Shown here: positions 1-64,000 of the stretch, piece by piece
Position numbering within the stretch: the first letter of the stretch is position 1
How the letters are laid out: each line of letters starts with the position of its first letter
Source: Bdellovibrionota bacterium
Lineage (GTDB): Bacteria; Bdellovibrionota_C; UBA2361; JBIKWN01
Reading direction: 5' to 3'
DNA: 64,000 bases
NCBI GenBank assembly: GCA_044356295.1
Contig: JBIKWN010000003.1
Span: 32,001-96,000, forward strand
Translations under genes and position numbers: made by a program
The notes under the pieces: generated by a model
Told to the model about the DNA's origin: nothing
Databases searched by the model: none
What the model saw: the letters and a program-made list of their open reading frames with translations, nothing else

Positions 1-562
1 TGCTTACACTCACTGGCGCACCTGGAGCCGGAGTTTTTTCATTGATTACGGTGACACTGACATCTCCTTCAGCAATACTTCTATCTTCATTCAAAAACAT
101 CTTTACAATATCCGCTTGGAGAATACTTCCATTTTGTTCTAGTTTTGGATTTTCAGTCATTGTTATTACTGCAGTAGCAGTCTCATAGACACCGCGCTCA
201 GAAGAAGCTTTCATGGTTGCCCCTTTAACGACGACAACATTTTTAAGAGCAATCATTTTTTCAATTTGATTATTCTCATTGTAGTATCCTTCTAATTCAT
301 CACAGGAAAGCGTCATATCTCCCTGCTTTGCGACAACATTAGTGCGATAATAAAAAACACGCTTCACTGAATTTACCTCCAAAGACTTAGAAGTAATAAA
401 CGTAGGTAGTTTGCCAAAGCTCTTATCGTTGAAAGCTCCCCCAAGAGTGCCCTCTTTTGCGTTTTTTTGCTGAGCATGAGAAGGCGGACATATTCCTATA
501 ACAATAGAAAACAGAAAATTCAAACCAATAAAAAATGTATGGATCGTTTTATTTTTTTTCAT
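1..562 (-). CDS. lptA: LPS transport periplasmic protein LptA (partial, runs off window start)
   Basis: Manually translated from ATG at 562: MKKNKTIH...signal-like segment...PTFITSKSLEV...NVVAKQGDMTLSCDEL...MTENPKLEQNGSILQADIV, an OstA/LptA beta-jellyroll pattern. Overlaps the lptC stop. Confidence 0.85.
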   Translation of the reverse strand, partial: MKKNKTIHTFFIGLNFLFSIVIGICPPSHAQQKNAKEGTLGGAFNDKSFGKLPTFITSKSLEVNSVKRVFYYRTNVVAKQGDMTLSCDELEGYYNENNQIEKMIALKNVVVVKGATMKASSERGVYETATAVITMTENPKLEQNGSILQADIVKMFLNEDRSIAEGDVSVTVINEKTPAPGAPVSVS

Positions 563-1160
563 TTTTCTTAGGTCCTTTTGCTTGAAGTATCGTGCTGACA
601 TCTTTGAAGAGTTTAAAGTTTTTTAGCGCAGTATTTCCATCCAGACCAACACCTGAAAGCTCCATCTCAGGTGAAATAATTTTTACTGGATCTTCAGTTT
701 CAATCCGGTCAGTTTCCTTATTATACATCAAGGAATCGGTATAAAGCGTTGCGCTCTTTTCTCGTGAGTGAATAACAACATTTCCACGAGCATCAATCTT
801 ATTTAAATCATTACCCGTGAGTGTTACGAGAGCTTGATCAGCATTTAAGATGATCGTATCTGTTTCTTTCAATAAATGTACTTCCGTTTCTTGTAATTCG
901 GCGAGCCCTGTTGTTGTATTGAATTTTCCAACTTTAGCAGTTATTTCCCATATTTTTTTACCATTTTTAACCTCACTTTTCTTAAATGCTCCAAACACTA
1001 CTGAAGCATCTATAGAACCGTCTTTATTTTTTAATAGTTCAATAGATGGAATCGAAGATATTCCTCCACGCTTTGAACCAACAACCAGAGCTAGTCCAAT
1101 TGCTAGAAATACAATAGCAAAAGCGAGTATTCGACTATGTTTTTTTTTAAGCCTTAGCAC
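549..1160 (-). CDS. lptC: LPS export ABC transporter periplasmic protein LptC
   Basis: N-terminal TM anchor, WEITAK, GNVVI, LYTDSLMYN..IETEDPVKI pattern; lies between kdsA and lptA. Confidence 0.85.
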   Translation of the reverse strand: MLRLKKKHSRILAFAIVFLAIGLALVVGSKRGGISSIPSIELLKNKDGSIDASVVFGAFKKSEVKNGKKIWEITAKVGKFNTTTGLAELQETEVHLLKETDTIILNADQALVTLTGNDLNKIDARGNVVIHSREKSATLYTDSLMYNKETDRIETEDPVKIISPEMELSGVGLDGNTALKNFKLFKDVSTILQAKGPKKNEKK

Positions 1161-1950
1161 GAAGTACTGCCTCTAGAAGGGGCTCCATATCATGAAGATG
1201 AACCATATTTGGTCCATCGGAAGGTGCTTTATCAGGATCTGGGTGACATTCGATAAATAATCCATCGACTCCGATTGCTGCAGCAGCTTTTGATAGAGGC
1301 AAAACATACTCCCTATTCCCTGAAGAACTTCCACCACTACCACCCATTGATTGAACACTATGGGTTGCATCAAAGATAACTGGAAATCCAGATTCTTTCA
1401 TGATTAACATACCGCGAAAATCGACAACTAAATCACGGTAGCCAAAGCAGCTACCACGTTCGCAAAGAAAAATATTTTGGTTTCCAGTTGAAGCAACTTT
1501 TTCAGCGGCATATTTCATGTCAGCAGGATGGAGGAATTGCCCTTTTTTTATATTGATTGCTTTTTTTGTTTTTCCAGCAGCAATTAAGAGATCTGTTTGA
1601 CGACAAAGAAACGCTGGTATTTGTATTACATCAACAACTTCACCAGCAATACTTGCTTCTTCTTCAGTGTGGATATCGGTAACGATTGGAACGTGAAAAG
1701 CAGCTCGGATTTCTTGCAAAATTCTTAAACCCTCTTCAATTCCAAAGCCTCTACTACCACGTAAGCTCGTTCTATTTGCTTTGTCATAGGAGCTTTTGAA
1801 AGCAAAATTAATTTTTAGTTTCTCTGAAGTTTTTTTCAGAGATTCGCAAACTTTCATCGAAAGATCACGAGATTCTAGCTGGCAAGGACCAGCAATTAAA
1901 AAAAGAGGAGAATTTTCTTCAACTTGAAAGAAAGAACCAACAGCAACCAT
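1147..1950 (-). CDS. kdsA: KDO8P synthase (3-deoxy-8-phosphooctulonate synthase)
   Basis: IAGPC, KSSYDKANRTS, QIPAFLCRQTDLL, KKGQF, DATHSVQ, SDGPN motifs. Confidence 0.97.
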   Translation of the reverse strand: MVAVGSFFQVEENSPLFLIAGPCQLESRDLSMKVCESLKKTSEKLKINFAFKSSYDKANRTSLRGSRGFGIEEGLRILQEIRAAFHVPIVTDIHTEEEASIAGEVVDVIQIPAFLCRQTDLLIAAGKTKKAINIKKGQFLHPADMKYAAEKVASTGNQNIFLCERGSCFGYRDLVVDFRGMLIMKESGFPVIFDATHSVQSMGGSGGSSSGNREYVLPLSKAAAAIGVDGLFIECHPDPDKAPSDGPNMVHLHDMEPLLEAVLRAKA

Positions 1951-1962
1951 ACGTATGGTAGT

Positions 1963-3684
<1,722 letters not shown>

Positions 3685-3844
3685 TTATGTGCCGGAAGAT
3701 GGCGTTCCATCGAAATGCAACGCAGGTTTCTCAGAGTATAGCGAAGTTTGCAACGTTAAGGCAGAGGGGAAAGAATTAAAAAAAATATAATTTTTTGGAT
3801 TCTAGTAAATTCAGATAGTTACCAAATTGGTGGGTCAATCATTT

Positions 3845-4606
3845 TTACGATCTTGCAATTGCGACTGCAGCTTCTAAGTCTGCAAGAGTATCAACTTCAA
3901 TTTGAGGTTCCATTTCTTGGCGCTCAATTATAGCAGCTTTAATCTGGACTCCATTTGCTAGCATACGAAGCTGCTCGAGCCCTTCCCGCTTCTCTGCGAC
4001 GGCTTCTTTAAAAGTACTCATCTTAAGAAGTATTTCTGGGCGAAAAACATATAAACCAATATGTTTATATCCAAAAGGTTGATTATCAATAGGAGCATTT
4101 CTTGGATATGGTATTGGAGCTCTTGAGAAGTAGAGCGCTCTTGAGTCTTCTCCAATGACAGCTTTAACTACTGAATCTCTTCGAAACTCTTGCTCTTCGT
4201 GAATTGGTGTAACAATAGTAGCCATCCCAATTGATGCCTCGCTTTTTTCAAGAATAATAAAAGCTTTCTCAATAATTGAAGGTTTAATAAAAGGCATGTC
4301 ACCCTGCACGTTAGCTATAAGATCATAAAACTGACCTTGCCTTTGAAATTGCGAAACTACCTCCGCAACTCGGTCGCTTCCTGTAAGACAATGTGGTGAA
4401 GTTTCGATTACTTCTGCCCCAAATGTTTTACATGCGTTTAGAATCTCTGGACTATCAGTTGCAATAACAACACGATTAACTCCCTTAGCTTGCATTGCTT
4501 GCCCGTACACCCTTTCAATAAGAGTTTTTCCAGCAATATCTTTGAGTGGTTTTCCAGGCAGTCTTTGACTACTCATTCGAGCAGGTATAACAATTAATTT
4601 TTGCAT
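3845..4606 (-). CDS. kdsB: 3-deoxy-manno-octulosonate cytidylyltransferase
   Basis: IPARMSSQRLPGKPL, TGSDR, NVQGD, ALYFSRAPIP, HIGLY, LEQLR, VDT. Confidence 0.97.
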   Translation of the reverse strand: MQKLIVIPARMSSQRLPGKPLKDIAGKTLIERVYGQAMQAKGVNRVVIATDSPEILNACKTFGAEVIETSPHCLTGSDRVAEVVSQFQRQGQFYDLIANVQGDMPFIKPSIIEKAFIILEKSEASIGMATIVTPIHEEQEFRRDSVVKAVIGEDSRALYFSRAPIPYPRNAPIDNQPFGYKHIGLYVFRPEILLKMSTFKEAVAEKREGLEQLRMLANGVQIKAAIIERQEMEPQIEVDTLADLEAAVAIARS

Positions 4607-4610
4607 ACTG

Positions 4611-5396
4611 TTATTTTTGCTTACTTAAAAATATTCTCGTCCGACGGGATCCAACTGAAAGTGCTTTAAATAAAAAACCACGAAATAACATAAACCAAAT
4701 AAAAGCGATTAGTCCAAGGAGGTAACTCAGTATGGTCGAGAATATGGAACCACCAAAAAACATTGTAGAAAATATCTTAACTGATTGAAAAATTACAGTA
4801 GCAGGAAGTAGTTCATCCATTTTTGCAAGAAGAATCAATAAAATGTCCGAAGAGACAGTGAGCCAAGGAATCATAAAAAGAAAAAATGGAAAAAACCATT
4901 CAATCCAATTTTCACGTGTAAATTGCGCGGCATCTTTGATTGCTTCAACTCCATCGGATCTGCCAAGATAAAGAACTTCAGGTAGTGCATTACAAACCAG
5001 AACTAATCCAAGTTGCATTACTAAAAACAACCCTTCATGACCCGAAGCCTGAATAAAAATTGATAACACAAACTTTGCTAAGAACAATACAAATCCAGTA
5101 TTGATGATTGACGAGAAGAGCATCCCATCGAGCTGATATAATCCTCTCCATACGAGTCGCTCGTTTGATACGGCATCTCGAAGCCAACAATAAGCAACAG
5201 AGATAAAAAAAAGTTGAACGAGCCCAACTACCATTCCGCCAAAAAAACCTCCTGAAGACAAAAGCCTCATTGAGAAATTATAAACTATAAAAGATAAAGC
5301 AGTTCCTAGAATAAGGACTGGATTTCGATAAAGCGCAATCGAAGCATCTCGTGCGGCTTCAAGGTATAACCGGTAAAATGAACGTAAAACTTCCAT
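4611..5396 (-). CDS. Hypothetical integral membrane protein (about 6 TM)
   Basis: 261-aa hydrophobic ORF, co-oriented between pcnB and kdsB with short gaps. Confidence 0.75.
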   Translation of the reverse strand: MEVLRSFYRLYLEAARDASIALYRNPVLILGTALSFIVYNFSMRLLSSGGFFGGMVVGLVQLFFISVAYCWLRDAVSNERLVWRGLYQLDGMLFSSIINTGFVLFLAKFVLSIFIQASGHEGLFLVMQLGLVLVCNALPEVLYLGRSDGVEAIKDAAQFTRENWIEWFFPFFLFMIPWLTVSSDILLILLAKMDELLPATVIFQSVKIFSTMFFGGSIFSTILSYLLGLIAFIWFMLFRGFLFKALSVGSRRTRIFLSKQK

Positions 5397-5402
5397 AAGC
5401 GA

Positions 5403-6641
5403 TTACGATCCTTTTTTCTTTTTTCCACCTTTTTCACGAGAAGGTTTTTTTGTTTTTCTTCTGAGCCAATCTGCAGCATCTTCGCCAAGCATTATAGAGA
5501 ACAAAGAAATTAACTCTTCAATGTCAACATGTCGGGAAAGTCGAAGCGGCTCATTATTTTCGTGAGCAGCAAGTGTCGATTGGTACGCATCGCAAAGATC
5601 TTCAATGCGCTCCCTTTCCTTTCGAGGAACGAGTAGTGGCTCAAATGCATATCGAATAAGCTCACCGATATCATATTCGCCTTGTTCTTGGCGACGGCCA
5701 ACCATTGAATCATCAATAATTCGAGGTTCAAGATGAAGGAAAATAACTGTTAACGGGATTGTTGCAGTTACTTCAATGCCAAAGCGGACCATAGTATCGA
5801 TTCGTTCTAAACAGATCGGAAGATGCATACCATCTTCAAGCAGCCCAACTCCTAAATTACAAAACTTTGGAAGAAGCAGCGGTAACAGCCCACTATCAGA
5901 AAGCTTCCGTAATGTTTCGAGAACATATCCTGAAATAAGATCTTTTTTGAATTCCTCATATACTCTGACCTGAGAAGCTTGCTTCAAGAGCTCTCGATTA
6001 TCTTGGAGAACAGAATAACATTCAGAGTCAATAATAAAACCTGTTCGCGCGGCATGTCTTACAACACGTAACATTCGAACTGGATCCTCAATAAATCTTT
6101 TAAGAGGATCTCCGATTACTCTTACTATTTTGTCCTTAAGGTCTTTAAAACCTCCAACATAATCTATGATGGAATAATCTGAGACATCATAAAAAAGAGC
6201 ATTGATCGTAAGATCTCGGCGTCGTGCATCAGTTTCGGAAGTACCGTAAAAGTTATCATGAGCTGTGTGACTTTGAATATCTTCTTCAGCAGTCTCTTCG
6301 CCAAGCGGTGTGTTATCTCTAAAAGTTGAGACTTCAATATATTTTAAACTCGGGAAAAAAATATGTACTAATTTAAATCGTCTGCCAATGATTCGGCTAT
6401 TTCGAAAGAGTGCCTTTACTTGACGAGGTGTCGCATCAGTTGCGATATCGAAGTCTTTGGGCTTTTTACCTAACAAGACATCTCTAACACCTCCACCGAC
6501 GAGGTACGCTTTATAACCATTTCTCGAGAGACGATACATTATCTTGAGAGCATCTGGATCGATGAAATTTCTCGAGAGTGTATGCAAGTCTCGTGTATAA
6601 ATAACTGGGGCACCAGATTGACCCTGAGCGGATACTTCCAT
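5403..6641 (-). CDS. pcnB: Poly(A) polymerase I (PcnB family)
   Basis: LVGGGVRD, KDFDIAT, the PAP-diagnostic IIGRRFKLVHI loop, RRDLTINALFY, EDPVRMLR. Confidence 0.93.
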   Translation of the reverse strand: MEVSAQGQSGAPVIYTRDLHTLSRNFIDPDALKIMYRLSRNGYKAYLVGGGVRDVLLGKKPKDFDIATDATPRQVKALFRNSRIIGRRFKLVHIFFPSLKYIEVSTFRDNTPLGEETAEEDIQSHTAHDNFYGTSETDARRRDLTINALFYDVSDYSIIDYVGGFKDLKDKIVRVIGDPLKRFIEDPVRMLRVVRHAARTGFIIDSECYSVLQDNRELLKQASQVRVYEEFKKDLISGYVLETLRKLSDSGLLPLLLPKFCNLGVGLLEDGMHLPICLERIDTMVRFGIEVTATIPLTVIFLHLEPRIIDDSMVGRRQEQGEYDIGELIRYAFEPLLVPRKERERIEDLCDAYQSTLAAHENNEPLRLSRHVDIEELISLFSIMLGEDAADWLRRKTKKPSREKGGKKKKGS

Positions 6642-6895
6642 AGGAGAAGACTTTACGCAGGAATGGTGGTTTCTTCAATGATCGGAGCCTTTACTCGATA
6701 AAAAACTACGAAAAATTCATACAAAAAAGCAAAGAAAGCTATCAGAGCGAATTAAAGCCAATCATCACTCGGTAAAAGATTCCAATCAGCAAAATTGAAC
6801 TAAAAAAATTAGTCTCTTTGAAACAGTAAAAAAACCAGAAAAACGGCCTATTTATACAAACTGCGTTATTTTTATTATTTTTTCTCTCTAATCGT

Positions 6896-6922
6896 TAAGT
6901 AAAAAAGCCACCAAGCCGAACT
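6896..6922 (+). promoter_or_regulatory. Candidate sigma-28 (FliA) promoter for ORF 6983
   Basis: TAAG-N15-GCCGAACT versus consensus TAAA-N15-GCCGATAA. Confidence 0.5.
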
Positions 6923-6982
6923 CTCTTTTGTGTGGAAAATTCGGCGAACTTAAAGCCGGATTTATTTTAAAGGGGCAATATC

Positions 6983-7201
6983 ATGGCGCGGCCAATTTTT
7001 ACTCATGAGCTTACAGATGCAGATTTTTCATGGCTTCTGTCTACTTTCAAAGAAAATCATCCAGAATATATAGCCGTTGAAGCTGGTGGGCTTCCTGTTG
7101 TTATGTTTAAGGTTACTCACGAAGAATTCACAAGAGCACTTATGCCAACACTTTCTTCCCTCCCTGAAAAGGAAGGCGATAGTGATGAAGTTATAGAATA
7201 G
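6983..7201 (+). CDS. Small hypothetical protein (72 aa)
   Basis: ATG with SD-like AAGGGG upstream; protein-like composition with an acidic tail. Confidence 0.65.
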   Translation: MARPIFTHELTDADFSWLLSTFKENHPEYIAVEAGGLPVVMFKVTHEEFTRALMPTLSSLPEKEGDSDEVIE

Positions 7202-7436
7202 GATTTACTTCAACTTCATAACCACCAACATCCTCCATTGATTTAGGCGCAGGTTTTTGAACTTCTTTCATCTGCCCAATTTTACCTCTTTCTTCTTTTA
7301 TTTTAAGTACCCATTGTACTCCAAAATAAACAAGGCTAATTGCAATTGCTCCAGCAAGGACAGTCATTATCAGGCTTGATTCGCCTTCTCCACGTTGGAG
7401 GCGTTTATGGTGAGACACATTAATCCGATTTGTCAT
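7191..7436 (-). CDS. Small single-TM hypothetical protein
   Basis: Likely start ATG 7436 (MTNRINV), overlapping the upstream ORF end; basic leader followed by a TM helix (GESSLIMTVLAGAIAISLVYFGV). Confidence 0.6.
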   Translation of the reverse strand: MTNRINVSHHKRLQRGEGESSLIMTVLAGAIAISLVYFGVQWVLKIKEERGKIGQMKEVQKPAPKSMEDVGGYEVEVNPIL

Positions 7437-8619
7437 TTTCCAACCAAAATATTTTAGCACGGTAAAATTGTAGGAGCGCTTCAAGCTTCTCTTTTATTGT
7501 AGTAGAAATTGAGGATTCTGTCTCACTCAAAATTGAACAAGAAATAAATACACGGGATTCCTCTCGAAGCTTTCGGAGCTCTTTTGCAATACATAAAAGA
7601 TAAGCAGTCTGATAATTATAACTTTCGAGCCGCGAATTCAAAGAAATTGAATTCAGTTGAAATACCTCAATTACTTTAGAAAGAGAACGGAACTTAGGAT
7701 GATTCTTAAACCAAAAGAAAAACTCACTAAGATTCATCGATAAAAAATCTTCCTTACTAAAGCCGCGATAGCGAGACTCAGATGTCTCTGGAAGTGCCTT
7801 AAAGAAAGTATTTATAACTGGTCGAATTTCAAGAAAATCAGCAATAACACCCATCCCTGTGACTTCAGATGGGATATAGATATCAAACTGCTTTAGTTCT
7901 GGTTTATTTCGCAAAGAGACCGTCTCAAATACTTCTGCTTTTCCACTACAGATAGCATTTTTTAGTATTGATATATTTTTAATCTCTTTCCATGAAAGAG
8001 ATGCAATTTTAATTTCAACTGAAATCTGTTGTAAGGATGCATTTTTTAACAGCAAGAGAATAAATGAAAAAAATTCTGTATTACAAACAGAACAATATTC
8101 GGAAAATATTTCCTGTAATGTTTTCTCTTTCAAAGAAAACATTGAGTTTATGGTAGGAAATTCTAGACTTTGTTCTGCAAGAGTCCAATCATTGGAATGC
8201 TTCCTGTACAGTAAGCATTTATTTGACAAGTTACTATCTGTTACTTTCTTAGTGAGCTCATCAATTCTTAAAAGGTCTTCTTTAGCAAGTATCGTAAAGC
8301 GATCTATTAATAAAAAGAAAAACTGTTCATTACAAATCGCACTGTCAAAAAGAATAAACTCGCCATCTTGAAATACTCTCTCTTGTCCAAAGAAGCGTAT
8401 AGCCTCTTCAATTTGGTTTCCTTCAATGACGGCTACAACCGCTATGGTTTGACCTGAGAGTAAGGAATACAACTTTGAGTCATGAGACTCTTTAATACGA
8501 GCATTCTTAATTTCGTTAATAACCAGATCGAGGTCTCGAATGTTAAGATACCCACCAACGGTACCTCGGAGTTCAGTACTATCAATAAGATACGGTGATT
8601 GCTGATGGTCATTTGTCAC
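7420..8619 (-). CDS. Hypothetical protein, apparently a degenerate UvrA-derived protein without ATPase motifs
   Basis: C-terminal SRYRGFSKEDFLSMNLSEFFFWFKNHPKF...IAKELRK aligns by eye with UvrA ABC domain II. No Walker A, LSGGE or DEPT motif. Confidence 0.55.
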   Translation of the reverse strand: MTNDHQQSPYLIDSTELRGTVGGYLNIRDLDLVINEIKNARIKESHDSKLYSLLSGQTIAVVAVIEGNQIEEAIRFFGQERVFQDGEFILFDSAICNEQFFFLLIDRFTILAKEDLLRIDELTKKVTDSNLSNKCLLYRKHSNDWTLAEQSLEFPTINSMFSLKEKTLQEIFSEYCSVCNTEFFSFILLLLKNASLQQISVEIKIASLSWKEIKNISILKNAICSGKAEVFETVSLRNKPELKQFDIYIPSEVTGMGVIADFLEIRPVINTFFKALPETSESRYRGFSKEDFLSMNLSEFFFWFKNHPKFRSLSKVIEVFQLNSISLNSRLESYNYQTAYLLCIAKELRKLREESRVFISCSILSETESSISTTIKEKLEALLQFYRAKIFWLENDKSD

Positions 8620-8718
8620 AGAATTGTAACTTTACTCTTCATGCCGGAAAGTTGGTAGATTTCTTGCTCTATTTTTTCCCCGTAGACATCCAAAGAGTGC
8701 AATAATGAAAGGGATGTC

Positions 8719-10179
8719 ATGGCATTAGAAGCACGTTTAGTACAAAAACTCGGTCAGAGCCTCACAATGACCCCCCAACTCCAGCAAGCTATTAAGCTGC
8801 TGCAACTTGGGCGTCTTGAATATAAAGAAGCTATTGAAAAGGAGCTTCTTGAAAACCCGATCCTTGAAGAAAGCCCTGAAGATTACGGCGATAACGCACC
8901 TTCACAAGGAGAAACATTAATTCTCGAAACAGGCGACAATAACAACTCAAATGATTCTAATGATTCTGGTGAAAATAACTCTGCAGCGTCTGATACACCA
9001 GATTGGGATGATTATGCAGATAGATTTTCCGACTACCAAGGAGCAAGCTCACCAAAGGGTCTTATCGATCACGAAAACCGCCCTGCCCTTGAAAATACAA
9101 TTACTCGCACTCAAACACTTCAAGAATATCTAAATGAACAGTTTCGCTTCATGGATTTTACTGAAGAAGAAAAACATGTTGGAAATTACATAGCAGGAAA
9201 TTTAGATAAGGATGGATTTCTTTGTGTTAGTGATGAAGAGATTCAACAAGAATGTAACTGCGATATTTCTATCATTAATCGAGTCCTCTTTGAATTAAGA
9301 ATGATCGATCCAATTGGATTAACAGCGCGAGATCTTAAAGAGTGCTTACTGATTCAACTTGAATATCAAGGTCTCGAAGATTCACTCGCAGCAACTATAG
9401 TTCGCGATCACCTCGATAAACTTGAAAAACGTAAATATGAAGCTTTGGCAAAAGAGTTAAAAATTCCTTTAAAAGAAGTTCTCACTCAGATTCAAGTTGT
9501 ACAAGGGCTTAATCCATATCCAGGACGAGTTTTCGCTGAAGATGATACTCGGTACGTCACACCGGATGTCTATATTCAAAAGATGAATGGTGAATGGGTT
9601 ATAACGCTCAATGATGAAGGACTTCCTCGATTACGTGTCAGTCCATATTATTTAGAAGTGCTGCAGCAGCAAGGAAAAGAAAGTGCTCAGGCAAAATCGT
9701 ATCTGAATGAACGGTTAAAAGCTGCTTCATGGCTCATTAAAAGTATTCATCAACGCCAACAAACAATTTTTAAAGTTACTGAAAGTATATTTAAATTTCA
9801 AAAAGAGTTCTTAGAAACAGGTATTGAAAAAATGAAGCCGCTCGTCTTAAGAGAAGTGGCTGATGATATCGGCATGCATGAATCAACAGTGAGTCGTGTT
9901 ACTACAAATAAATATGTTCATACACCACAAGGCGTTTTTGAATTAAAATATTTCTTTACCACTGGAATTAAGAGCGCATCCGGCGATATGTCCTCTTCTT
10001 CTATCAAAGATAAGATTAAGACACTTATTGCTGGTGAGGATAACAAACGACCACTCTCAGATCAGGACATCGTGGAAATACTCACAAAAGAGAACATAGA
10101 TATAGCACGGCGCACGGTAGCTAAGTACCGAGAATCAATGAACATTCCTGCTTCGTCCCAGAGAAAAAGTTTGTTCTAG
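8719..10179 (+). CDS. rpoN: RNA polymerase sigma-54 factor
   Basis: MTPQLQQAIKLLQL, HESTVSR, RpoN box ARRTVAKYRE. Confidence 0.99.
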   Translation: MALEARLVQKLGQSLTMTPQLQQAIKLLQLGRLEYKEAIEKELLENPILEESPEDYGDNAPSQGETLILETGDNNNSNDSNDSGENNSAASDTPDWDDYADRFSDYQGASSPKGLIDHENRPALENTITRTQTLQEYLNEQFRFMDFTEEEKHVGNYIAGNLDKDGFLCVSDEEIQQECNCDISIINRVLFELRMIDPIGLTARDLKECLLIQLEYQGLEDSLAATIVRDHLDKLEKRKYEALAKELKIPLKEVLTQIQVVQGLNPYPGRVFAEDDTRYVTPDVYIQKMNGEWVITLNDEGLPRLRVSPYYLEVLQQQGKESAQAKSYLNERLKAASWLIKSIHQRQQTIFKVTESIFKFQKEFLETGIEKMKPLVLREVADDIGMHESTVSRVTTNKYVHTPQGVFELKYFFTTGIKSASGDMSSSSIKDKIKTLIAGEDNKRPLSDQDIVEILTKENIDIARRTVAKYRESMNIPASSQRKSLF

Positions 10180-10274
10180 TTCCTCTCGATTCAAGATATA
10201 ATCAAATAGAAAGAGTAAGTATTTAATGTACCTATTCTGCACTATCTCTCACCCAAGCAATAAGGAGTTTAATT

Positions 10275-10589
10275 ATGACCAATGCCCATCTTGTAAATGT
10301 AAGTGTGACTTTCAAAAATACTGATAGCAGCGAAGCACTTAAAAAATACGCGACTGAAAAACTTTCCGCAGCGCTTGGTAAATTTGTTCATCATCCAACC
10401 GAGGTGCATACAATACTAAGACTTGAAAAAAACAGACAAATTGCAGAAGCAACGTTTCATGCTGACGGACATGATTTCAAAGGAAAAGAAGAATCAGAAG
10501 ATCTCTATGCTTCTATTGATAGTTTAGTAGCTTCAGTCACGCAACAGTTAAGAAAACATAAAGAAAAACTCACTGAGCACCATCCTTAA
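10275..10589 (+). CDS. hpf: Ribosome hibernation promoting factor (short HPF/RaiA)
   Basis: SEALKKYATEKL, DLYASID, QLRKHKEK; directly downstream of rpoN. Confidence 0.93.
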   Translation: MTNAHLVNVSVTFKNTDSSEALKKYATEKLSAALGKFVHHPTEVHTILRLEKNRQIAEATFHADGHDFKGKEESEDLYASIDSLVASVTQQLRKHKEKLTEHHP

Positions 10590-10606
10590 TTCTCACTAGA
10601 TCTGTC

Positions 10607-11485
10607 GTGCAGTCACTTATATTTTTAGTAGGAACATCGGGTGCTGGAAAATCCAAAGCACTCGATGCTCTGTCAGATTTTGGTTATTTTAACCTTGAAA
10701 ATGTCCCTGTAGAACTTCTTCCTAATTTTCTGGAAGTTGCAAAAAAAGATCCTATTCGTTATCAAAAACTTGCAATTCTTCCAGATATTAACTCAACAGA
10801 AAAACTTGAAAATCTTCTTGTCTTCATTGATGAAGTAACAAAAAGTCATAAAGATACCAAAACAACCTGTATCTATATCGACTGCTCTGACGCTGTCATT
10901 GTTCGTCGTTATAGTGAAACAAGACGTCCTCATCCCTGTTTTGATCCAACTCGCGACAAAACACTTGAAGATGCAATCATTCGTGAGAGAACTCGTTTAA
11001 GTCTATTTAGAGATAGAGCGAATCTCTTACTCGATACCACTCATTGGAATATTCATGAACTTCGCCGTGAACTTGTTTCTTTCATTGAAACGATTGCTTT
11101 CTCGGTTGAACACTTATTTAGACTGAATTTTCTTTCCTTTGGGTTTAAATATGGACTACCAAACGATTGCGATATCATTATGGATGCCCGATTCCTGCCT
11201 AATCCATATTTTATTGCTGATCTAAGAGAGAAGGATGGTACGAACCAAGAAGTATCATCTTTTGTTTTAGATAATCCATCATGTAAACAATTCCTTGATA
11301 AATACCTTGATCTGCTCAGCTTTTCCTTACCTCTTTATATCTCTTCTGGAAAACAATACTTAAATGTAGGTATTGGATGCACTGGTGGCAAACATCGAAG
11401 TGTCGCTATTGCAGAATGTCTCTCAAAGGAAATATCCGACCCACTGTATGTTGTTAGTGCAAAGCACAGAGATCGCGATAAATAG
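10607..11485 (+). CDS. rapZ: RNase adapter RapZ (YhbJ/YvcJ P-loop protein)
   Basis: GTSGAGKS, RRYSETRRPHP, SFGFKYG, DARFLPNP, GCTGGKHRSV. Confidence 0.95.
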   Translation: MQSLIFLVGTSGAGKSKALDALSDFGYFNLENVPVELLPNFLEVAKKDPIRYQKLAILPDINSTEKLENLLVFIDEVTKSHKDTKTTCIYIDCSDAVIVRRYSETRRPHPCFDPTRDKTLEDAIIRERTRLSLFRDRANLLLDTTHWNIHELRRELVSFIETIAFSVEHLFRLNFLSFGFKYGLPNDCDIIMDARFLPNPYFIADLREKDGTNQEVSSFVLDNPSCKQFLDKYLDLLSFSLPLYISSGKQYLNVGIGCTGGKHRSVAIAECLSKEISDPLYVVSAKHRDRDK

Positions 11486-11507
11486 CAGTAAAATCTAGGC
11501 TATACGG

Positions 11508-11536
11508 TTGACCAACTGACATATTCAAGCGACAAT
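11508..11536 (+). promoter_or_regulatory. Sigma-70 promoter for metK
   Basis: TTGACC-N17-GACAAT. Confidence 0.6.
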
Positions 11537-11542
11537 CAACAC

Positions 11543-11767
11543 TTCCAAAACTCTCACCGTTTTTTGCGATTTTTTCGCGAATTATTTTACGCAAGAAACG
11601 AATGGAAATGACCTACCGGCTCCTTTAGAACGCGAACAGAACAGAAGCTGGGGGTATCCACTAACCGGTGGAGAAACATACGAGATTGTTCGTTAAGCTA
11701 TTTTTGAGAGAGTTTTTTAAGCGACGTCGGCTCATGTTTCTCTGCAGTTTGTTATGGAGATTACATA
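11543..11767 (+). promoter_or_regulatory. Long structured 5' leader of metK (candidate cis-regulatory RNA)
   Basis: Several complementary segments (11547-55/11708-16, 11558-68/11590-600, 11632-39/11686-93, 11671-84/11731-42). No match to the SAM-I core by eye. Confidence 0.4.
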
Positions 11768-12943
11768 ATGGAATCGCACGACTTTATTTTTACCTCTGAA
11801 TCTGTTTCAGAAGGGCACCCTGATAAAATTTGTGACCAATTAAGTGATGCAGTTCTTGATGCACATTTAAAAGGTGACGCAAAAAGCCGAGTAGCTTGTG
11901 AAGCACTTGTTAAGAATTCTACTGTTATTCTTGCAGGAGAAATTACTTCAAACGCAAAAGTGAACTACGAAGATATCGCTCGCGCGGTAATTCGTGAAAT
12001 TGGGTATACAGATCCTGCTCTAGGTTTTGATGCTGATTCTGCATCAATCCTTACTTTCATAAGCCATCAGTCCCAAGACATTAGTCAAGGTGTTACTGAA
12101 GGTGAAGGTGAATTTAAAGAGCAAGGCGCTGGTGACCAAGGCTTAATGTTTGGATTTGCTTGCAACGAAACTCCTGAATTAATGCCACTTCCAGTTGCAT
12201 TATCGCACAGACTCTTAAAGAAACTCTCTGACATTCGTCGCAGTGACAAGAATACAACGCTTCGTCCAGATGCAAAGTCACAAGTTTCTGTTGAATATAA
12301 AAACGGTATACCTTCAAGAATTGATACTATCGTTCTTTCAACTCAACACACTGAGGCTGCAACGCTGAAACAACTTCATGACTTAATCGTCGATCAAGTT
12401 GTTCCAGAAGTTATCCCAACAAATCTTCTTGATAAAAATACAAAGTACCTTGTTAATCCAACAGGTCGTTTTGTAATCGGAGGTCCAGTTGGTGACTGTG
12501 GTCTTACTGGACGTAAAATCATTGTAGATACTTACGGTGGATATGCTCGTCACGGAGGTGGTGCATTCTCTGGTAAGGATCCTACAAAGGTTGATCGTTC
12601 TGCTGCATACGCTGCAAGATATATTGCAAAAAATATCGTTGCTGCTGGTCTTGCGACTAAGTGCGAAGTTCAAGTTGCTTATGCAATTGGTGTTGCTAAG
12701 CCAGTATCTATCTATGTAAACACATACGGTACAAGTTCGTTTACAGGAGATAAGATATCGGCGGCCGTTGCAGAAGTTTTTGATTTAACTCCTCGTGGAA
12801 TTATCGAGAGCTTAAATCTGCTTCGACCAATCTATCAACCAACTGCTAGTTATGGTCACTTTGGTCGTGATGCGACTAATAGTGGACAGTTTAGCTGGGA
12901 GAGAACTGATAAAGTTGAAGCGCTTAAAAGTGCGATTAAATAA
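11768..12943 (+). CDS. metK: S-adenosylmethionine synthetase
   Basis: [46 protein letters not shown]. Confidence 0.99.
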
Positions 12944-12968
12944 GTAAATAAGATTACTTATTTACCAT

Positions 12969-12999
12969 AAAGGGCATCCAGTAATGGGTGCCCTTTTTT
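12969..12999. terminator. Bidirectional rho-independent terminator after metK
   Basis: AAAGGGCATCCA-gtaa-TGGGTGCCCTTT followed by a T-tract, between convergent genes. Confidence 0.85.
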
Positions 13000-13003
13000 A
13001 TTT

Positions 13004-13375
13004 TCAAGGATTGATTAATAGTTTTGCATACTCATTACTCGAGTCTTCTAGGCAAACATTAAGACTCCAAATTGACTGATCTTTAGCATCATAGACAAGG
13101 GCTGCATCAAACGGGAGCTCTTCCGAAAGAACTTCGACAATAGAAGCATCTTCTATCATCTTTAATAGATCGTCTGCGGGTGCATCAATCAAGTTTCGAG
13201 TAGAAAAAAAGAACGTAACATTTTTACAGTCGTCCTCAATCCAAACCTCGGCTAGATAGGGGCGACTATCTGGCAAGATTCCTTCAAGTGAATATAGAAC
13301 AATAGTATTGGGAGGATTTGGAAGAGTCGATCCTTTCCAATCTGGTTTTTCGTATTCAAAAGAGAAAGAACTCAC
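13004..13375 (-). CDS. Hypothetical acidic protein
   Basis: 123-aa ORF, GTG start, co-oriented with the upstream lipoprotein. Confidence 0.65.
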   Translation of the reverse strand: MSSFSFEYEKPDWKGSTLPNPPNTIVLYSLEGILPDSRPYLAEVWIEDDCKNVTFFFSTRNLIDAPADDLLKMIEDASIVEVLSEELPFDAALVYDAKDQSIWSLNVCLEDSSNEYAKLLINP

Positions 13376-13399
13376 AGCAGTGACGAAATAAATCTGAAA

Positions 13400-13822
13400 T
13401 TAACGCCAAGAATTCCCAAGCTTAGGACCAATATATAAATACTCAGCCAAATCTGGATCTGGATTTCCTCGTGGGCGCTCCATTAAAGCTTCATAACGAA
13501 GTCGATTAATCGTAGCTTGATTGTCATATATTGTTTCGTAGTTATCTTCGATCGCAGAATTATTTGAAGAGATAATGTAATACTTAGCTGTTGTATCAGA
13601 GATATATGCTGCTGCAATTCCAACTGGTATACCAATTAATGCACCGTAACCAATCCCCTGTACATTTGATATTGAAGAAGAGTTGCGTGCAACGATAGCC
13701 CCAACACCTGCACCAGCTGCTGCTCCGCCCAAAGAGCCATAACCAACTGGGTGGTTTGTTGTACAACCAGCAGAAACCGCCAATAGAAGTAGTGAAGAGA
13801 TTTTTAAAGTAAGTTTTTTCAT
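13400..13822 (-). CDS. Glycine-zipper lipoprotein
   Basis: Lipobox SAGC; GSLGGAAAGAGVGAIV...GYGALIGIPVGIAAAY glycine zipper. Confidence 0.8.
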   Translation of the reverse strand: MKKLTLKISSLLLLAVSAGCTTNHPVGYGSLGGAAAGAGVGAIVARNSSSISNVQGIGYGALIGIPVGIAAAYISDTTAKYYIISSNNSAIEDNYETIYDNQATINRLRYEALMERPRGNPDPDLAEYLYIGPKLGNSWR

Positions 13823-14001
13823 AACGATACCTCTAGTTATACGAGTAAACTCAAGCTAATCAACTATAATCGACTCGGGCGGCTATTTTGGTTCACTCTT
13901 ATAAAATTAGTAATTTCAGGTAGTTACGCTAATCTTTCTTTAGATTGTGTGTAAATATTAGACTCATTACTATGTTTTCTCTCTTTCTTTATGGGTAACT
14001 C

Positions 14002-14418
14002 ATGTCAAATTCATCACCTCTTTATTCATCTATTTTAAAAAATGCAAAGACTATTGCTGTCGTTGGTTTATCTGATAAGTCCGATCGCTCAAGTTATGGT
14101 GTGACCGAGTATATGCAAAAATACTTTGAGATAATCCCTATAAATCCAATGTTAAAAGAATGGAATGGATTAAAATCTTACTCTTCTCTTTTAGAAATTC
14201 CGAAAGAAAAAAAAGTTGATATTGTAAATGTATTTAGGAAAGCAGAAGACTGCCCTGCTGTAACAAGGGATGCCGTTACCATTGGGGCAAACAGTATCTG
14301 GCTTCAGCAGGGAATTATTAGTGAAGAATCAGAAGATATTGCGCGTCACGCACACATCCCATTTGTAATGGATGCATGTATTGCAGTTCTACATTCACAA
14401 TTGTTACGCAATCTGTGA
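14002..14418 (+). CDS. CoA-binding protein (YccU family)
   Basis: TIAVVGLSDKSDRSSY, IIPINP, VDIVNVFR, IWLQQG, VMDAC. Confidence 0.92.
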   Translation: MSNSSPLYSSILKNAKTIAVVGLSDKSDRSSYGVTEYMQKYFEIIPINPMLKEWNGLKSYSSLLEIPKEKKVDIVNVFRKAEDCPAVTRDAVTIGANSIWLQQGIISEESEDIARHAHIPFVMDACIAVLHSQLLRNL

Positions 14419-15711
14419 TAACTTTTCCATTAATCTTTCGTGAAGTTCATCTTTAATAAGATCATCTTTTAATGTTGAGATGATCTCACCGGCAAATGCT
14501 TGAACAAGCATCATCTTGGCTTCTTTTTTTCCAACACCTCGTGACTGAATATAAAAAAGAGCATCATCATCAAGCTGACCAATGGTTGCGCCGTGTGTAC
14601 ATTTTACATCATCAGCCCAAATTTTTAGTTGCGGCTTTGTATTTACTTGAGCTTCGTTAGATAAAAGTATCGATCGATTCGATTGAATTGCGTTAGTTTT
14701 TTGCGCGTCTTCTCGAACAATAATTGTTCCAGAAAAAACTCCTTGTGATTTACCACCATAAATACCCTTATAGAGCTCTAGGCTTTCACAGTGAGGTTTA
14801 GCATGATCAAGTAGCGTTGTATTATCAACGTGTTGATTTCCATCAAGCACTGACAAACCATTCATCGTCACATTAGCATTGCTGCCGTTCATAACAATAT
14901 TTACATGATTTCGGACAAGTTTTCCTCCGAACGAGAACGTATGAGTTCGAAAAGTAGAATCATTTTCAACATGAGCTTCAATCATTGAAACGTGAAATGC
15001 TTCTGTAGACTCATCTTGAATACGCACATGGTAAACATGCGCATTTGATGCGACTTTGCACTCAAGTACCGAATTAGAAAGATAAGAAACCCCTGTCTCT
15101 GCTTGAAAACGCTCTACGATATTAATAGAAGCACCTGTCTCAGCAACACAAAGAATTCTTGGATGAAGTGCAGCGCCAGCCGCAGCTTTTGTCGTCTGAA
15201 AAATAATCTCAATTGGTTTTACATTTGAAGCATTTTTAGCTGCAAATATAACAAGTCCATCAGAGAGAAAAGCCGTATTGATAGACGAAAAACTTTCGTC
15301 TTGTCTGGCAATAGTGCCAAAGTTCGATGCCCAGACAGCGTGAAGTGGATGGTCAGTTTTTTGAACTTCTGAAAGTTGTACAATCTGAATTAATTCTTCG
15401 ATTTTTTCAGATGACTTCTCTACCAATGCACCATCAACAAAAAGAAAGCGGTGGCTATCTACGTTAGAACGAACTGGCAAAGCTTTTGCAGTATTCTTCG
15501 TTTTAGTAAGAGCAAAAAATTTTCCATCAAGGATTGCTTTTGGATCGGTATATTTCCAATCTTCCAAAGCAACAGTAGGAAATCCATTTTTTGCGTATTG
15601 CTCTAGAGCATCTTTTCTTTTTTGGTGAAGCGGAAGTTTTGCACCACCATTTAAGCTCTTCTCGAACTGAGCAAAACTTTCAGTAATCCAGTCTTTGTTT
15701 TCTTCTAGCAT
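14404..15711 (-). CDS. sufD: Fe-S cluster assembly protein SufD
   Basis: EDWKYT, DAQKTNAIQSN, KPQLKIWADDVKCTHGATIG, FYIQSRG. Confidence 0.96.
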   Translation of the reverse strand: MLEENKDWITESFAQFEKSLNGGAKLPLHQKRKDALEQYAKNGFPTVALEDWKYTDPKAILDGKFFALTKTKNTAKALPVRSNVDSHRFLFVDGALVEKSSEKIEELIQIVQLSEVQKTDHPLHAVWASNFGTIARQDESFSSINTAFLSDGLVIFAAKNASNVKPIEIIFQTTKAAAGAALHPRILCVAETGASINIVERFQAETGVSYLSNSVLECKVASNAHVYHVRIQDESTEAFHVSMIEAHVENDSTFRTHTFSFGGKLVRNHVNIVMNGSNANVTMNGLSVLDGNQHVDNTTLLDHAKPHCESLELYKGIYGGKSQGVFSGTIIVREDAQKTNAIQSNRSILLSNEAQVNTKPQLKIWADDVKCTHGATIGQLDDDALFYIQSRGVGKKEAKMMLVQAFAGEIISTLKDDLIKDELHERLMEKLSQIA

Positions 15712-15717
15712 AAAAAA

Positions 15718-16500
15718 TTAAGCACGAAGCTCCTCTTTAACCCAGTTATAACCTTTTGATTCAAGTTCAAGTGCCAACTCTTTTGGACCAGACTTAATAA
15801 TTTTGCCGTCAATCATAATATGAACAACATCAGGGGTAATGTAATCAAGAAGTCGTTGATAGTGTGTTATGACAACAAAGGAACGCTCTGGTTTTTCAGC
15901 TTTAAGTTTATTAACCCCTCTTGCAACAATTTGAAGAGCATCAATATCAAGCCCAGAATCTGTCTCATCTAAGATAGCAATAGTTGGTTCAAGACATGCC
16001 ATTTGAAATATTTCATTTCGCTTTTTCTCGCCACCAGAGAAGCCTTCATTGACTGAACGCTTTACAAGCGCTTCATCGATTTCAACAAAAGCAGCTTTCT
16101 CTTTAATCATTGCATTAAAATCACGAACTGAAAGTTCTGGTTGTTGACGGTGTGCTCTTGTTGCATTCACTGCAGTGCGGAGGAAATACGTCGTGTTGAC
16201 TCCTGGAAGTTCAACTGGATATTGAAACGCCATAAAAAGCCCTTCTCGTGCGCGCTCTTCTGGATCCATCTCTAAAAGATCTTTTTCACTAAAGGTGATC
16301 GATCCCTTAGTTACTTCGTATCCTTTTTTACCACCTAAAATATTAGCAAGGGTGCTCTTTCCAGATCCATTGACACCCATTATAGCGTGAACTTCACCTT
16401 TTTTAACGGTTAAGTTTAGACCTTTTAAGATCTCTTTACTGCCATCTTCAATTTTTGCATGAAGGTCATTTACTTCAAGAATTACATCTTTCGTTGTCAT
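15718..16500 (-). CDS. sufC: Fe-S cluster assembly ATPase SufC
   Basis: GVNGSGKST, FQYPVE, VNEGFSGGEKKRNE, LDETDSGLDID, ITHYQRLL. Confidence 0.98.
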   Translation of the reverse strand: MTTKDVILEVNDLHAKIEDGSKEILKGLNLTVKKGEVHAIMGVNGSGKSTLANILGGKKGYEVTKGSITFSEKDLLEMDPEERAREGLFMAFQYPVELPGVNTTYFLRTAVNATRAHRQQPELSVRDFNAMIKEKAAFVEIDEALVKRSVNEGFSGGEKKRNEIFQMACLEPTIAILDETDSGLDIDALQIVARGVNKLKAEKPERSFVVITHYQRLLDYITPDVVHIMIDGKIIKSGPKELALELESKGYNWVKEELRA

Positions 16501-16538
16501 CTGTTTTATTCTCTCTTTTAGATATATTTTTAAATTTA

Positions 16539-17978
16539 TTAACCAACACTTCCTTCAAGGCTTACTTGAAGTAGTTGTCTTGCCTCTATAGCGAACTCAA
16601 TCGGAAGTTCTTTAAAAACTTCCTTACAAAAACCGTGTACAATCATTGACACAGCATCCTCAGTCGCAATCCCTCTTTGATTACAGTAGAAGATCTGATC
16701 TTCACCAATCTTTGAAGTAGAAGCTTCGTGTTCAACTTTCGCAGTTGGATTTTTTACTTCAATATAAGGAAAGGTGTGTGCGCCACATCTATCACCCATT
16801 AACATTGAATCACACTGAGAAAAGTTTCTTGCATTCTCTGCACTTTTCATCATTTTGACTAAACCACGGTATGTATTTTGACCTTGTGCTGCAGAGATTC
16901 CCTTTGAAACAATCGTACTCTTCGTGTTTTTACCGATATGAATCATTTTTGTTCCAGTATCAGCTTGTTGTTTTTTATTAGTAACGGCTACTGAATAAAA
17001 TTCACCAACTGAATTATCACCCTTAAGAATCACACTTGGATATTTCCAAGTAATTGCCGAACCGGTTTCAACCTGAGTCCAAGAGATTTTAGCATTATCA
17101 TGCGTAATTCCTCGTTTGGTTACGAAATTATAGATTCCACCTTTACCGTCTTTATCACCAGGATACCAATTCTGAATTGTAGAATACTTTATGTGAGCTC
17201 CTGGAAGTGCAACAAGTTCAACAACTGCAGCGTGAAGTTGATTTTCATCACGCATTGGAGCAGTGCACCCTTCCATATAACTAACACTCGATCCTTCATC
17301 AGCAATGATAAGAGTTCGCTCGAATTGTCCGGTATTTTTTTCATTAATTCTAAAATACGTCGAAAGATCCAATGGGCATTTAACACCCTTAGGAATATAG
17401 ACAAACGATCCGTCTGAAAAAACTGCTGAATTAAGCGCTGCAAAATAGTTGTCGGTATAAGGAACAACCGATCCTAAATATTTCTCAATTATTTCTGGAT
17501 GATTTTTTGCAGCTTCTGAAAAACTACAAAAGATGATTCCTTCTTTTTCTAATTGTTTTTTATAGGTAGTAACAATCGAAACAGAATCAAAAACAACATC
17601 AACAGCAACTCCGGCTAAAATTTTCTGCTCGTGAAGTGGAATACCAAGTTTTTCATACGTTTTAATTAATTCTGGATCAGCATCTTCTAGGCTATTTAAA
17701 ATTTGTTTCTTGGGCGCACTAAAATATGAGATAGACTGATAATCAATTGGAGGATAATTAATAAAAGCCCAAGTCGGCTCTTTCATCTTTAACCAACGTT
17801 GATAAGCTTTTAAACGCCACTCGAGTAGGAATGCGGGCTCTTCTTTTTTTGCAGAAATTGCACGTATGACATCTTCATTGAGGCCAGGAGGGAAGGTGTC
17901 TGTCTCAATTTGTGTAGTAAATCCGTACTTGTATTCCTGATTTGTAAAATCTTCTAGCAACTGGGTATCAGAACTCAT
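16539..17978 (-). CDS. sufB: Fe-S cluster assembly protein SufB
   Basis: [46 protein letters not shown]. Confidence 0.99.
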
Positions 17979-18010
17979 ATTTTCTTCTATAATATAGGTG
18001 GAGAGATAAA

Positions 18011-18029
18011 CTAGAGTCTTTTATTCTAG
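18011..18029. promoter_or_regulatory. Imperfect palindrome, putative Rrf2 operator between sufB and the regulator
   Basis: CTAGAGT-ctttt-ATTCTAG (7-5-7, one mismatch) in the divergent intergenic region. Confidence 0.45.
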
Positions 18030-18095
18030 AATAGATCAGGTTGTTACTCCAAGGGGTCGGCAGTAAATTTACAAGAATTTTTGAGGAAAAAATCG

Positions 18096-18578
18096 ATGAG
18101 AATCACTCAGTGGGGAGAATATGCTACACACTTCTGTATTTATTTCGCCCGTCATAACTCAAGTATTCACTCTACTAATCGAACAAGTATAACAGCTACC
18201 GAGATTGCTAAAGAGCATAATATCGATCAACTTTATGCTCAGCAGATCTTGCAAAGACTTCGTAAGGGAAATCTTATTAACAGTATTCGTGGTGCACAGG
18301 GTGGATATCAACTCTCTCGAGACCCTTCTGAGATCTCTTTGAAAGATATTCTCTCTGCCGCGGAAGGTGAAACGTTTGAAATGATCTGCGATTCAAAACC
18401 TATTAGTGAAACAAAATGTGCTCCCACAGGTCTTTGCTCACTTCGCGGTGTTTGGAGGGAATTGAAAACAGAGATTGATGACTTTCTAGAGACGAAACTT
18501 TTGTCTGAACTTGCTATAAAACTTCCAGCTCAGAAAGAGGAGCTTATGCAGATTGGAAGAAAAAGCATGGCTCAATAG
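18096..18578 (+). CDS. Rrf2-family (IscR-like) transcriptional regulator
   Basis: MRITQWGEYA, SIRGAQGGYQL wing, three Cys (CDSKPISETKCAPTGLC); divergent from sufB. Confidence 0.92.
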   Translation: MRITQWGEYATHFCIYFARHNSSIHSTNRTSITATEIAKEHNIDQLYAQQILQRLRKGNLINSIRGAQGGYQLSRDPSEISLKDILSAAEGETFEMICDSKPISETKCAPTGLCSLRGVWRELKTEIDDFLETKLLSELAIKLPAQKEELMQIGRKSMAQ

Positions 18579-19309
18579 AGCAGAAACTCAAATAACTTTA
18601 AATGATCTCGTTTATTGAGTTTATTTTCAGTCCACATTGTTTCAGGGTGCCATTGTACTGCAAGTAGATTGCTATAGTTTTTACTTTCAATTGCTTCAAT
18701 TATTTTATCTTTTTCAGAAACCCCAGTTACGACTAAATCTTTTCCTAAGTCTTTAATAGATTGATGGTGAATTGAATTTACTTGAATGCTATTTGTTTGA
18801 AATATTTTCTTAACCAAACTCTCGTCATATAAACTCACATCGTGAGCAATCTCAAACCATTTATCTTCTTTTGATGTATGAGAAAAATCAGTAAAAGACC
18901 GATCGCACTGACTATTGATATCTTGATAAAGCGTACCACCAAAAGCTACGTTAATGAGTTGAAGCCCTCTACAGATTCCAAGCACTTTCTTATTTGCCTT
19001 TAAAAAAGCATTCATTAACGCAATTTCAAAATCATCTCTTTTTCTAGAAACGGCTCCAAGCTTTTCGTGTGAGGCTTCTCTGTACAGACTAGGATCAACA
19101 TCCTCACCTCCAGTTACTATGAGCGCATCTAATTTTTCAGCATAGACCGCCGCGTTTTCACTTAATCCATCTTCAAAAAGTGGAATAAGAACAGGAATTC
19201 CACCGACCTTCATAACAGACTGAACATACGCAGACGTTGATCCAATGACTTCAATTGAATAGTCAGAATCTTTTACAACTCGAGTACTTATACCAATCAT
19301 CTTTTTCAT
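18572..19309 (-). CDS. Class I glutamine amidotransferase, peptidase C26 (PuuD-like gamma-glutamyl hydrolase)
   Basis: TGGEDVDP, GICRGLQ, GGTLYQD, VNSIHHQ, AVQWHPE. Start ATG 19309 preferred over TTG 19333. Confidence 0.9.
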   Translation of the reverse strand: MKKMIGISTRVVKDSDYSIEVIGSTSAYVQSVMKVGGIPVLIPLFEDGLSENAAVYAEKLDALIVTGGEDVDPSLYREASHEKLGAVSRKRDDFEIALMNAFLKANKKVLGICRGLQLINVAFGGTLYQDINSQCDRSFTDFSHTSKEDKWFEIAHDVSLYDESLVKKIFQTNSIQVNSIHHQSIKDLGKDLVVTGVSEKDKIIEAIESKNYSNLLAVQWHPETMWTENKLNKRDHLKLFEFLLY

Positions 19310-19319
19310 AACGGGACGC

Positions 19320-20483
19320 TCATAAACCCTCAAAAATTATCTGAATTCCTTCTTCCCAAGGTACGACAAGCACATTTCCAACCTTAATACGTTGAGGAAC
19401 TCGCGAAATGCATAAAGCTGTTGCACCAGGAAATTCAGGCAGAAACTCTTCGAGTGTAGAAACATGTCGCTCATCGATCTCTTCTCTTGATTTAATCTCA
19501 ACCAGGATAGTTGATTGACCAGGACGTTCAATGACAAGATCGATCTCACGGTCATTAGCAAAACGAAGATAGCTAAATGAAAATCTTTTACGAAGATACT
19601 CATTCATTCGAATGATTTCATTAATGATAAAACCTTCAAAAAGCATTCCGTATTCAAATGTGCCAGGAACAGGTTTTTGAAGAATTGTATTCTGAAGTGT
19701 TCGTACTATTCCCAGATCATAAAAGTAAAATTTAGGTGCAGTTCGATGTCGTTTCCTTACCGATGTATGGTAAGGATGCAGATAAAATCCAAGTAACGTA
19801 TCTTCTAGAATTTGATAGTAATTTTTAACCGTGGGTCCAGATACTTTTATATCCTTAGCAATATTTTCATATGAAATGACATCGCCATTTGACTGTGCTG
19901 CAACTTCAAGAAAGCGATTAAAAGGCTCAATGTCTCGAACAGTTTGCTCCTGTAAAATCTCTTCTTTTAAATAGGTGCTTGCATACGAGTAGAGGTACTC
20001 TTCTTTGATCGCATCATCTTGCTCTGTAATAGTTTTTGGTAAGGCTCCCCACTGCAGTACTTTTTCAAGCAAGAAATCTTTATCTATTTCATGGCGTGTC
20101 AGTGGATAGAGGCGGTAGCTAAGAGCCCGACCCGCAAGTAGGTTTGCACCTTTACTTTTAAGTTTTCGAGCACTTGATCCAGTAAGACCAAAAATAACTC
20201 CGTGCTCCTCAATTAATAGATGTACTTCATCAAGAAGTTCAGGAATTTTTTGTACTTCATCAATGACAACTAGAACTTGTTCGCTCGTACGAGCTGCTAC
20301 AATTTCTCTTAATTTCCATGGCTCTTTTGATAATTGAAGGTAGAGCCGACTATCAAGTAGGTTCAGTGTTAAGCAGTGTTCAGGGGCAAAAGATGTGCGT
20401 ATTAAGTGACTTTTTCCAACCCCACGTTGCCCAAAGAGAAAAAAAGACTGATTATTTGGCAATGATAACAGGCGGTTATACAT
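19320..20483 (-). CDS. AAA_14 ATPase with DUF4143 / PD-(D/E)xK-like C-terminus
   Basis: GQRGVGKS, IDEVQK, TGSSARKL, LAGRA, PKFYFYDLG, EIDLV...VEIK. Confidence 0.9.
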   Translation of the reverse strand: MYNRLLSLPNNQSFFLFGQRGVGKSHLIRTSFAPEHCLTLNLLDSRLYLQLSKEPWKLREIVAARTSEQVLVVIDEVQKIPELLDEVHLLIEEHGVIFGLTGSSARKLKSKGANLLAGRALSYRLYPLTRHEIDKDFLLEKVLQWGALPKTITEQDDAIKEEYLYSYASTYLKEEILQEQTVRDIEPFNRFLEVAAQSNGDVISYENIAKDIKVSGPTVKNYYQILEDTLLGFYLHPYHTSVRKRHRTAPKFYFYDLGIVRTLQNTILQKPVPGTFEYGMLFEGFIINEIIRMNEYLRKRFSFSYLRFANDREIDLVIERPGQSTILVEIKSREEIDERHVSTLEEFLPEFPGATALCISRVPQRIKVGNVLVVPWEEGIQIIFEGL

Positions 20484-20507
20484 AGTAAATTTGAATTTTA
20501 GATTTAT

Positions 20508-20542
20508 TATACAATATTAAATTACAAATTTGATATTGTATA
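20508..20542. repeat. 14-bp inverted repeat upstream of the DUF4143 ATPase
   Basis: TATACAATATTAAA-ttacaaa-TTTGATATTGTATA (one mismatch). Confidence 0.6.
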
Positions 20543-20592
20543 TTTATAAATAAAGTTCAATGTTTTCAATTAGTTGCAAAGGTGAGCGTCCC

Positions 20593-21003
20593 CTATTTGG
20601 AGAGGAATTTAACGAGCTGAACCATTCCCATAAGCCCTTGCCCTTTACCCATTGAAATCGTCCTTCCAAAGATATCGTAAACAATATCTTCTTTTACTGT
20701 TTGGATTTCATCGGATGTTTTTCCGCTGAGGTTTTCATCGAGAATAACTGCGAGCGCTTTTGCTGAGATCCCCTGGGGATTTTCGACTGCAAAGTGTAGC
20801 TTAATAGTGTTATCGGAATTTTTTGTTACAAAACAATATGCTTCTGATTCACAGGCTGGGGTTCTATTAGCTTCGTTAAAAGGTCTTGTTGCAACCTCAG
20901 AAGGCACATCGGTGAACTTATCCGCATATTCAATAAGCAGATCAAATCTTAGATCTTGATCATCAATATCTTTTAATTCATTTAAGAAGGTATCTAGAGT
21001 CAT
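20593..21003 (-). CDS. sufE: SufE-family sulfur acceptor protein
   Basis: LLIEYADK, conserved Cys in ACESEAY, GISAKALAVIL, SMGKGQGL. Confidence 0.85.
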   Translation of the reverse strand: MTLDTFLNELKDIDDQDLRFDLLIEYADKFTDVPSEVATRPFNEANRTPACESEAYCFVTKNSDNTIKLHFAVENPQGISAKALAVILDENLSGKTSDEIQTVKEDIVYDIFGRTISMGKGQGLMGMVQLVKFLSK

Positions 21004-21014
21004 AGAAAAAAGTA

Positions 21015-21911
21015 TTACTCACTTTTTTCGACAGGAACACCAACAAGGTTACCCCACTCTGTCCAAGATCCATCGTAGTTACGTACCTTTTGAAATCCTA
21101 AAAGATAACTCAAGACAAACCACGTATGACTGCTTCTTTCACCAATTCTGCAGTATGCAACAACATCATCTGTTTTCTTTAAGCCCATCTCTGAACAGTA
21201 AATAGAGGATAACTCAGAAGCCGTTTTAAAAGTTCCATCTTCTGGATTAATAGCTCGTGCCCAAGGAACACTTTTTGCCCCTGGAATATGCCCACCACGA
21301 AGTGCGCCTTCATTAGGATACCCTTCCATATGTAGTTTCTTTCCTGAAAACTCATCAGGGCTTCTTACGTCTACCAAAGGAAGTTTTTTCTCAACATGCT
21401 TTAGTACGTCATCACGAAAAGCTCTGACAGTTTTATCATCCCTTGATGTAACTGAATAATTTGATGCTGTGAAAGATGGAGTTGTTCTTGTGAGTTCTCT
21501 TTTTTCTTTTTCCCACTTAAGACGTCCACCATCCATAATTTTTGCATTCGTGTGACCAAAAAGTTGAAAGATCCAAAATGCGTAACATGCCCACCAATTA
21601 TTTTTATCACCATAGAACACAACTGTCGTATCTTTTGTAATTCCAAACTTACCGCAAAGATCACTGAATTGTTTTGGATCAAGATAATCTCGGATTGTTT
21701 GATGATTAAGATCTTTGACCCAATCAATTTCTACTGCATTTTCTATATGTCCTGATTTATACAAAAGTTGATCTTCATTTGACTCAACGATTCGAACAGA
21801 TAGATTTGAAATATTTTCTGCAACCCATTCCGTCGTTACAAGAGAATCAGGGAATGAATATCCTTTTGAATGAATTTCATCGAGTGAAGTAAGTTTTAGA
21901 GCTGAAGACAT
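21015..21911 (-). CDS. sseA: Two-domain rhodanese / thiosulfate sulfurtransferase (SseA-like)
   Basis: [29 protein letters not shown], active site [19 protein letters not shown]. Confidence 0.93.
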
Positions 21912-22155
21912 TGGATAATCTTTAAAAAAATTAAATTTTTATAGTTGAGTAAACTATTATAATTTAGACAGCGTTTTTATGGAAATCTGAAGCATCATTG
22001 GACCTAATTTTTCAAATACGAATAAATCTTAGATTGCTAACTACTTGAATATACAGAGTATTATTTTAGCTTTTAAAGTTCTTTTTTAGTCTACATTCCT
22101 TTTATTTGAGCCATATCCATAGGTAAGAACGACTATAGTTCAAAGGTTAATTATT

Positions 22156-23355
22156 ATGACGACCCATCAAGAGAAAGTTATTGCAGCACTAACTGAAGTT
22201 GATACTGACGCAGGTAAGCTTGCTTCAGAAGTGTACGGCAAATTTAATGGTAATAAAGCCGCATTCAGAATTGAAAACGCCGCAGGTGCTAAAAAGCTTG
22301 ATAAAGCAGTCAATCTTGCGCTTGATCTTGCAAAGAGAGGGCACTCCCTAAGTAGCGAGGAAATTGATGAACTTAAGGAAGGTTTCCAAGCCGCAAAAGA
22401 ATTTTTACAAAAAAGTGCCCCTGCCGCAGCCCCTACTGGCGAAAGTCCAGCTAATCCTCAAGGTGCAGCAGCAGCTGGTGCACCAAGTCCTGCAACCGCA
22501 CCTACGAACCCAACTGATCCTCAAAATAATCCACAAAATCCAACTACACCAACGCTTACTCCTCTTGAAGTTGCCGCTCAAGAGCTTGATAAAACTATCG
22601 CTGATAAAACTAATGAATGGGCAACTGAGGAAAATGCAGCAAAACGTGCTGAGTTAAAAACAAAGCTTGATGAGTTAAAAGCACATCGCAAAGATCTCCA
22701 AAAGCTGATTGACGAATCTAAACCTAAAGAAAAATCTGAAGGTATAGATAAACTTGAAGACACTGTTAAAGCACTTAACAGTGCTATCGCTGAGGCACAG
22801 AGTGCATGGATTGCTGAAAAAGATCTTGAAAAGCAAAAGCCTTTAAAAGCAAGGCTCGATGCACTTCAGGCTGAACTAAGAGAAGCAGAAACTAAACTTG
22901 CAGCAGCAAAACGAACAGACAATCAAGAAGAGACAGCTGAGCAACGTGCTACTAAAGCTGCAGAGCGTGAAGAGGAGCGTAAGAAAAAAGAAGAAGAGCG
23001 AAAAGCTGAACAAGCGCAAAGAGAAAAAGACCGAAAAGCTGAACAAGAAAAACGAGAAGCAGAACAACGAATACGAGAACAAGTTACATACAGAGAAAGT
23101 GAAGTTAGAAAACTATCTAATTTAATCTCAAGTAATCGAGATGTTCGTGACGCTGAGCGAGGGATACTACTTTCTCCAGTAAACAGAGTTAAAAGAGACT
23201 TAATGAGATCTGAAGCTACTAAATATGGAGTCCCTTTTGATAGCAAAGATTCTTGGGAGATTATCTTTAATAAAATAATAGATAAAAAAGTTAAGGATAG
23301 ATTCCCAGCACAAACTAAAGCAGATGAAACAGCCAAAGACCCGAATGAAGAGTGA
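22156..23355 (+). CDS. Hypothetical helical/coiled-coil protein with Pro/Asn-rich linker and charged E/K/R helix
   Basis: 399-aa ORF; internal two-copy Trp-containing helical repeat; no signal peptide. Confidence 0.8.
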   Translation: MTTHQEKVIAALTEVDTDAGKLASEVYGKFNGNKAAFRIENAAGAKKLDKAVNLALDLAKRGHSLSSEEIDELKEGFQAAKEFLQKSAPAAAPTGESPANPQGAAAAGAPSPATAPTNPTDPQNNPQNPTTPTLTPLEVAAQELDKTIADKTNEWATEENAAKRAELKTKLDELKAHRKDLQKLIDESKPKEKSEGIDKLEDTVKALNSAIAEAQSAWIAEKDLEKQKPLKARLDALQAELREAETKLAAAKRTDNQEETAEQRATKAAEREEERKKKEEERKAEQAQREKDRKAEQEKREAEQRIREQVTYRESEVRKLSNLISSNRDVRDAERGILLSPVNRVKRDLMRSEATKYGVPFDSKDSWEIIFNKIIDKKVKDRFPAQTKADETAKDPNEE

Positions 23356-23475
23356 ATCCATCTTCCATACTCAGCTTAACATGTTGATTTTACTATGATA
23401 ATTTAAATGAACCAAACTGATAATAAAGACAGATTAAATACTATGAAAACTAAACCTATACTTGGTGACAGCTAT

Positions 23476-24291
23476 ATGAAAAATCTTAAAAAATGTTTGA
23501 TGACTATTCTTGGCGCGACACTTTTGGTTACAAATATTTCGATTGCACAATCAAACTCATGTAAAGGACAAGTTTCAAGAGCCAATTCGCTTCTAAAGCG
23601 TGCTATTTCTTCACAGAATAGACTAGATAGCCAAGTTCAAAGGGATGAAAATCAGATTGTAAATTTTGAAGGTCAGAAAGAGATTACCCTTGCTGGTTTA
23701 AGAGCTACCGAAGAAGCTGCAAAAGCTGATAAAACTTTTTCTTCACTAAGTTGTGTAGTAACGGTTGCATTCAATGTAAAATTCGTAACTAGGCAAGTAC
23801 AACCACCCCTTGAAGTAGAAGGTGGGAAAAATAATATTCCACGATGCGCAATGTTAATCGCTAGACTAGAAATCATAGCCCAAAAAGCATCAGCAAAACG
23901 CCGTGCACGTGAAAAATCATTCAATTTAAGAATAGCAGTCGTCCAAAAAAGACTCGATAGAAACAGAGCAAAACTAGAAACTGCAACAAGTGAAACAGTA
24001 AGACTTCAAGCATCATTCGACCAAATCTCTGCAGCATGCGAAGCATCAACTGCTCTTTCACAGTGCAAAAAAGATGCAATCAAAACTTGCAACCAAGAAA
24101 AACGAAGCTGTGGACCCACAAGAAATTCATGCAAAGCTGATACGAATCAATCATGTCGTGGAAGCTTTACCATCGGATCTGCTGACTATAGAAACTGCTT
24201 AACATCAGGATACAACAGCTGCAAAGATTCATATAACGCATGTTTCAACGTAGATTGCCAAGCACGTGCAAATACAACGTGTGGAGGGTAA
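23476..24291 (+). CDS. Secreted coiled-coil protein with Cys-rich C-terminus
   Basis: Signal peptide MKNLKKCLMTILGATLLVTNISIA from ATG 23476 (ORF open from 23407); about 11 Cys in the last ~85 aa. Confidence 0.75.
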   Translation: MKNLKKCLMTILGATLLVTNISIAQSNSCKGQVSRANSLLKRAISSQNRLDSQVQRDENQIVNFEGQKEITLAGLRATEEAAKADKTFSSLSCVVTVAFNVKFVTRQVQPPLEVEGGKNNIPRCAMLIARLEIIAQKASAKRRAREKSFNLRIAVVQKRLDRNRAKLETATSETVRLQASFDQISAACEASTALSQCKKDAIKTCNQEKRSCGPTRNSCKADTNQSCRGSFTIGSADYRNCLTSGYNSCKDSYNACFNVDCQARANTTCGG

Positions 24292-24300
24292 TATAGCCAA

Positions 24301-24942
24301 GTGACCCAGGCTATTATTATCGCAGGCGGGGCTATAAGCCCCGTTTTCATTTCAACCATCAAAGAATCGAATACCGATTTTATCATCGCTTGCGATCAAG
24401 GTGCTGAATACCTAGAACAAGCTGGCATTCAACCAAACCTTCTTGTTGGAGACCTTGATTCTATAAGCGAACAGACCCTTTCAAAACTGCGCCTCGCTGA
24501 AATCCCAATTGAACAGCATTCAGTAAATAAAGAATCATCTGACCTTGAGCTAGCAATCGACGCAGCGATAAAGCGAGGCTTTGAAAAGATTAAGATCTCT
24601 TGTGCCCTTGGCAATAGAACTGATTACACACTCGCAAATACCAACCTACTACTGAGACAAAAATATAAAGAGCTTGAAATTTCAATTAACGAAGATAACG
24701 AACAGATCATTCCTCTTCATAATGATATTGAGCAAGTAATATCAAAACCACCCTCAAAAAGGTTTTCAATAATTTTAAACGGCGAAGGGTACGTTTCGAT
24801 TGAGGGTGCAAAATGGAATCTTGATAATGAATATATTGTTCAAGGATCAAGCCGATTAGTTTCAAATCTTGTAGAAAAAGATTCGGTCTCTATTTTACTC
24901 AAAAAAACATCTGGTCTAGTCGTTTTCAGCAATTACTCTTAG
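24301..24942 (+). CDS. thiN: Thiamine diphosphokinase
   Basis: IIACDQGA, VGDLDS, KESSDLELA, ALGNRTDY, GAKWNL, VSN. Confidence 0.9.
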   Translation: MTQAIIIAGGAISPVFISTIKESNTDFIIACDQGAEYLEQAGIQPNLLVGDLDSISEQTLSKLRLAEIPIEQHSVNKESSDLELAIDAAIKRGFEKIKISCALGNRTDYTLANTNLLLRQKYKELEISINEDNEQIIPLHNDIEQVISKPPSKRFSIILNGEGYVSIEGAKWNLDNEYIVQGSSRLVSNLVEKDSVSILLKKTSGLVVFSNYS

Positions 24943-25742
24943 CTTTGATAAGCTCGTGCACCAATTCGGTGAATAACGCCCTCACCTTCGGTTTCTTCAG
25001 GCGAAATATGCCAAAGCCATGTTGAGCTATCTTTTAATTTTGACTCCAAGGGCTCTAAAAGCTCTTCTATAGTAGCAAGAGAGATATCCCACTCGGATTC
25101 ATCCCCAGTATAAAAGTAGAACTCACGATCAAAGAAAAATATTGAAGTTACTCGTGCTAATTCAATAACTCGGTCGATATGCTGCTTTTGAAGTTCATAT
25201 GAAAGCTCTAAAAGCTCATTATCTGTTGGATTATCTTGAAATTCTTCTGCTCGAGTAAAGAAATAAAGGGGAAGTTGTCCGAGTAAATTCAAAGACAGTA
25301 CAACATCATGTCTTTTACAATTTGCAATCGGGCAAGGATCCGGAGGAAGCTCATGGTGCATTGTGTAATAATCAATTGCACCTGTTACATCTTGTAATAC
25401 AGTTCGTACCGTAAAATCTTTTTTATATTTCTTAGAGATATTAAGAAGCTTCCATTTTGAAATAAAAAGCGACAACGGATCCGCGTCAACTAAAGTAATC
25501 TCAGAGCAAGCTGGAATCTCTTCCGCCGGAAAATCATAAAGCCTGCCACTTCCTAAAATTAAAAATGAAGAAGCATGTTGCGGCACATTACTCACAATAA
25601 ATTTTTTAGTAAGTGTAAAATGTTTATCCCAAAAATCTTTATTCCTCTCATACCGAGCTTTAATCCCAAGCCCCATTCGAATAAAATCTTTCCTCTTTGG
25701 ATAGAAAAATGAAAAGAGTAAAAAAAGAAACGAATCAATCAC
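24939..25742 (-). CDS. Hypothetical protein with SAM-methyltransferase-like Rossmann motifs
   Basis: LILGSGRLYD, TLVDAD, QDVTG, VLSLNLLGQL. Confidence 0.6.
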   Translation of the reverse strand: MIDSFLFLLFSFFYPKRKDFIRMGLGIKARYERNKDFWDKHFTLTKKFIVSNVPQHASSFLILGSGRLYDFPAEEIPACSEITLVDADPLSLFISKWKLLNISKKYKKDFTVRTVLQDVTGAIDYYTMHHELPPDPCPIANCKRHDVVLSLNLLGQLPLYFFTRAEEFQDNPTDNELLELSYELQKQHIDRVIELARVTSIFFFDREFYFYTGDESEWDISLATIEELLEPLESKLKDSSTWLWHISPEETEGEGVIHRIGARAYQS

Positions 25743-25751
25743 AGTAATTAC

Positions 25752-26906
25752 TTACGGAATACTTAATTTACCTAATATACTTTCAGAAGTTGCCCCAGTA
25801 ATACCGGATAAATTAAGGGCATAACTATGTATAAAAAGATAAGCCAAAAACGCAAAAGCCATTGCTTCTCTGGCAGAATCAGGAACACCAACCTCACTAA
25901 AGTTTTTAACTTTTACATGAGGCAATGCCTCTTGAAGCCATTTCATAATAGTTAAATTCTTAGCTCCACCGCCTGCAACTAAAAGCTCATCTATTGTTAC
26001 CGGGACAAAGTCTTTAATAGCTCTCGCTATACTCTCTGTTACAAAGCGTGTTGTTGTTGCGATAAGATTCTCATCAATTTTTCCGTGAAGCGTTTTTAGT
26101 TTTTCCACGAAATCATCACCATAATTTTCAAACCCAGCAGATTTTGGTGGTTTTTTATTTAGGAATGCATCGTCTTTAAGCAATTTTTCAAGTAGTTCTT
26201 TATCAACTTTAGACCTGGCAGCAATCTTTCCGTCAGTATCAAAGGGTTCCTTATTTTTTGTAAAAATCCTTACAAGCCTATCAAGTGGTGCATTTGCAGG
26301 TCCGGTATCAAAACCTTGCGTTGCAACAAGTGAATCACCAAAAATTGTTATATTAGCTATCCCACCCAAGTTAAGAATTGCTCGTTTTGTATCCTTCGAG
26401 CGAAAAAGAAAAAAATCAGTCGCCGGTGTCAACGGGGCTCCTTCTCCGCCGCAGATAATATCTTTTGCTCTAAAATCATGAATACAGGGACGATTGGTAA
26501 GATGACTTATAACATCACCACATCCAAGTTGTAGTGTTGTTTTTAAAGGGGTCGTCCCACTGTGATGATAAACCGTTTGCCCGTGCGAACCTGAGATATC
26601 AAAAGTGATGCCGCTGTCTTTTTCAGCTTTTAAGAGTGCTTCGGCAAAAGCTTTTCCTATTTCAAAATTTATTTGTGAAACATCTTCAATTGATAACGTT
26701 TTTACCGAACGAATTTTTTTCTGTAGAGCGTCACTGTATTGATAGGTATTAGAAAATACACATTGAGTCGCCAAAAGCTCTTCAGGTGGGCCCGAAAACT
26801 TACAAAGAGCGATATCGATTCCATCGGCACTGGTACCCGAAATTGCCCCTGCTACAACAAGAGATTTACGATTCTGAAGGTTTGAGAGCTTTTTTGTCCA
26901 ATTCAT
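25752..26906 (-). CDS. anmK: Anhydro-N-acetylmuramic acid kinase
   Basis: GAISGTSADGID, GSHGQT, GGEGAPL, LNLGGIAN, FDTGPAN, GGGAKN, EAMAFA. Confidence 0.95.
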   Translation of the reverse strand: MNWTKKLSNLQNRKSLVVAGAISGTSADGIDIALCKFSGPPEELLATQCVFSNTYQYSDALQKKIRSVKTLSIEDVSQINFEIGKAFAEALLKAEKDSGITFDISGSHGQTVYHHSGTTPLKTTLQLGCGDVISHLTNRPCIHDFRAKDIICGGEGAPLTPATDFFLFRSKDTKRAILNLGGIANITIFGDSLVATQGFDTGPANAPLDRLVRIFTKNKEPFDTDGKIAARSKVDKELLEKLLKDDAFLNKKPPKSAGFENYGDDFVEKLKTLHGKIDENLIATTTRFVTESIARAIKDFVPVTIDELLVAGGGAKNLTIMKWLQEALPHVKVKNFSEVGVPDSAREAMAFAFLAYLFIHSYALNLSGITGATSESILGKLSIP

Positions 26907-26961
26907 GTAGCGCCTATTATGGAAGGAGCTCAAAAAGTGCGCTACCCTTGATGCGCTTCTT

Positions 26962-27651
26962 ATGAGAGATATTTACAGTTTTAAATGGATTAATGAATAC
27001 GTCCACTTGGCAAAGACCCTTCCTGAGCGGATCTTTTCTTGCCAAGGCAACTATCCCACCAAAGAAGAAGTTGAAAACCTTCAACAGATCTTTTCAGGGA
27101 AACCTCTTATCATAGAAATTGGTTCAGGCTCGGGGCAACACCTGCTTGAACATGCAAAACGAAATCCTTCAATATTTTTCATCGGAATTGAAGTTAGATT
27201 TAAAAGAAGTTTTAAACTTGCCGAGAAAGCAACAAAGAGAGGAATTGATAATCTATTTGTCATTCGAGGGGAGGCAAATTTAGTTTCACAAGTTTTTAGT
27301 GAAAATTCTTTGCATGGTATTTATATTAACTTTCCCGACCCTTGGGCTCGACCAAAGTGGAGGAAAAACAGACTGACCGCTCCTTCGTATCTTGATCAAT
27401 ACGAAAAACTTCTTGTTGATAATGGATTTTTAAAATTAAAAACAGACCACGAAGAATTCTTTGAGAGTACTCTGAAACTACTCGCGGCTCATCCTGATTA
27501 TATAGTTCAAAGATCAGAGCGAGACCTATACCAAACAGACTTAAAAGACCACAACATTCCTACCGAGTTCGAACAGTTATTCACTAGTAAAAAGCAGCCA
27601 ATTTATTTTATTGAAGCAATTCGCAGGGTTCGTTCGACTGTACAAAATTGA
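26962..27651 (+). CDS. trmB: tRNA (guanine-N7)-methyltransferase
   Basis: IEIGSGSG, GIE, NFPDPW, LKTD, TEFE. Confidence 0.93.
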   Translation: MRDIYSFKWINEYVHLAKTLPERIFSCQGNYPTKEEVENLQQIFSGKPLIIEIGSGSGQHLLEHAKRNPSIFFIGIEVRFKRSFKLAEKATKRGIDNLFVIRGEANLVSQVFSENSLHGIYINFPDPWARPKWRKNRLTAPSYLDQYEKLLVDNGFLKLKTDHEEFFESTLKLLAAHPDYIVQRSERDLYQTDLKDHNIPTEFEQLFTSKKQPIYFIEAIRRVRSTVQN

Positions 27652-27859
27652 ACAGCATTTTTTATATTTTTTTAGTGATCTCGAGTACGACCCAGTGCTA
27701 ATTTGATTAAAGCTCCCTTAAACGTTGTAACAAGATTGTAAAGATTGAGGGCAGGGGCTAATCAGTGCACTACGATTTTGATACCCTACTCATCAGATAA
27801 GAAGTTACCCGATTGAACTGGGTGTGGTTTTAATAAAGTTAATTTGTATAAGGGGCATT

Positions 27860-28051
27860 ATGTCAAAGCAGTGGGATAAAGAGATGGAAAAAATAGACAC
27901 CACAATTGGAGATCTTGTAGAAGCAATTACTCAGATAGCGCTTGAATCAGGAAAGAGCGAAGAAGAAGGTTATGAACTAGCCGCTATTGCTATCGAATCA
28001 ATTTTAAGAAGAAGCCTCAAACACGACCCAATCAACGAAGTGTTAAACTAA
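27860..28051 (+). CDS. Small hypothetical protein (63 aa)
   Basis: ATG 27860 with SD AAGGGG; DTTIGDLVEAI helical motif; followed by a terminator. Confidence 0.7.
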   Translation: MSKQWDKEMEKIDTTIGDLVEAITQIALESGKSEEEGYELAAIAIESILRRSLKHDPINEVLN

Positions 28052-28064
28052 TCGATTGTTGCTT

Positions 28065-28114
28065 AAAGACCAGGGCGGTAGACTATTCTCCATCTACTAC
28101 CTTGGTCTTTTTTT
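28065..28114 (+). terminator. Rho-independent terminator
   Basis: AAAGACCAGGGCGGTAGA...TCTACTACCTTGGTCTTT plus T-tract. Confidence 0.7.
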
Positions 28115-28119
28115 ATTGT

Positions 28120-28887
28120 ATGAATACACACTCTGCAGTTTCGATTTCACACCTCCAAAAAAGTTACGGCTCTTTTAAAGCTGTACAAGATATATCTCTC
28201 GAAATAAAACCAGGTGAAGTCTTCGGAGTCCTTGGTGTTAACGGTGCGGGCAAAACTACAACACTTCGAATGCTTGCCGGTATTCTAACCCCTACTGCAG
28301 GCGATATTTCTATTTTTGGAATTAATTTAAAAGATAATCCAATCGAAGCAAAAAGAATCTGTGGTTATATACCTGACAGACCGTATCTTTATAATAAATT
28401 AACTGGTCGAGAATTTTTATACTTTGTCTCTGATCTGTATCAAGTACCTGTTAAAAAAGCCGAAGAAAATATAACTCGCCTTCTTTCAGAATATAAACTT
28501 ACCGAATGGCAGTTTGAATTAATTGAAAGTTTTTCACATGGCATGAAACAGCGTCTTGCAACCTGTGCGGCCCTGATTCATGAACCTAAGCTTCTTATTG
28601 TCGATGAGCCAATGGTAGGACTAGATCCCCACGGTGCAAAATTTCTAAAAGCTGCTTTTCGCAGATATGCTTCTGAAGGCATGACGGTTCTTCTTTCAAC
28701 ACACTCGTTAAACGTCGCCGAAGAAGTTGCAGACAGATTAGTGATAATCGATAGAGGAAACATTATTGCGATGGGAACCCTTGCTGAAATTAGAGCACAA
28801 ACCAGCAGTAATCCTTTAAGCGAAGAATCCTTAGAAAATCTGTTCTTAAGACTTACTGGCGAAGACGAGCAAATAAGCGCTGCGTAA
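28120..28887 (+). CDS. ABC-2 type transporter ATP-binding protein
   Basis: GVNGAGKTT, FSHGMKQR, IVDEP, STH. Confidence 0.93.
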   Translation: MNTHSAVSISHLQKSYGSFKAVQDISLEIKPGEVFGVLGVNGAGKTTTLRMLAGILTPTAGDISIFGINLKDNPIEAKRICGYIPDRPYLYNKLTGREFLYFVSDLYQVPVKKAEENITRLLSEYKLTEWQFELIESFSHGMKQRLATCAALIHEPKLLIVDEPMVGLDPHGAKFLKAAFRRYASEGMTVLLSTHSLNVAEEVADRLVIIDRGNIIAMGTLAEIRAQTSSNPLSEESLENLFLRLTGEDEQISAA

Positions 28888-30530
28888 TGCTTATTCGAAC
28901 GGCTTTTACACTTATTACCCCAAAAATTCTGACTGTTAAGAATAGCATTTTTAAAAATGGCTCACTCGCTCAACAGTGCTTGATTATTTTTGGCACTCTA
29001 TTAGTTTTAGCGTGGCTTCCAACTGCTATTTATTTCTCGGTTAGGGATTCTTTAAATACATTTTCTGGTGGCGCCAATCCTATCGGATTTCTTGAACTGA
29101 TTGTTACTACTTTTGTTTCAATACTGGCAATCGCTGCGTGTATACATGCACTTCAGATTTTTTTTGTTTCTCGTGAAAATGAATTATTTCTATTAGCTCC
29201 ACTATCAAAAGCTGAATTCTTTTTAGGACGGTATATTGAAAACTGTTTTGCAGCTTCATGGATTCTTTTTCTACTTTTTATGCCTATGTTGTACGGGTAT
29301 GCGACTCATATAAAAGCTGATTGGAATTTTTACATACTCGCGACATTTTATTTTATTCTTTTAGCTTTGATTGAATCTGCACTTTCAATTGCTGTCGTTA
29401 TCATTCTTGCAAAAATTTACCCCGCTCGAAGACTGAAAGAACTTTTTATTATTATAGCTCTCGTTTTTATTATCTTTCTTCATTTTTATTCAAAAAGTAC
29501 TGAGTTTGTATTTCCCAAAATACATAACGGAAACGTTGAACAATTCGAGGAAACTCTTAAACATTGGCATCAGCAAATATCACTACGCTCGAAACAGCTT
29601 TTCTCGCTCCCTCTTTTGGAACTAGAAAAAAATAATACTTCAAATACTATCTCGTTATTTTGCGCACTGAGTGCTTTATTGGGGCTCAGTTTTGCAGCAA
29701 GTTTTCGTGTATTTACCGATTTCTACGAGCTCTCAAGCTCTCTTGAAAGATGGCAACAAACTAAAAAACCAAAGAAAAGATTCTGGCTTCAAAAGCCTCG
29801 GTCTTTATTTCTTGGGTTTTTTCAGAAAGATATTCATCTTTTTTTGCGAGATCTGGCTCAGCCTGTTCAATTAATACTTTTTATTGCCATTGCTGGCGTA
29901 ACACTGCTTTCATTTCGTCAAAGTACACTACTAAAAGGTGCACTTGGGGGTGATGAACTTATTTTTTACGATATTATTTTTGCAGTAGGAATTCTGAGCC
30001 ATGTGCTTTTAACAGTTCTTTTTGCAGGAAGATTTATTTTTCCGGCACTTGCATTCGAAGAAGAATCTCGTTGGCTCATTCAAGGGGCTCCTCTAACAGG
30101 AATGCAATTTGTTAAAGCTAAATATCAAAGTCAAAGTATCTTAACACTCGTTGTTTTAGTACCACTCTATATAGTTATTGCATTTCTTTCAGACCTGACC
30201 ATTGAAAGAATCCTTACAGGGACAATGTTAAGTATTTTGAGCATCCTCGGAATTGATGCTATTGCAGTCGGCAGTGGTGGACTTTTAGCAAGGATTTTTC
30301 ATAATAATCTTGCAAATATGACAAGTACACTTGGAAGTTTTGTCTTTATGACGGTAAGTCTTTTGGTGATACCGCTCTGTCTTGTCTTTTCAATAAGTCT
30401 TGCTTCATTCTATTCACTACTACTGTCTGAATCACTCTCTTTTAATGGGCTAGTTTGTTGCATCGTGTACGCAACCTTGATTCGACTTGTTGGCGGCTTC
30501 TTTTTAAGGAAAGCAGCACGTTTATGGTAG
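28887..30530 (+). CDS. ABC-2 type transporter permease (about 12 TM)
   Basis: Hydrophobic 547-aa ORF, TAATG-coupled to the ATPase; duplicated LLAPLS / IQGAPLT..VKAK motifs. Confidence 0.8.
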   Translation: MLIRTAFTLITPKILTVKNSIFKNGSLAQQCLIIFGTLLVLAWLPTAIYFSVRDSLNTFSGGANPIGFLELIVTTFVSILAIAACIHALQIFFVSRENELFLLAPLSKAEFFLGRYIENCFAASWILFLLFMPMLYGYATHIKADWNFYILATFYFILLALIESALSIAVVIILAKIYPARRLKELFIIIALVFIIFLHFYSKSTEFVFPKIHNGNVEQFEETLKHWHQQISLRSKQLFSLPLLELEKNNTSNTISLFCALSALLGLSFAASFRVFTDFYELSSSLERWQQTKKPKKRFWLQKPRSLFLGFFQKDIHLFLRDLAQPVQLILFIAIAGVTLLSFRQSTLLKGALGGDELIFYDIIFAVGILSHVLLTVLFAGRFIFPALAFEEESRWLIQGAPLTGMQFVKAKYQSQSILTLVVLVPLYIVIAFLSDLTIERILTGTMLSILSILGIDAIAVGSGGLLARIFHNNLANMTSTLGSFVFMTVSLLVIPLCLVFSISLASFYSLLLSESLSFNGLVCCIVYATLIRLVGGFFLRKAARLW

Positions 30531-31274
30531 GAAAAATTGCTCTACGGTAAATGTTGGCTGTAACTTTCTTTGTTGAATCGTCAGATCTACAGTCGAAGTA
30601 AACCTTGGTATTTCTAGATGGATTCGTTTAGGAAGTTTTGACTCATCGTATTCTGTAAACTGAGCACTAAGTCGTACGGAAGAATCCTCAAGGAATATCA
30701 TATTTTCTAATAGCTGGCTGGCAAGATTTACTTCAGCAAACAATACGGGATCTTCTTCTGTCAAAGAGCGATAAGCGTAAATTCGTATTTTGTCTTGTAA
30801 TAAATAAAACTGATAAAAAAGTGCTTCGCGAGGTAATACGCCAAATAAAACTGAGCTCAGTTCCTCTTGACTCAGCGAGAGTCCAAACAGATCTTCTAGT
30901 GTCGATGATGATAAGGGTTTAGATTCCTGCGAAGTGTTTGCTGAGTCAGTAAACAAATATTTTTCACCATCAGTAACAAATAAAGCTAATGTGAAAAAAC
31001 TTGTTGTGGGAAATACCTCAACTCGAAATTTCTTATTATCTCTAAGGATTGCATAGCGAAGCGTTTGCTTCTCGGCATCCGCCTGAATCGTAGCATGAAC
31101 AAGTGTTTTATAAGATTGATTCTCTTTTTGAAAAAGATTTGGCATAAGCTTTTCTGCATCGGCTTCAGAAAGAGGCGCGCCATCTGGCTTAGGTACTTTA
31201 AAAGAAGATACTGCACATCCTGATAAAAATAAAAGAACGATACAAATCGTTACTTTCAAATAATTTTTAATCAT
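30522..31274 (-). CDS. Lipoprotein, LolB-like
   Basis: Lipobox LSGC; beta-rich; LPKRIHL near the C-terminus; follows a TPR gene as in the common TPR-lolB order. Confidence 0.55.
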   Translation of the reverse strand: MIKNYLKVTICIVLLFLSGCAVSSFKVPKPDGAPLSEADAEKLMPNLFQKENQSYKTLVHATIQADAEKQTLRYAILRDNKKFRVEVFPTTSFFTLALFVTDGEKYLFTDSANTSQESKPLSSSTLEDLFGLSLSQEELSSVLFGVLPREALFYQFYLLQDKIRIYAYRSLTEEDPVLFAEVNLASQLLENMIFLEDSSVRLSAQFTEYDESKLPKRIHLEIPRFTSTVDLTIQQRKLQPTFTVEQFFLP

Positions 31275-33012
31275 TGAGTTCCTGGCACCTATTCTTTGCC
31301 AAAGCAGATTCTGAGTCTTTTGATTCTAGTTGAATTGCTTTCTTACAGTACTCGATTGCAGCAGGACGATTTTCGAGTGCGATCATTATCTGAGCTGCAT
31401 GCTCTAAAATAACAATATCTTCAGGAGTATATTTTAACGCTTTTAAAATATTTTCTTTTGCTGACTTGTAATCTAAAAGCTTAAAATCAATCCAGGCTAT
31501 AGTATCAAGAACATAGCCATCTTTTGTTTTAATCTTTAGAGCTGCATTTGCATGCTCCTTTGCTTCTAGTAGAACGACTGGATCTGATGAAGACTGACAA
31601 AGTTCATATGCAAGAAAATTAAGGGCGTCAGCATTGGAGCTGTTTAAAGTAATTGCCTGTCTTAAAACCTCAATTGCGGTTTGATGATCATTTAAGTCAT
31701 GGAGAAGCACCGCATAATCAAAGAGAAGTCTATCGTTCGGTTCTTGCTTCTGAAACAGCTCTTCCAGAACTACTCTTGCTTCCTGTTTTTGGTTATTTTC
31801 ACGGTAAAGAGACGCTACATAGAGTTCCAACTGGGGATTAAAACCTTTCTCATTTCGTAGCTCATTAATAACTTCAATTGCTTTATCTAGTTTTTGAGAA
31901 TTTCTGTAAGAAGTAGCTATAAAAACCTGGGCTTTCTCGTATTGAGGTTGATCAGGTTGAATTCTCTCAACGACTGTAATTGCTTGATCAAGCTTTCCCA
32001 TCGCTTGGTATGCACTTGCAAGTGTCAGGATCACCTCTGCATCATCAGGATACTTGGAAAGAACAAGGTTTAGCTTTTCAATGGCACCAGAATAGTTTTT
32101 CTTGGAAAGCTCAATAAGTGCTGATCCAATTTGTGCCTGGGTAGGATCTGAATCAGTATTTTCTACGATTGAGAGTTGATTGAGAGCATCATCAAGTCGA
32201 TTCTCACCCACCAGAAGTTGCGCAAGGACTCTTCGTGCTAACGAATTATCAGGAGTTTTTTTAATAATTTTCTCGCAAAGATTTTTTGCTTCACTGAATT
32301 TTTTTTGTTTTAAAAGTATACGCACTAATTCAAGACCAACCTCTGCTGATTCTTTACTCATTTGAAAGGCAGTCAACGCCTTCTGAGAGGCCTTAATTAA
32401 ATTTCCTTGTTCTTCAAACGCACGGGCACTAAAAAGATACAGTGGTATCGCATCAGGACTCTTCTTGATTGCTTCATCAAGTAAATCATTTCCTTTTTTG
32501 AAATTTTTCTCTTTAAATTCTATCGCTGCCTGCATTAAAAGTGGCTCAATCGCTTCTTTGTTCGCAAGAGAAGCTTTTTCGTAATAATTTTTCGCTTCTG
32601 ATGAACGATTTAATGCTTCAAGGATACCTGCATGGAGTGTTAATACATCTCCATCTTCAGGAGATTCTAAAACTGCTTTACTACTTTGCTTTAATGCTTT
32701 TTCTAAATTTCCAGAGCGAAGCTCTAACGTAGCCAACCTCTTAGAAATTTCCGAGGATGGAGTCGATGCTAGTTCATTTGCCCGATTTAAATTTTCGATG
32801 GCTTTAGGAAGATTGTCTTTTTTACTTTCAAGCTCTCCGATAATAAAGCTATGAAAACTTTGAGAGCTTCTCTGTACTTCGGTATCCAAGGATCGGCGGT
32901 TTTGCGTCAAATCCACGATTTCAGGAATTACGCCTTTATTCTTTCCAGAACAACCCAAGAGACAAACAATAAAAGTAAGATATATTCGAAAATAGTTGAT
33001 TTCTTTCAACAT
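31267..33012 (-). CDS. Tetratricopeptide repeat lipoprotein
   Basis: Lipobox LLGC; many TPR helices; ALNFLAY and GYVLDTIAW motifs. Confidence 0.88.
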   Translation of the reverse strand: MLKEINYFRIYLTFIVCLLGCSGKNKGVIPEIVDLTQNRRSLDTEVQRSSQSFHSFIIGELESKKDNLPKAIENLNRANELASTPSSEISKRLATLELRSGNLEKALKQSSKAVLESPEDGDVLTLHAGILEALNRSSEAKNYYEKASLANKEAIEPLLMQAAIEFKEKNFKKGNDLLDEAIKKSPDAIPLYLFSARAFEEQGNLIKASQKALTAFQMSKESAEVGLELVRILLKQKKFSEAKNLCEKIIKKTPDNSLARRVLAQLLVGENRLDDALNQLSIVENTDSDPTQAQIGSALIELSKKNYSGAIEKLNLVLSKYPDDAEVILTLASAYQAMGKLDQAITVVERIQPDQPQYEKAQVFIATSYRNSQKLDKAIEVINELRNEKGFNPQLELYVASLYRENNQKQEARVVLEELFQKQEPNDRLLFDYAVLLHDLNDHQTAIEVLRQAITLNSSNADALNFLAYELCQSSSDPVVLLEAKEHANAALKIKTKDGYVLDTIAWIDFKLLDYKSAKENILKALKYTPEDIVILEHAAQIMIALENRPAAIEYCKKAIQLESKDSESALAKNRCQELND

Positions 33013-33116
33013 AAGTCGCCTAGTTTACCCTTTTCTAGGATTCGAATATACCTAAAATATCTGTTATACTCGATATGGATTTTTTAAGTATTTTCTCTAA
33101 ATAAGGATAATTCACA

Positions 33117-33998
33117 ATGAACAGTAAAGTTGGGGATCTTAAAGTTGGACTCTCTGAGATGCTTTGTAACGGTGTCATTATGGATGTCGTAAACGTCGAG
33201 CAAGCTAAAGTTGCTGAAGATTCCGGTGCAATCGCTGTAATGGCACTTGAAAGAGTTCCTTTTGATATTCGTCGAGACGGCGGAGTCGCTCGAATGAGTG
33301 ATCCCCAAATGATTGAAGGAATTAAAGCGTCCGTCAGTATTCCAGTGATGGCAAAGGTTCGTATCGGCCACCTTGCTGAAGCGCAAATCCTAGAAGAGAT
33401 TGGTATTGATTTTATCGATGAATCAGAAGTTCTTACTCCGGCTGATCCAACTCACCATATCAATAAATTTGATTTTAAAACTCCCTTCGTATGTGGTGCA
33501 TGTAATCTTGGTGAAGCTCTTCGACGTGTTGCTGAGGGGGCTGCTCTTATTAGAACCAAAGGTGAACCAGGTACGGGAAATGTGATTGAAGCCGTTAGAC
33601 ACATGAAACAAATTACTCATGAAATAAATGCTCTCTCTCAGATGTCAGAAGCAGAACTTCAAGAAAAAGCTCGTGAATTTAGAGTCACCCTTGATTTAGT
33701 TAATTGGGTAAAAGCGAATAAAAAAATTCCAGTTCCTAATTTTGCAGCTGGTGGAATTGCAACTCCTGCAGATGCTGCTCTTCTTCGCCAACTTGGTGCT
33801 GAAACTGTTTTTGTTGGTTCTGGAATTTTTAAATCTGAGAATCCTGCACGACTTGCAAAAGCAATTGTTGAAGCCACCTGTAATTACAACGATCCTAAAA
33901 AACTTCTCGAAGTTTCAAGAGGGCTCGGAAAAGCAATGTTTGGTCTTGAAATGAGAACAATTCCAGAAGATCAAAAACTTGCAAATCGCGGTTGGTAA
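33117..33998 (+). CDS. pdxS: Pyridoxal 5'-phosphate synthase lyase subunit
   Basis: [62 protein letters not shown]. Confidence 0.98.
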
Positions 33999-34011
33999 TC
34001 TAAGGAATACA

Positions 34012-34581
34012 ATGAAGGTCGGTGTCCTAGCACTTCAGGGAGCTATTACTCCTCACATTCAAAAAATTACGGCTCTGGGGCACGAAGCAATACGTGTTAC
34101 TAATCAAGAGCTACTGCAAAAATGTGATGCACTAATCCTTCCAGGAGGAGAAAGCTCAACGATGCTAAAGCTTATTGATTCAAATAAGCTTTTTGAACCA
34201 CTAAAAATTTTCTTTGAGACAAAACCTGTGTGGGGAACCTGCGCTGGTGCGATTCTTCTTGCCTCTGAGGTTACTCATCCAGTTCAGAAATGTTTTGCAG
34301 CTATTGATATTAAAGCTGAAAGAAATGCATATGGTTCGCAGCTTGATTCGTTTAGCACCGATATTATATTCCCTCCCCTCAATAAGAATATTTCAGTGGA
34401 TTTTATTCGGGCTCCAAAAATTACACCTCTCAATAGTGAGGTTGAAGTTATTTCGGAATTGAGCGGCTATCCAGTCTGTTGCAAACAGAAAAATATTCTC
34501 GTTACAACATTTCATACTGAGCTTGGTGCGTCAGATGATTTTCATCGATGGTTAATTAATAGCTACTTCCAGAGCTTTTGA
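34012..34581 (+). CDS. pdxT: Pyridoxal 5'-phosphate synthase glutaminase subunit
   Basis: VGVLALQG, LPGGESS, GTCAG, RNAYGSQLDSF, FIRAP, FHTE. Confidence 0.96.
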   Translation: MKVGVLALQGAITPHIQKITALGHEAIRVTNQELLQKCDALILPGGESSTMLKLIDSNKLFEPLKIFFETKPVWGTCAGAILLASEVTHPVQKCFAAIDIKAERNAYGSQLDSFSTDIIFPPLNKNISVDFIRAPKITPLNSEVEVISELSGYPVCCKQKNILVTTFHTELGASDDFHRWLINSYFQSF

Positions 34582-35978
34582 TAATCTGCGCTTTTTGAAA
34601 AAGGCGGACATTCTGGCGCATGTACCTTAACAAGTCTTGGAGCATCAAAATCAACACCAAGAAGAAGCATCTCACCGGACCTAAGTTGCGGCACGAGTCC
34701 TATCATATCGCGACTCATCGCTCCTGCGGCCTTCTCAACAATTTCGATATCATAATGATTTATCAATCGGTGAACTAAAACTGATCCCATTTGGCTAAGG
34801 ATATCTTCCGGAATATCCCGAGGACGCTGAGTTGCAAGACATAAACTTAGTCCGTATTTCCTTCCTTCTTTCGCGATAAGACCAAAAGAGTTTATAGAAG
34901 CACCTTCTTTAAGCTGCTCTTCAAATTTCTGATTTAAAAATTGGTGCGCTTCGTCTACAAAAACTACTACTGGCAGATGACGAAATACTTCTTCACGGGC
35001 TAATTCTAAAAGATGTCTGGCTAAAGCATTTGCAAGAATCTCTCGAGCACTATAATCGAAAGGAACATACTTTAAAGAAACTCTAAGGATTCTCGACACT
35101 GGATCCTTTAAGAAAGTGTGAATTTCATCAAATAACGAAGGAAGCTCTTCAGTTTGAAAGATACATGCAAGTTGAGGAAGTGAAATAATATCAGAGATTC
35201 TACTTACCAATGAATTGCACTGAGCTAATTCAAGAGGATTAACACCACCCCAAATAAGTGGCTCTACTGCACTCCTAAATGGATCAACACACTCATGTTG
35301 TACTTGTCGAACTAGATCGCTAATTTCAAAAAGAGCATAAGGACTTTCGAGCTCACTGTTATAAATCGAGCACTGCTCTTCATATTCAGTTTTTAACCGA
35401 TGCGCCTTCATGATGGTTCCATCAACTGTAAGTTGAGGAGCAAGGCGAGCAAGCTTTAAACTTTTCATTGCTGCACGAAGTTTTGGTCCTTGACTTGATC
35501 CAGATGGTTGAAAGATCGTTACAAGGTCGCTTTCACGAAGATGGAAATAAGGAACGCTTACTGCCATCGATCCTTCGGCAGGCTCAGGATCGTTTCCAAC
35601 GTATACATGTCTGACTCCGTGGGATAAGGTGAAAAATTCACCTGTTGCATCTAGTAGAATTACTTTTGATCTTACTTTTGCACACTCTTCGAGCATCCTT
35701 GCGACTGTCCAACTTTTTCCTCCTCCAGTTGCTCCAATCACAGCGCAGTGTCTTCCGAAAAGTTGTTCAGGTGACGCGTCTATTGGAATAGATGGATCAC
35801 TCTTTAATGTTCCAATTGAAAAAGTCATTGCTGGTTTTGGCGTAGCAGGTTTAGGAACCTCTTGTTGAGGTTTTGTTGATACCGGATGAGAAGTAACACC
35901 CCCTGCTCGAATTACAGTAGCGGCGGCTTTGGGTTTAATTCCGTGAAATCCGTATTGGGGTTTTGTTTCATCATTCAT
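34563..35978 (-). CDS. HerA/DUF87-family ATPase lacking the N-terminal HAS barrel
   Basis: RHCAVIGATGGGKS, VFVDEAH, IAKEGRKYGL, ATQRP, HRL. N-terminus is a short Pro-rich segment. Confidence 0.85.
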   Translation of the reverse strand: MNDETKPQYGFHGIKPKAAATVIRAGGVTSHPVSTKPQQEVPKPATPKPAMTFSIGTLKSDPSIPIDASPEQLFGRHCAVIGATGGGKSWTVARMLEECAKVRSKVILLDATGEFFTLSHGVRHVYVGNDPEPAEGSMAVSVPYFHLRESDLVTIFQPSGSSQGPKLRAAMKSLKLARLAPQLTVDGTIMKAHRLKTEYEEQCSIYNSELESPYALFEISDLVRQVQHECVDPFRSAVEPLIWGGVNPLELAQCNSLVSRISDIISLPQLACIFQTEELPSLFDEIHTFLKDPVSRILRVSLKYVPFDYSAREILANALARHLLELAREEVFRHLPVVVFVDEAHQFLNQKFEEQLKEGASINSFGLIAKEGRKYGLSLCLATQRPRDIPEDILSQMGSVLVHRLINHYDIEIVEKAAGAMSRDMIGLVPQLRSGEMLLLGVDFDAPRLVKVHAPECPPFSKSADYQKLWK

Positions 35979-36234
35979 AAGTGGTTAACCTGTGTTAGAT
36001 GAACAAAATTTCGTAAAAGATTCAAGGATTTAGTGTCGAAATGGCAGGTCTGGATAGGAAAAGCTTGTTGGGATGCCTATGTGTTTGATTTCATCCCTAA
36101 AACATATGCCTGGAACCATTGCATAGGTCATTTGCTATGTAACTACCTGAAATAAATAGCGGTACTCTTTGCGAATTATAGAACCAATTTCTCTCAATAG
36201 TTCGATTGATCTTGAACCATTAGGAGTAGAAAAC

Positions 36235-36690
36235 ATGTTTGCAGATAAAACGGTTAAACAGGAGCAGAAGCTACAAAAATGGCATGGTGGTATCGTTGGA
36301 CCGCGCGACCCTTTCACTATGAATGAATTAAAAGAAATGTCTCAGATCGGGCCTTCTTTGGTAAAGCAAATAGCTCACCTTGTTAAAGATGGCTCTAAGT
36401 CAATTCAACTAGGAGATGGAAAAGCTACAATTAGTTCCCAGGTAGAAGATGGAAAGCGCCTTTATCATCTTAGGTTTCCTGTCACTGGTTCAGACCATAT
36501 AAAGGGACATTTTAATATTAAATTTGATATGGATGGATACATTTCATCTGCGAGAAAATTTAGTCACGATACTCGTATAAAGCTCAGTCCAAAAGAAATA
36601 CAATTGGACGAAATTATAGAAGTCTCAGTACGAGAAGCTTTGCAGTTAACCAAGCATATGCTTGGAACTTTTCAGAAAGCGAAAAAATAA
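36235..36690 (+). CDS. Hypothetical protein
   Basis: ATG 36235 with SD AGGAG; 151 aa; no family recognised. Confidence 0.65.
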   Translation: MFADKTVKQEQKLQKWHGGIVGPRDPFTMNELKEMSQIGPSLVKQIAHLVKDGSKSIQLGDGKATISSQVEDGKRLYHLRFPVTGSDHIKGHFNIKFDMDGYISSARKFSHDTRIKLSPKEIQLDEIIEVSVREALQLTKHMLGTFQKAKK

Positions 36691-36703
36691 ATGGGAAATT
36701 TAC

Positions 36704-36895
36704 TCAGCTTGCTGCCTGAGCACGAACTTGAGTTTTAAACTGTTCAAGATCCCATTTTCCTACAGCTTCACAAACACTATCGTCTCCGTTTTGGATCTCT
36801 TGTTTTAATTCGATAAGACGAAGATCTTTCAACTCGTCACGCTCTTTTAAGAGGCGAAGAGAGAAAAAGCCATTAAATTTATAATAGATCTTCAA
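36704..36895 (-). pseudogene. C-terminal remnant of a ParD (CC2985-like) antitoxin
   Basis: LRLLKERDE...ELKQEIQNGDDS...WDLEQFK resembles the ParD C-terminal half; the RHH N-terminus is missing. Confidence 0.55.
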
Positions 36896-37190
36896 GGATC
36901 ATAGGAAGATCGCGTGATCCATGGATTACATCGAGCACCTCAATTCCATCCTCAACAGGCCTATAGAAAATAAGATATTTTTCAAAATCGGAAACTCTCC
37001 AAATGCGCACACCTGTTAGTCTTCGACTAAGAGATCGCAAAGGTCGCCCCATTTCAGGATTTTTCTCAAGTAAGGCAAATGAGCTTTCGACCGACTCAAC
37101 AAAACGAAGAGCAACTTCTGGATTTTCCTCTATGATCCAATCAGTTTGCTCGTTAATAGAAAGAACTGCCTTACGGCGCTTAAGAATCAT
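36879..37190 (-). CDS. parE: Type II toxin, RelE/ParE family
   Basis: NPEVALRF, NPEMGR, YLIFYRP, IEVLDVIHGSRDL. Confidence 0.9.
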   Translation of the reverse strand: MILKRRKAVLSINEQTDWIIEENPEVALRFVESVESSFALLEKNPEMGRPLRSLSRRLTGVRIWRVSDFEKYLIFYRPVEDGIEVLDVIHGSRDLPMILEDLL

Positions 37191-37465
37191 TTACTCTTTT
37201 TCGCACGGGCAGCAATTTTTGTCTTTACGGCAGTTTTGATTTCATCCCAATCCGCTGAGGTCATTGGTGTTGCTTCGCCGCTATCAAGAGAAGCGAGAAG
37301 TCTCCGTTCCAATTCTTCTTGAGCTTGTCGTTTTTGATCTTCTCGAATTAAGGCACGAATAAGATCACTAATACTGCCAAAGCCATCAACCTTCACGCGA
37401 GACTCGAGATAAGACCGCATTGGCGTAGGAAGAGAGATGTTGATTGTGGTGAGTTCTTTTTCCAT
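37187..37465 (-). CDS. parD: Type II antitoxin, ParD family (ribbon-helix-helix)
   Basis: INISLP, GFGSISDLIRALIRED, LLASLDSG..TPMT..DW; ATGA overlap with the toxin. Confidence 0.9.
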   Translation of the reverse strand: MEKELTTINISLPTPMRSYLESRVKVDGFGSISDLIRALIREDQKRQAQEELERRLLASLDSGEATPMTSADWDEIKTAVKTKIAARAKKSK

Positions 37466-37471
37466 AATTGT

Positions 37472-37501
37472 AAGATACCATAAAATGAGATTTTATGTCA
37501 A
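37472..37501 (-). promoter_or_regulatory. parDE promoter with palindromic operator
   Basis: Minus strand TTGACA-N18-TATCTT, 6 nt before ATG; CATAAAAT-gag-ATTTTATG palindrome (37479-37497) lies mostly in the spacer. Confidence 0.7.
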
Positions 37502-37802
37502 TTTATATCATTTATGCCATGGCCAAAAACACTAGGTTTCGGCCAGTGACGTTTCACCCCTACTTTTCAGTGTTTTTACGCTCTTAATTATATGGGGCTT
37601 TTGGCCATACTATAATTTTGCTTCTATACAGATAAATAAAAGGAGCTCTTTCTAACAACTTTACACTTTGAATGAATATGTTTGGCGATGGCTCAGGTTT
37701 TGAATTTTCTTGCTATTTTTGTTTAAGTTTCATGTTCTAAAACTCTCTATCTAGCAGTTATGTTTCGCACGAATCTATCGATAAATTTTATTAGCCTGAG
37801 TT

Positions 37803-38726
37803 TTAATAGTTATCCTCAAGTCCTTTCTGAGGTCGTGTCTTCCACCTTCGATGCATCCAAAACCACCCTTCAGGAAAACCGAGAATATGTTTCTCAAAAG
37901 CTGCTGAAGCTCTTTTGGTAACTTCAAGAATTTTATCATCTTTACTGAGTGATTCATCACGGTAAATTTCTGAACATTCAACGTGACTCGTAATCAGTTC
38001 ATACTTATTTATGTCATGGTTATATTTCAACGAAATTGCAAGGACATGTGCTTCACTTTTAACTGCAGCTAATCCAAGTGTAAAAGTAGTAGCAGCAAGG
38101 GTGCCAAACCAAGGAACAAAAAGTGCATAATTACTTTTTACATTTTGATCAAAAAGTAGTGCGCAGTCTTTTCCATCAGATAAGAGTTGCAGCATTTTCT
38201 GTACAGCACCTTTTCTGGGAATAATTTTATTGCCATTATGTTCGCGCTTTCTGGTCCACCATTCATCAAGATAAGGAAGTTCGAAATTTCTTACTATAAA
38301 ATTTACGGGGTACCCTTTTAAAGCAACTACATGGGCCATAAGCTCAAAACTTCCTAGATGACCAGCAGCATATAGTATCGGTCTATGAGGAGTTTCTGAA
38401 CGTAGCTTTTTAAACAAGCCTTCATCAATAGTAACATTTTCATCAACCCACTTTTTATCAAGATCAGTGAGTCGACCAAAATCAATGATAAGTCTTGCAA
38501 TTTCTCGGATACTTTTAAAATAGGTCTCTTGATGGAATGATTTAGATTCGTTTGGGTATACTCTTTCTAGGTTTTTTAAAGAAACTTCTTTATAACTTGG
38601 AATAAAGAAGATTCCAGCGCGAAGAATAGCTTCAACGATGTCGATTCGCCCCTTTACGGGAAAGAAGTTAAGAAGAGCAAATAGCCCTCTAATAAACCAC
38701 AATGAAATAAGATCGACAAAAATCAA
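37803..38726 (-). CDS. Lipid A biosynthesis acyltransferase (LpxL/HtrB family)
   Basis: GHLGSFE, LLFDQ, FVPWFG, WFWMHRRWKT. Confidence 0.9.
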   Translation of the reverse strand: MIFVDLISLWFIRGLFALLNFFPVKGRIDIVEAILRAGIFFIPSYKEVSLKNLERVYPNESKSFHQETYFKSIREIARLIIDFGRLTDLDKKWVDENVTIDEGLFKKLRSETPHRPILYAAGHLGSFELMAHVVALKGYPVNFIVRNFELPYLDEWWTRKREHNGNKIIPRKGAVQKMLQLLSDGKDCALLFDQNVKSNYALFVPWFGTLAATTFTLGLAAVKSEAHVLAISLKYNHDINKYELITSHVECSEIYRDESLSKDDKILEVTKRASAAFEKHILGFPEGWFWMHRRWKTRPQKGLEDNY

Positions 38727-38791
38727 AAGAAATTCCCTCTAAACCAGCCCCCTATCCTACTCGCTCTGAGGATTCTGTTCTATACTCTGGT

Positions 38792-39334
38792 ATGCAAATT
38801 TTTCGTTCTTTTTTATCGCTCCTCATAGCAAGTTTTATCTCTTGTACGTTTGTTTATGCTGAAACGTTCAAAGGAACGGTAACCAGAATCATAGACGGTG
38901 ATACCATTCGTGTTACTGTTAAAAAAAGCAATATAAAGGTACGCCTGATAGGAATTGATGCACTAGAAAAAATCGATAATCCAAAAGCTCAAAAAGACTC
39001 CCTGCGTCTTAATCAAACTCAAGAATTTGCAAAAAAAGGAGGTTTTGAGGCTCGAAACTACCTATCAACATTAATTGCCCCAGGCGACACTATAACCCTT
39101 GAGACCGACAGATCCAGATATGATCAATACGGCAGAACTCTTGCCTATATTTTTGATTCGGAAGGAACGTTTATAAATAAAAAATTAATCCTTGATGGAT
39201 ATGCTGGTCTTTTAATTTATGCCCCTAATGATTCAAGAGCAAGAGAGCTAAGCGATGCATTTGATGATTCAAAAAATAACAAGCGAGGACTTTGGAATGA
39301 GGGCTTTAATCTTACATATAGATGGAAGAGATAA
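38792..39334 (+). CDS. Secreted thermonuclease (SNase family)
   Basis: Signal peptide; IIDGDT, VRLIGIDALE, DQYGRTLAY, RGLW. Confidence 0.92.
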   Translation: MQIFRSFLSLLIASFISCTFVYAETFKGTVTRIIDGDTIRVTVKKSNIKVRLIGIDALEKIDNPKAQKDSLRLNQTQEFAKKGGFEARNYLSTLIAPGDTITLETDRSRYDQYGRTLAYIFDSEGTFINKKLILDGYAGLLIYAPNDSRARELSDAFDDSKNNKRGLWNEGFNLTYRWKR

Positions 39335-39337
39335 ACT

Positions 39338-41269
39338 ATGAGTTGTCATGCCTGCGATAGCGAAACGGACTGTGTCACTGATAGATCGTCACACGATCTG
39401 CGAAGATTTTTATTTTGCGCATTCTTCACAGTCCCCCTGCTCCTTCATATGGTTTTGCCTTTCCATCTTCTTCATAACCATTGGTTTCAGTTAGCACTTT
39501 CGTTTCCAGTCGTCTTAGTAGGCGCCGTTTACTTTGCACCAAGTGCAATAAAGTCCTTATCTCGATTTTATCCAAATATGGACGTACTAATTGTTATTGG
39601 ATTTTTAAGTGCGTTTTTTTATAGCTTAGCCGGTATTTATCTTGGTCGCCCAAAAGAATTTTTATTTTTTGAAACTGCAGCTTCTATTGTTTGTTATACC
39701 CTTTTAGGAAATCTTCTTGAGCACCGCTCAGATGCTAAAACAAACGCAAGTATCTCTGAGCTACTTTTACTTCAACCAAAAAAAGCTAAAAAAGTTTCTG
39801 GCACAGGTTCATTAAAAACTTTTTTTGAGTGCGATATTACTGATGTAAAAGTACACGATCGTCTTTATGTTGGAACAGGAGACACCATTCCATGCGATGC
39901 AATAGTTGATTCCGGAGATCTGCTCGTCAATGAAGCTATTATTACGGGCGAATCACTTCCCCTTGAAAAATCAAAGAATGATACCGTGCTCTCAGGTACT
40001 GTTGTTGAACAGGGAAACGCTGAGATACTCGTTACTGCAGATAGTAGTAGTTCAATGCTCTCAGAGATCATAAGAACTGTTTCAAAAGCTAAAGATGCTA
40101 AGCCTGCAATTCAAAGAATTGGTGATACCGTAAGTGCTATTTTTGTTCCGACGGTACTTTTAATTGCAACAGCTGCGTTTTTATACTCACTCTTCGGCGC
40201 TGGAAACGATCTTACAGAATCTATATTAAGAGGAATCGCTGTACTCGTTGTAGCCTGTCCTTGTGCAATGGGACTTGCAACCCCTACAGCAGTTACAGTT
40301 GCAATTGGGCGAGCTGCACGTTCAGGTTTACTGATTAAAGGAGGTGATATTCTAGAAAGAGTTGCTTCTATTACTCATTTTATATTTGATAAAACTGGCA
40401 CAATTACTACTGGCTCATTTGAAATTGAAAAAATAGTCCTCTCTGAACAAGCTACTGAAGAAGAAAAGTCACAGGTAGGATCTATTATTCGCTCACTTGA
40501 GCAGTTTTCAACTCATCCTATAGCAACGTCTCTTTCTCGCATCTATCAAAACGAACCAATCATTGACTTTGATCGTGTTGATGAAAAAAAAGGTTTGGGT
40601 ATAGAAGGAGTAACAAAAAGCGGAATACAATACAGTTTAGGTTCCCAAAAAATGTTTTCTCACCTTAAAGATATTCCGTTAGGTGATGTCATTATCACCA
40701 AGAATAAAATTTTTCTTGCTGCTCTTTATATCAAAGATCAAATTCACCCTTCTGCTTCAGATGTTTTAAATACACTTCACAATGAAAAGTATTTACTGAC
40801 ACTTTTAAGTGGTGATAGAAAAGAAAAATGTGATGCTTTAGAAAAGACACTTCCTTTTGATGTTATCTTGAGTGAAAAGCAGCCATCCGAAAAACTTCAA
40901 GAGATTACTGCATTACAGAAAAATTCACTCGTAGGGTATGTTGGAGATGGAGTTAATGATGCTCCAAGTTTAACCGCTGCAAGCGTTGGTGTCTCTTTTG
41001 GTGAAGCAACAGGAGCTGCAATCGCATCTGCTTCAGTTGTTATTCTTTCTCATGATTTAACAAAAGTTTTAGAACTTGTTCACTTATCTAAACGAACAGT
41101 ACTTACAATCAAGCAAAATCTTTTTTGGGCTTTTTTCTATAATATTTTAATGATTCCTCTCGCGGCATTTGGATTTCTTGCACCAAGCTTTGCAGCACTA
41201 GCAATGGCACTATCTGATGTGTTTGTTATCGGAAACTCTTTGCGCCTTCGAACAATACGTTTAAAGTAA
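39338..41269 (+). CDS. Heavy-metal P1B-type ATPase, Cu(I)-type (CopA-like)
   Basis: TGES, ACPCAMGLATP, DKTGT, HP, GDGVNDAP, YN and MALS Cu+ motifs; short Cys/His N-terminus instead of a full HMA domain. Confidence 0.92.
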   Translation: MSCHACDSETDCVTDRSSHDLRRFLFCAFFTVPLLLHMVLPFHLLHNHWFQLALSFPVVLVGAVYFAPSAIKSLSRFYPNMDVLIVIGFLSAFFYSLAGIYLGRPKEFLFFETAASIVCYTLLGNLLEHRSDAKTNASISELLLLQPKKAKKVSGTGSLKTFFECDITDVKVHDRLYVGTGDTIPCDAIVDSGDLLVNEAIITGESLPLEKSKNDTVLSGTVVEQGNAEILVTADSSSSMLSEIIRTVSKAKDAKPAIQRIGDTVSAIFVPTVLLIATAAFLYSLFGAGNDLTESILRGIAVLVVACPCAMGLATPTAVTVAIGRAARSGLLIKGGDILERVASITHFIFDKTGTITTGSFEIEKIVLSEQATEEEKSQVGSIIRSLEQFSTHPIATSLSRIYQNEPIIDFDRVDEKKGLGIEGVTKSGIQYSLGSQKMFSHLKDIPLGDVIITKNKIFLAALYIKDQIHPSASDVLNTLHNEKYLLTLLSGDRKEKCDALEKTLPFDVILSEKQPSEKLQEITALQKNSLVGYVGDGVNDAPSLTAASVGVSFGEATGAAIASASVVILSHDLTKVLELVHLSKRTVLTIKQNLFWAFFYNILMIPLAAFGFLAPSFAALAMALSDVFVIGNSLRLRTIRLK

Positions 41270-41275
41270 GTATCT

Positions 41276-42478
41276 ATGATTGAAAGTGAGCTCCTTGAAC
41301 AAAATGTTGATCTTATAAAATGGAACAATGCTGAAATTATTCTTGTTGGAACTGCTCATGTCAGCCAACAAAGTGTTGAATTAACTGAAAGAATTATTGA
41401 AGAGCACAATCCAGATATTGTTGCAGTCGAGCTTTGTCAATCTCGATTTGATTCGCTCAAAGATCCTAATCGTTGGAAAAATACCGATGTCATTACGATC
41501 TTAAAGACTGGAAGGATATATGTCCTTCTTTTACAACTCGTACTTGCAAGTTATCAAAAACGTCTTGGTAATGAACTGAATGTAAAACCAGGAGCTGAGA
41601 TGATGGCGGCCGTCAAAAAAGCCGAAAGTAAAAATATTGAAATTGTTCTTGCTGATAGGGATGTTAAAACAACTCTTCGAAGAGCATGGTCTAATACAAG
41701 GGTCTTTAGTATTTTTAAACTTTTCTTTTCATCACTCTATGAAGAAGTAAAAGGACTATTTAAATCTGACAAAAAAGATTCCATGACTATCGGTGACGAG
41801 ATTGAACGTTTAAAAAATCCTGACGCTCTCGATCAGATGATGAAAGAGTTTTCTGAAGCACTACCAGATGTAAAGGAACCACTTATTGATGAACGAGATC
41901 TTTACATAGCTTCGAAAATTAAAGACGCAGCACTTCCAGGGAAAAAAATTGTAGCAATCCTAGGTGCTGGACATATCCCTGGGATCAAAAATATTTTTAA
42001 ACAAGAAATAGATAGAAACATTCTTGAAGTTATTCCTCCCGCTTCAACAGCAAGTAAAGTACTTGGAGTATTTTTTCCTGCGTTCTTAACCATCGCTTTA
42101 ATTGCAGGATTTTTTTGGGGAGGCAAAGATACCTCGCTAGCAATCGCAGGAACTTGGATCTTGTATACAGGCATATCTGCTGCAATTGGAGCTGCTATTT
42201 CACTAGCTCATCCACTCTCGATAATTACTGCTGGACTCACTGCTCCTTTAACGACAATTCATCCCATTTTATCGGTTGGATGGTTTGCCGGTTTTGTTGA
42301 GGCTTGGATTCGGACTCCAAGGGTTACCGACATGGAAACGGTTCTTGATGACATAGGATCCCTTAAAGGCATCTATAACAACCGTTTTGCACGTGTTTTT
42401 TTGGTCATGATCCTCACTAACCTTACGACTTCAATCGGTATGATTTGGGGCGTAAAAGTGGTAGCATCTCTGCTGTGA
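41276..42478 (+). CDS. TraB/GumN family protein
   Basis: LVGTAHVS, VAVELC, PGAEM, LADRD, LIDERD, GAGH, C-terminal TM helices. Confidence 0.92.
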   Translation: MIESELLEQNVDLIKWNNAEIILVGTAHVSQQSVELTERIIEEHNPDIVAVELCQSRFDSLKDPNRWKNTDVITILKTGRIYVLLLQLVLASYQKRLGNELNVKPGAEMMAAVKKAESKNIEIVLADRDVKTTLRRAWSNTRVFSIFKLFFSSLYEEVKGLFKSDKKDSMTIGDEIERLKNPDALDQMMKEFSEALPDVKEPLIDERDLYIASKIKDAALPGKKIVAILGAGHIPGIKNIFKQEIDRNILEVIPPASTASKVLGVFFPAFLTIALIAGFFWGGKDTSLAIAGTWILYTGISAAIGAAISLAHPLSIITAGLTAPLTTIHPILSVGWFAGFVEAWIRTPRVTDMETVLDDIGSLKGIYNNRFARVFLVMILTNLTTSIGMIWGVKVVASLL

Positions 42479-43461
42479 GTAAGCAGGATAAACTTTCCCC
42501 CTTACAATTTGGATGCACTATTCTTGCAGAAACGAGCGAGGCAATTTCCCGCTGCCAAGAGACATTGAGCAATTCATTTGAACATGCTGTAAGACTCATT
42601 ATGAGTCTTAATGTCCATGGGCATGTTGTTACCTCAGGAATTGGAAAAGCTGGAATCATTGCTCAAAAAATATCTGCAACACTTGCAAGTATTGGAGTTC
42701 CAAGTTTTTTTCTGCATCCAGCTGAAGCAGTTCACGGTGACATGGGTCGTTTTACAAAACTTGATGTTGCTCTTATTTTTTCGAATTCTGGTGAAACTGA
42801 AGAAGTAACCAGAATGATCCCTGCAATAAAACGGATTGGTGCGCCGATTGTTTCCATTACTGCTGGAAAAGACTCAACGATTGCAAAGCATAGCGACATT
42901 ACTCTTTGGTACGCTCTTCCTAAAGAGAGTGGTCCACTTTCCTTAGCTCCAACAACAAGTACTTCTGTCATGCTTGCCATTGGCGATGCTCTTTCAATGA
43001 CAATTCTTAGAGAGAAAGGGCTTACAAAAGAAGAGTTTGCCTTCTTTCATCCTGGAGGAGCACTTGGAAGAGCTCTTCTTACCGTTAGAGAAGTCATGAG
43101 AGTTAATGATGAAGTTCTTATCGTTCCTGAATCAACTCTTGTTAAAGATGTTCTTCATAAGATTAGTCTTACGAAAGGAAGACCTGGAGCGGCGCTTATT
43201 ATTAATTCATCAGGAATTCTGAGTGGAATCTTTACTGACGGTGATTTAAGAAGATGCCTTGAATCTGGAACTTCATTTTTAGAAAAGCCCGTTTATGACG
43301 TAATGGGTAAATCTCCGAAAACTATCTCTGCAGATAAACTTGCATCTGAAGCTACTAAAATTTTGCTTGATAATAAAATTGATCAACTTGGAATTATTGA
43401 TGAGTCTGGATGTCCAATTGGACTTGTCGATATTCAGGATGTTGCTGCTTCAAATCGTTAA
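42475..43461 (+). CDS. kdsD: Arabinose-5-phosphate isomerase (KdsD/KpsF; SIS + CBS)
   Basis: GIGKAG, HPAEAVHGDMG, SNSGET, APTTST, FHPGG, FTDGDLRR; GTG 42475 overlaps the traB stop. Confidence 0.95.
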   Translation: MSKQDKLSPLQFGCTILAETSEAISRCQETLSNSFEHAVRLIMSLNVHGHVVTSGIGKAGIIAQKISATLASIGVPSFFLHPAEAVHGDMGRFTKLDVALIFSNSGETEEVTRMIPAIKRIGAPIVSITAGKDSTIAKHSDITLWYALPKESGPLSLAPTTSTSVMLAIGDALSMTILREKGLTKEEFAFFHPGGALGRALLTVREVMRVNDEVLIVPESTLVKDVLHKISLTKGRPGAALIINSSGILSGIFTDGDLRRCLESGTSFLEKPVYDVMGKSPKTISADKLASEATKILLDNKIDQLGIIDESGCPIGLVDIQDVAASNR

Positions 43462-43617
43462 CTGTCTCTTTAGTCAGAGAACAAAACCCCATCTCCGTGA
43501 GCCTAGGCGTGAGCGTGACCAAAAAAAAGCAGATGGCTTCTAAATAAATTAAAGCAATAAAATCAAATAGTTAGAACCACTTATCCTTCATTATTCTCTC
43601 GGAGCTTGAAAAAACAC

Positions 43618-43645
43618 TAAAGTTTTCCAATCCAAAAGCCGTATT
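43618..43645 (+). promoter_or_regulatory. Candidate sigma-28 promoter of the flagellin gene
   Basis: TAAAGTTT...GCCGTATT (TAAA-N16-GCCG), ending 9 nt before ATG. Confidence 0.55.
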
Positions 43646-43654
43646 ATGTAACTG

Positions 43655-44461
43655 ATGGGTAATAACGGGTCGGTAGACGGCATTAAGCGAAATTTATTTC
43701 GCCAAACTGAAGAGCTTACACGCTCAAACAGTAAACTTGCTTCTGGAAAAAGAATCGAGCGCGCGGCAGATGATGCTGCTGGCTTAGCAGTTGCTGAAAA
43801 ACTTCTTGCAGATAGTGTTCAATTCTCTCAAGCATCACGAAATATTTCAGATGGTGTTTCCTTAACTCAGATACAAGACGGAGTTTACAGTTCACTGAGC
43901 GATATCAACTCTCGCCTCACTGAACTTGCCACTCAATCTTCAAATGGAACATTAAGTGATACTCAGCGCTCTACCCTCAATCAAGAATTCCAAGCTCTGA
44001 GCCAAGAAGCAACCCGTATCGTTAGCTCTACAACATTTAACGGACAAAATGTTTTTTCAGGCACAACCAACATTCAAGTGGGAATTGATAACTCTGAAAA
44101 TTCAACGATTGCACTTGTCGATCCAAAACTTGGGGAAACAGTCGCTCAACTGACTCCGCTCAGTATTGATTCTCAAGCAAACGCACAAGCATCTCTTGGA
44201 TTTTTAAATAGTTTTAGTGAACAGCTCTCACGAAGTCGTGGTGATTTAGGGTCACAGCAATCTCGCCTCGATTCAGCTAATAATATTGCTCAGACTCAGC
44301 GAGATAGCGCTATAACGGCCGAATCTAGAATCCGAGACTTAGACTATGCCGAAGAAATTACTAAACGTACTGCTCTGGTTATAAGTCAACAAAGCTCCAC
44401 CGCTCTCCTTGCCCAAGCAAGCAAGTTGAATGCTGGAATTGTCCAAAAATTAATTAGTTAA
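43655..44461 (+). CDS. fliC: Flagellin (short D0/D1-only, divergent termini)
   Basis: KLASGKRIERAADDAAGLA, RNISDG, RLTELATQSSNGT, TTFNG, QVG, AESRIRDLDYA. Confidence 0.92.
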   Translation: MGNNGSVDGIKRNLFRQTEELTRSNSKLASGKRIERAADDAAGLAVAEKLLADSVQFSQASRNISDGVSLTQIQDGVYSSLSDINSRLTELATQSSNGTLSDTQRSTLNQEFQALSQEATRIVSSTTFNGQNVFSGTTNIQVGIDNSENSTIALVDPKLGETVAQLTPLSIDSQANAQASLGFLNSFSEQLSRSRGDLGSQQSRLDSANNIAQTQRDSAITAESRIRDLDYAEEITKRTALVISQQSSTALLAQASKLNAGIVQKLIS

Positions 44462-44485
44462 TTTTTTAAAAAAAGCTCCCAAATA

Positions 44486-44512
44486 TAAACATTCCACCTG
44501 AGTTGGCGATAA
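44486..44512 (+). promoter_or_regulatory. Sigma-28 promoter for ORF 44648
   Basis: TAAA-N15-GGCGATAA, one mismatch to TAAA-N15-GCCGATAA. Confidence 0.75.
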
Positions 44513-44521
44513 CTCATAGAA

Positions 44522-44538
44522 GACACAAGGACGTTGTC
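44522..44538 (+). promoter_or_regulatory. Putative CsrA-binding GGA hairpin in the 44648 leader
   Basis: GACACAAGGACGTTGTC: GACA/TGTC stem; ACACAAGGACGT matches 10 of 12 positions of RUACARGGAUGU. Confidence 0.5.
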
Positions 44539-44647
44539 ACAATTCGGTGCACGATACGAGTGTCGATTTATACTAGGAAGTTTTCGAGAGTCCTTTCTGC
44601 GAATAGAGTCTTCTCTCTTAAATTTCTGATGACAGTGAGGTTGTACA

Positions 44648-44998
44648 ATGAGCGATGCAGTAAATGGTGGCGGTAAACCCGTCCCCATTGCGCGACTATT
44701 CAGTGGCGCAAAAATTCAAGAAAAAAAAGAATCGGCAGATACGCCGCAAAAAGCAGTGGATTCTGTTGTTTCAGGTGTTGATAAAGCTCGGCAAAGTGTC
44801 GAGCGAATCACTGAAGCAGCAACGACGCGGATTGAAGTTATTCGACAGAATGAATCTTCATCTCGAACAAAAGTTGCGGATGTTGATGAGGCGTTACGTT
44901 TATCGAAAAATTTACGTCTTAATATTCAAGAAAATGAGCAAAGAGCTAAAGAAGCTCATGATCTTGATCTTTCAAAAATTAAAGAACTACTTAAGTAA
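44648..44998 (+). CDS. Small protein resembling only the flagellin C-terminal helices
   Basis: QNESSSRTKVADVDEA...IKELLK aligns with flagellin ENLTAAESRIRDVDMA...VLQLLR; SD GAGG. Confidence 0.7.
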   Translation: MSDAVNGGGKPVPIARLFSGAKIQEKKESADTPQKAVDSVVSGVDKARQSVERITEAATTRIEVIRQNESSSRTKVADVDEALRLSKNLRLNIQENEQRAKEAHDLDLSKIKELLK

Positions 44999-45020
44999 GT
45001 AATCTTACTTTAAGTAATTC

Positions 45021-45063
45021 AAAGTGTGTGGAAAAAGAATTATCTTGTTCCACACACTTTTTT
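45021..45063 (+). terminator. Rho-independent terminator after the flagellin locus
   Basis: AAAGTGTGTGGAA...TTCCACACACTTT plus T-tract. Confidence 0.85.
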
Positions 45064-45189
45064 GTTTGAGTAATTTTATTTTCTGCTACCACAAAATTGG
45101 GTAGAAGGTTTTTTAAGGGAGTCGTTTCTACTACTTAATACTTCCTAAAAAAGGGAAACTTTCCCCTTCCAGATTGCGAACAGTTCATT

Positions 45190-45627
45190 ATGTCTTGCAA
45201 TCTATATCAAAAGAAAAAAACGGCAGGATTCTCGATTCTTGAGGTTCTGATTTTGCTTTTTTTAACTGGGATTATCTTTTCGGTATCCTTCCCAGCCCTT
45301 GGTGCTGCTGTAAGAAAAACTGAAGCTCAAAAACAAGCTGATGCAATATCGGCTTGGCTATCAACACTTCATATGAAGTCCCTTAATATGCAAAAAGATC
45401 TCTCTGTGAGATTAAATAACAACGAACTCATCGCCAAAGATAAAAATGATAAAACTATAGCAAGAAAAAAAATATCAGAAAAAACAACAGTACGGTTATC
45501 TTCATCTCAAATAAGATTTTTTGCCTCAGGTGTTCAATCACCAACAACAATTTATCTTTCTCATCTCACGATAAGCTGCACCATTGTTCTAGCACTTCGT
45601 GGGAGAATCACTACTCAGTGCAAATAA
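45190..45627 (+). CDS. Type IV pilin-like protein (FimT/GspH-like)
   Basis: Prepilin site KKKTAG/FSILE plus hydrophobic helix; IRFFASG...RGRI C-terminus. Confidence 0.8.
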   Translation: MSCNLYQKKKTAGFSILEVLILLFLTGIIFSVSFPALGAAVRKTEAQKQADAISAWLSTLHMKSLNMQKDLSVRLNNNELIAKDKNDKTIARKKISEKTTVRLSSSQIRFFASGVQSPTTIYLSHLTISCTIVLALRGRITTQCK

Positions 45628-45844
45628 TATGTTTGGATTAGATTTTATTTTTTTACTGATAGGCTTTTCAAAATTCTCTACTGTTTTTATGAGTTTTGAA
45701 AACACACTCACAGTTTCGAATAAAATACTTAGTAATGTTTCAAATTACTCTGTACCAAAAGACTGTGAATCAAAGGAGTTGTTAAGGGAACATGTTTTAA
45801 TCTGTCAAGATTCAACAATATGGATTGTTGGGAAAAGCAGATGA
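45599..45844 (+). CDS. Small minor-pilin-like protein (PilV position)
   Basis: G/ESLLS plus hydrophobic stretch and a C-terminal Cys pair; coupled to its neighbours. Confidence 0.45.
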   Translation: MGESLLSANNMFGLDFIFLLIGFSKFSTVFMSFENTLTVSNKILSNVSNYSVPKDCESKELLREHVLICQDSTIWIVGKSR

Positions 45845-46707
45845 AAATTGATTTTCGAAAGAGAAGAAGCTCTGGAGCCTCGCTGATAGGTTTTATTATT
45901 TTTCTATCAATTTCATCAATGTTGATGTCGATACTGCTTTCAAAATTCCATGAACAAATTTCTAGTTTTCAAAAAAGCATCTATAGATTTGATGAGTTAA
46001 GGGGATTTCTTCAAACATATACTCTTTTAACTGTGGATTTTAGAAATTTAAATTTCTCGCGTCTGTCAATCACTCCGCAACTAGGTTCAGGTCTTATTAC
46101 GTATGCAGACGGTTCCCCACTTGCCTTATCAACCCCTTTAGCCGTTGGGTCAAAATGGTGGATATTTTACAGGACATCAAAAATACCAGTTTTAAACGTG
46201 ACTGGATCTAAATTTGAAAACAATCAAAACAGAATTGAAATCTGTAATCCATTCAGCAATAAGATTAACGCAGCACACAAAGATGCATTTGCCCTCTCTG
46301 ATAGCGGTATACAAGAGGTAGGAATTAGGATTATCAATTCATATGTAAATAACGAAATGACACCTTGTGTCTCATTAGAGATTGAAAAATTAAAACAACT
46401 CTTTGCGTCTTCAAACGACAATTGGCAACTTGCATTTACTCAAGCCGTACAAATTATTGATGAAAAGTTTTTATACATAACTGATGAAAAGAAACAGTTG
46501 AGAAGAATTCAGATTAGACAAAATGAGATAATTGAAAATCAGCCATGTATTAAAGCAGTACCAATTATGGAGTTAGCCTTGGGTCAAGATAATTCAAGAT
46601 ACACTTTAACTTGTGCATATTGCCCGTTACTATTGGTGAGAAGAAGACTTCAACCATTATCAGATCCTATGTTAGTGGCTTCTCTACTTTCCATGAAGGA
46701 CACATAA
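45841..46707 (+). CDS. Minor-pilin-like protein (PilW position)
   Basis: Basic leader KRRSSG/ASLIG plus hydrophobic helix; ATGA overlap with the previous ORF. Confidence 0.6.
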   Translation: MKIDFRKRRSSGASLIGFIIFLSISSMLMSILLSKFHEQISSFQKSIYRFDELRGFLQTYTLLTVDFRNLNFSRLSITPQLGSGLITYADGSPLALSTPLAVGSKWWIFYRTSKIPVLNVTGSKFENNQNRIEICNPFSNKINAAHKDAFALSDSGIQEVGIRIINSYVNNEMTPCVSLEIEKLKQLFASSNDNWQLAFTQAVQIIDEKFLYITDEKKQLRRIQIRQNEIIENQPCIKAVPIMELALGQDNSRYTLTCAYCPLLLVRRRLQPLSDPMLVASLLSMKDT

Positions 46708-47396
46708 AAGTGCTGTCATCTATTATAACAATTTGGCTGTTATATTTTTCATCAATTACTGAAAGATTTTTTTTAAATACACAGGCTTTTATTCAAATTG
46801 CATCATCGCTGCGAATAAGTGAACAAAGCTATAGTAATTCATTTTCGAATATTTTTTTAGCGCCTCAAAATTACTCTGAACAAAGCTTTCTGATTCGACC
46901 ACAAGACCCGACGTTAGGTTTACTAGACTGGTCAGATATTTTTAGTACGTATCAAATATGTAATTACGATACTCTATTAGAAAACAGAGTGTCCCAAGGG
47001 ATAGTCTCTCCAAAGACATGTAAATCTCTGGGGATAATTAAGGGGTCAAAAAGTTACGTAGGTAATGTAGAAGGAATTTTGCGAGTCGGGGAAATTGGAC
47101 AATTGCCGCTTCAAGCATATTCTTATCTTATTTTTTCAGGTCGAATTACAGCTGTGAACATCGAGTTTAATAGCCCAACATTACTACTTTCACTTGGAAG
47201 AATTTCAGCTGAAAAAATCACTTGCAAGAATAATGTACCAATAAAAATTTTCTCTTTTGAGGATATTAACTATACAGAACTTCATGGTTGTAGTCGTATA
47301 GAGATAGTACCAAGGCTACAAGAACAACAAAGCGTCCTTAAGAAGCATTTCTCTTCACGGCGATACCTACTTTACGGTATACTCGCTAAGCCTTGA
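46611..47396 (+). CDS. Minor-pilin-like protein (PilX position); start uncertain
   Basis: EG/HIKVLSSIITIWLLYF helix and a beta-rich C-terminus; last gene of the pilin-like cluster. Confidence 0.45.
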   Translation: MCILPVTIGEKKTSTIIRSYVSGFSTFHEGHIKVLSSIITIWLLYFSSITERFFLNTQAFIQIASSLRISEQSYSNSFSNIFLAPQNYSEQSFLIRPQDPTLGLLDWSDIFSTYQICNYDTLLENRVSQGIVSPKTCKSLGIIKGSKSYVGNVEGILRVGEIGQLPLQAYSYLIFSGRITAVNIEFNSPTLLLSLGRISAEKITCKNNVPIKIFSFEDINYTELHGCSRIEIVPRLQEQQSVLKKHFSSRRYLLYGILAKP

Positions 47397-47905
47397 AAAT
47401 CGAAACGTTACACCACATCAATCCATATGCAGATGAACGTCCTGATGGTGTTTTAATTGACACGATTGTTATTCACTCAATGTTTGCTGAGGGCACACCT
47501 CACCCTATGGATGTCCTCTCGTGCCATCAAACTTTAATCAATCACCACGTTTCTGCCCATTACTATATCGACCAAAAAGGTGGTATTTTTTCATCAATTC
47601 CAGTTATTTTAAGGGCTTGGCATGCTGGAAATAGCACAATGCCCTTCCCCAATGATATGCGCCAGGCAGTAAACGATTTCAGTGTTGGTATTGAGTTGAT
47701 TTCCGATCTCAATCTAAGTTTTTCAAAAGAACAGTATGAATCGGTTATATTTTTGATACAAAATATTTCGAGTAAGCATCCAATTTCAGCTATAGTTGGA
47801 CACGATCAGATTGCTCCGGGAAGAAAAACAGACCCGGGATTGAAATTTGATTGGAAAATCCTTCGAAAAGAGTTTAAAAAATATTCATTTGATCCAAACT
47901 GTTAA
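47393..47905 (+). CDS. ampD: N-acetylmuramoyl-L-alanine amidase (AmpD-like, Amidase_2)
   Basis: IVIHS, VSAHYYI, RAWHAG, NDFSVGIEL, GHDQIAPGRKTDPG. Confidence 0.9.
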   Translation: MKIETLHHINPYADERPDGVLIDTIVIHSMFAEGTPHPMDVLSCHQTLINHHVSAHYYIDQKGGIFSSIPVILRAWHAGNSTMPFPNDMRQAVNDFSVGIELISDLNLSFSKEQYESVIFLIQNISSKHPISAIVGHDQIAPGRKTDPGLKFDWKILRKEFKKYSFDPNC

Positions 47906-47910
47906 TCTTT

Positions 47911-48615
47911 ATGAAAAAAAATCTTTATCTTTGTTTCCTATTATCACTTATATCATTAACAATAATTTCATCAGGTTGCGGTAGAAACAACAGAAATGGA
48001 AATAATGATCAAGAAACTAATATTCGATTTTTAAATGCTGTATCGAATGCCTCTTCGCTCGATTTCTTTTTAGATAATAAATTATATCTTCAAGATGTTG
48101 GATACTTAGAAAATACATCTTATTCAAAAGAAAGTACTCAATCCCAGAAATTACAGGTTACTATTAGTGGGACAGCAACAAGGCTTGTTGATACTACATT
48201 AGGTTTTGGAGATCAGAGGGATAGTTCAATTATTATAAGTGGGACAAAAAATGATTCATCATTAATTGTTACTCGTGATGACAACTCTCCTGCAAGTGAT
48301 AATATAGCTAAAATCCGTTTCATTAACTTAGCATATTCTTACGATAAAGTTGATATTTATATTGTTGGTAAAGGTCAATCGATAGCCACTCTTGACCCTA
48401 GTTTTGAGAAAATCTCATATAAAAGAGTTTCTACGTATATTGTACTCGATGAAGGATCCTATACGGTGATACTGACAGAAGCTGGAAGTAAAGCAGTCGT
48501 TGCTCAATCAACATCCTCCGCTTTTAATGGAGCATCAGTGACCACTATAATTGCTGCTGATACAAAGGGTGGTATAAAGCCTGCAAAGCTTCTCTTGTTA
48601 ACAGATAAAAAATAA
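47911..48615 (+). CDS. DUF4397-like lipoprotein
   Basis: Lipobox SSGC; duplicated IRFLNA..LDF / IRFINL..VDIY repeats. Confidence 0.8.
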   Translation: MKKNLYLCFLLSLISLTIISSGCGRNNRNGNNDQETNIRFLNAVSNASSLDFFLDNKLYLQDVGYLENTSYSKESTQSQKLQVTISGTATRLVDTTLGFGDQRDSSIIISGTKNDSSLIVTRDDNSPASDNIAKIRFINLAYSYDKVDIYIVGKGQSIATLDPSFEKISYKRVSTYIVLDEGSYTVILTEAGSKAVVAQSTSSAFNGASVTTIIAADTKGGIKPAKLLLLTDKK

Positions 48616-48877
48616 TTTGTTCTTTTTATTTTATTCTTCATAACCTCTTATTAAGGTTCTTATGTTAGAATCCTCAAAAATTACTTCATAATAAAACATA
48701 GGTTAATTTCACACACTTTTTTCGCCACGCTTCTTGAATCAAGAGTTTGTCTTTTGTCATCTTTTTTAGTGGAAAAATAGCGATTTCGTAGCAAAATCAA
48801 GAGTCTTTTAAAGCTTTTTCAATGCCCAACATGATTCTCTTTATTTAATCCTCTCAATACTTTAAGTTAGTTAAACT

Positions 48878-51800
48878 ATGAACATTACAGACCTTCTTGG
48901 CGTTGAGCTTTCTTCCCGTATTCCCACAATATCTCAAAAAAAATATTCACAACGAGTATTAAAAAATCAGGTCGCAACTCGAGAGGAAATCTCTCGACTC
49001 GGGATGACTCTTGCTGCTGATCATAAAATTAAAACTGCTCTTACTAATGATCGAAGACTCTATCTTCGCCTCAGAAGTAACTGCGCTGATATTGAAAAAA
49101 GTTATTTGATACTTGCAGATACGGCACGTAAGAAGGAGGCAATTACTCCTGGCACTGAATGGTTACTTGATAACTATCATGTCATTGAAAAACAAATTAA
49201 CGAGATCAAAAATCATTTTCCTCGCGGTTATGACAAAACGCTTCCTCGACTTTTGGAAGGTGAATATCGTCAGTATCCTCGAGTCTACCATCTTGCAATG
49301 GAGTTCATTGCAAATACAGATTGTGTACTCGATACAGAGTTACTCAATGCCTATGTCGAAGGCTATCAAACACAAGCAGTACTACACATTGGTGAGGTAT
49401 GGGCAGTACCAATTATGATTCGATTTGCTCTATTAGAGCAACTTCGAAATCTCTCGCTTTCAATGATTCGTGCGCGTGAAGAATTTAAGGCAGCGGAAAA
49501 TTTGATTGAAGAAATTCTAGGTGATGAATCAAAGCCTGGAACACAAATTCTGTTGAATCTTGCTGAAAAAGTAATGCTCCGTCCAGATTTTCTTACAATG
49601 GGTGCAGGGCATTTAATAAGACGATTACGGGATAGAGGCCGAATCGCATCGCTTACTCTTCAATGGCTTGAAGAACGCTTGCGAGAAGAAGGTCAGGATC
49701 CAGAAGAAATTTTAAAAAATGAACAACGGCTACAAGCTGCTGATCAAATTACGATCGGAAATATTTTTACATCGCTTCGTTCGATTGCGTATGTTGATTG
49801 GGAAGGTTGGTTTGAGCACAACTGTAAGATTGAGCATATTTTAAGACTCGATCCTGCTGGGATATATCCACGTTGTGATTTTAAAACTCGAGATGCATAT
49901 CGTCATAGGATAGAACGGCTCGCTCGTTACGCAAAAAAAGACGAGACAGATGTTGCGGTTGCAGCAATAGGATTAGCGCGCGATTACCTTCATGCTCATA
50001 AAGATGCAGATGAAAAAGAAATAATACAAGATTATCGTGCCTCTGTGGGAGGATATCTTTCACAACGAGGGCTGCCTTTACTAGAACAGTCCTTACAGTA
50101 TCGACCTGGTATTGCTCAGTCATTACCACGGTTCATCAAAAGTCATCCAATTGCCTTCTACTTTTCGTTAATGGCATTTTTCACTGCGATTCCATATCTC
50201 TATGCGCTTTGTTATGCACAAACGTTTGCTTTATTTAATTGGGAAGTAATTCTTGTAGCTCTCCTTTGTTTTATTCCAGCTTCGGATCTTGGGAATAATA
50301 TTACTCAGTGGCTTGTTACAAAATTTACCTCACCAAAGCTTCTTCCTAAGTTAAACTTTGAAAATGGGATACCTGAGGAATGTAAAACCACAGTAGTCGT
50401 TCATTCTCTTTTTTCTGATAGAACTACTGCAAAAAATACAATTGAATCTCTTCATGTTCGATATCTTGGTAATGATGATCCTAATCTCATTTACTGCGTT
50501 CTTGCTGATTTGTCTGATGCTGATACTGAAATTGCAGAGAAGGATCAAGTTATTCTTGAATATGCTCAGGCTAAAATTGCAGACCTCAGAGCACAGCATG
50601 GTCATGATCGATTTATGGTTCTCTTCCGTAGGCGACACTGGAATCCAAGCGAAGGCAAGTGGATGGCGTGGGAACGCAAGCGCGGAAAGGTTGAAGAATT
50701 CAACCTTTTATTACTCGGTGCAGTTAATACAAGTTTTATAATATCAGAGGAAGAGAGACGACTTTTACTAGGTACGAAATACGTCATTACTCTTGATAAC
50801 GACACACAACTGCCTCGTGGTACCGCCCAAAAATTAGTAGCGGCTGCATCTCATCCAATGAATGCTCCTGTCTTTAATCCACGAACAAATCGAGTTATTG
50901 ACGGCTATACTATTATTCAACCACGTGTTGGAGTATCTCTAACAAGCGCAAATACTTCTTCATTCGCAAAAATATTTTCTGGAAATGCAGGACTTGATCC
51001 GTATACGCAAACTGTTTCTGATGTTTATCAAGATCTTTTTAGTGAAGGTTCATATATTGGAAAAGGAATTTACCGAGTTGATGCATTTGAAAAAGCGATG
51101 CATAACCGAGTGCCAACAAATGCATTACTGAGCCACGATCTTTTTGAAGGAATCTTTGCCCGTGTTGCTCTTGCATCTGATATTGAGCTGTATGATGAGT
51201 TCCCTTCGAAATATCATGTTCATGCAAAACGACAACATCGTTGGATTCGTGGTGATTGGCAATTACTTCCATGGGTAGGAGTTAGATCTCCAGCACGAGA
51301 AGGAAAGGCGCCGTCTCGCGTTACACCACTAGGTTGGTGGAAACTTTTTGATAATTTACGAAGAAGTCTTGTTGCTCCTTCACTATTTGCATTGATCGCG
51401 TTTGGAAGTGTTGTCTTGCCTGGAAATCCACTTTTTTGGATTGCATTTGCTGCATTGGTAATCGCATTCCCTGTATATACAAATCTTGCGCAGGCACTGA
51501 TTATTCCACCTCAAGGTCTTTCTTACGAAAGTCATTTCGGGGGCATTTGGCGTGATTTTGCTAAAATGTTCAAACAGACTCTTTTAACTTTAATTTTCAT
51601 GCCTCATCAGGCATTCAACTCAGCTCATGCAATTACTATAACGTTATTGCGATTGTATGTTTCAAAAAAACATCTTTTGCAATGGGAAACTGCATATCAC
51701 GCTGAACGTCGCATGACGTCCTCGTTGCTGAGCTTCCTTCATGAAATGATGTGGTCAATTTTCTTTACCACTGCATCATTTACTTGGGTTGTGGTTGTTG

Positions 51801-54800
51801 CGCCAGAGCGCTTACCACTTGTTATTCCGTTATATATTTTGTGGTTTAGTGCTCCATTTGCAGCAAAAGAAATAAGCAGACCAAGAACAGACTCTATTGC
51901 AAAGTTATCTGAGAGTGAAAAAGAAACAATAACTTCATATGCGCATGCAACATGGACGTACTTTCATCGTTACTTAACTGCAGAAAATAATTATCTCATT
52001 CCAGATAACTTTCAAGAAGTACCTTCTCCTGTTGTTGCACAAAGAACTTCACCAACAAATATTTCACTTTCAATGCTCACCACTATTTCAGCATACGATT
52101 TAGGATTTATAAGTTCCTACCGTGCTGCAAATCTGGTGAATAATATTTTTAAAGGGCTTGCGAAACTCGAACGCTATAACGGACATTTTCTTAACTGGTA
52201 TAAAACTGATACCGCTGAGTCACTCTATCCACGTTATGTTTCAATGGTTGATAGTGGAAACATGGCTGGTCACTTGATTGCTGTGAAGAATGCATTAATT
52301 GAACTTAAAAAAACTCCTGTATTCTCTTTGCAACATGTACGACACATTATCGTAAGTGCTAAAAAAATTGAATCTAAGCTTGGAGAAAACTCTAAGTCTG
52401 CCATAAGAAATCTCTCTTCTCTTCTTTCAGCACCAGATGGACTACATTCAGACGGAATAAGCCAAGTTCAAAATGCACTAGAAATTCTTCATCAAACGCT
52501 ACCTTCTGGAAATGAAGAAGCTTTAAGCATGCTCCGTGATGAATTAAGCGATTTTCTTGAAACATTAAAAATTTCTCAGCATGACGTCTATATCGTTCTT
52601 GATGAAGGAATTAAAGCTTGCTCTGACATAATTGAGAGTATTGATTTTAGTTTCTTATATGATAGCTCTAAAGATCTTTTTGCCATCGGTTATAATGTTG
52701 ACGCGGCAAGAAGAGATACTAGTTACTACGATCTGCTTGCATCAGAAGCACGACTTGGAAGCCTTTGTGCAATTGCAATGGGACAGCTTCCTGAGCGACA
52801 TTGGTTTTCATTAGGAAGAGGGCTTACACAAGTATCAGGAGGCAAAGCGCTGCTTTCGTGGACTGGTACTATGTTTGAGTACTTGATGCCACTTCTTGTC
52901 ATGAGAAGTTATCCGGATACTCTTTTACATGAAACATATGATGTTGTTGTTAAGGCACAAAAGAACTATGCAACAAAAAATTTAATTCCTTGGGGAATTT
53001 CAGAATCAAGCTTTAGTGGAGTTGATTTTGAAAAAACGTACCAATACCGAGCATTTGGTGTTCCCGGACTTGGTCTAAAACGAGGACTTGAAGATGACCT
53101 CGTTATTTCTCCATATTCAACCATGTTGGCACTTCCGATTGATCCAAAAGCTGCAATGAAAAATCTAGATCACATGAAGTCACTTGGATTCACCGGTGAT
53201 TGTGGTTTTTATGAAGCTGTGGATTATACAAAAGAGCGCCTCGCTGCTAACGAGAAGTTTCATATCGTACGTTCATATTTTGCTCACCATCAAGGAATGA
53301 GCATGGTGGCTATGAATAATACGCTCCATGATCATATTTGGCAGAGAAGATTTCACCGTGATCCATTGATTCAATCAGTCGATCTTCTACTTCAAGAAAA
53401 ATTCCCTGAACGGTTACCTGTTATTCTGCCCCATCAAACTGCGGCTACTGGAATTGAAGAGCGAAAAGCTGCTGATACAGAAGCTACGATGCAGCTATTC
53501 ACAACTCCACATACTGCAGTTCCAAGAACTCACCTTTTATCGAACGGTCGCTATACTGTTATGGTTGATAACTCGGGTGGTGGATTTAGTTTGTATGACA
53601 AAGAAATTTCACTTACACGATGGAGAGAAGATACGGTTCAAAATGATATGGGAACCCATATCTATATACGAGACCTTGATACTTCAAAAGTTTGGTCAGC
53701 AGGATATCAACCAACTTTTATTGAACCAAAATTATATGAAGCGATTTTCACACCTGATAAGGCTGAATTTAAGCGTCGTGATGAAAATATTTACTCTCAT
53801 TTAGAAATTACAGTATCACCAGAAGACGATTTAGAGATTCGACGAATTACTGTTGCCAACACTGGAACAGAAAGAAGAACGCTCGAGCTTACAAGCTTTG
53901 CAGAAGTTGCCCTTGCTCCAACAAGAGCAGATCAAGCACATCCAGCATTTGCAAAAATGTTTATTCAATCCGAGTACCTTGAAGAATATGATGCGCTACT
54001 TTTTTCAAGAAGACCTCGTTCTAAGAAAGAAGAAAAGACTTACTTACTACATCAAGTAGTAATGCATACCGTTTGGGATAGAACTCGTTATGAATCTTCA
54101 CGTGAAGTGTTTATTGGAAGAGGGAATAATTACAGAAACCCACATGCAATGCAGCCAAATGTTCAACTTTCTGGAACGACAGGATATGTCCTGGATCCTT
54201 GTATGTCACTTCGAGTTAAAGTCGAGCTAGCACCTGGTGAGTCGCAAACGATTACCTATCTAACAGGTTTCTCAAGGGATCGTGATGCAATTTTACAACT
54301 TGCAAATCGGTACCGAGACTTCAACCAGATCAATCGAGCTTTTGAAGTTGCATGGAGCCAAGCAAGTATTGAGCTTAGAAATGAACAAGCATATGGACAG
54401 CATGGTCCTGTATTCCAACGTTTAGCGAATGGATTGCTACTCAATATTGAGAAACTCAGAGCTAAGCCAGATGTGATTTCTCGGAATCGCCTCGGTCAAT
54501 CAGGCCTATGGAGATTTGGAATCTCGGGTGATCTTCCAATTTGTTTAGTGAAAATTACTGAACAGAACCAAACAAAAATCGTTGAAGAATTACTTCAGGC
54601 CCATCATTATCTTCGAAATAGAGGATTCCAATTTGATCTAGTTATTTTAAATGAACACTCAGGTGGATACTTACAAAGCGCGCAAGATGAAATTGAATTT
54701 TTAATTCGTTCAAGTTTTTCAGCACCTCTTATCGATCGAAAAGGTGGGATATTTACAAGAAATATTACTCAACTTTCTGAAGAAGAAAGGGACCTCTTGC

Positions 54801-57388
54801 AATCAGTTGCCCGAGTCGTTTTAAGTGGCCTTCGTGGATCACTAGCTGCTCAGATGCGGTTTGAAGAGCCTACTCAAGAATATATCCCATTTGAAAGTAA
54901 ACGCACTCCTAACTATGTCTTATCTTCTACTAAGAAAGTTCATCATGAAGGAGAATTCTTTAATGGAGTTGGAAGTTTTGATGAAGATGGAAAGTCTTAC
55001 AGTTTCTCAATTAATGATAAGACACTTCCTCCTGCTCCATGGTCGAATGTAGTCGCTAATCCAAGATTTGGAACTGTGATTACTGAAGTTGGTGGAGGTT
55101 ATACATGGTCAGAGAATAGTCGTGAAAATCGTCTCACTCCATGGAGTAACGATCCAGTTATCGATCCGCTCGGTGAAGTCATATATTTCCGTGATGTAAA
55201 AAGTGGTGCTTTCTGGTGCCCTACTCCACGTCCAATTTCACTTGAATCTGATGTTTCAGTTCATCATCGATTTGGAGAAACTGAATTTTTAACGACGATA
55301 GAAGGAATAACATCAACACTTTCTATTTCCGTCAGCCCTGATGACAATATTAAATTTTGGAATCTTGATCTTGAAAACGTAACTCCTGCACCCAGAACAA
55401 TCGAAGTATATCTTTATGCAAATTGGGTCATGGGCGTTCAGCGTCAAGATTCATACATGCAACTGGTAAGTTCCTTTGATAAAGACAATGAAACACTCTA
55501 TGTACAGAATCACTACAATGCTGATTTTGGTAGAAAAGTTTTATTTCTTGGGTCATCTGCTCCAATTGATACATATACCACTCAGCGTGCAGAGTTTATT
55601 GGAAGAAACCGAGATCTATCATCTCCAATAGCGCTTGCTTCAGTGAGTAATACTCAAAAAGGTGGAGCAAAATCTATTGTTAAACTCTCTGGAAGAACCG
55701 GTGCATGTCATGATTCCTGCGGCGTTATTAAAGTAATCGTTCAGATTGAGCCAAATCAAACTGAGCGTGTAAGCCTCTTTTTAGGTGATGCTGATTCAGT
55801 TGAACTGATGAAGTTAAAGGCTGAAAAAGCAAAAGATGAAAGCTTTGCACGCGAAGAAGCGCTTCGAACTAAAGCTCTTTATAAAGATGTAACAACTTCC
55901 GTGCAGATTAAGACACCACTAAGAAGTTTTGACATTTTAGTTAATGGTTGGCTGCTTTACCAAACGATTGGTTGTCGGCTATGGGGAAGAACTGGATTTT
56001 ATCAGAGCGGTGGAGCATTTGGTTTTAGGGACCAACTTCAAGACTCAATGGCTCTGCTCTATTCAAGACCTGATCTTGTAAGAAGTCAGATCTTGCTCCA
56101 TGCAAGCAGACAATTTGCAGAAGGTGACGTGCAGCACTGGTGGCACCCACCGACAGGGAAAGGTGTTCGAACACGAATCTCAGATGATTACCTTTGGATG
56201 CCTCTGATAACACAAAAATATATAGAAGTTACCGGAGATACTTCAATCCTCGATGAACGTGCTGGATTTATTGATGGACCAATACTTGCCGAACACGAAA
56301 TGGAAGCCTATATCGTTCCACACGTAAGCCAACATACAGCAACGATTTACGAAAAATGTATCTTAATGATCGATAGATCACTAACGCTTATCGGTGAACG
56401 AGGTATGCCACTTATGGGATGTGGTGACTGGAATGACGGAATGAATGAAATTGGTCATCATGGAAAAGGTGAATCAGTGTGGATGGGATGGTTCCTTGCA
56501 ACTGTGATTAAACACTTTATTCCGTCTGTCGAAAAACGAGGTGATTCAAAACGAGTAGCACGCTATGAAGCTGCTATTTCATCACTCAAGAATGCGTTGG
56601 AAACAAATGCATGGGATGGTGATTGGTACCGAAGAGCATACTTTGACGATGGCTCGCCAGTAGGAAGCAAACTTTCTGAAGAATGTCAGATTGATTCATT
56701 ACCTCAAAGTTGGAGCATAATTTCAGGAATTGGTGATGAAGGACGATCGAAAGTTGCGATGGACAATGTCTATGATCGACTCGTTTCAGATGAGTTTAAA
56801 ATTATTAAACTCTTCACTCCTCCTTTTAACACCGGCCCGCAAGAGCCTGGCTATATTAAAGGATACCTTCCTGGTATCAGAGAAAACGGTGGTCAGTATA
56901 CCCACGCATCTGCTTGGGTGATTATAGCAACTGCCCTTATGGGTAGAGGTTCGAAGGCAGTCGAGTTATTTGAATTAATCAATCCACTTAACCATACGAA
57001 AGATGTTGCTGGGACAGCCAAGTATCGTTGCGAACCGTACGTTCTGTGCGGTGATGTGTATTCTGCTGCTCCGTATGAGGGGCGTGCTGGTTGGAGTTGG
57101 TATACAGGTTCGGCTGGATGGATGTATCAGGCGGCGATTGAATATATTTTTGGACTAAAAGTAACTAAAGATTTTTTTACAGTTGAGCCGTGTATACCTA
57201 ATGATTGGAAGGAATTATCACTGACCTATCGACGTGGAAATTCAGTCTATCAAGTAAGTATCCTAAACCCACAGGGTGTTGAGCGTGGCGTAAAATCGGT
57301 AAGCATTGATGGTAGTGTCGTTTCAGATGGTAAGGTTATTTTTACCCAAGACGGAAAAACTCATCAAATTACCGTCACACTCGGATAA
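48878..57388 (+). CDS. ndvB: Cyclic beta-1,2-glucan synthase (Cgs/NdvB/ChvB; GT84 + cyclisation domain + GH94 phosphorylase)
   Basis: 2836 aa; EWLLDN, WERKRGK, TLDNDT, GSYIGKG, LLSHDLFEG, RQHRWIRGDWQ, RTSPTNI, YDLLASEAR, GTMFEYLMP, GFYQSGGAFGFRDQLQD, GDWND, ENGGQYTH. Confidence 0.95.
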   Translation: MNITDLLGVELSSRIPTISQKKYSQRVLKNQVATREEISRLGMTLAADHKIKTALTNDRRLYLRLRSNCADIEKSYLILADTARKKEAITPGTEWLLDNYHVIEKQINEIKNHFPRGYDKTLPRLLEGEYRQYPRVYHLAMEFIANTDCVLDTELLNAYVEGYQTQAVLHIGEVWAVPIMIRFALLEQLRNLSLSMIRAREEFKAAENLIEEILGDESKPGTQILLNLAEKVMLRPDFLTMGAGHLIRRLRDRGRIASLTLQWLEERLREEGQDPEEILKNEQRLQAADQITIGNIFTSLRSIAYVDWEGWFEHNCKIEHILRLDPAGIYPRCDFKTRDAYRHRIERLARYAKKDETDVAVAAIGLARDYLHAHKDADEKEIIQDYRASVGGYLSQRGLPLLEQSLQYRPGIAQSLPRFIKSHPIAFYFSLMAFFTAIPYLYALCYAQTFALFNWEVILVALLCFIPASDLGNNITQWLVTKFTSPKLLPKLNFENGIPEECKTTVVVHSLFSDRTTAKNTIESLHVRYLGNDDPNLIYCVLADLSDADTEIAEKDQVILEYAQAKIADLRAQHGHDRFMVLFRRRHWNPSEGKWMAWERKRGKVEEFNLLLLGAVNTSFIISEEERRLLLGTKYVITLDNDTQLPRGTAQKLVAAASHPMNAPVFNPRTNRVIDGYTIIQPRVGVSLTSANTSSFAKIFSGNAGLDPYTQTVSDVYQDLFSEGSYIGKGIYRVDAFEKAMHNRVPTNALLSHDLFEGIFARVALASDIELYDEFPSKYHVHAKRQHRWIRGDWQLLPWVGVRSPAREGKAPSRVTPLGWWKLFDNLRRSLVAPSLFALIAFGSVVLPGNPLFWIAFAALVIAFPVYTNLAQALIIPPQGLSYESHFGGIWRDFAKMFKQTLLTLIFMPHQAFNSAHAITITLLRLYVSKKHLLQWETAYHAERRMTSSLLSFLHEMMWSIFFTTASFTWVVVVAPERLPLVIPLYILWFSAPFAAKEISRPRTDSIAKLSESEKETITSYAHATWTYFHRYLTAENNYLIPDNFQEVPSPVVAQRTSPTNISLSMLTTISAYDLGFISSYRAANLVNNIFKGLAKLERYNGHFLNWYKTDTAESLYPRYVSMVDSGNMAGHLIAVKNALIELKKTPVFSLQHVRHIIVSAKKIESKLGENSKSAIRNLSSLLSAPDGLHSDGISQVQNALEILHQTLPSGNEEALSMLRDELSDFLETLKISQHDVYIVLDEGIKACSDIIESIDFSFLYDSSKDLFAIGYNVDAARRDTSYYDLLASEARLGSLCAIAMGQLPERHWFSLGRGLTQVSGGKALLSWTGTMFEYLMPLLVMRSYPDTLLHETYDVVVKAQKNYATKNLIPWGISESSFSGVDFEKTYQYRAFGVPGLGLKRGLEDDLVISPYSTMLALPIDPKAAMKNLDHMKSLGFTGDCGFYEAVDYTKERLAANEKFHIVRSYFAHHQGMSMVAMNNTLHDHIWQRRFHRDPLIQSVDLLLQEKFPERLPVILPHQTAATGIEERKAADTEATMQLFTTPHTAVPRTHLLSNGRYTVMVDNSGGGFSLYDKEISLTRWREDTVQNDMGTHIYIRDLDTSKVWSAGYQPTFIEPKLYEAIFTPDKAEFKRRDENIYSHLEITVSPEDDLEIRRITVANTGTERRTLELTSFAEVALAPTRADQAHPAFAKMFIQSEYLEEYDALLFSRRPRSKKEEKTYLLHQVVMHTVWDRTRYESSREVFIGRGNNYRNPHAMQPNVQLSGTTGYVLDPCMSLRVKVELAPGESQTITYLTGFSRDRDAILQLANRYRDFNQINRAFEVAWSQASIELRNEQAYGQHGPVFQRLANGLLLNIEKLRAKPDVISRNRLGQSGLWRFGISGDLPICLVKITEQNQTKIVEELLQAHHYLRNRGFQFDLVILNEHSGGYLQSAQDEIEFLIRSSFSAPLIDRKGGIFTRNITQLSEEERDLLQSVARVVLSGLRGSLAAQMRFEEPTQEYIPFESKRTPNYVLSSTKKVHHEGEFFNGVGSFDEDGKSYSFSINDKTLPPAPWSNVVANPRFGTVITEVGGGYTWSENSRENRLTPWSNDPVIDPLGEVIYFRDVKSGAFWCPTPRPISLESDVSVHHRFGETEFLTTIEGITSTLSISVSPDDNIKFWNLDLENVTPAPRTIEVYLYANWVMGVQRQDSYMQLVSSFDKDNETLYVQNHYNADFGRKVLFLGSSAPIDTYTTQRAEFIGRNRDLSSPIALASVSNTQKGGAKSIVKLSGRTGACHDSCGVIKVIVQIEPNQTERVSLFLGDADSVELMKLKAEKAKDESFAREEALRTKALYKDVTTSVQIKTPLRSFDILVNGWLLYQTIGCRLWGRTGFYQSGGAFGFRDQLQDSMALLYSRPDLVRSQILLHASRQFAEGDVQHWWHPPTGKGVRTRISDDYLWMPLITQKYIEVTGDTSILDERAGFIDGPILAEHEMEAYIVPHVSQHTATIYEKCILMIDRSLTLIGERGMPLMGCGDWNDGMNEIGHHGKGESVWMGWFLATVIKHFIPSVEKRGDSKRVARYEAAISSLKNALETNAWDGDWYRRAYFDDGSPVGSKLSEECQIDSLPQSWSIISGIGDEGRSKVAMDNVYDRLVSDEFKIIKLFTPPFNTGPQEPGYIKGYLPGIRENGGQYTHASAWVIIATALMGRGSKAVELFELINPLNHTKDVAGTAKYRCEPYVLCGDVYSAAPYEGRAGWSWYTGSAGWMYQAAIEYIFGLKVTKDFFTVEPCIPNDWKELSLTYRRGNSVYQVSILNPQGVERGVKSVSIDGSVVSDGKVIFTQDGKTHQITVTLG

Positions 57389-57392
57389 GAAA

Positions 57393-58133
57393 TTACAACC
57401 CAGTAACATCATACCCCAACGCTAGTAGCGCTTTCTTTTGAAGGCGCTTTCTTGCCCGGATACTTTTCCCACGATATTTATATCGAACCGGATAAGGACC
57501 GCTTGGAGGAGGATTTTTTAACCTTTCTTCTAACTCTTTGTAATAAATAGCTGATTGATCTTCAGGAAGTGCATTCGTAAGTGCAGTAAGTCTTCTAAAT
57601 TGTTTCAACGCTGGTGCATAGACAAAGTTACTATTTTGTAGAAACGCAATGTGATTAAGCACAACTAGAATATCATTAACGAGAGTCTTTAAGTGTTCAC
57701 AGAATTTCTCTTGAATTCTCAGTTTTCTTACTTCTAAAGAGAGAGAACAAACATCTTTTAAACTTTCATTCGAATAGGGTTCAAAAAGAAATCCATGCGC
57801 TCCAAGTATTGTTAGTTCAAGCTCAGATGAAGCAAGCTCTTCATCCATACGTTTCATCATTATAAAAGCTGCTTCATCTGCAGAAGGAATCGTTTTTGCA
57901 TTAGTAATAAATGAAGATATCTCTTCACTATCAAATCCTGAAGAGATGAAGATAATATTCTTTATTTTTTGCGATTTCATTAATAATGGAATTGCCAGAT
58001 GAAGATCACTTACCTGGTCAATATGTTCAAAATTACCAAGCGACTGACATACTTCTCGCAGTCTTTTTCTTGACGTAAGTCGTTCATCAATGATGAGTAT
58101 GTTATGTCGACTATTTATCTCAGAGGCATTCAT
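57393..58133 (-). CDS. Atypical (pseudo-)receiver domain protein
   Basis: NILIID beta1, GAHGFLFEPY at the K-P position; no Asp at the end of beta3 (IIFISS); helical, basic C-terminus. Confidence 0.6.
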   Translation of the reverse strand: MNASEINSRHNILIIDERLTSRKRLREVCQSLGNFEHIDQVSDLHLAIPLLMKSQKIKNIIFISSGFDSEEISSFITNAKTIPSADEAAFIMMKRMDEELASSELELTILGAHGFLFEPYSNESLKDVCSLSLEVRKLRIQEKFCEHLKTLVNDILVVLNHIAFLQNSNFVYAPALKQFRRLTALTNALPEDQSAIYYKELEERLKNPPPSGPYPVRYKYRGKSIRARKRLQKKALLALGYDVTGL

Positions 58134-58426
58134 AGGGGTTATCTGTATTCTTTTAGTAAAAAAGTAGTTCGGCTGATCGAGGCTTCCAGAACAGTAAATG
58201 AGTCTAAATAAATAAAGATAGTCATCTTTAAGAATTATTCTTATTGTATTTTTTCCATGAGAAGTAAATTAGCTGCATTGGTTACTAATTTTTCGTATTC
58301 CAAGAAAGTCAAACTATCCTTGTTTTTGCCTTTGTAAAAAACTCATTTCAAAGCTATAAAAACGGATTACACTCCTTCTGGCACACTGTTAGTATTCTTT
58401 CATGCGACTATCAAGCTCAATTACAT

Positions 58427-59623
58427 ATGATTAAAAAAGCTTGTGTAATCCTTGTTTTCTTTATTGTAATTTTAGTGAGCTGGGCTACTTTTACAGTCTA
58501 TACCTACTCGCCAGCAAGCTCTACGCTCACTCTTACGCTACCCCAACATTTAAAAGATACAATCATCGCAACCGAGGATGATTATTTTCATTCTCACTTT
58601 GGAATAAGCTTGAGATCGACATACTTGGCATTCGCTAGGAATTTAAAATCGGGGAGTATTCGATTCGGCGGAAGTACCATTACACAACAATTAATGAAAA
58701 ATTTATTTTTATCGAAGGAACGTACTATTCGAAGAAAAATTCTTGAGGCGACACTCGCCATCATTTTCGAAATTCGTTTTTCCAAAGAAGAAATACTATC
58801 ACAGTATCTTTCAATCGTTGACTTTGGAATGGGTCAAGTTGGGATCCAGGGTGCTACTGATTTCTACTTCCAAAAAGTGCCCAGTGACATAACAATTGTT
58901 GAATCTGCGTTTTTAGCTGGTATTATCTCGAACCCCCCTCGAAAATTTCTTTTACAAGATCAGATCATAAAAGCAACATCGATTGGATTGTTTAGGCTAA
59001 ATAATCTTTTTTCGTTCAGATACGAATTGCCAAGAGTAACACGTGCCCAAGTATTAAGAATGGTCATTCCCTATTCAGGTCCATACGAGAGGGGTGCTTA
59101 CGCAACGATCCCACCAGTAATTTTTGGAGTGAAACTTTTTTACTATACTGATCTTTCAAATGCACGTGGGCGAAACGCCGTAAATCCTGCACTAAGAGAT
59201 GCTTTTATTGAATTCGTTCTTGATGCAAAAGATCTCTTTGGAATTACTGCAGTCGAAAACATGGGTGTATTTAATGATAGACTACAAACAAATTCTAGCG
59301 ACTATCTATCTTCTCATGCATATGGAAGAGCCATAGATATCTCTGCATTTCAATATCACAATGCCATCAAATCACCAGTGATAGAACATGATGAGACCCT
59401 AATACCTATTATCACCTTAGCACAAAAATATTTTGATATTGTTTTAACTCCCTTCAACGATCCTATCTCTCATAATAATCATATTCATGCTGAGGTTTTA
59501 CCTCGTATTTCTTGTTACTGTTCTGATTTTATCTGGATTCTGGGGTCGCCCGCATGGCGGTGGTGTAGAAAGGATTTTCGATTAAGAAATGAATCTAATT
59601 ACTCGTGTAAGGTGTGTATATAG
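58427..59623 (+). CDS. GT51 peptidoglycan transglycosylase fused to an extensin-like (LAS/M15-type) C-terminal domain
   Basis: TM anchor; EDDYFHSHFG, GGSTITQQLMKN, RKILE, KEEILSQYL; then SSHAYGRAID and HNNHIH. Confidence 0.8.
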   Translation: MIKKACVILVFFIVILVSWATFTVYTYSPASSTLTLTLPQHLKDTIIATEDDYFHSHFGISLRSTYLAFARNLKSGSIRFGGSTITQQLMKNLFLSKERTIRRKILEATLAIIFEIRFSKEEILSQYLSIVDFGMGQVGIQGATDFYFQKVPSDITIVESAFLAGIISNPPRKFLLQDQIIKATSIGLFRLNNLFSFRYELPRVTRAQVLRMVIPYSGPYERGAYATIPPVIFGVKLFYYTDLSNARGRNAVNPALRDAFIEFVLDAKDLFGITAVENMGVFNDRLQTNSSDYLSSHAYGRAIDISAFQYHNAIKSPVIEHDETLIPIITLAQKYFDIVLTPFNDPISHNNHIHAEVLPRISCYCSDFIWILGSPAWRWCRKDFRLRNESNYSCKVCI

Positions 59624-59627
59624 TTTT

Positions 59628-61175
59628 CTAAGCGTTACGGTCCTGAGTACCATTTTGCAACAGGAAGTTTTGTAGTCCAGAGAAAAGTTCTCTATCACTA
59701 ATCAGCCTAGGCACCTTGTGTTGCCCACCATACTTGCCACGTGACTTCATCCAAGAAACAAATGTTCCAGGCGGAACTAATCGAAGTTTTGGCGGATTAA
59801 GACCAAATCCTTTAGCTCTATGACCATCATAATCTTCATTAAGACTGCAAAGTTCTTGATCAATTGTATCTAAGAAAGCTTTTTGAGAAGCCTCTGAGTT
59901 AAGAAGTCCTTTAGAAAGTTCAACAATATAGAGATGTCCACCAAGGTCACCTGGCTTCTCGGGATAGAGTGCACCAACTGAGTATTCATTGATACTCACA
60001 TCAGTTTTTTGGCAAGCAAGCTGAAGTGCTTTTTCAATCTCTTCAGCAATTAAATGCTCACCAAAAGCCGAAAGAGAATAAGAAGTGCGCCCTGTTATCA
60101 GTAAACGTGGGTTCCTAACATCAACAAATTTTACGGTATCACCAAGAACATAACTCCAAAGTCCGGAACAAGAAGAAAGTACAATTGCATAGTTAATATC
60201 TGGTTCAATAGTTTTTACCCAATGGCGCGTTGGGCGATCGCTTGCTAGCTCGGATAGTGGGACAAACTCAAAGAAAATATCATTATCTGTATTTAATCGA
60301 AGCCCCTCACCAAAACCTCTATCAGCGCTTGCTATAAATCCTTCACTTGCAGGATATACTTCTCGAAGATCTATTGTAGTACTACCTATAATATCAAGAA
60401 ATGTTTGTCGGTAAGGAGTAAAGTTCACTCCACCGTGAACGAGAAGCTCAAGATTGGGATATACTTCTTTTAAAGTTTTTTTACCGGTAATTGAAAATAG
60501 TTTTTCAAAAAAAATAAGAAGCCAACTCGGAACTCCACTGATCATCCGTATATCTGTTTTCAATGACGCATTGGCAAGAATTTCAATTTTCTCTTCCCAG
60601 TTTTTTAAAAGAGCTAACTCCTTAGGGGGGAAATATCTTTTTTCAATATACCAAGGCAGAGTCTTCACTGCGATCCCACTTAAGTCTCCCGCAAAAATAC
60701 CTTGCGATACTTCATTGAGCTCGGTGCTGCCACCAAGCATAAAATTCATTCCTCCAAAAAGTGCCGATGAAGATGAACGAAGAACATGAAAAGAAAGCAT
60801 ATCAAGCCCTGCTTTCGTATTGGAACGAATCATTTCATGAGTAATAGGAATGTATTTTGTAGTACCTGAAGTAGTGCCAGAAGAAAGAGCAAAAAACGGC
60901 ACAGTTCCAGGCCACGTAACATCTTTTAAGACAGGATACGCATTCTTCCAGTATTCATTCCAAAAAGATTCATAGTTCCTAAGCGGAACAGCGCTTTGAA
61001 ATGTTTCAACATTTCGAATTTTTGTAAAACTATGATCTCTTCCAAATTTTGTTTCTTGAGCTTTTCGTAGAAGTCGATCAAGAACTTTTGCCTGCGTAGT
61101 CGCAGGATCCATTCTGGAAAAAAAAGAGCCTCTGTATGAGGCATACATGTTGAGTACAGGCGTAAGATTTAACAA
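59628..61175 (-). CDS. GH3 family acyl-acid amido synthetase-like protein
   Basis: FALSSGTTSGTTKYIP, GDLSG, YPASEGF, GLWSYVLGDTV, GGQHKVPRL. Confidence 0.93.
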   Translation of the reverse strand: MLNLTPVLNMYASYRGSFFSRMDPATTQAKVLDRLLRKAQETKFGRDHSFTKIRNVETFQSAVPLRNYESFWNEYWKNAYPVLKDVTWPGTVPFFALSSGTTSGTTKYIPITHEMIRSNTKAGLDMLSFHVLRSSSSALFGGMNFMLGGSTELNEVSQGIFAGDLSGIAVKTLPWYIEKRYFPPKELALLKNWEEKIEILANASLKTDIRMISGVPSWLLIFFEKLFSITGKKTLKEVYPNLELLVHGGVNFTPYRQTFLDIIGSTTIDLREVYPASEGFIASADRGFGEGLRLNTDNDIFFEFVPLSELASDRPTRHWVKTIEPDINYAIVLSSCSGLWSYVLGDTVKFVDVRNPRLLITGRTSYSLSAFGEHLIAEEIEKALQLACQKTDVSINEYSVGALYPEKPGDLGGHLYIVELSKGLLNSEASQKAFLDTIDQELCSLNEDYDGHRAKGFGLNPPKLRLVPPGTFVSWMKSRGKYGGQHKVPRLISDRELFSGLQNFLLQNGTQDRNA

Positions 61176-61195
61176 AGAATGAGTTCCTTGATGAA

Positions 61196-61483
61196 CTATG
61201 CAGCTGCACCAGTAAAGTTAAGAGCAACTGAAGTTTCAGAATTACCAACATAAAAGATAACAGTATCCCCTCTCCCTTGAACAATCCTAGTGCTTATCTT
61301 CATTAACTCATCTCTGTCTTCAGCATGATTTTTTACGATAGCTCTACGAGGGAAGATGGAGTCAGAAGGCCAATCAACATCCGACAATTCAACCCACTCA
61401 GAGGCATACATTTCTTTGATTTGGGACCACAAAAGCCGCTTTGAGAAAGGAAGAATTGATTTCATAATGGTCGAATATATCAT
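61196..61483 (-). CDS. Small hypothetical protein (DUF5678-like)
   Basis: IKEMYASEWV...IVKNHAEDRDEL...IFYVG pattern. Confidence 0.55.
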   Translation of the reverse strand: MIYSTIMKSILPFSKRLLWSQIKEMYASEWVELSDVDWPSDSIFPRRAIVKNHAEDRDELMKISTRIVQGRGDTVIFYVGNSETSVALNFTGAAA

Positions 61484-61546
61484 AATTTCTCGATTTAATT
61501 CATAATTTTTTTTAAGATAGCTAACTCCCCCTTTTTTTAACCATTT

Positions 61547-62854
61547 ATGAGCAAAATCAAGAATATTTCAGGGTTTCCTGAATGGCTTCCAGAAGAAAAA
61601 CTTCTTGAGGACAAAATAATTTCGACCATAAAACGGGTCTATGAAAGTTTTGGGTTTTCTCCGATCGAAACACCGGCGGTAGAGCTAAAAAGCACACTAT
61701 CTTCAAAAGGTGTTATAGATAAAGAGATCTATCTACTACGTCGAGCCCTCAAAGACCCTAATGAGCCTGATAGCGAAGAGCTTGCGCTACACTTTGATCT
61801 GACAGTTCCATTTGCACGCTACACTGCACAACACTTAAATGACTTAGTATTTCCTTTTAAACGGTACCAACTCCAAAAAGTTTGGCGCGGAGAGCGCCCA
61901 CAAAAAGGTCGATTCAGGGAATTTTATCAATTTGATATTGATACTGTTGCCCGTGATGTACTGCCGCTAGCAGCAGACGCAGAGATAATAAATGCAATTC
62001 ATACTGTGTTTAAAAAAATTGATATCGGAACTTTTCTTGTCCGAATCAATAATAGAAAGGTCTTACTTGGACTGTATCAATCTCTGAATCTTTCTTCAGA
62101 GCAACAGAAAGAAACAATCAGGATCGTTGATAAATTAGATAAAATTGGAGAAGACGGCATTAGAAAAGAATTATGCTCAATTCTTCCTAATAAAGAAGAA
62201 GCAATTGAAACAATTATTTCATATACAAAAGTAAGAGTTGCTCCGTCTGCTGTCCAAAGCTCTCTCGATACTTTTTCGTGCACTGACCCTTTATTTATCG
62301 AAGGGAGAAAGGAATTAGAAACACTCATTTCTCTTCTTCCCTCTGAGAATATAGAGTTCGATCTGAGCCTTGCCAGAGGGCTCGACTATTATACTGGTAC
62401 TATTTTTGAAGTGTCTCTTCCATCCCATCCCGAGTTCGGAACCGTCTCTTCGGGAGGTAGGTACGAAGACCTCGCAGGGCAGTTTACGAACCAAAAGCTT
62501 CCTGGTGTGGGTGGATCCGTTGGGCTTTCAAGGCTTATGGGGCTTATATTGGATAAAAACCTTATTACTAAAGGCCGGGCTTCTCCGACCGATATACTTA
62601 TTACGGTTTTTGATGAGTCACAAAGGGTTGAGCTTCAACAGATAGCCAGTATGCTTAGAGAAAGAAATTACTGTGTTGAAGTATATCCAGCCTCCCCAAA
62701 ACTTGGGAAACAGATAGAATATGCTGATAAGAAAGGGATACCTTTTGTTTTCTTTAAAAATAACGACTCAAACGAAATGCGTTTAAAGACTTTAGCTACC
62801 AAAGAAGAGAGAATTTTTTCTTCAGTTGAAGATTTCCTAAAAGCCTTTCCATAA
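61547..62854 (+). CDS. hisS: Histidine--tRNA ligase
   Basis: GFPEWLP, FDLTVPFARY, WRGERPQKGRFREFYQFDID, LARGLDYYTG, GGRYEDL, KQIEYADK. Confidence 0.98.
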   Translation: MSKIKNISGFPEWLPEEKLLEDKIISTIKRVYESFGFSPIETPAVELKSTLSSKGVIDKEIYLLRRALKDPNEPDSEELALHFDLTVPFARYTAQHLNDLVFPFKRYQLQKVWRGERPQKGRFREFYQFDIDTVARDVLPLAADAEIINAIHTVFKKIDIGTFLVRINNRKVLLGLYQSLNLSSEQQKETIRIVDKLDKIGEDGIRKELCSILPNKEEAIETIISYTKVRVAPSAVQSSLDTFSCTDPLFIEGRKELETLISLLPSENIEFDLSLARGLDYYTGTIFEVSLPSHPEFGTVSSGGRYEDLAGQFTNQKLPGVGGSVGLSRLMGLILDKNLITKGRASPTDILITVFDESQRVELQQIASMLRERNYCVEVYPASPKLGKQIEYADKKGIPFVFFKNNDSNEMRLKTLATKEERIFSSVEDFLKAFP

Positions 62855-62881
62855 AAAAACAGCATTAGATATTTACAAATT

Positions 62882-64000
62882 ATGGTAAACGCAGACGAGA
62901 GTACGACAGGAAAGTCCTTCAGGGAGCTGACACGCGCTGCATGGGAAGCTACGGTAACTGAACGATTTCGACTCTTTTTATTTATTATCCTTTTTATTAT
63001 TGCTTACTCCATAGATCTTTTAGTGCCGTGGGCAATTGGATACACCATAGCTGCGCTTGTTAAGGAAGGATTCACCGATGCAGCCTATCAACAAGCGATG
63101 CTTGGACTTGCTGTATATACAGGACTACGCTTACTACATACTTTTTTTCACCATATGGGTCGGTATATACAAAATACCGTTGCTTATACTGCTCGTATGA
63201 CAACCCTTACAAAGCTGTTTGATACGTTAATGGTATTTCCACTTAATTGGCATGTTCGCCATCACTCCGGTGAATCAATAAGTAAAATTCACCGCTCTAC
63301 TGGTGCTGTTGATCAAACAATTGGAACCTATATCTGGCAGATTATTGAAGGCACCGTAAAAGTTCTGTTTGCAAGTGTTGCAATCTTTTACCTCGATTTC
63401 TGGGTAGCTATTAACGTTATGGTCATGGCGTTTCTTACTATCTTTTTTATGATCTTCTTTAATAAACGGCTTGTTAGTCGTATACGGAGAAACAATTGGT
63501 TTTACGATAAAATTAACCGAATCTGCGTAGATTATCTTTCTAATATTGTCACGGTAAAAACACTAAATCTTGAGCAAGCAGCAGGTGATTACCTCAAAAA
63601 ACATCGTGATGATGGATTACAATTAAGCCAAAAAATTTCAAAATATAGCGAGTTAAAATGGGGCTCAACAGGTGTTGGGTATGCAATTGTTATAACAAGC
63701 TCTCTCTATATTTACTTTCAACATCACCGAGCAATTGGTGCTGCGTTTGATGTTCAGGCTCTGTATGTACTGCTGAATTATTTAGACAGAATCTATCAAG
63801 CGATTGGATCGTTTACTGGTTACTATAGTGGTCTTGTTGAAGCATCAACTGCTTATGAAGACGCCTCTTCAATCATTGCGCAAGCAGAAGCTCTCAAAAA
63901 ATCAAAAACTGATTCAAATTTCCGCGGTGACTGGAACTCGATACAGATTCATTCACTAAGTTTTAAATACGGAAAAGAAGATAAAACTGTTCTTCGTTCA
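62882..64000 (+). CDS. ABC exporter, fused TMD-ATPase type (partial, runs off window end)
   Basis: Manually translated from ATG 62882: TM helices, FPLNWHVRHHSGE, DYLSNIVTVK, ending IQIHSLSFKYG..VL at the start of the NBD. Confidence 0.85.
   Translation, partial: MVNADESTTGKSFRELTRAAWEATVTERFRLFLFIILFIIAYSIDLLVPWAIGYTIAALVKEGFTDAAYQQAMLGLAVYTGLRLLHTFFHHMGRYIQNTVAYTARMTTLTKLFDTLMVFPLNWHVRHHSGESISKIHRSTGAVDQTIGTYIWQIIEGTVKVLFASVAIFYLDFWVAINVMVMAFLTIFFMIFFNKRLVSRIRRNNWFYDKINRICVDYLSNIVTVKTLNLEQAAGDYLKKHRDDGLQLSQKISKYSELKWGSTGVGYAIVITSSLYIYFQHHRAIGAAFDVQALYVLLNYLDRIYQAIGSFTGYYSGLVEASTAYEDASSIIAQAEALKKSKTDSNFRGDWNSIQIHSLSFKYGKEDKTVLRS

Follow-up and report, generated by a model that had tools for sequence, protein, structure and literature searches.

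Here we describe a mini-flagellin, a protein of 116 amino acids encoded on the forward strand at positions 44648-44998 of a 64-kb window (the whole stretch of Bdellovibrionota DNA that was analysed, 64,000 nucleotides long), which at the level of profile comparison is a remote homologue of flagellin, a diverged paralogue that retains the C-terminal helices of the flagellin core. The open reading frame is a genuine gene under purifying selection, one member of a family from uncultured Bdellovibrionota that has gone unannotated. We propose, with a probability of roughly 40%, that its product is a soluble, non-polymerising mimic of the flagellin tail that engages the flagellin chaperone FliS, and possibly FliW, and that it is not a building block of the filament.

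To our knowledge, non-structural flagellin paralogues are few, namely FljJ, FlaC and the flagellin-like HP1076, and all of them have the whole fold. The mini-flagellin is a natural, selected product that consists of the flagellin tail only, the part that is read by FliS. If it is a mimic, it offers a natural handle on how many-flagellin cells keep their export chaperones and the FliW-CsrA switch in balance, and also on the minimal part of flagellin that is recognised. Whatever its function, three things emerge here that have so far been unannotated: a family of half-flagellins of 116-165 amino acids, two more families of divergent, flagellin-like proteins in this Bdellovibrionota order, and an order-wide conserved 15-nucleotide motif at the ribosome site, GACAGTGAGGTTGTA.

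A small gene under selection

The original prediction described an open reading frame whose N-terminus has little structure, and the AlphaFold2 model agrees: residues 1-32 carry no secondary structure (pLDDT about 50) and are followed by CD1/CD0-like helices at residues 33-104 and 108-115, with a mean pLDDT of 70.1 and a pTM of 0.31 for the model as a whole. The ratio dN/dS lies between 0.10 and 0.23, calculated where synonymous sites are saturated (pS 0.64-0.74). Four relatives are 67-77% identical to the mini-flagellin, a profile search of 1.84 billion representative sequences recovered eight family members, and mini-type reading frames were found in many genomes of the order. Nine of the twelve aligned family members keep a length of 114-121 amino acids, and the best-conserved part of the family is the CD1 segment around Asn68, a residue that is nearly invariant in these twelve sequences. 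Where sources name these relatives at all, they are called "hypothetical protein". Two longer profile matches, of 823 and 549 amino acids, were judged spurious, as they are RNHCP and KH-domain proteins in which the scores of repeats had been summed.

Homology to the flagellin C-terminus

Standard domain models pass over this protein. Neither the Pfam nor the NCBIfam models recognise it; Flagellin_C (PF00700) has no match at E<=1 on the mini-flagellin or on 12 family members, and when all six frames of the genome are scanned with it, the reading frame stays unmatched even at E<=10. Likewise, Flagellin_N (PF00669) has no match on it, and BLASTP against the neighbouring flagellin returned none. 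The proposed check against Flagellin_C therefore divides, with no match to the Pfam model itself and a clear likeness to flagellins once profile is compared with profile. When the family profile was searched against PDB sequences, 21 of the 25 matches at E<=10 were flagellin or flagella chains, the best of them at E 0.037 and every single one above E 0.03; profile positions ~35-115 always align with the final ~80 residues of the matched chain, C-end to C-end. Searched against the 9048 open reading frames of the same genome, the profile ranks flagellins in 11 of the 12 places that follow the mini-flagellin itself.

In profile-profile alignment with hhalign, the mini-flagellin profile scores 33.2 (P 1.6e-4) against eight short flagellins of the same genome, compared with a mean of 11.9 over 60 column shuffles (sd 2.1, maximum 19.5) and 14.8 for the reversed profile. 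Against the flagellin lineage of the neighbouring gene the P value falls to 3.2e-7 at a probability of 93%, and the alignment is collinear, with residues 10-116 of the mini-flagellin placed on residues 124-262 of 262. The same method connects it to relatives of 132-163 amino acids (P 2.7e-16) and to a divergent flagellin-like family of ~265 amino acids (P 2e-13), which in turn matches flagellins along its own full length (P 1.7e-13). In a feature search of the ESM Atlas, Flagellin_C proteins make up the three highest-ranked clusters, with scores of 0.94, 0.91 and 0.90. The structure rows that the Atlas returned for the mini-flagellin name dynamin-like proteins, MCP and others, a single long helix being something that resembles any coiled coil.

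The PDB profile search and hhalign with its shuffle control thus bear out the claim that this is a homologue of the flagellin C-terminus from which the N-terminal domain is absent. As aligned, what survives of flagellin is the final turn of ND1, then a connector that has been shortened, then the D1 and D0 helices of the C-terminal side; ND0 is missing, and so is almost the whole of ND1. In hhalign the N-terminal motif L.SGAK(V/I) falls in collinear register with the close of ND1 (..FNG..LLSG..IQVG), where the ~265-amino-acid family has RPLAGEKI. A reading of the motif as the LSSGLRIN of flagellin, which would imply an internal deletion, was rejected because the HMMER alignment there is weak (1-9 bits). 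Also rejected was the idea that the mini-flagellin replaces the ~265-amino-acid "MDVKDV" family, as the same genome has both (C1:5850-6590) and the two co-occur in several other genomes too. In the filament subunit, ND0 and ND1 are the packing partners of the C-terminal D1/D0 helices; therefore, judging from flagellin structure, the mini-flagellin by itself would be unable to fold into a flagellin core or to polymerise. Its CD0-like part is far more charged than that of true flagellins (..NIQENEQRAKEAHDLDLSKIKELLK as against ..NILQQAGAAVLAQANQQPQLALQLLRG), so that recognition by FliS is not assured.

Promoter, terminator and leader

The signals around the gene are best explained by a late-flagellar unit of its own, with a predicted sigma-28-type promoter and its own terminator. 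The promoter-like site, TAAA-N15-GGCGATAA at 44486-44512 on the forward strand, lies where the original prediction had placed it and fits the TAAA-N15-GCCGATAA type. At one mismatch or fewer, the sigma-28 consensus occurs twice in the 64-kb window against an expectation of 0.38, a count reached in 4 of 100 shuffles, and the second match falls inside an open reading frame. At the aligned place, relatives have TAAC-N15-GTCGACTA and ..CCGACTAA, while the flagellin genes of the same genome have promoter sites of the TAAC-N15-GTCGATTT type. The intrinsic terminator, also foreseen, spans 45024-45063 on the forward strand (stem GTGTGTGGAA/TTCCACACAC, then TTTTTT), and the region 44999-45075, which includes it, folds with a minimum free energy of -25.3 kcal/mol; at the same place, the other two genus members carry hairpin and T-run terminators of unrelated sequence. 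A consensus scan for promoters and terminators missed the terminator because its loop is long, and did not report the promoter site, sigma-28 lying outside its model. Rfam gave no match in the leader and, on the locus, three weak ones (E 0.56-0.85) that lie far under their gathering scores at or past the end of the coding sequence (44976-45167).

Between promoter and start codon lies a leader of ~135 nucleotides. It is 78% identical to that of a relative (110 of 141 columns), against 45% (53 of 117) at third codon positions of the same genome pair, and by this comparison it is kept well above neutral sites. Its fold energy is ordinary (z +1.04), not unusually stable. Near the 5' end, a CsrA-site-like hairpin, GACACAAGGACGTTGTC (44522-44538, forward strand), presents a GGA at 44529-44531 in its loop, and a second GGA element, ACTAGGAAGT, follows at 44572-44581 on the same strand with its GGA at 44576-44578; both had been predicted. 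Conservation of the hairpin is partial: all three genus members share the core CACA(A/G)GGA, and the stem persists in two of them, the 3' arm having been lost in the third. For the second element, TAGG is kept in three of three, the third member having TAGGG. The leaders of flagellins in the same genome carry similar GGA hairpins, and among 26 related leaders the pattern A[ACT]A[AG]GGA occurs in 9, against 1.3 expected, with the total GGA count barely raised (74, against 63 +/- 6).

Further downstream, the block TCCTTTCTGC (44591-44600, forward strand) is invariant in the three genus members and is predicted by RNAalifold to pair with GACAGTGAGG at the ribosome-binding site, a pairing that lacks covariation support because all of its pairs are invariant. 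The translation-initiation motif GACAGTGAGGTTGTA (44631-44645, forward strand) contains the Shine-Dalgarno sequence GAGG. At one mismatch or fewer it has a single occurrence in the 2.96-Mb genome and is present in 51 of the 91 genomes of the order, where by coordinates it precedes either mini-flagellin genes or full-length flagellin genes of the neighbour type. Since the ribosome site is thus GAGG and holds no GGA, the two-site layout of the hag leader is only half realised here. The element ACAAGGA, the block CTTTCTGC, which is present as CTTTCTGC(A/G) in the leaders of a related lineage of full-length flagellins, and the GACAGTGAGGTTGTA motif are common to the mini-flagellin and that one lineage; synthesis of the mini-flagellin is therefore probably under the flagellin's post-transcriptional control, and CsrA is the obvious candidate for control at the leader.

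Genomic context and partner genes

Upstream, at 43655-44461 on the forward strand and outside the mini-flagellin gene, lies a full-length flagellin of 268 amino acids that belongs to a divergent "KL(A/S)SGKRI" lineage. It is matched by Flagellin_N (1.6e-31) and Flagellin_C (5.9e-14), the latter being the weakest Flagellin_C match among the flagellins of this genome (54.9 bits), and its orthologues across the order are 40-48% identical. The genome carries about 19 flagellin genes. A flagellin adjoins the mini-flagellin gene in two of three genus members and not in the third, a downstream pseudopilin-like gene is linked to it in all three, and the mini-flagellin relatives from a different family within the order adjoin a FabH-like gene. 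With the flagellin linkage absent in the third genus member and FabH-like neighbours elsewhere, the flagellar connection is drawn from promoter, leader and homology only.

The partners named in the original prediction were found. A flgK-flgL-csrA-fliW cluster on contig C98 encodes, after flgL, a CsrA of 118 amino acids with a long C-terminal tail and a FliW of 155 amino acids; FliA is present (247.7 bits), as is fliS. Across the order, FliW occurs in 82 and FliS in 83 of 91 genomes. FlaG (PF03646) has no match on the mini-flagellin, its best match in the genome (E 0.28) lying elsewhere inside a 960-amino-acid frame; FlgM (PF04316) does not match this reading frame, its four matches falling on other contigs; and FlbT and FlaF, searched at E<=0.01, are both without a match in the genome, whose completeness is 93.6%. 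Among the PDB profile matches are 5maw_D and 6gow_D, from entries titled flagellin, which we take to be B. subtilis FliS/flagellin/FliW complexes; in Bacillus, the flagellin tail is read also by the homeostasis factor FliW. Passages of PMC7248283 place FliS on the C-terminal 40 residues of flagellin, and passages of PMC5466977 state that FliS requires the intact C-terminal end of CD0. Excerpted text of PMC13443453 reports that the CsrA of B. bacteriovorus represses a hag reporter.

Proposed role and alternatives

According to the tail-mimic reading, the CD0-like helix and the invariant C-terminal ..IKELLK of the mini-flagellin would be bound by FliS, and the strongly conserved CD1 segment (TTRIEVIRQNE.SSR.KV.DVD.A) may be a binding site for FliW as well. 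We infer this binding to FliS or FliW from the sequence. By occupying these partners, the mini-flagellin would tune flagellin export or translation in a cell with many flagellin genes. In an elaboration that we regard as quite improbable, the tail would serve as a checkpoint ligand: retained in the cytoplasm by FliS and FliW and removed, by export or degradation, once the hook-basal body is complete, it would free FliW to lift CsrA repression on the ~19 flagellin mRNAs, with GACAGTGAGGTTGTA as the site of a translational repressor that ties the ligand to one flagellin lineage. If that were true, sensing and structure would reside in separate gene products in a multi-flagellin bacterium.

A neighbouring explanation, unlikely in our view, makes the mini-flagellin a dedicated ligand of FliW through Asn68 in a Hag-FliW-CsrA switch, such that its export or accumulation sets the level of free FliW and hence how CsrA acts on the leaders of both the flagellins and the mini-flagellin. 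The adjacency of fliW and csrA, the long tail of CsrA, the ACAAGGA hairpin, the chains of the presumed FliS/flagellin/FliW complexes among the profile matches and the peak of family conservation at Asn68 all speak for it. As predicted, this Asn lies 48 residues from the end and aligns with a Ser of the neighbouring flagellin; the orthologue of that flagellin in a sister genome has Ala. However, 11 of the 18 other flagellins of the genome have Asn there, and the residue is a general flagellin feature; in passages of PMC5466977 the FliW of C. jejuni depends on the N-terminal portion of flagellin and leaves FlaC unbound, although FlaC carries the Asn. The ribosome site moreover offers no GGA. Since the Asn is common and, in C. 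jejuni, insufficient, it does not mark a FliW ligand, and the separation of a regulatory role from the filament role, which the original prediction had built on it by moving that role off the flagellins onto the mini-protein, does not follow.

A structural role is rather doubtful, namely that of an exported half-flagellin that docks by CD1/CD0 onto the end of the filament or the hook-filament junction and acts as a chain terminator, a length controller standing in for FlaG, or a minor component. The flaG gene is often found downstream of a flagellin gene, which is the position of the mini-flagellin, and the genome has no Pfam FlaG homologue beyond the E 0.28 match; late-gene expression signals and a modelled disordered N-terminus, as in flagellar export substrates, would suit this role as well. 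Nevertheless, the protein has no sequence likeness to FlaG, and its CD0 is charged where the filament core needs hydrophobic residues. We consider it distinctly improbable that the gene encodes a flagellin-derived coiled-coil protein used outside the flagellum, for instance alongside the pseudopilin-like genes downstream: that linkage holds more widely in the genus than the flagellin linkage, and relatives in other families adjoin housekeeping genes, but all three genus members have a terminator of the gene's own, and the sigma-28-type -10 elements and the leader in common with a true flagellin lineage point back to flagella. That the reading frame is spurious or the decaying remnant of a flagellin duplication, as its place directly after a flagellin gene and its truncation relative to flagellins might suggest, has hardly any probability left in view of the low dN/dS at saturated dS, the stable length, the conserved leader, ribosome site and terminator, and the relatives in many genomes.

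Comparison with known systems

All components of the Hag-FliW-CsrA switch of Bacillus subtilis are present in this genome, together with a 5'-proximal GGA hairpin in the leader. The GGA that overlaps the Shine-Dalgarno sequence is missing here, and the ligand would be a half-flagellin. FljJ, the regulatory flagellin of Caulobacter crescentus, is a co-repressor with FlbT that is removed by secretion. Excerpts of PMC7591256, which cites Ardissone et al. 2020, portray it as a flagellin paralogue acting with FlbT, and it resembles the mini-flagellin as a paralogue with a proposed regulatory role that is not the main filament subunit. FljJ differs in having the full length of a flagellin and in its assembly beside the hook, and its partners FlbT and FlaF are absent from the genome studied here.

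FlaC of Campylobacter jejuni is, in passages of PMC5466977, a secreted, non-filament flagellin homologue bound by FliS, but it keeps both the N- and the C-terminal D0/D1 parts, is missing D2/D3 alone, and is unbound by FliW. HP1076 of Helicobacter pylori, a helical protein that is not a flagellin, competes with flagellin for FliS according to passages of PMC7248283. It is similarly a small helical protein of flagellin-like structure; on the other hand, it is RpoN-dependent and membrane-associated, mimics D1 without a CD0 tail, and is not among the PDB profile matches of the mini-flagellin.

Set beside flagellin itself (FliC/Hag), the mini-flagellin is far shorter, at 116 amino acids against at least ~260 for the smallest flagellins seen; it is without ND0 and almost without ND1, its CD0 is charged, and it lies below Pfam detection. 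At the profile level, however, it is collinear with the C-terminal D1/D0 region to the very C-terminus and keeps the motif ..N..(A/S)S...(V/I).D(V/L)D.A..L... and the terminal LL(K/R), and its gene, like flagellin genes, has a sigma-28-type promoter and a GGA hairpin in its leader.

Gene, neighbours and control elements

The mini-gene, a 116-aa ORF at 44648-44998 (+) in the window, lies on the same strand as a full-length flagellin of 268 aa (43655-44461 (+); Pfam Flagellin_N 1.6e-31, Flagellin_C 5.9e-14) and 186 nt downstream of it. Besides the ORF, the elements listed in the original prediction are all present in the sequence: a sigma-28-type promoter-like site TAAA-N15-GGCGATAA (44486-44512 (+)), a leader hairpin GACACAAGGACGTTGTC with GGA in its loop (44522-44538 (+)), a second GGA (44576-44578 (+)), and a terminator, seen as a 3′ hairpin with a T-run (45024-45063 (+)) within a fold of MFE -25.3 kcal/mol. 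With no more than one mismatch allowed, the 64-kb window has two copies of the sigma-28 consensus versus 0.38 expected, a count of two being reached in 4 of 100 shuffles, and the other copy falls within an unrelated ORF.

The 116-aa ORF is a genuine gene. Among 14 candidates, four relatives share 67-77% identity with it, and the one relative with a name comes from a Bdellovibrionota MAG. When 1.84 billion representative proteins were searched with a profile, 10 matched at E<=1e-3. Eight of these are 95-146 aa in length; the two long matches, RNHCP and KH-domain proteins, were judged spurious. Between the window and the two other members of its genus, dN/dS is 0.10-0.23, with synonymous differences saturated (proportion 0.64-0.74).

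No Shine-Dalgarno sequence is evident ahead of the neighbouring flagellin (window 43580-43655); the 3′ edge of a TAAA-N16-GCCGTATT site falls about 11 nt upstream of its ATG, which would imply a very short leader, and in the sister genome, one of the two other genus members, the orthologous ORF starts 14 codons earlier. The mini-gene is followed, at window 45190-47396, by a gene that looks pseudopilin-like from weak N_methyl and GspH matches and has the same place in each of the three genus members, then by two ORFs without a family. A 2836-aa ORF (48878-57388) lies 4 kb downstream.

A remote relationship to the flagellin C-terminus

The mini-protein matches Pfam and NCBIfam only at chance level, BLASTP against the neighbouring flagellin gave no match, and a whole-genome scan with Pfam Flagellin_C at E<=10 recovered about 19 flagellin genes and FlgL, and not the mini-ORF. 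The proposed likeness to the flagellin C-terminus is invisible to Pfam Flagellin_C, but profile methods concur on a remote flagellin relationship. With a mini-family profile built from 12 sequences, 21 of 25 matches among PDB sequences at E<=10 were flagellin or flagella chains; no single match was significant (best E 0.037), and in every alignment profile positions ~35-115 fell on the C-terminal ~80 residues of the matched chain. Searched against 9048 ORFs of the window's own genome, the same profile found, besides itself, 12 matches up to E 1.2, 11 of them flagellins, aligning ..rievikqNesssrvkvedvdeAakLaknlklni.. with ..nlqVarqNfqnaEsvIRDvDvAaEsAeltrlnI... The hhalign score against the eight short flagellins of that genome was 33.2 (P 1.6e-4), compared with 11.9 +/- 2.1 for 60 column shuffles (max 19.5) and 14.8 for the reversed profile. 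The first three matches of an ESM Atlas feature search were Flagellin_C clusters (0.94, 0.91, 0.90).

Searched against 91 genomes of the order, the profile found relatives of three kinds: short ORFs (116-165 aa), a family of ~250-310 aa beginning MDVKDV, and true flagellins. By hhalign, the mini family aligns with the 132-163-aa relatives at P 2.7e-16, with the MDVKDV family at P 2e-13 (probability 98%) and with the lineage of the neighbouring flagellin, here neighbour-type flagellins, at P 3.2e-7 (probability 93%; 10-116 to 124-262 of 262); the MDVKDV family aligns with neighbour-type flagellins over its full length (P 1.7e-13). In the collinear alignment the N-terminal IARLFSGAKIQE of the mini-protein lines up with the ND1 end (..FNG..LLSG..IQVG); judged by sequence, the mini-protein is thus a flagellin truncated at its N-terminus that lacks ND0 and nearly the whole of ND1. 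Its AlphaFold2 model (mean pLDDT 70) has residues 1-32 disordered, followed by essentially one long helix.

The divergent MDVKDV family (G000:C1:5850-6590 (-) in the window's own genome, L043, L046, L050 and other loci) has only sub-threshold Pfam matches and adjoins ffh in 3/3 loci checked. The own-genome copy, also next to ffh, coexists with the mini-gene; its C-terminus is degenerate and the conserved C-terminal motif is lost. A second divergent flagellin-like family of ~243-284 aa (e.g. L125:528-1379 (-), plus 9 further loci) immediately follows the neighbour-type flagellin in 10/27 loci outside the genus; its own-genome member, G000:C46:16785-17621, is unlinked to the neighbouring flagellin. 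A 127-aa ORF adjoining ribosomal-protein-like genes (G000:C99:7023-7406 (+)) weakly resembles the C-terminal third of the mini family, at E 8.4e-4 for the mini profile and E 1.6e-4 for the profile of the 132-163-aa relatives, and may be a chance likeness or a distant paralogue.

A conserved leader

Within the locus, the leader stands out most. It is 78% identical (110/141 columns) between the window and the sister genome; the mini-gene CDS is 70% identical overall and 45% at third codon positions (53/117). Common to all three genus members are the blocks -10 CGA, CACA(A/G)GGA, GTGTCGA, TAGG and TCCTTTCTGC, and GACA(G/A)TGAGGTTGTA ahead of the ATG. RNAalifold predicts that TCCTTTCTGC pairs with the ribosome site; every pair is invariant, and covariation therefore speaks neither for nor against this pairing.

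The 15-mer GACAGTGAGGTTGTA (window 44631-44645) is unique in its own genome at <=1 mismatch and, at the same threshold, is found in 51/91 genomes of the order. Among the matches assigned by comparing coordinates by hand, 21 stood 5′ of mini-type genes and 15 stood 5′ of orthologues of the neighbouring flagellin, one genome having both arrangements. The motif lies directly upstream of the flagellin start in 9/27 orthologue loci outside the genus; CTTTCTGC(A/G) is present as well in 6 of these 9, and a (G/C)CCGA(T/C) -10 element in most of them. The neighbouring flagellin of the window lacks the motif. This nucleotide-level conservation spans families of the order, the motif preceding either mini-flagellin genes or genes of a single flagellin lineage.

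Of 26 distinct related leaders, 9 contain the element A[ACT]A[AG]GGA, versus 1.3 expected (maximum 5 in 500 shuffles); it is there in 3/3 genus members but in only 1/14 leaders from the 132-163-aa group. The overall number of GGA in the 26 leaders is barely raised (74 vs 63 +/- 6), and the mini-gene ribosome site holds GAGG, without GGA. Leader identity, the shared motif and the enriched GGA element together indicate that the mini-gene has a flagellin-type leader under strong constraint. A CsrA reading of this leader is plausible by analogy; B. bacteriovorus CsrA is described as repressing a hag reporter (PMC13443453).

Flagellar regulon and candidate partners

The own genome encodes FliA (247.7 bits), FliS and a flgK-flgL-csrA-fliW cluster (CsrA 118 aa, FliW 155 aa), so every partner named in the original prediction was found; FlaG, FlbT and FlaF were not found in this 2.96-Mb assembly (93.6% complete). 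Across the order, FliW (82/91 genomes) and FliS (83/91) are near-universal. Two genomes of family f4, G008 and G009 (94-97% complete), have FliW (E 1e-28), but neither flagellin (E<=1e-30, neighbouring flagellin as query) nor FliS was found in them. Four separate own-genome matches exceed the Pfam cut-off for the FlgM family (C18:32240-32398, C4:405-536, C70:69659-69742, C68:3587-3745).

The flagellin genes of the own genome have promoters of the TAAC-N15-GTCGATTT type and leaders with GGA hairpins, e.g. CACAAGGATTGTG and GTCCAAGGACGGAC, and GCAAAAGGAATTGC at the ribosome site. There are about 19 in 3 Mb (e.g. C38:28835-30636, C74:38081-42080, C8:936-2816), eight of ~286-295 aa and about eleven of ~607-628 aa, some in tandem and two with identical leaders.

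Discussion

The D0/D1 coiled coils of a flagellin subunit need the N-terminal helices. The mini-protein, which comprises CD1/CD0 without them, would therefore be unable to form these coiled coils. The best-conserved part of its family is the CD1 segment T59-A82, and its C-terminal end, I111-K116, is invariant among five close members. Because this conserved end corresponds to the part of flagellin that FliS is described as needing (PMC5466977, PMC7248283), we favour, at a probability of roughly 40%, a soluble flagellin-tail mimic that would engage FliS and possibly FliW. Alternatively, the mini-protein may be exported as a chain terminator or length controller, or may act outside the flagellum; that it is a decaying remnant is contradicted by the selection data.

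The Asn put forward as an argument for FliW binding is weaker than claimed. It is indeed lost from the neighbouring flagellin (Ser there, Ala in the sister-genome orthologue) and retained in an orthologue from another family; 11/18 other own flagellins carry it too. In C. jejuni, FliW is reported to bind the N-terminal part of flagellin and to ignore FlaC despite its Asn (PMC5466977), which further loosens the link. The observation behind the original prediction holds, and its interpretation is supported in part.

The mini family could be a truncation of a neighbour-type flagellin that retained its leader, an origin favoured by the shared leader, or could descend from the MDVKDV family, as profile distance favours. 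The mini-gene encodes a half-flagellin that has gone unannotated, and its control signals are of the flagellin type; it represents a new variant among the non-structural flagellin paralogues, with a candidate regulatory role.
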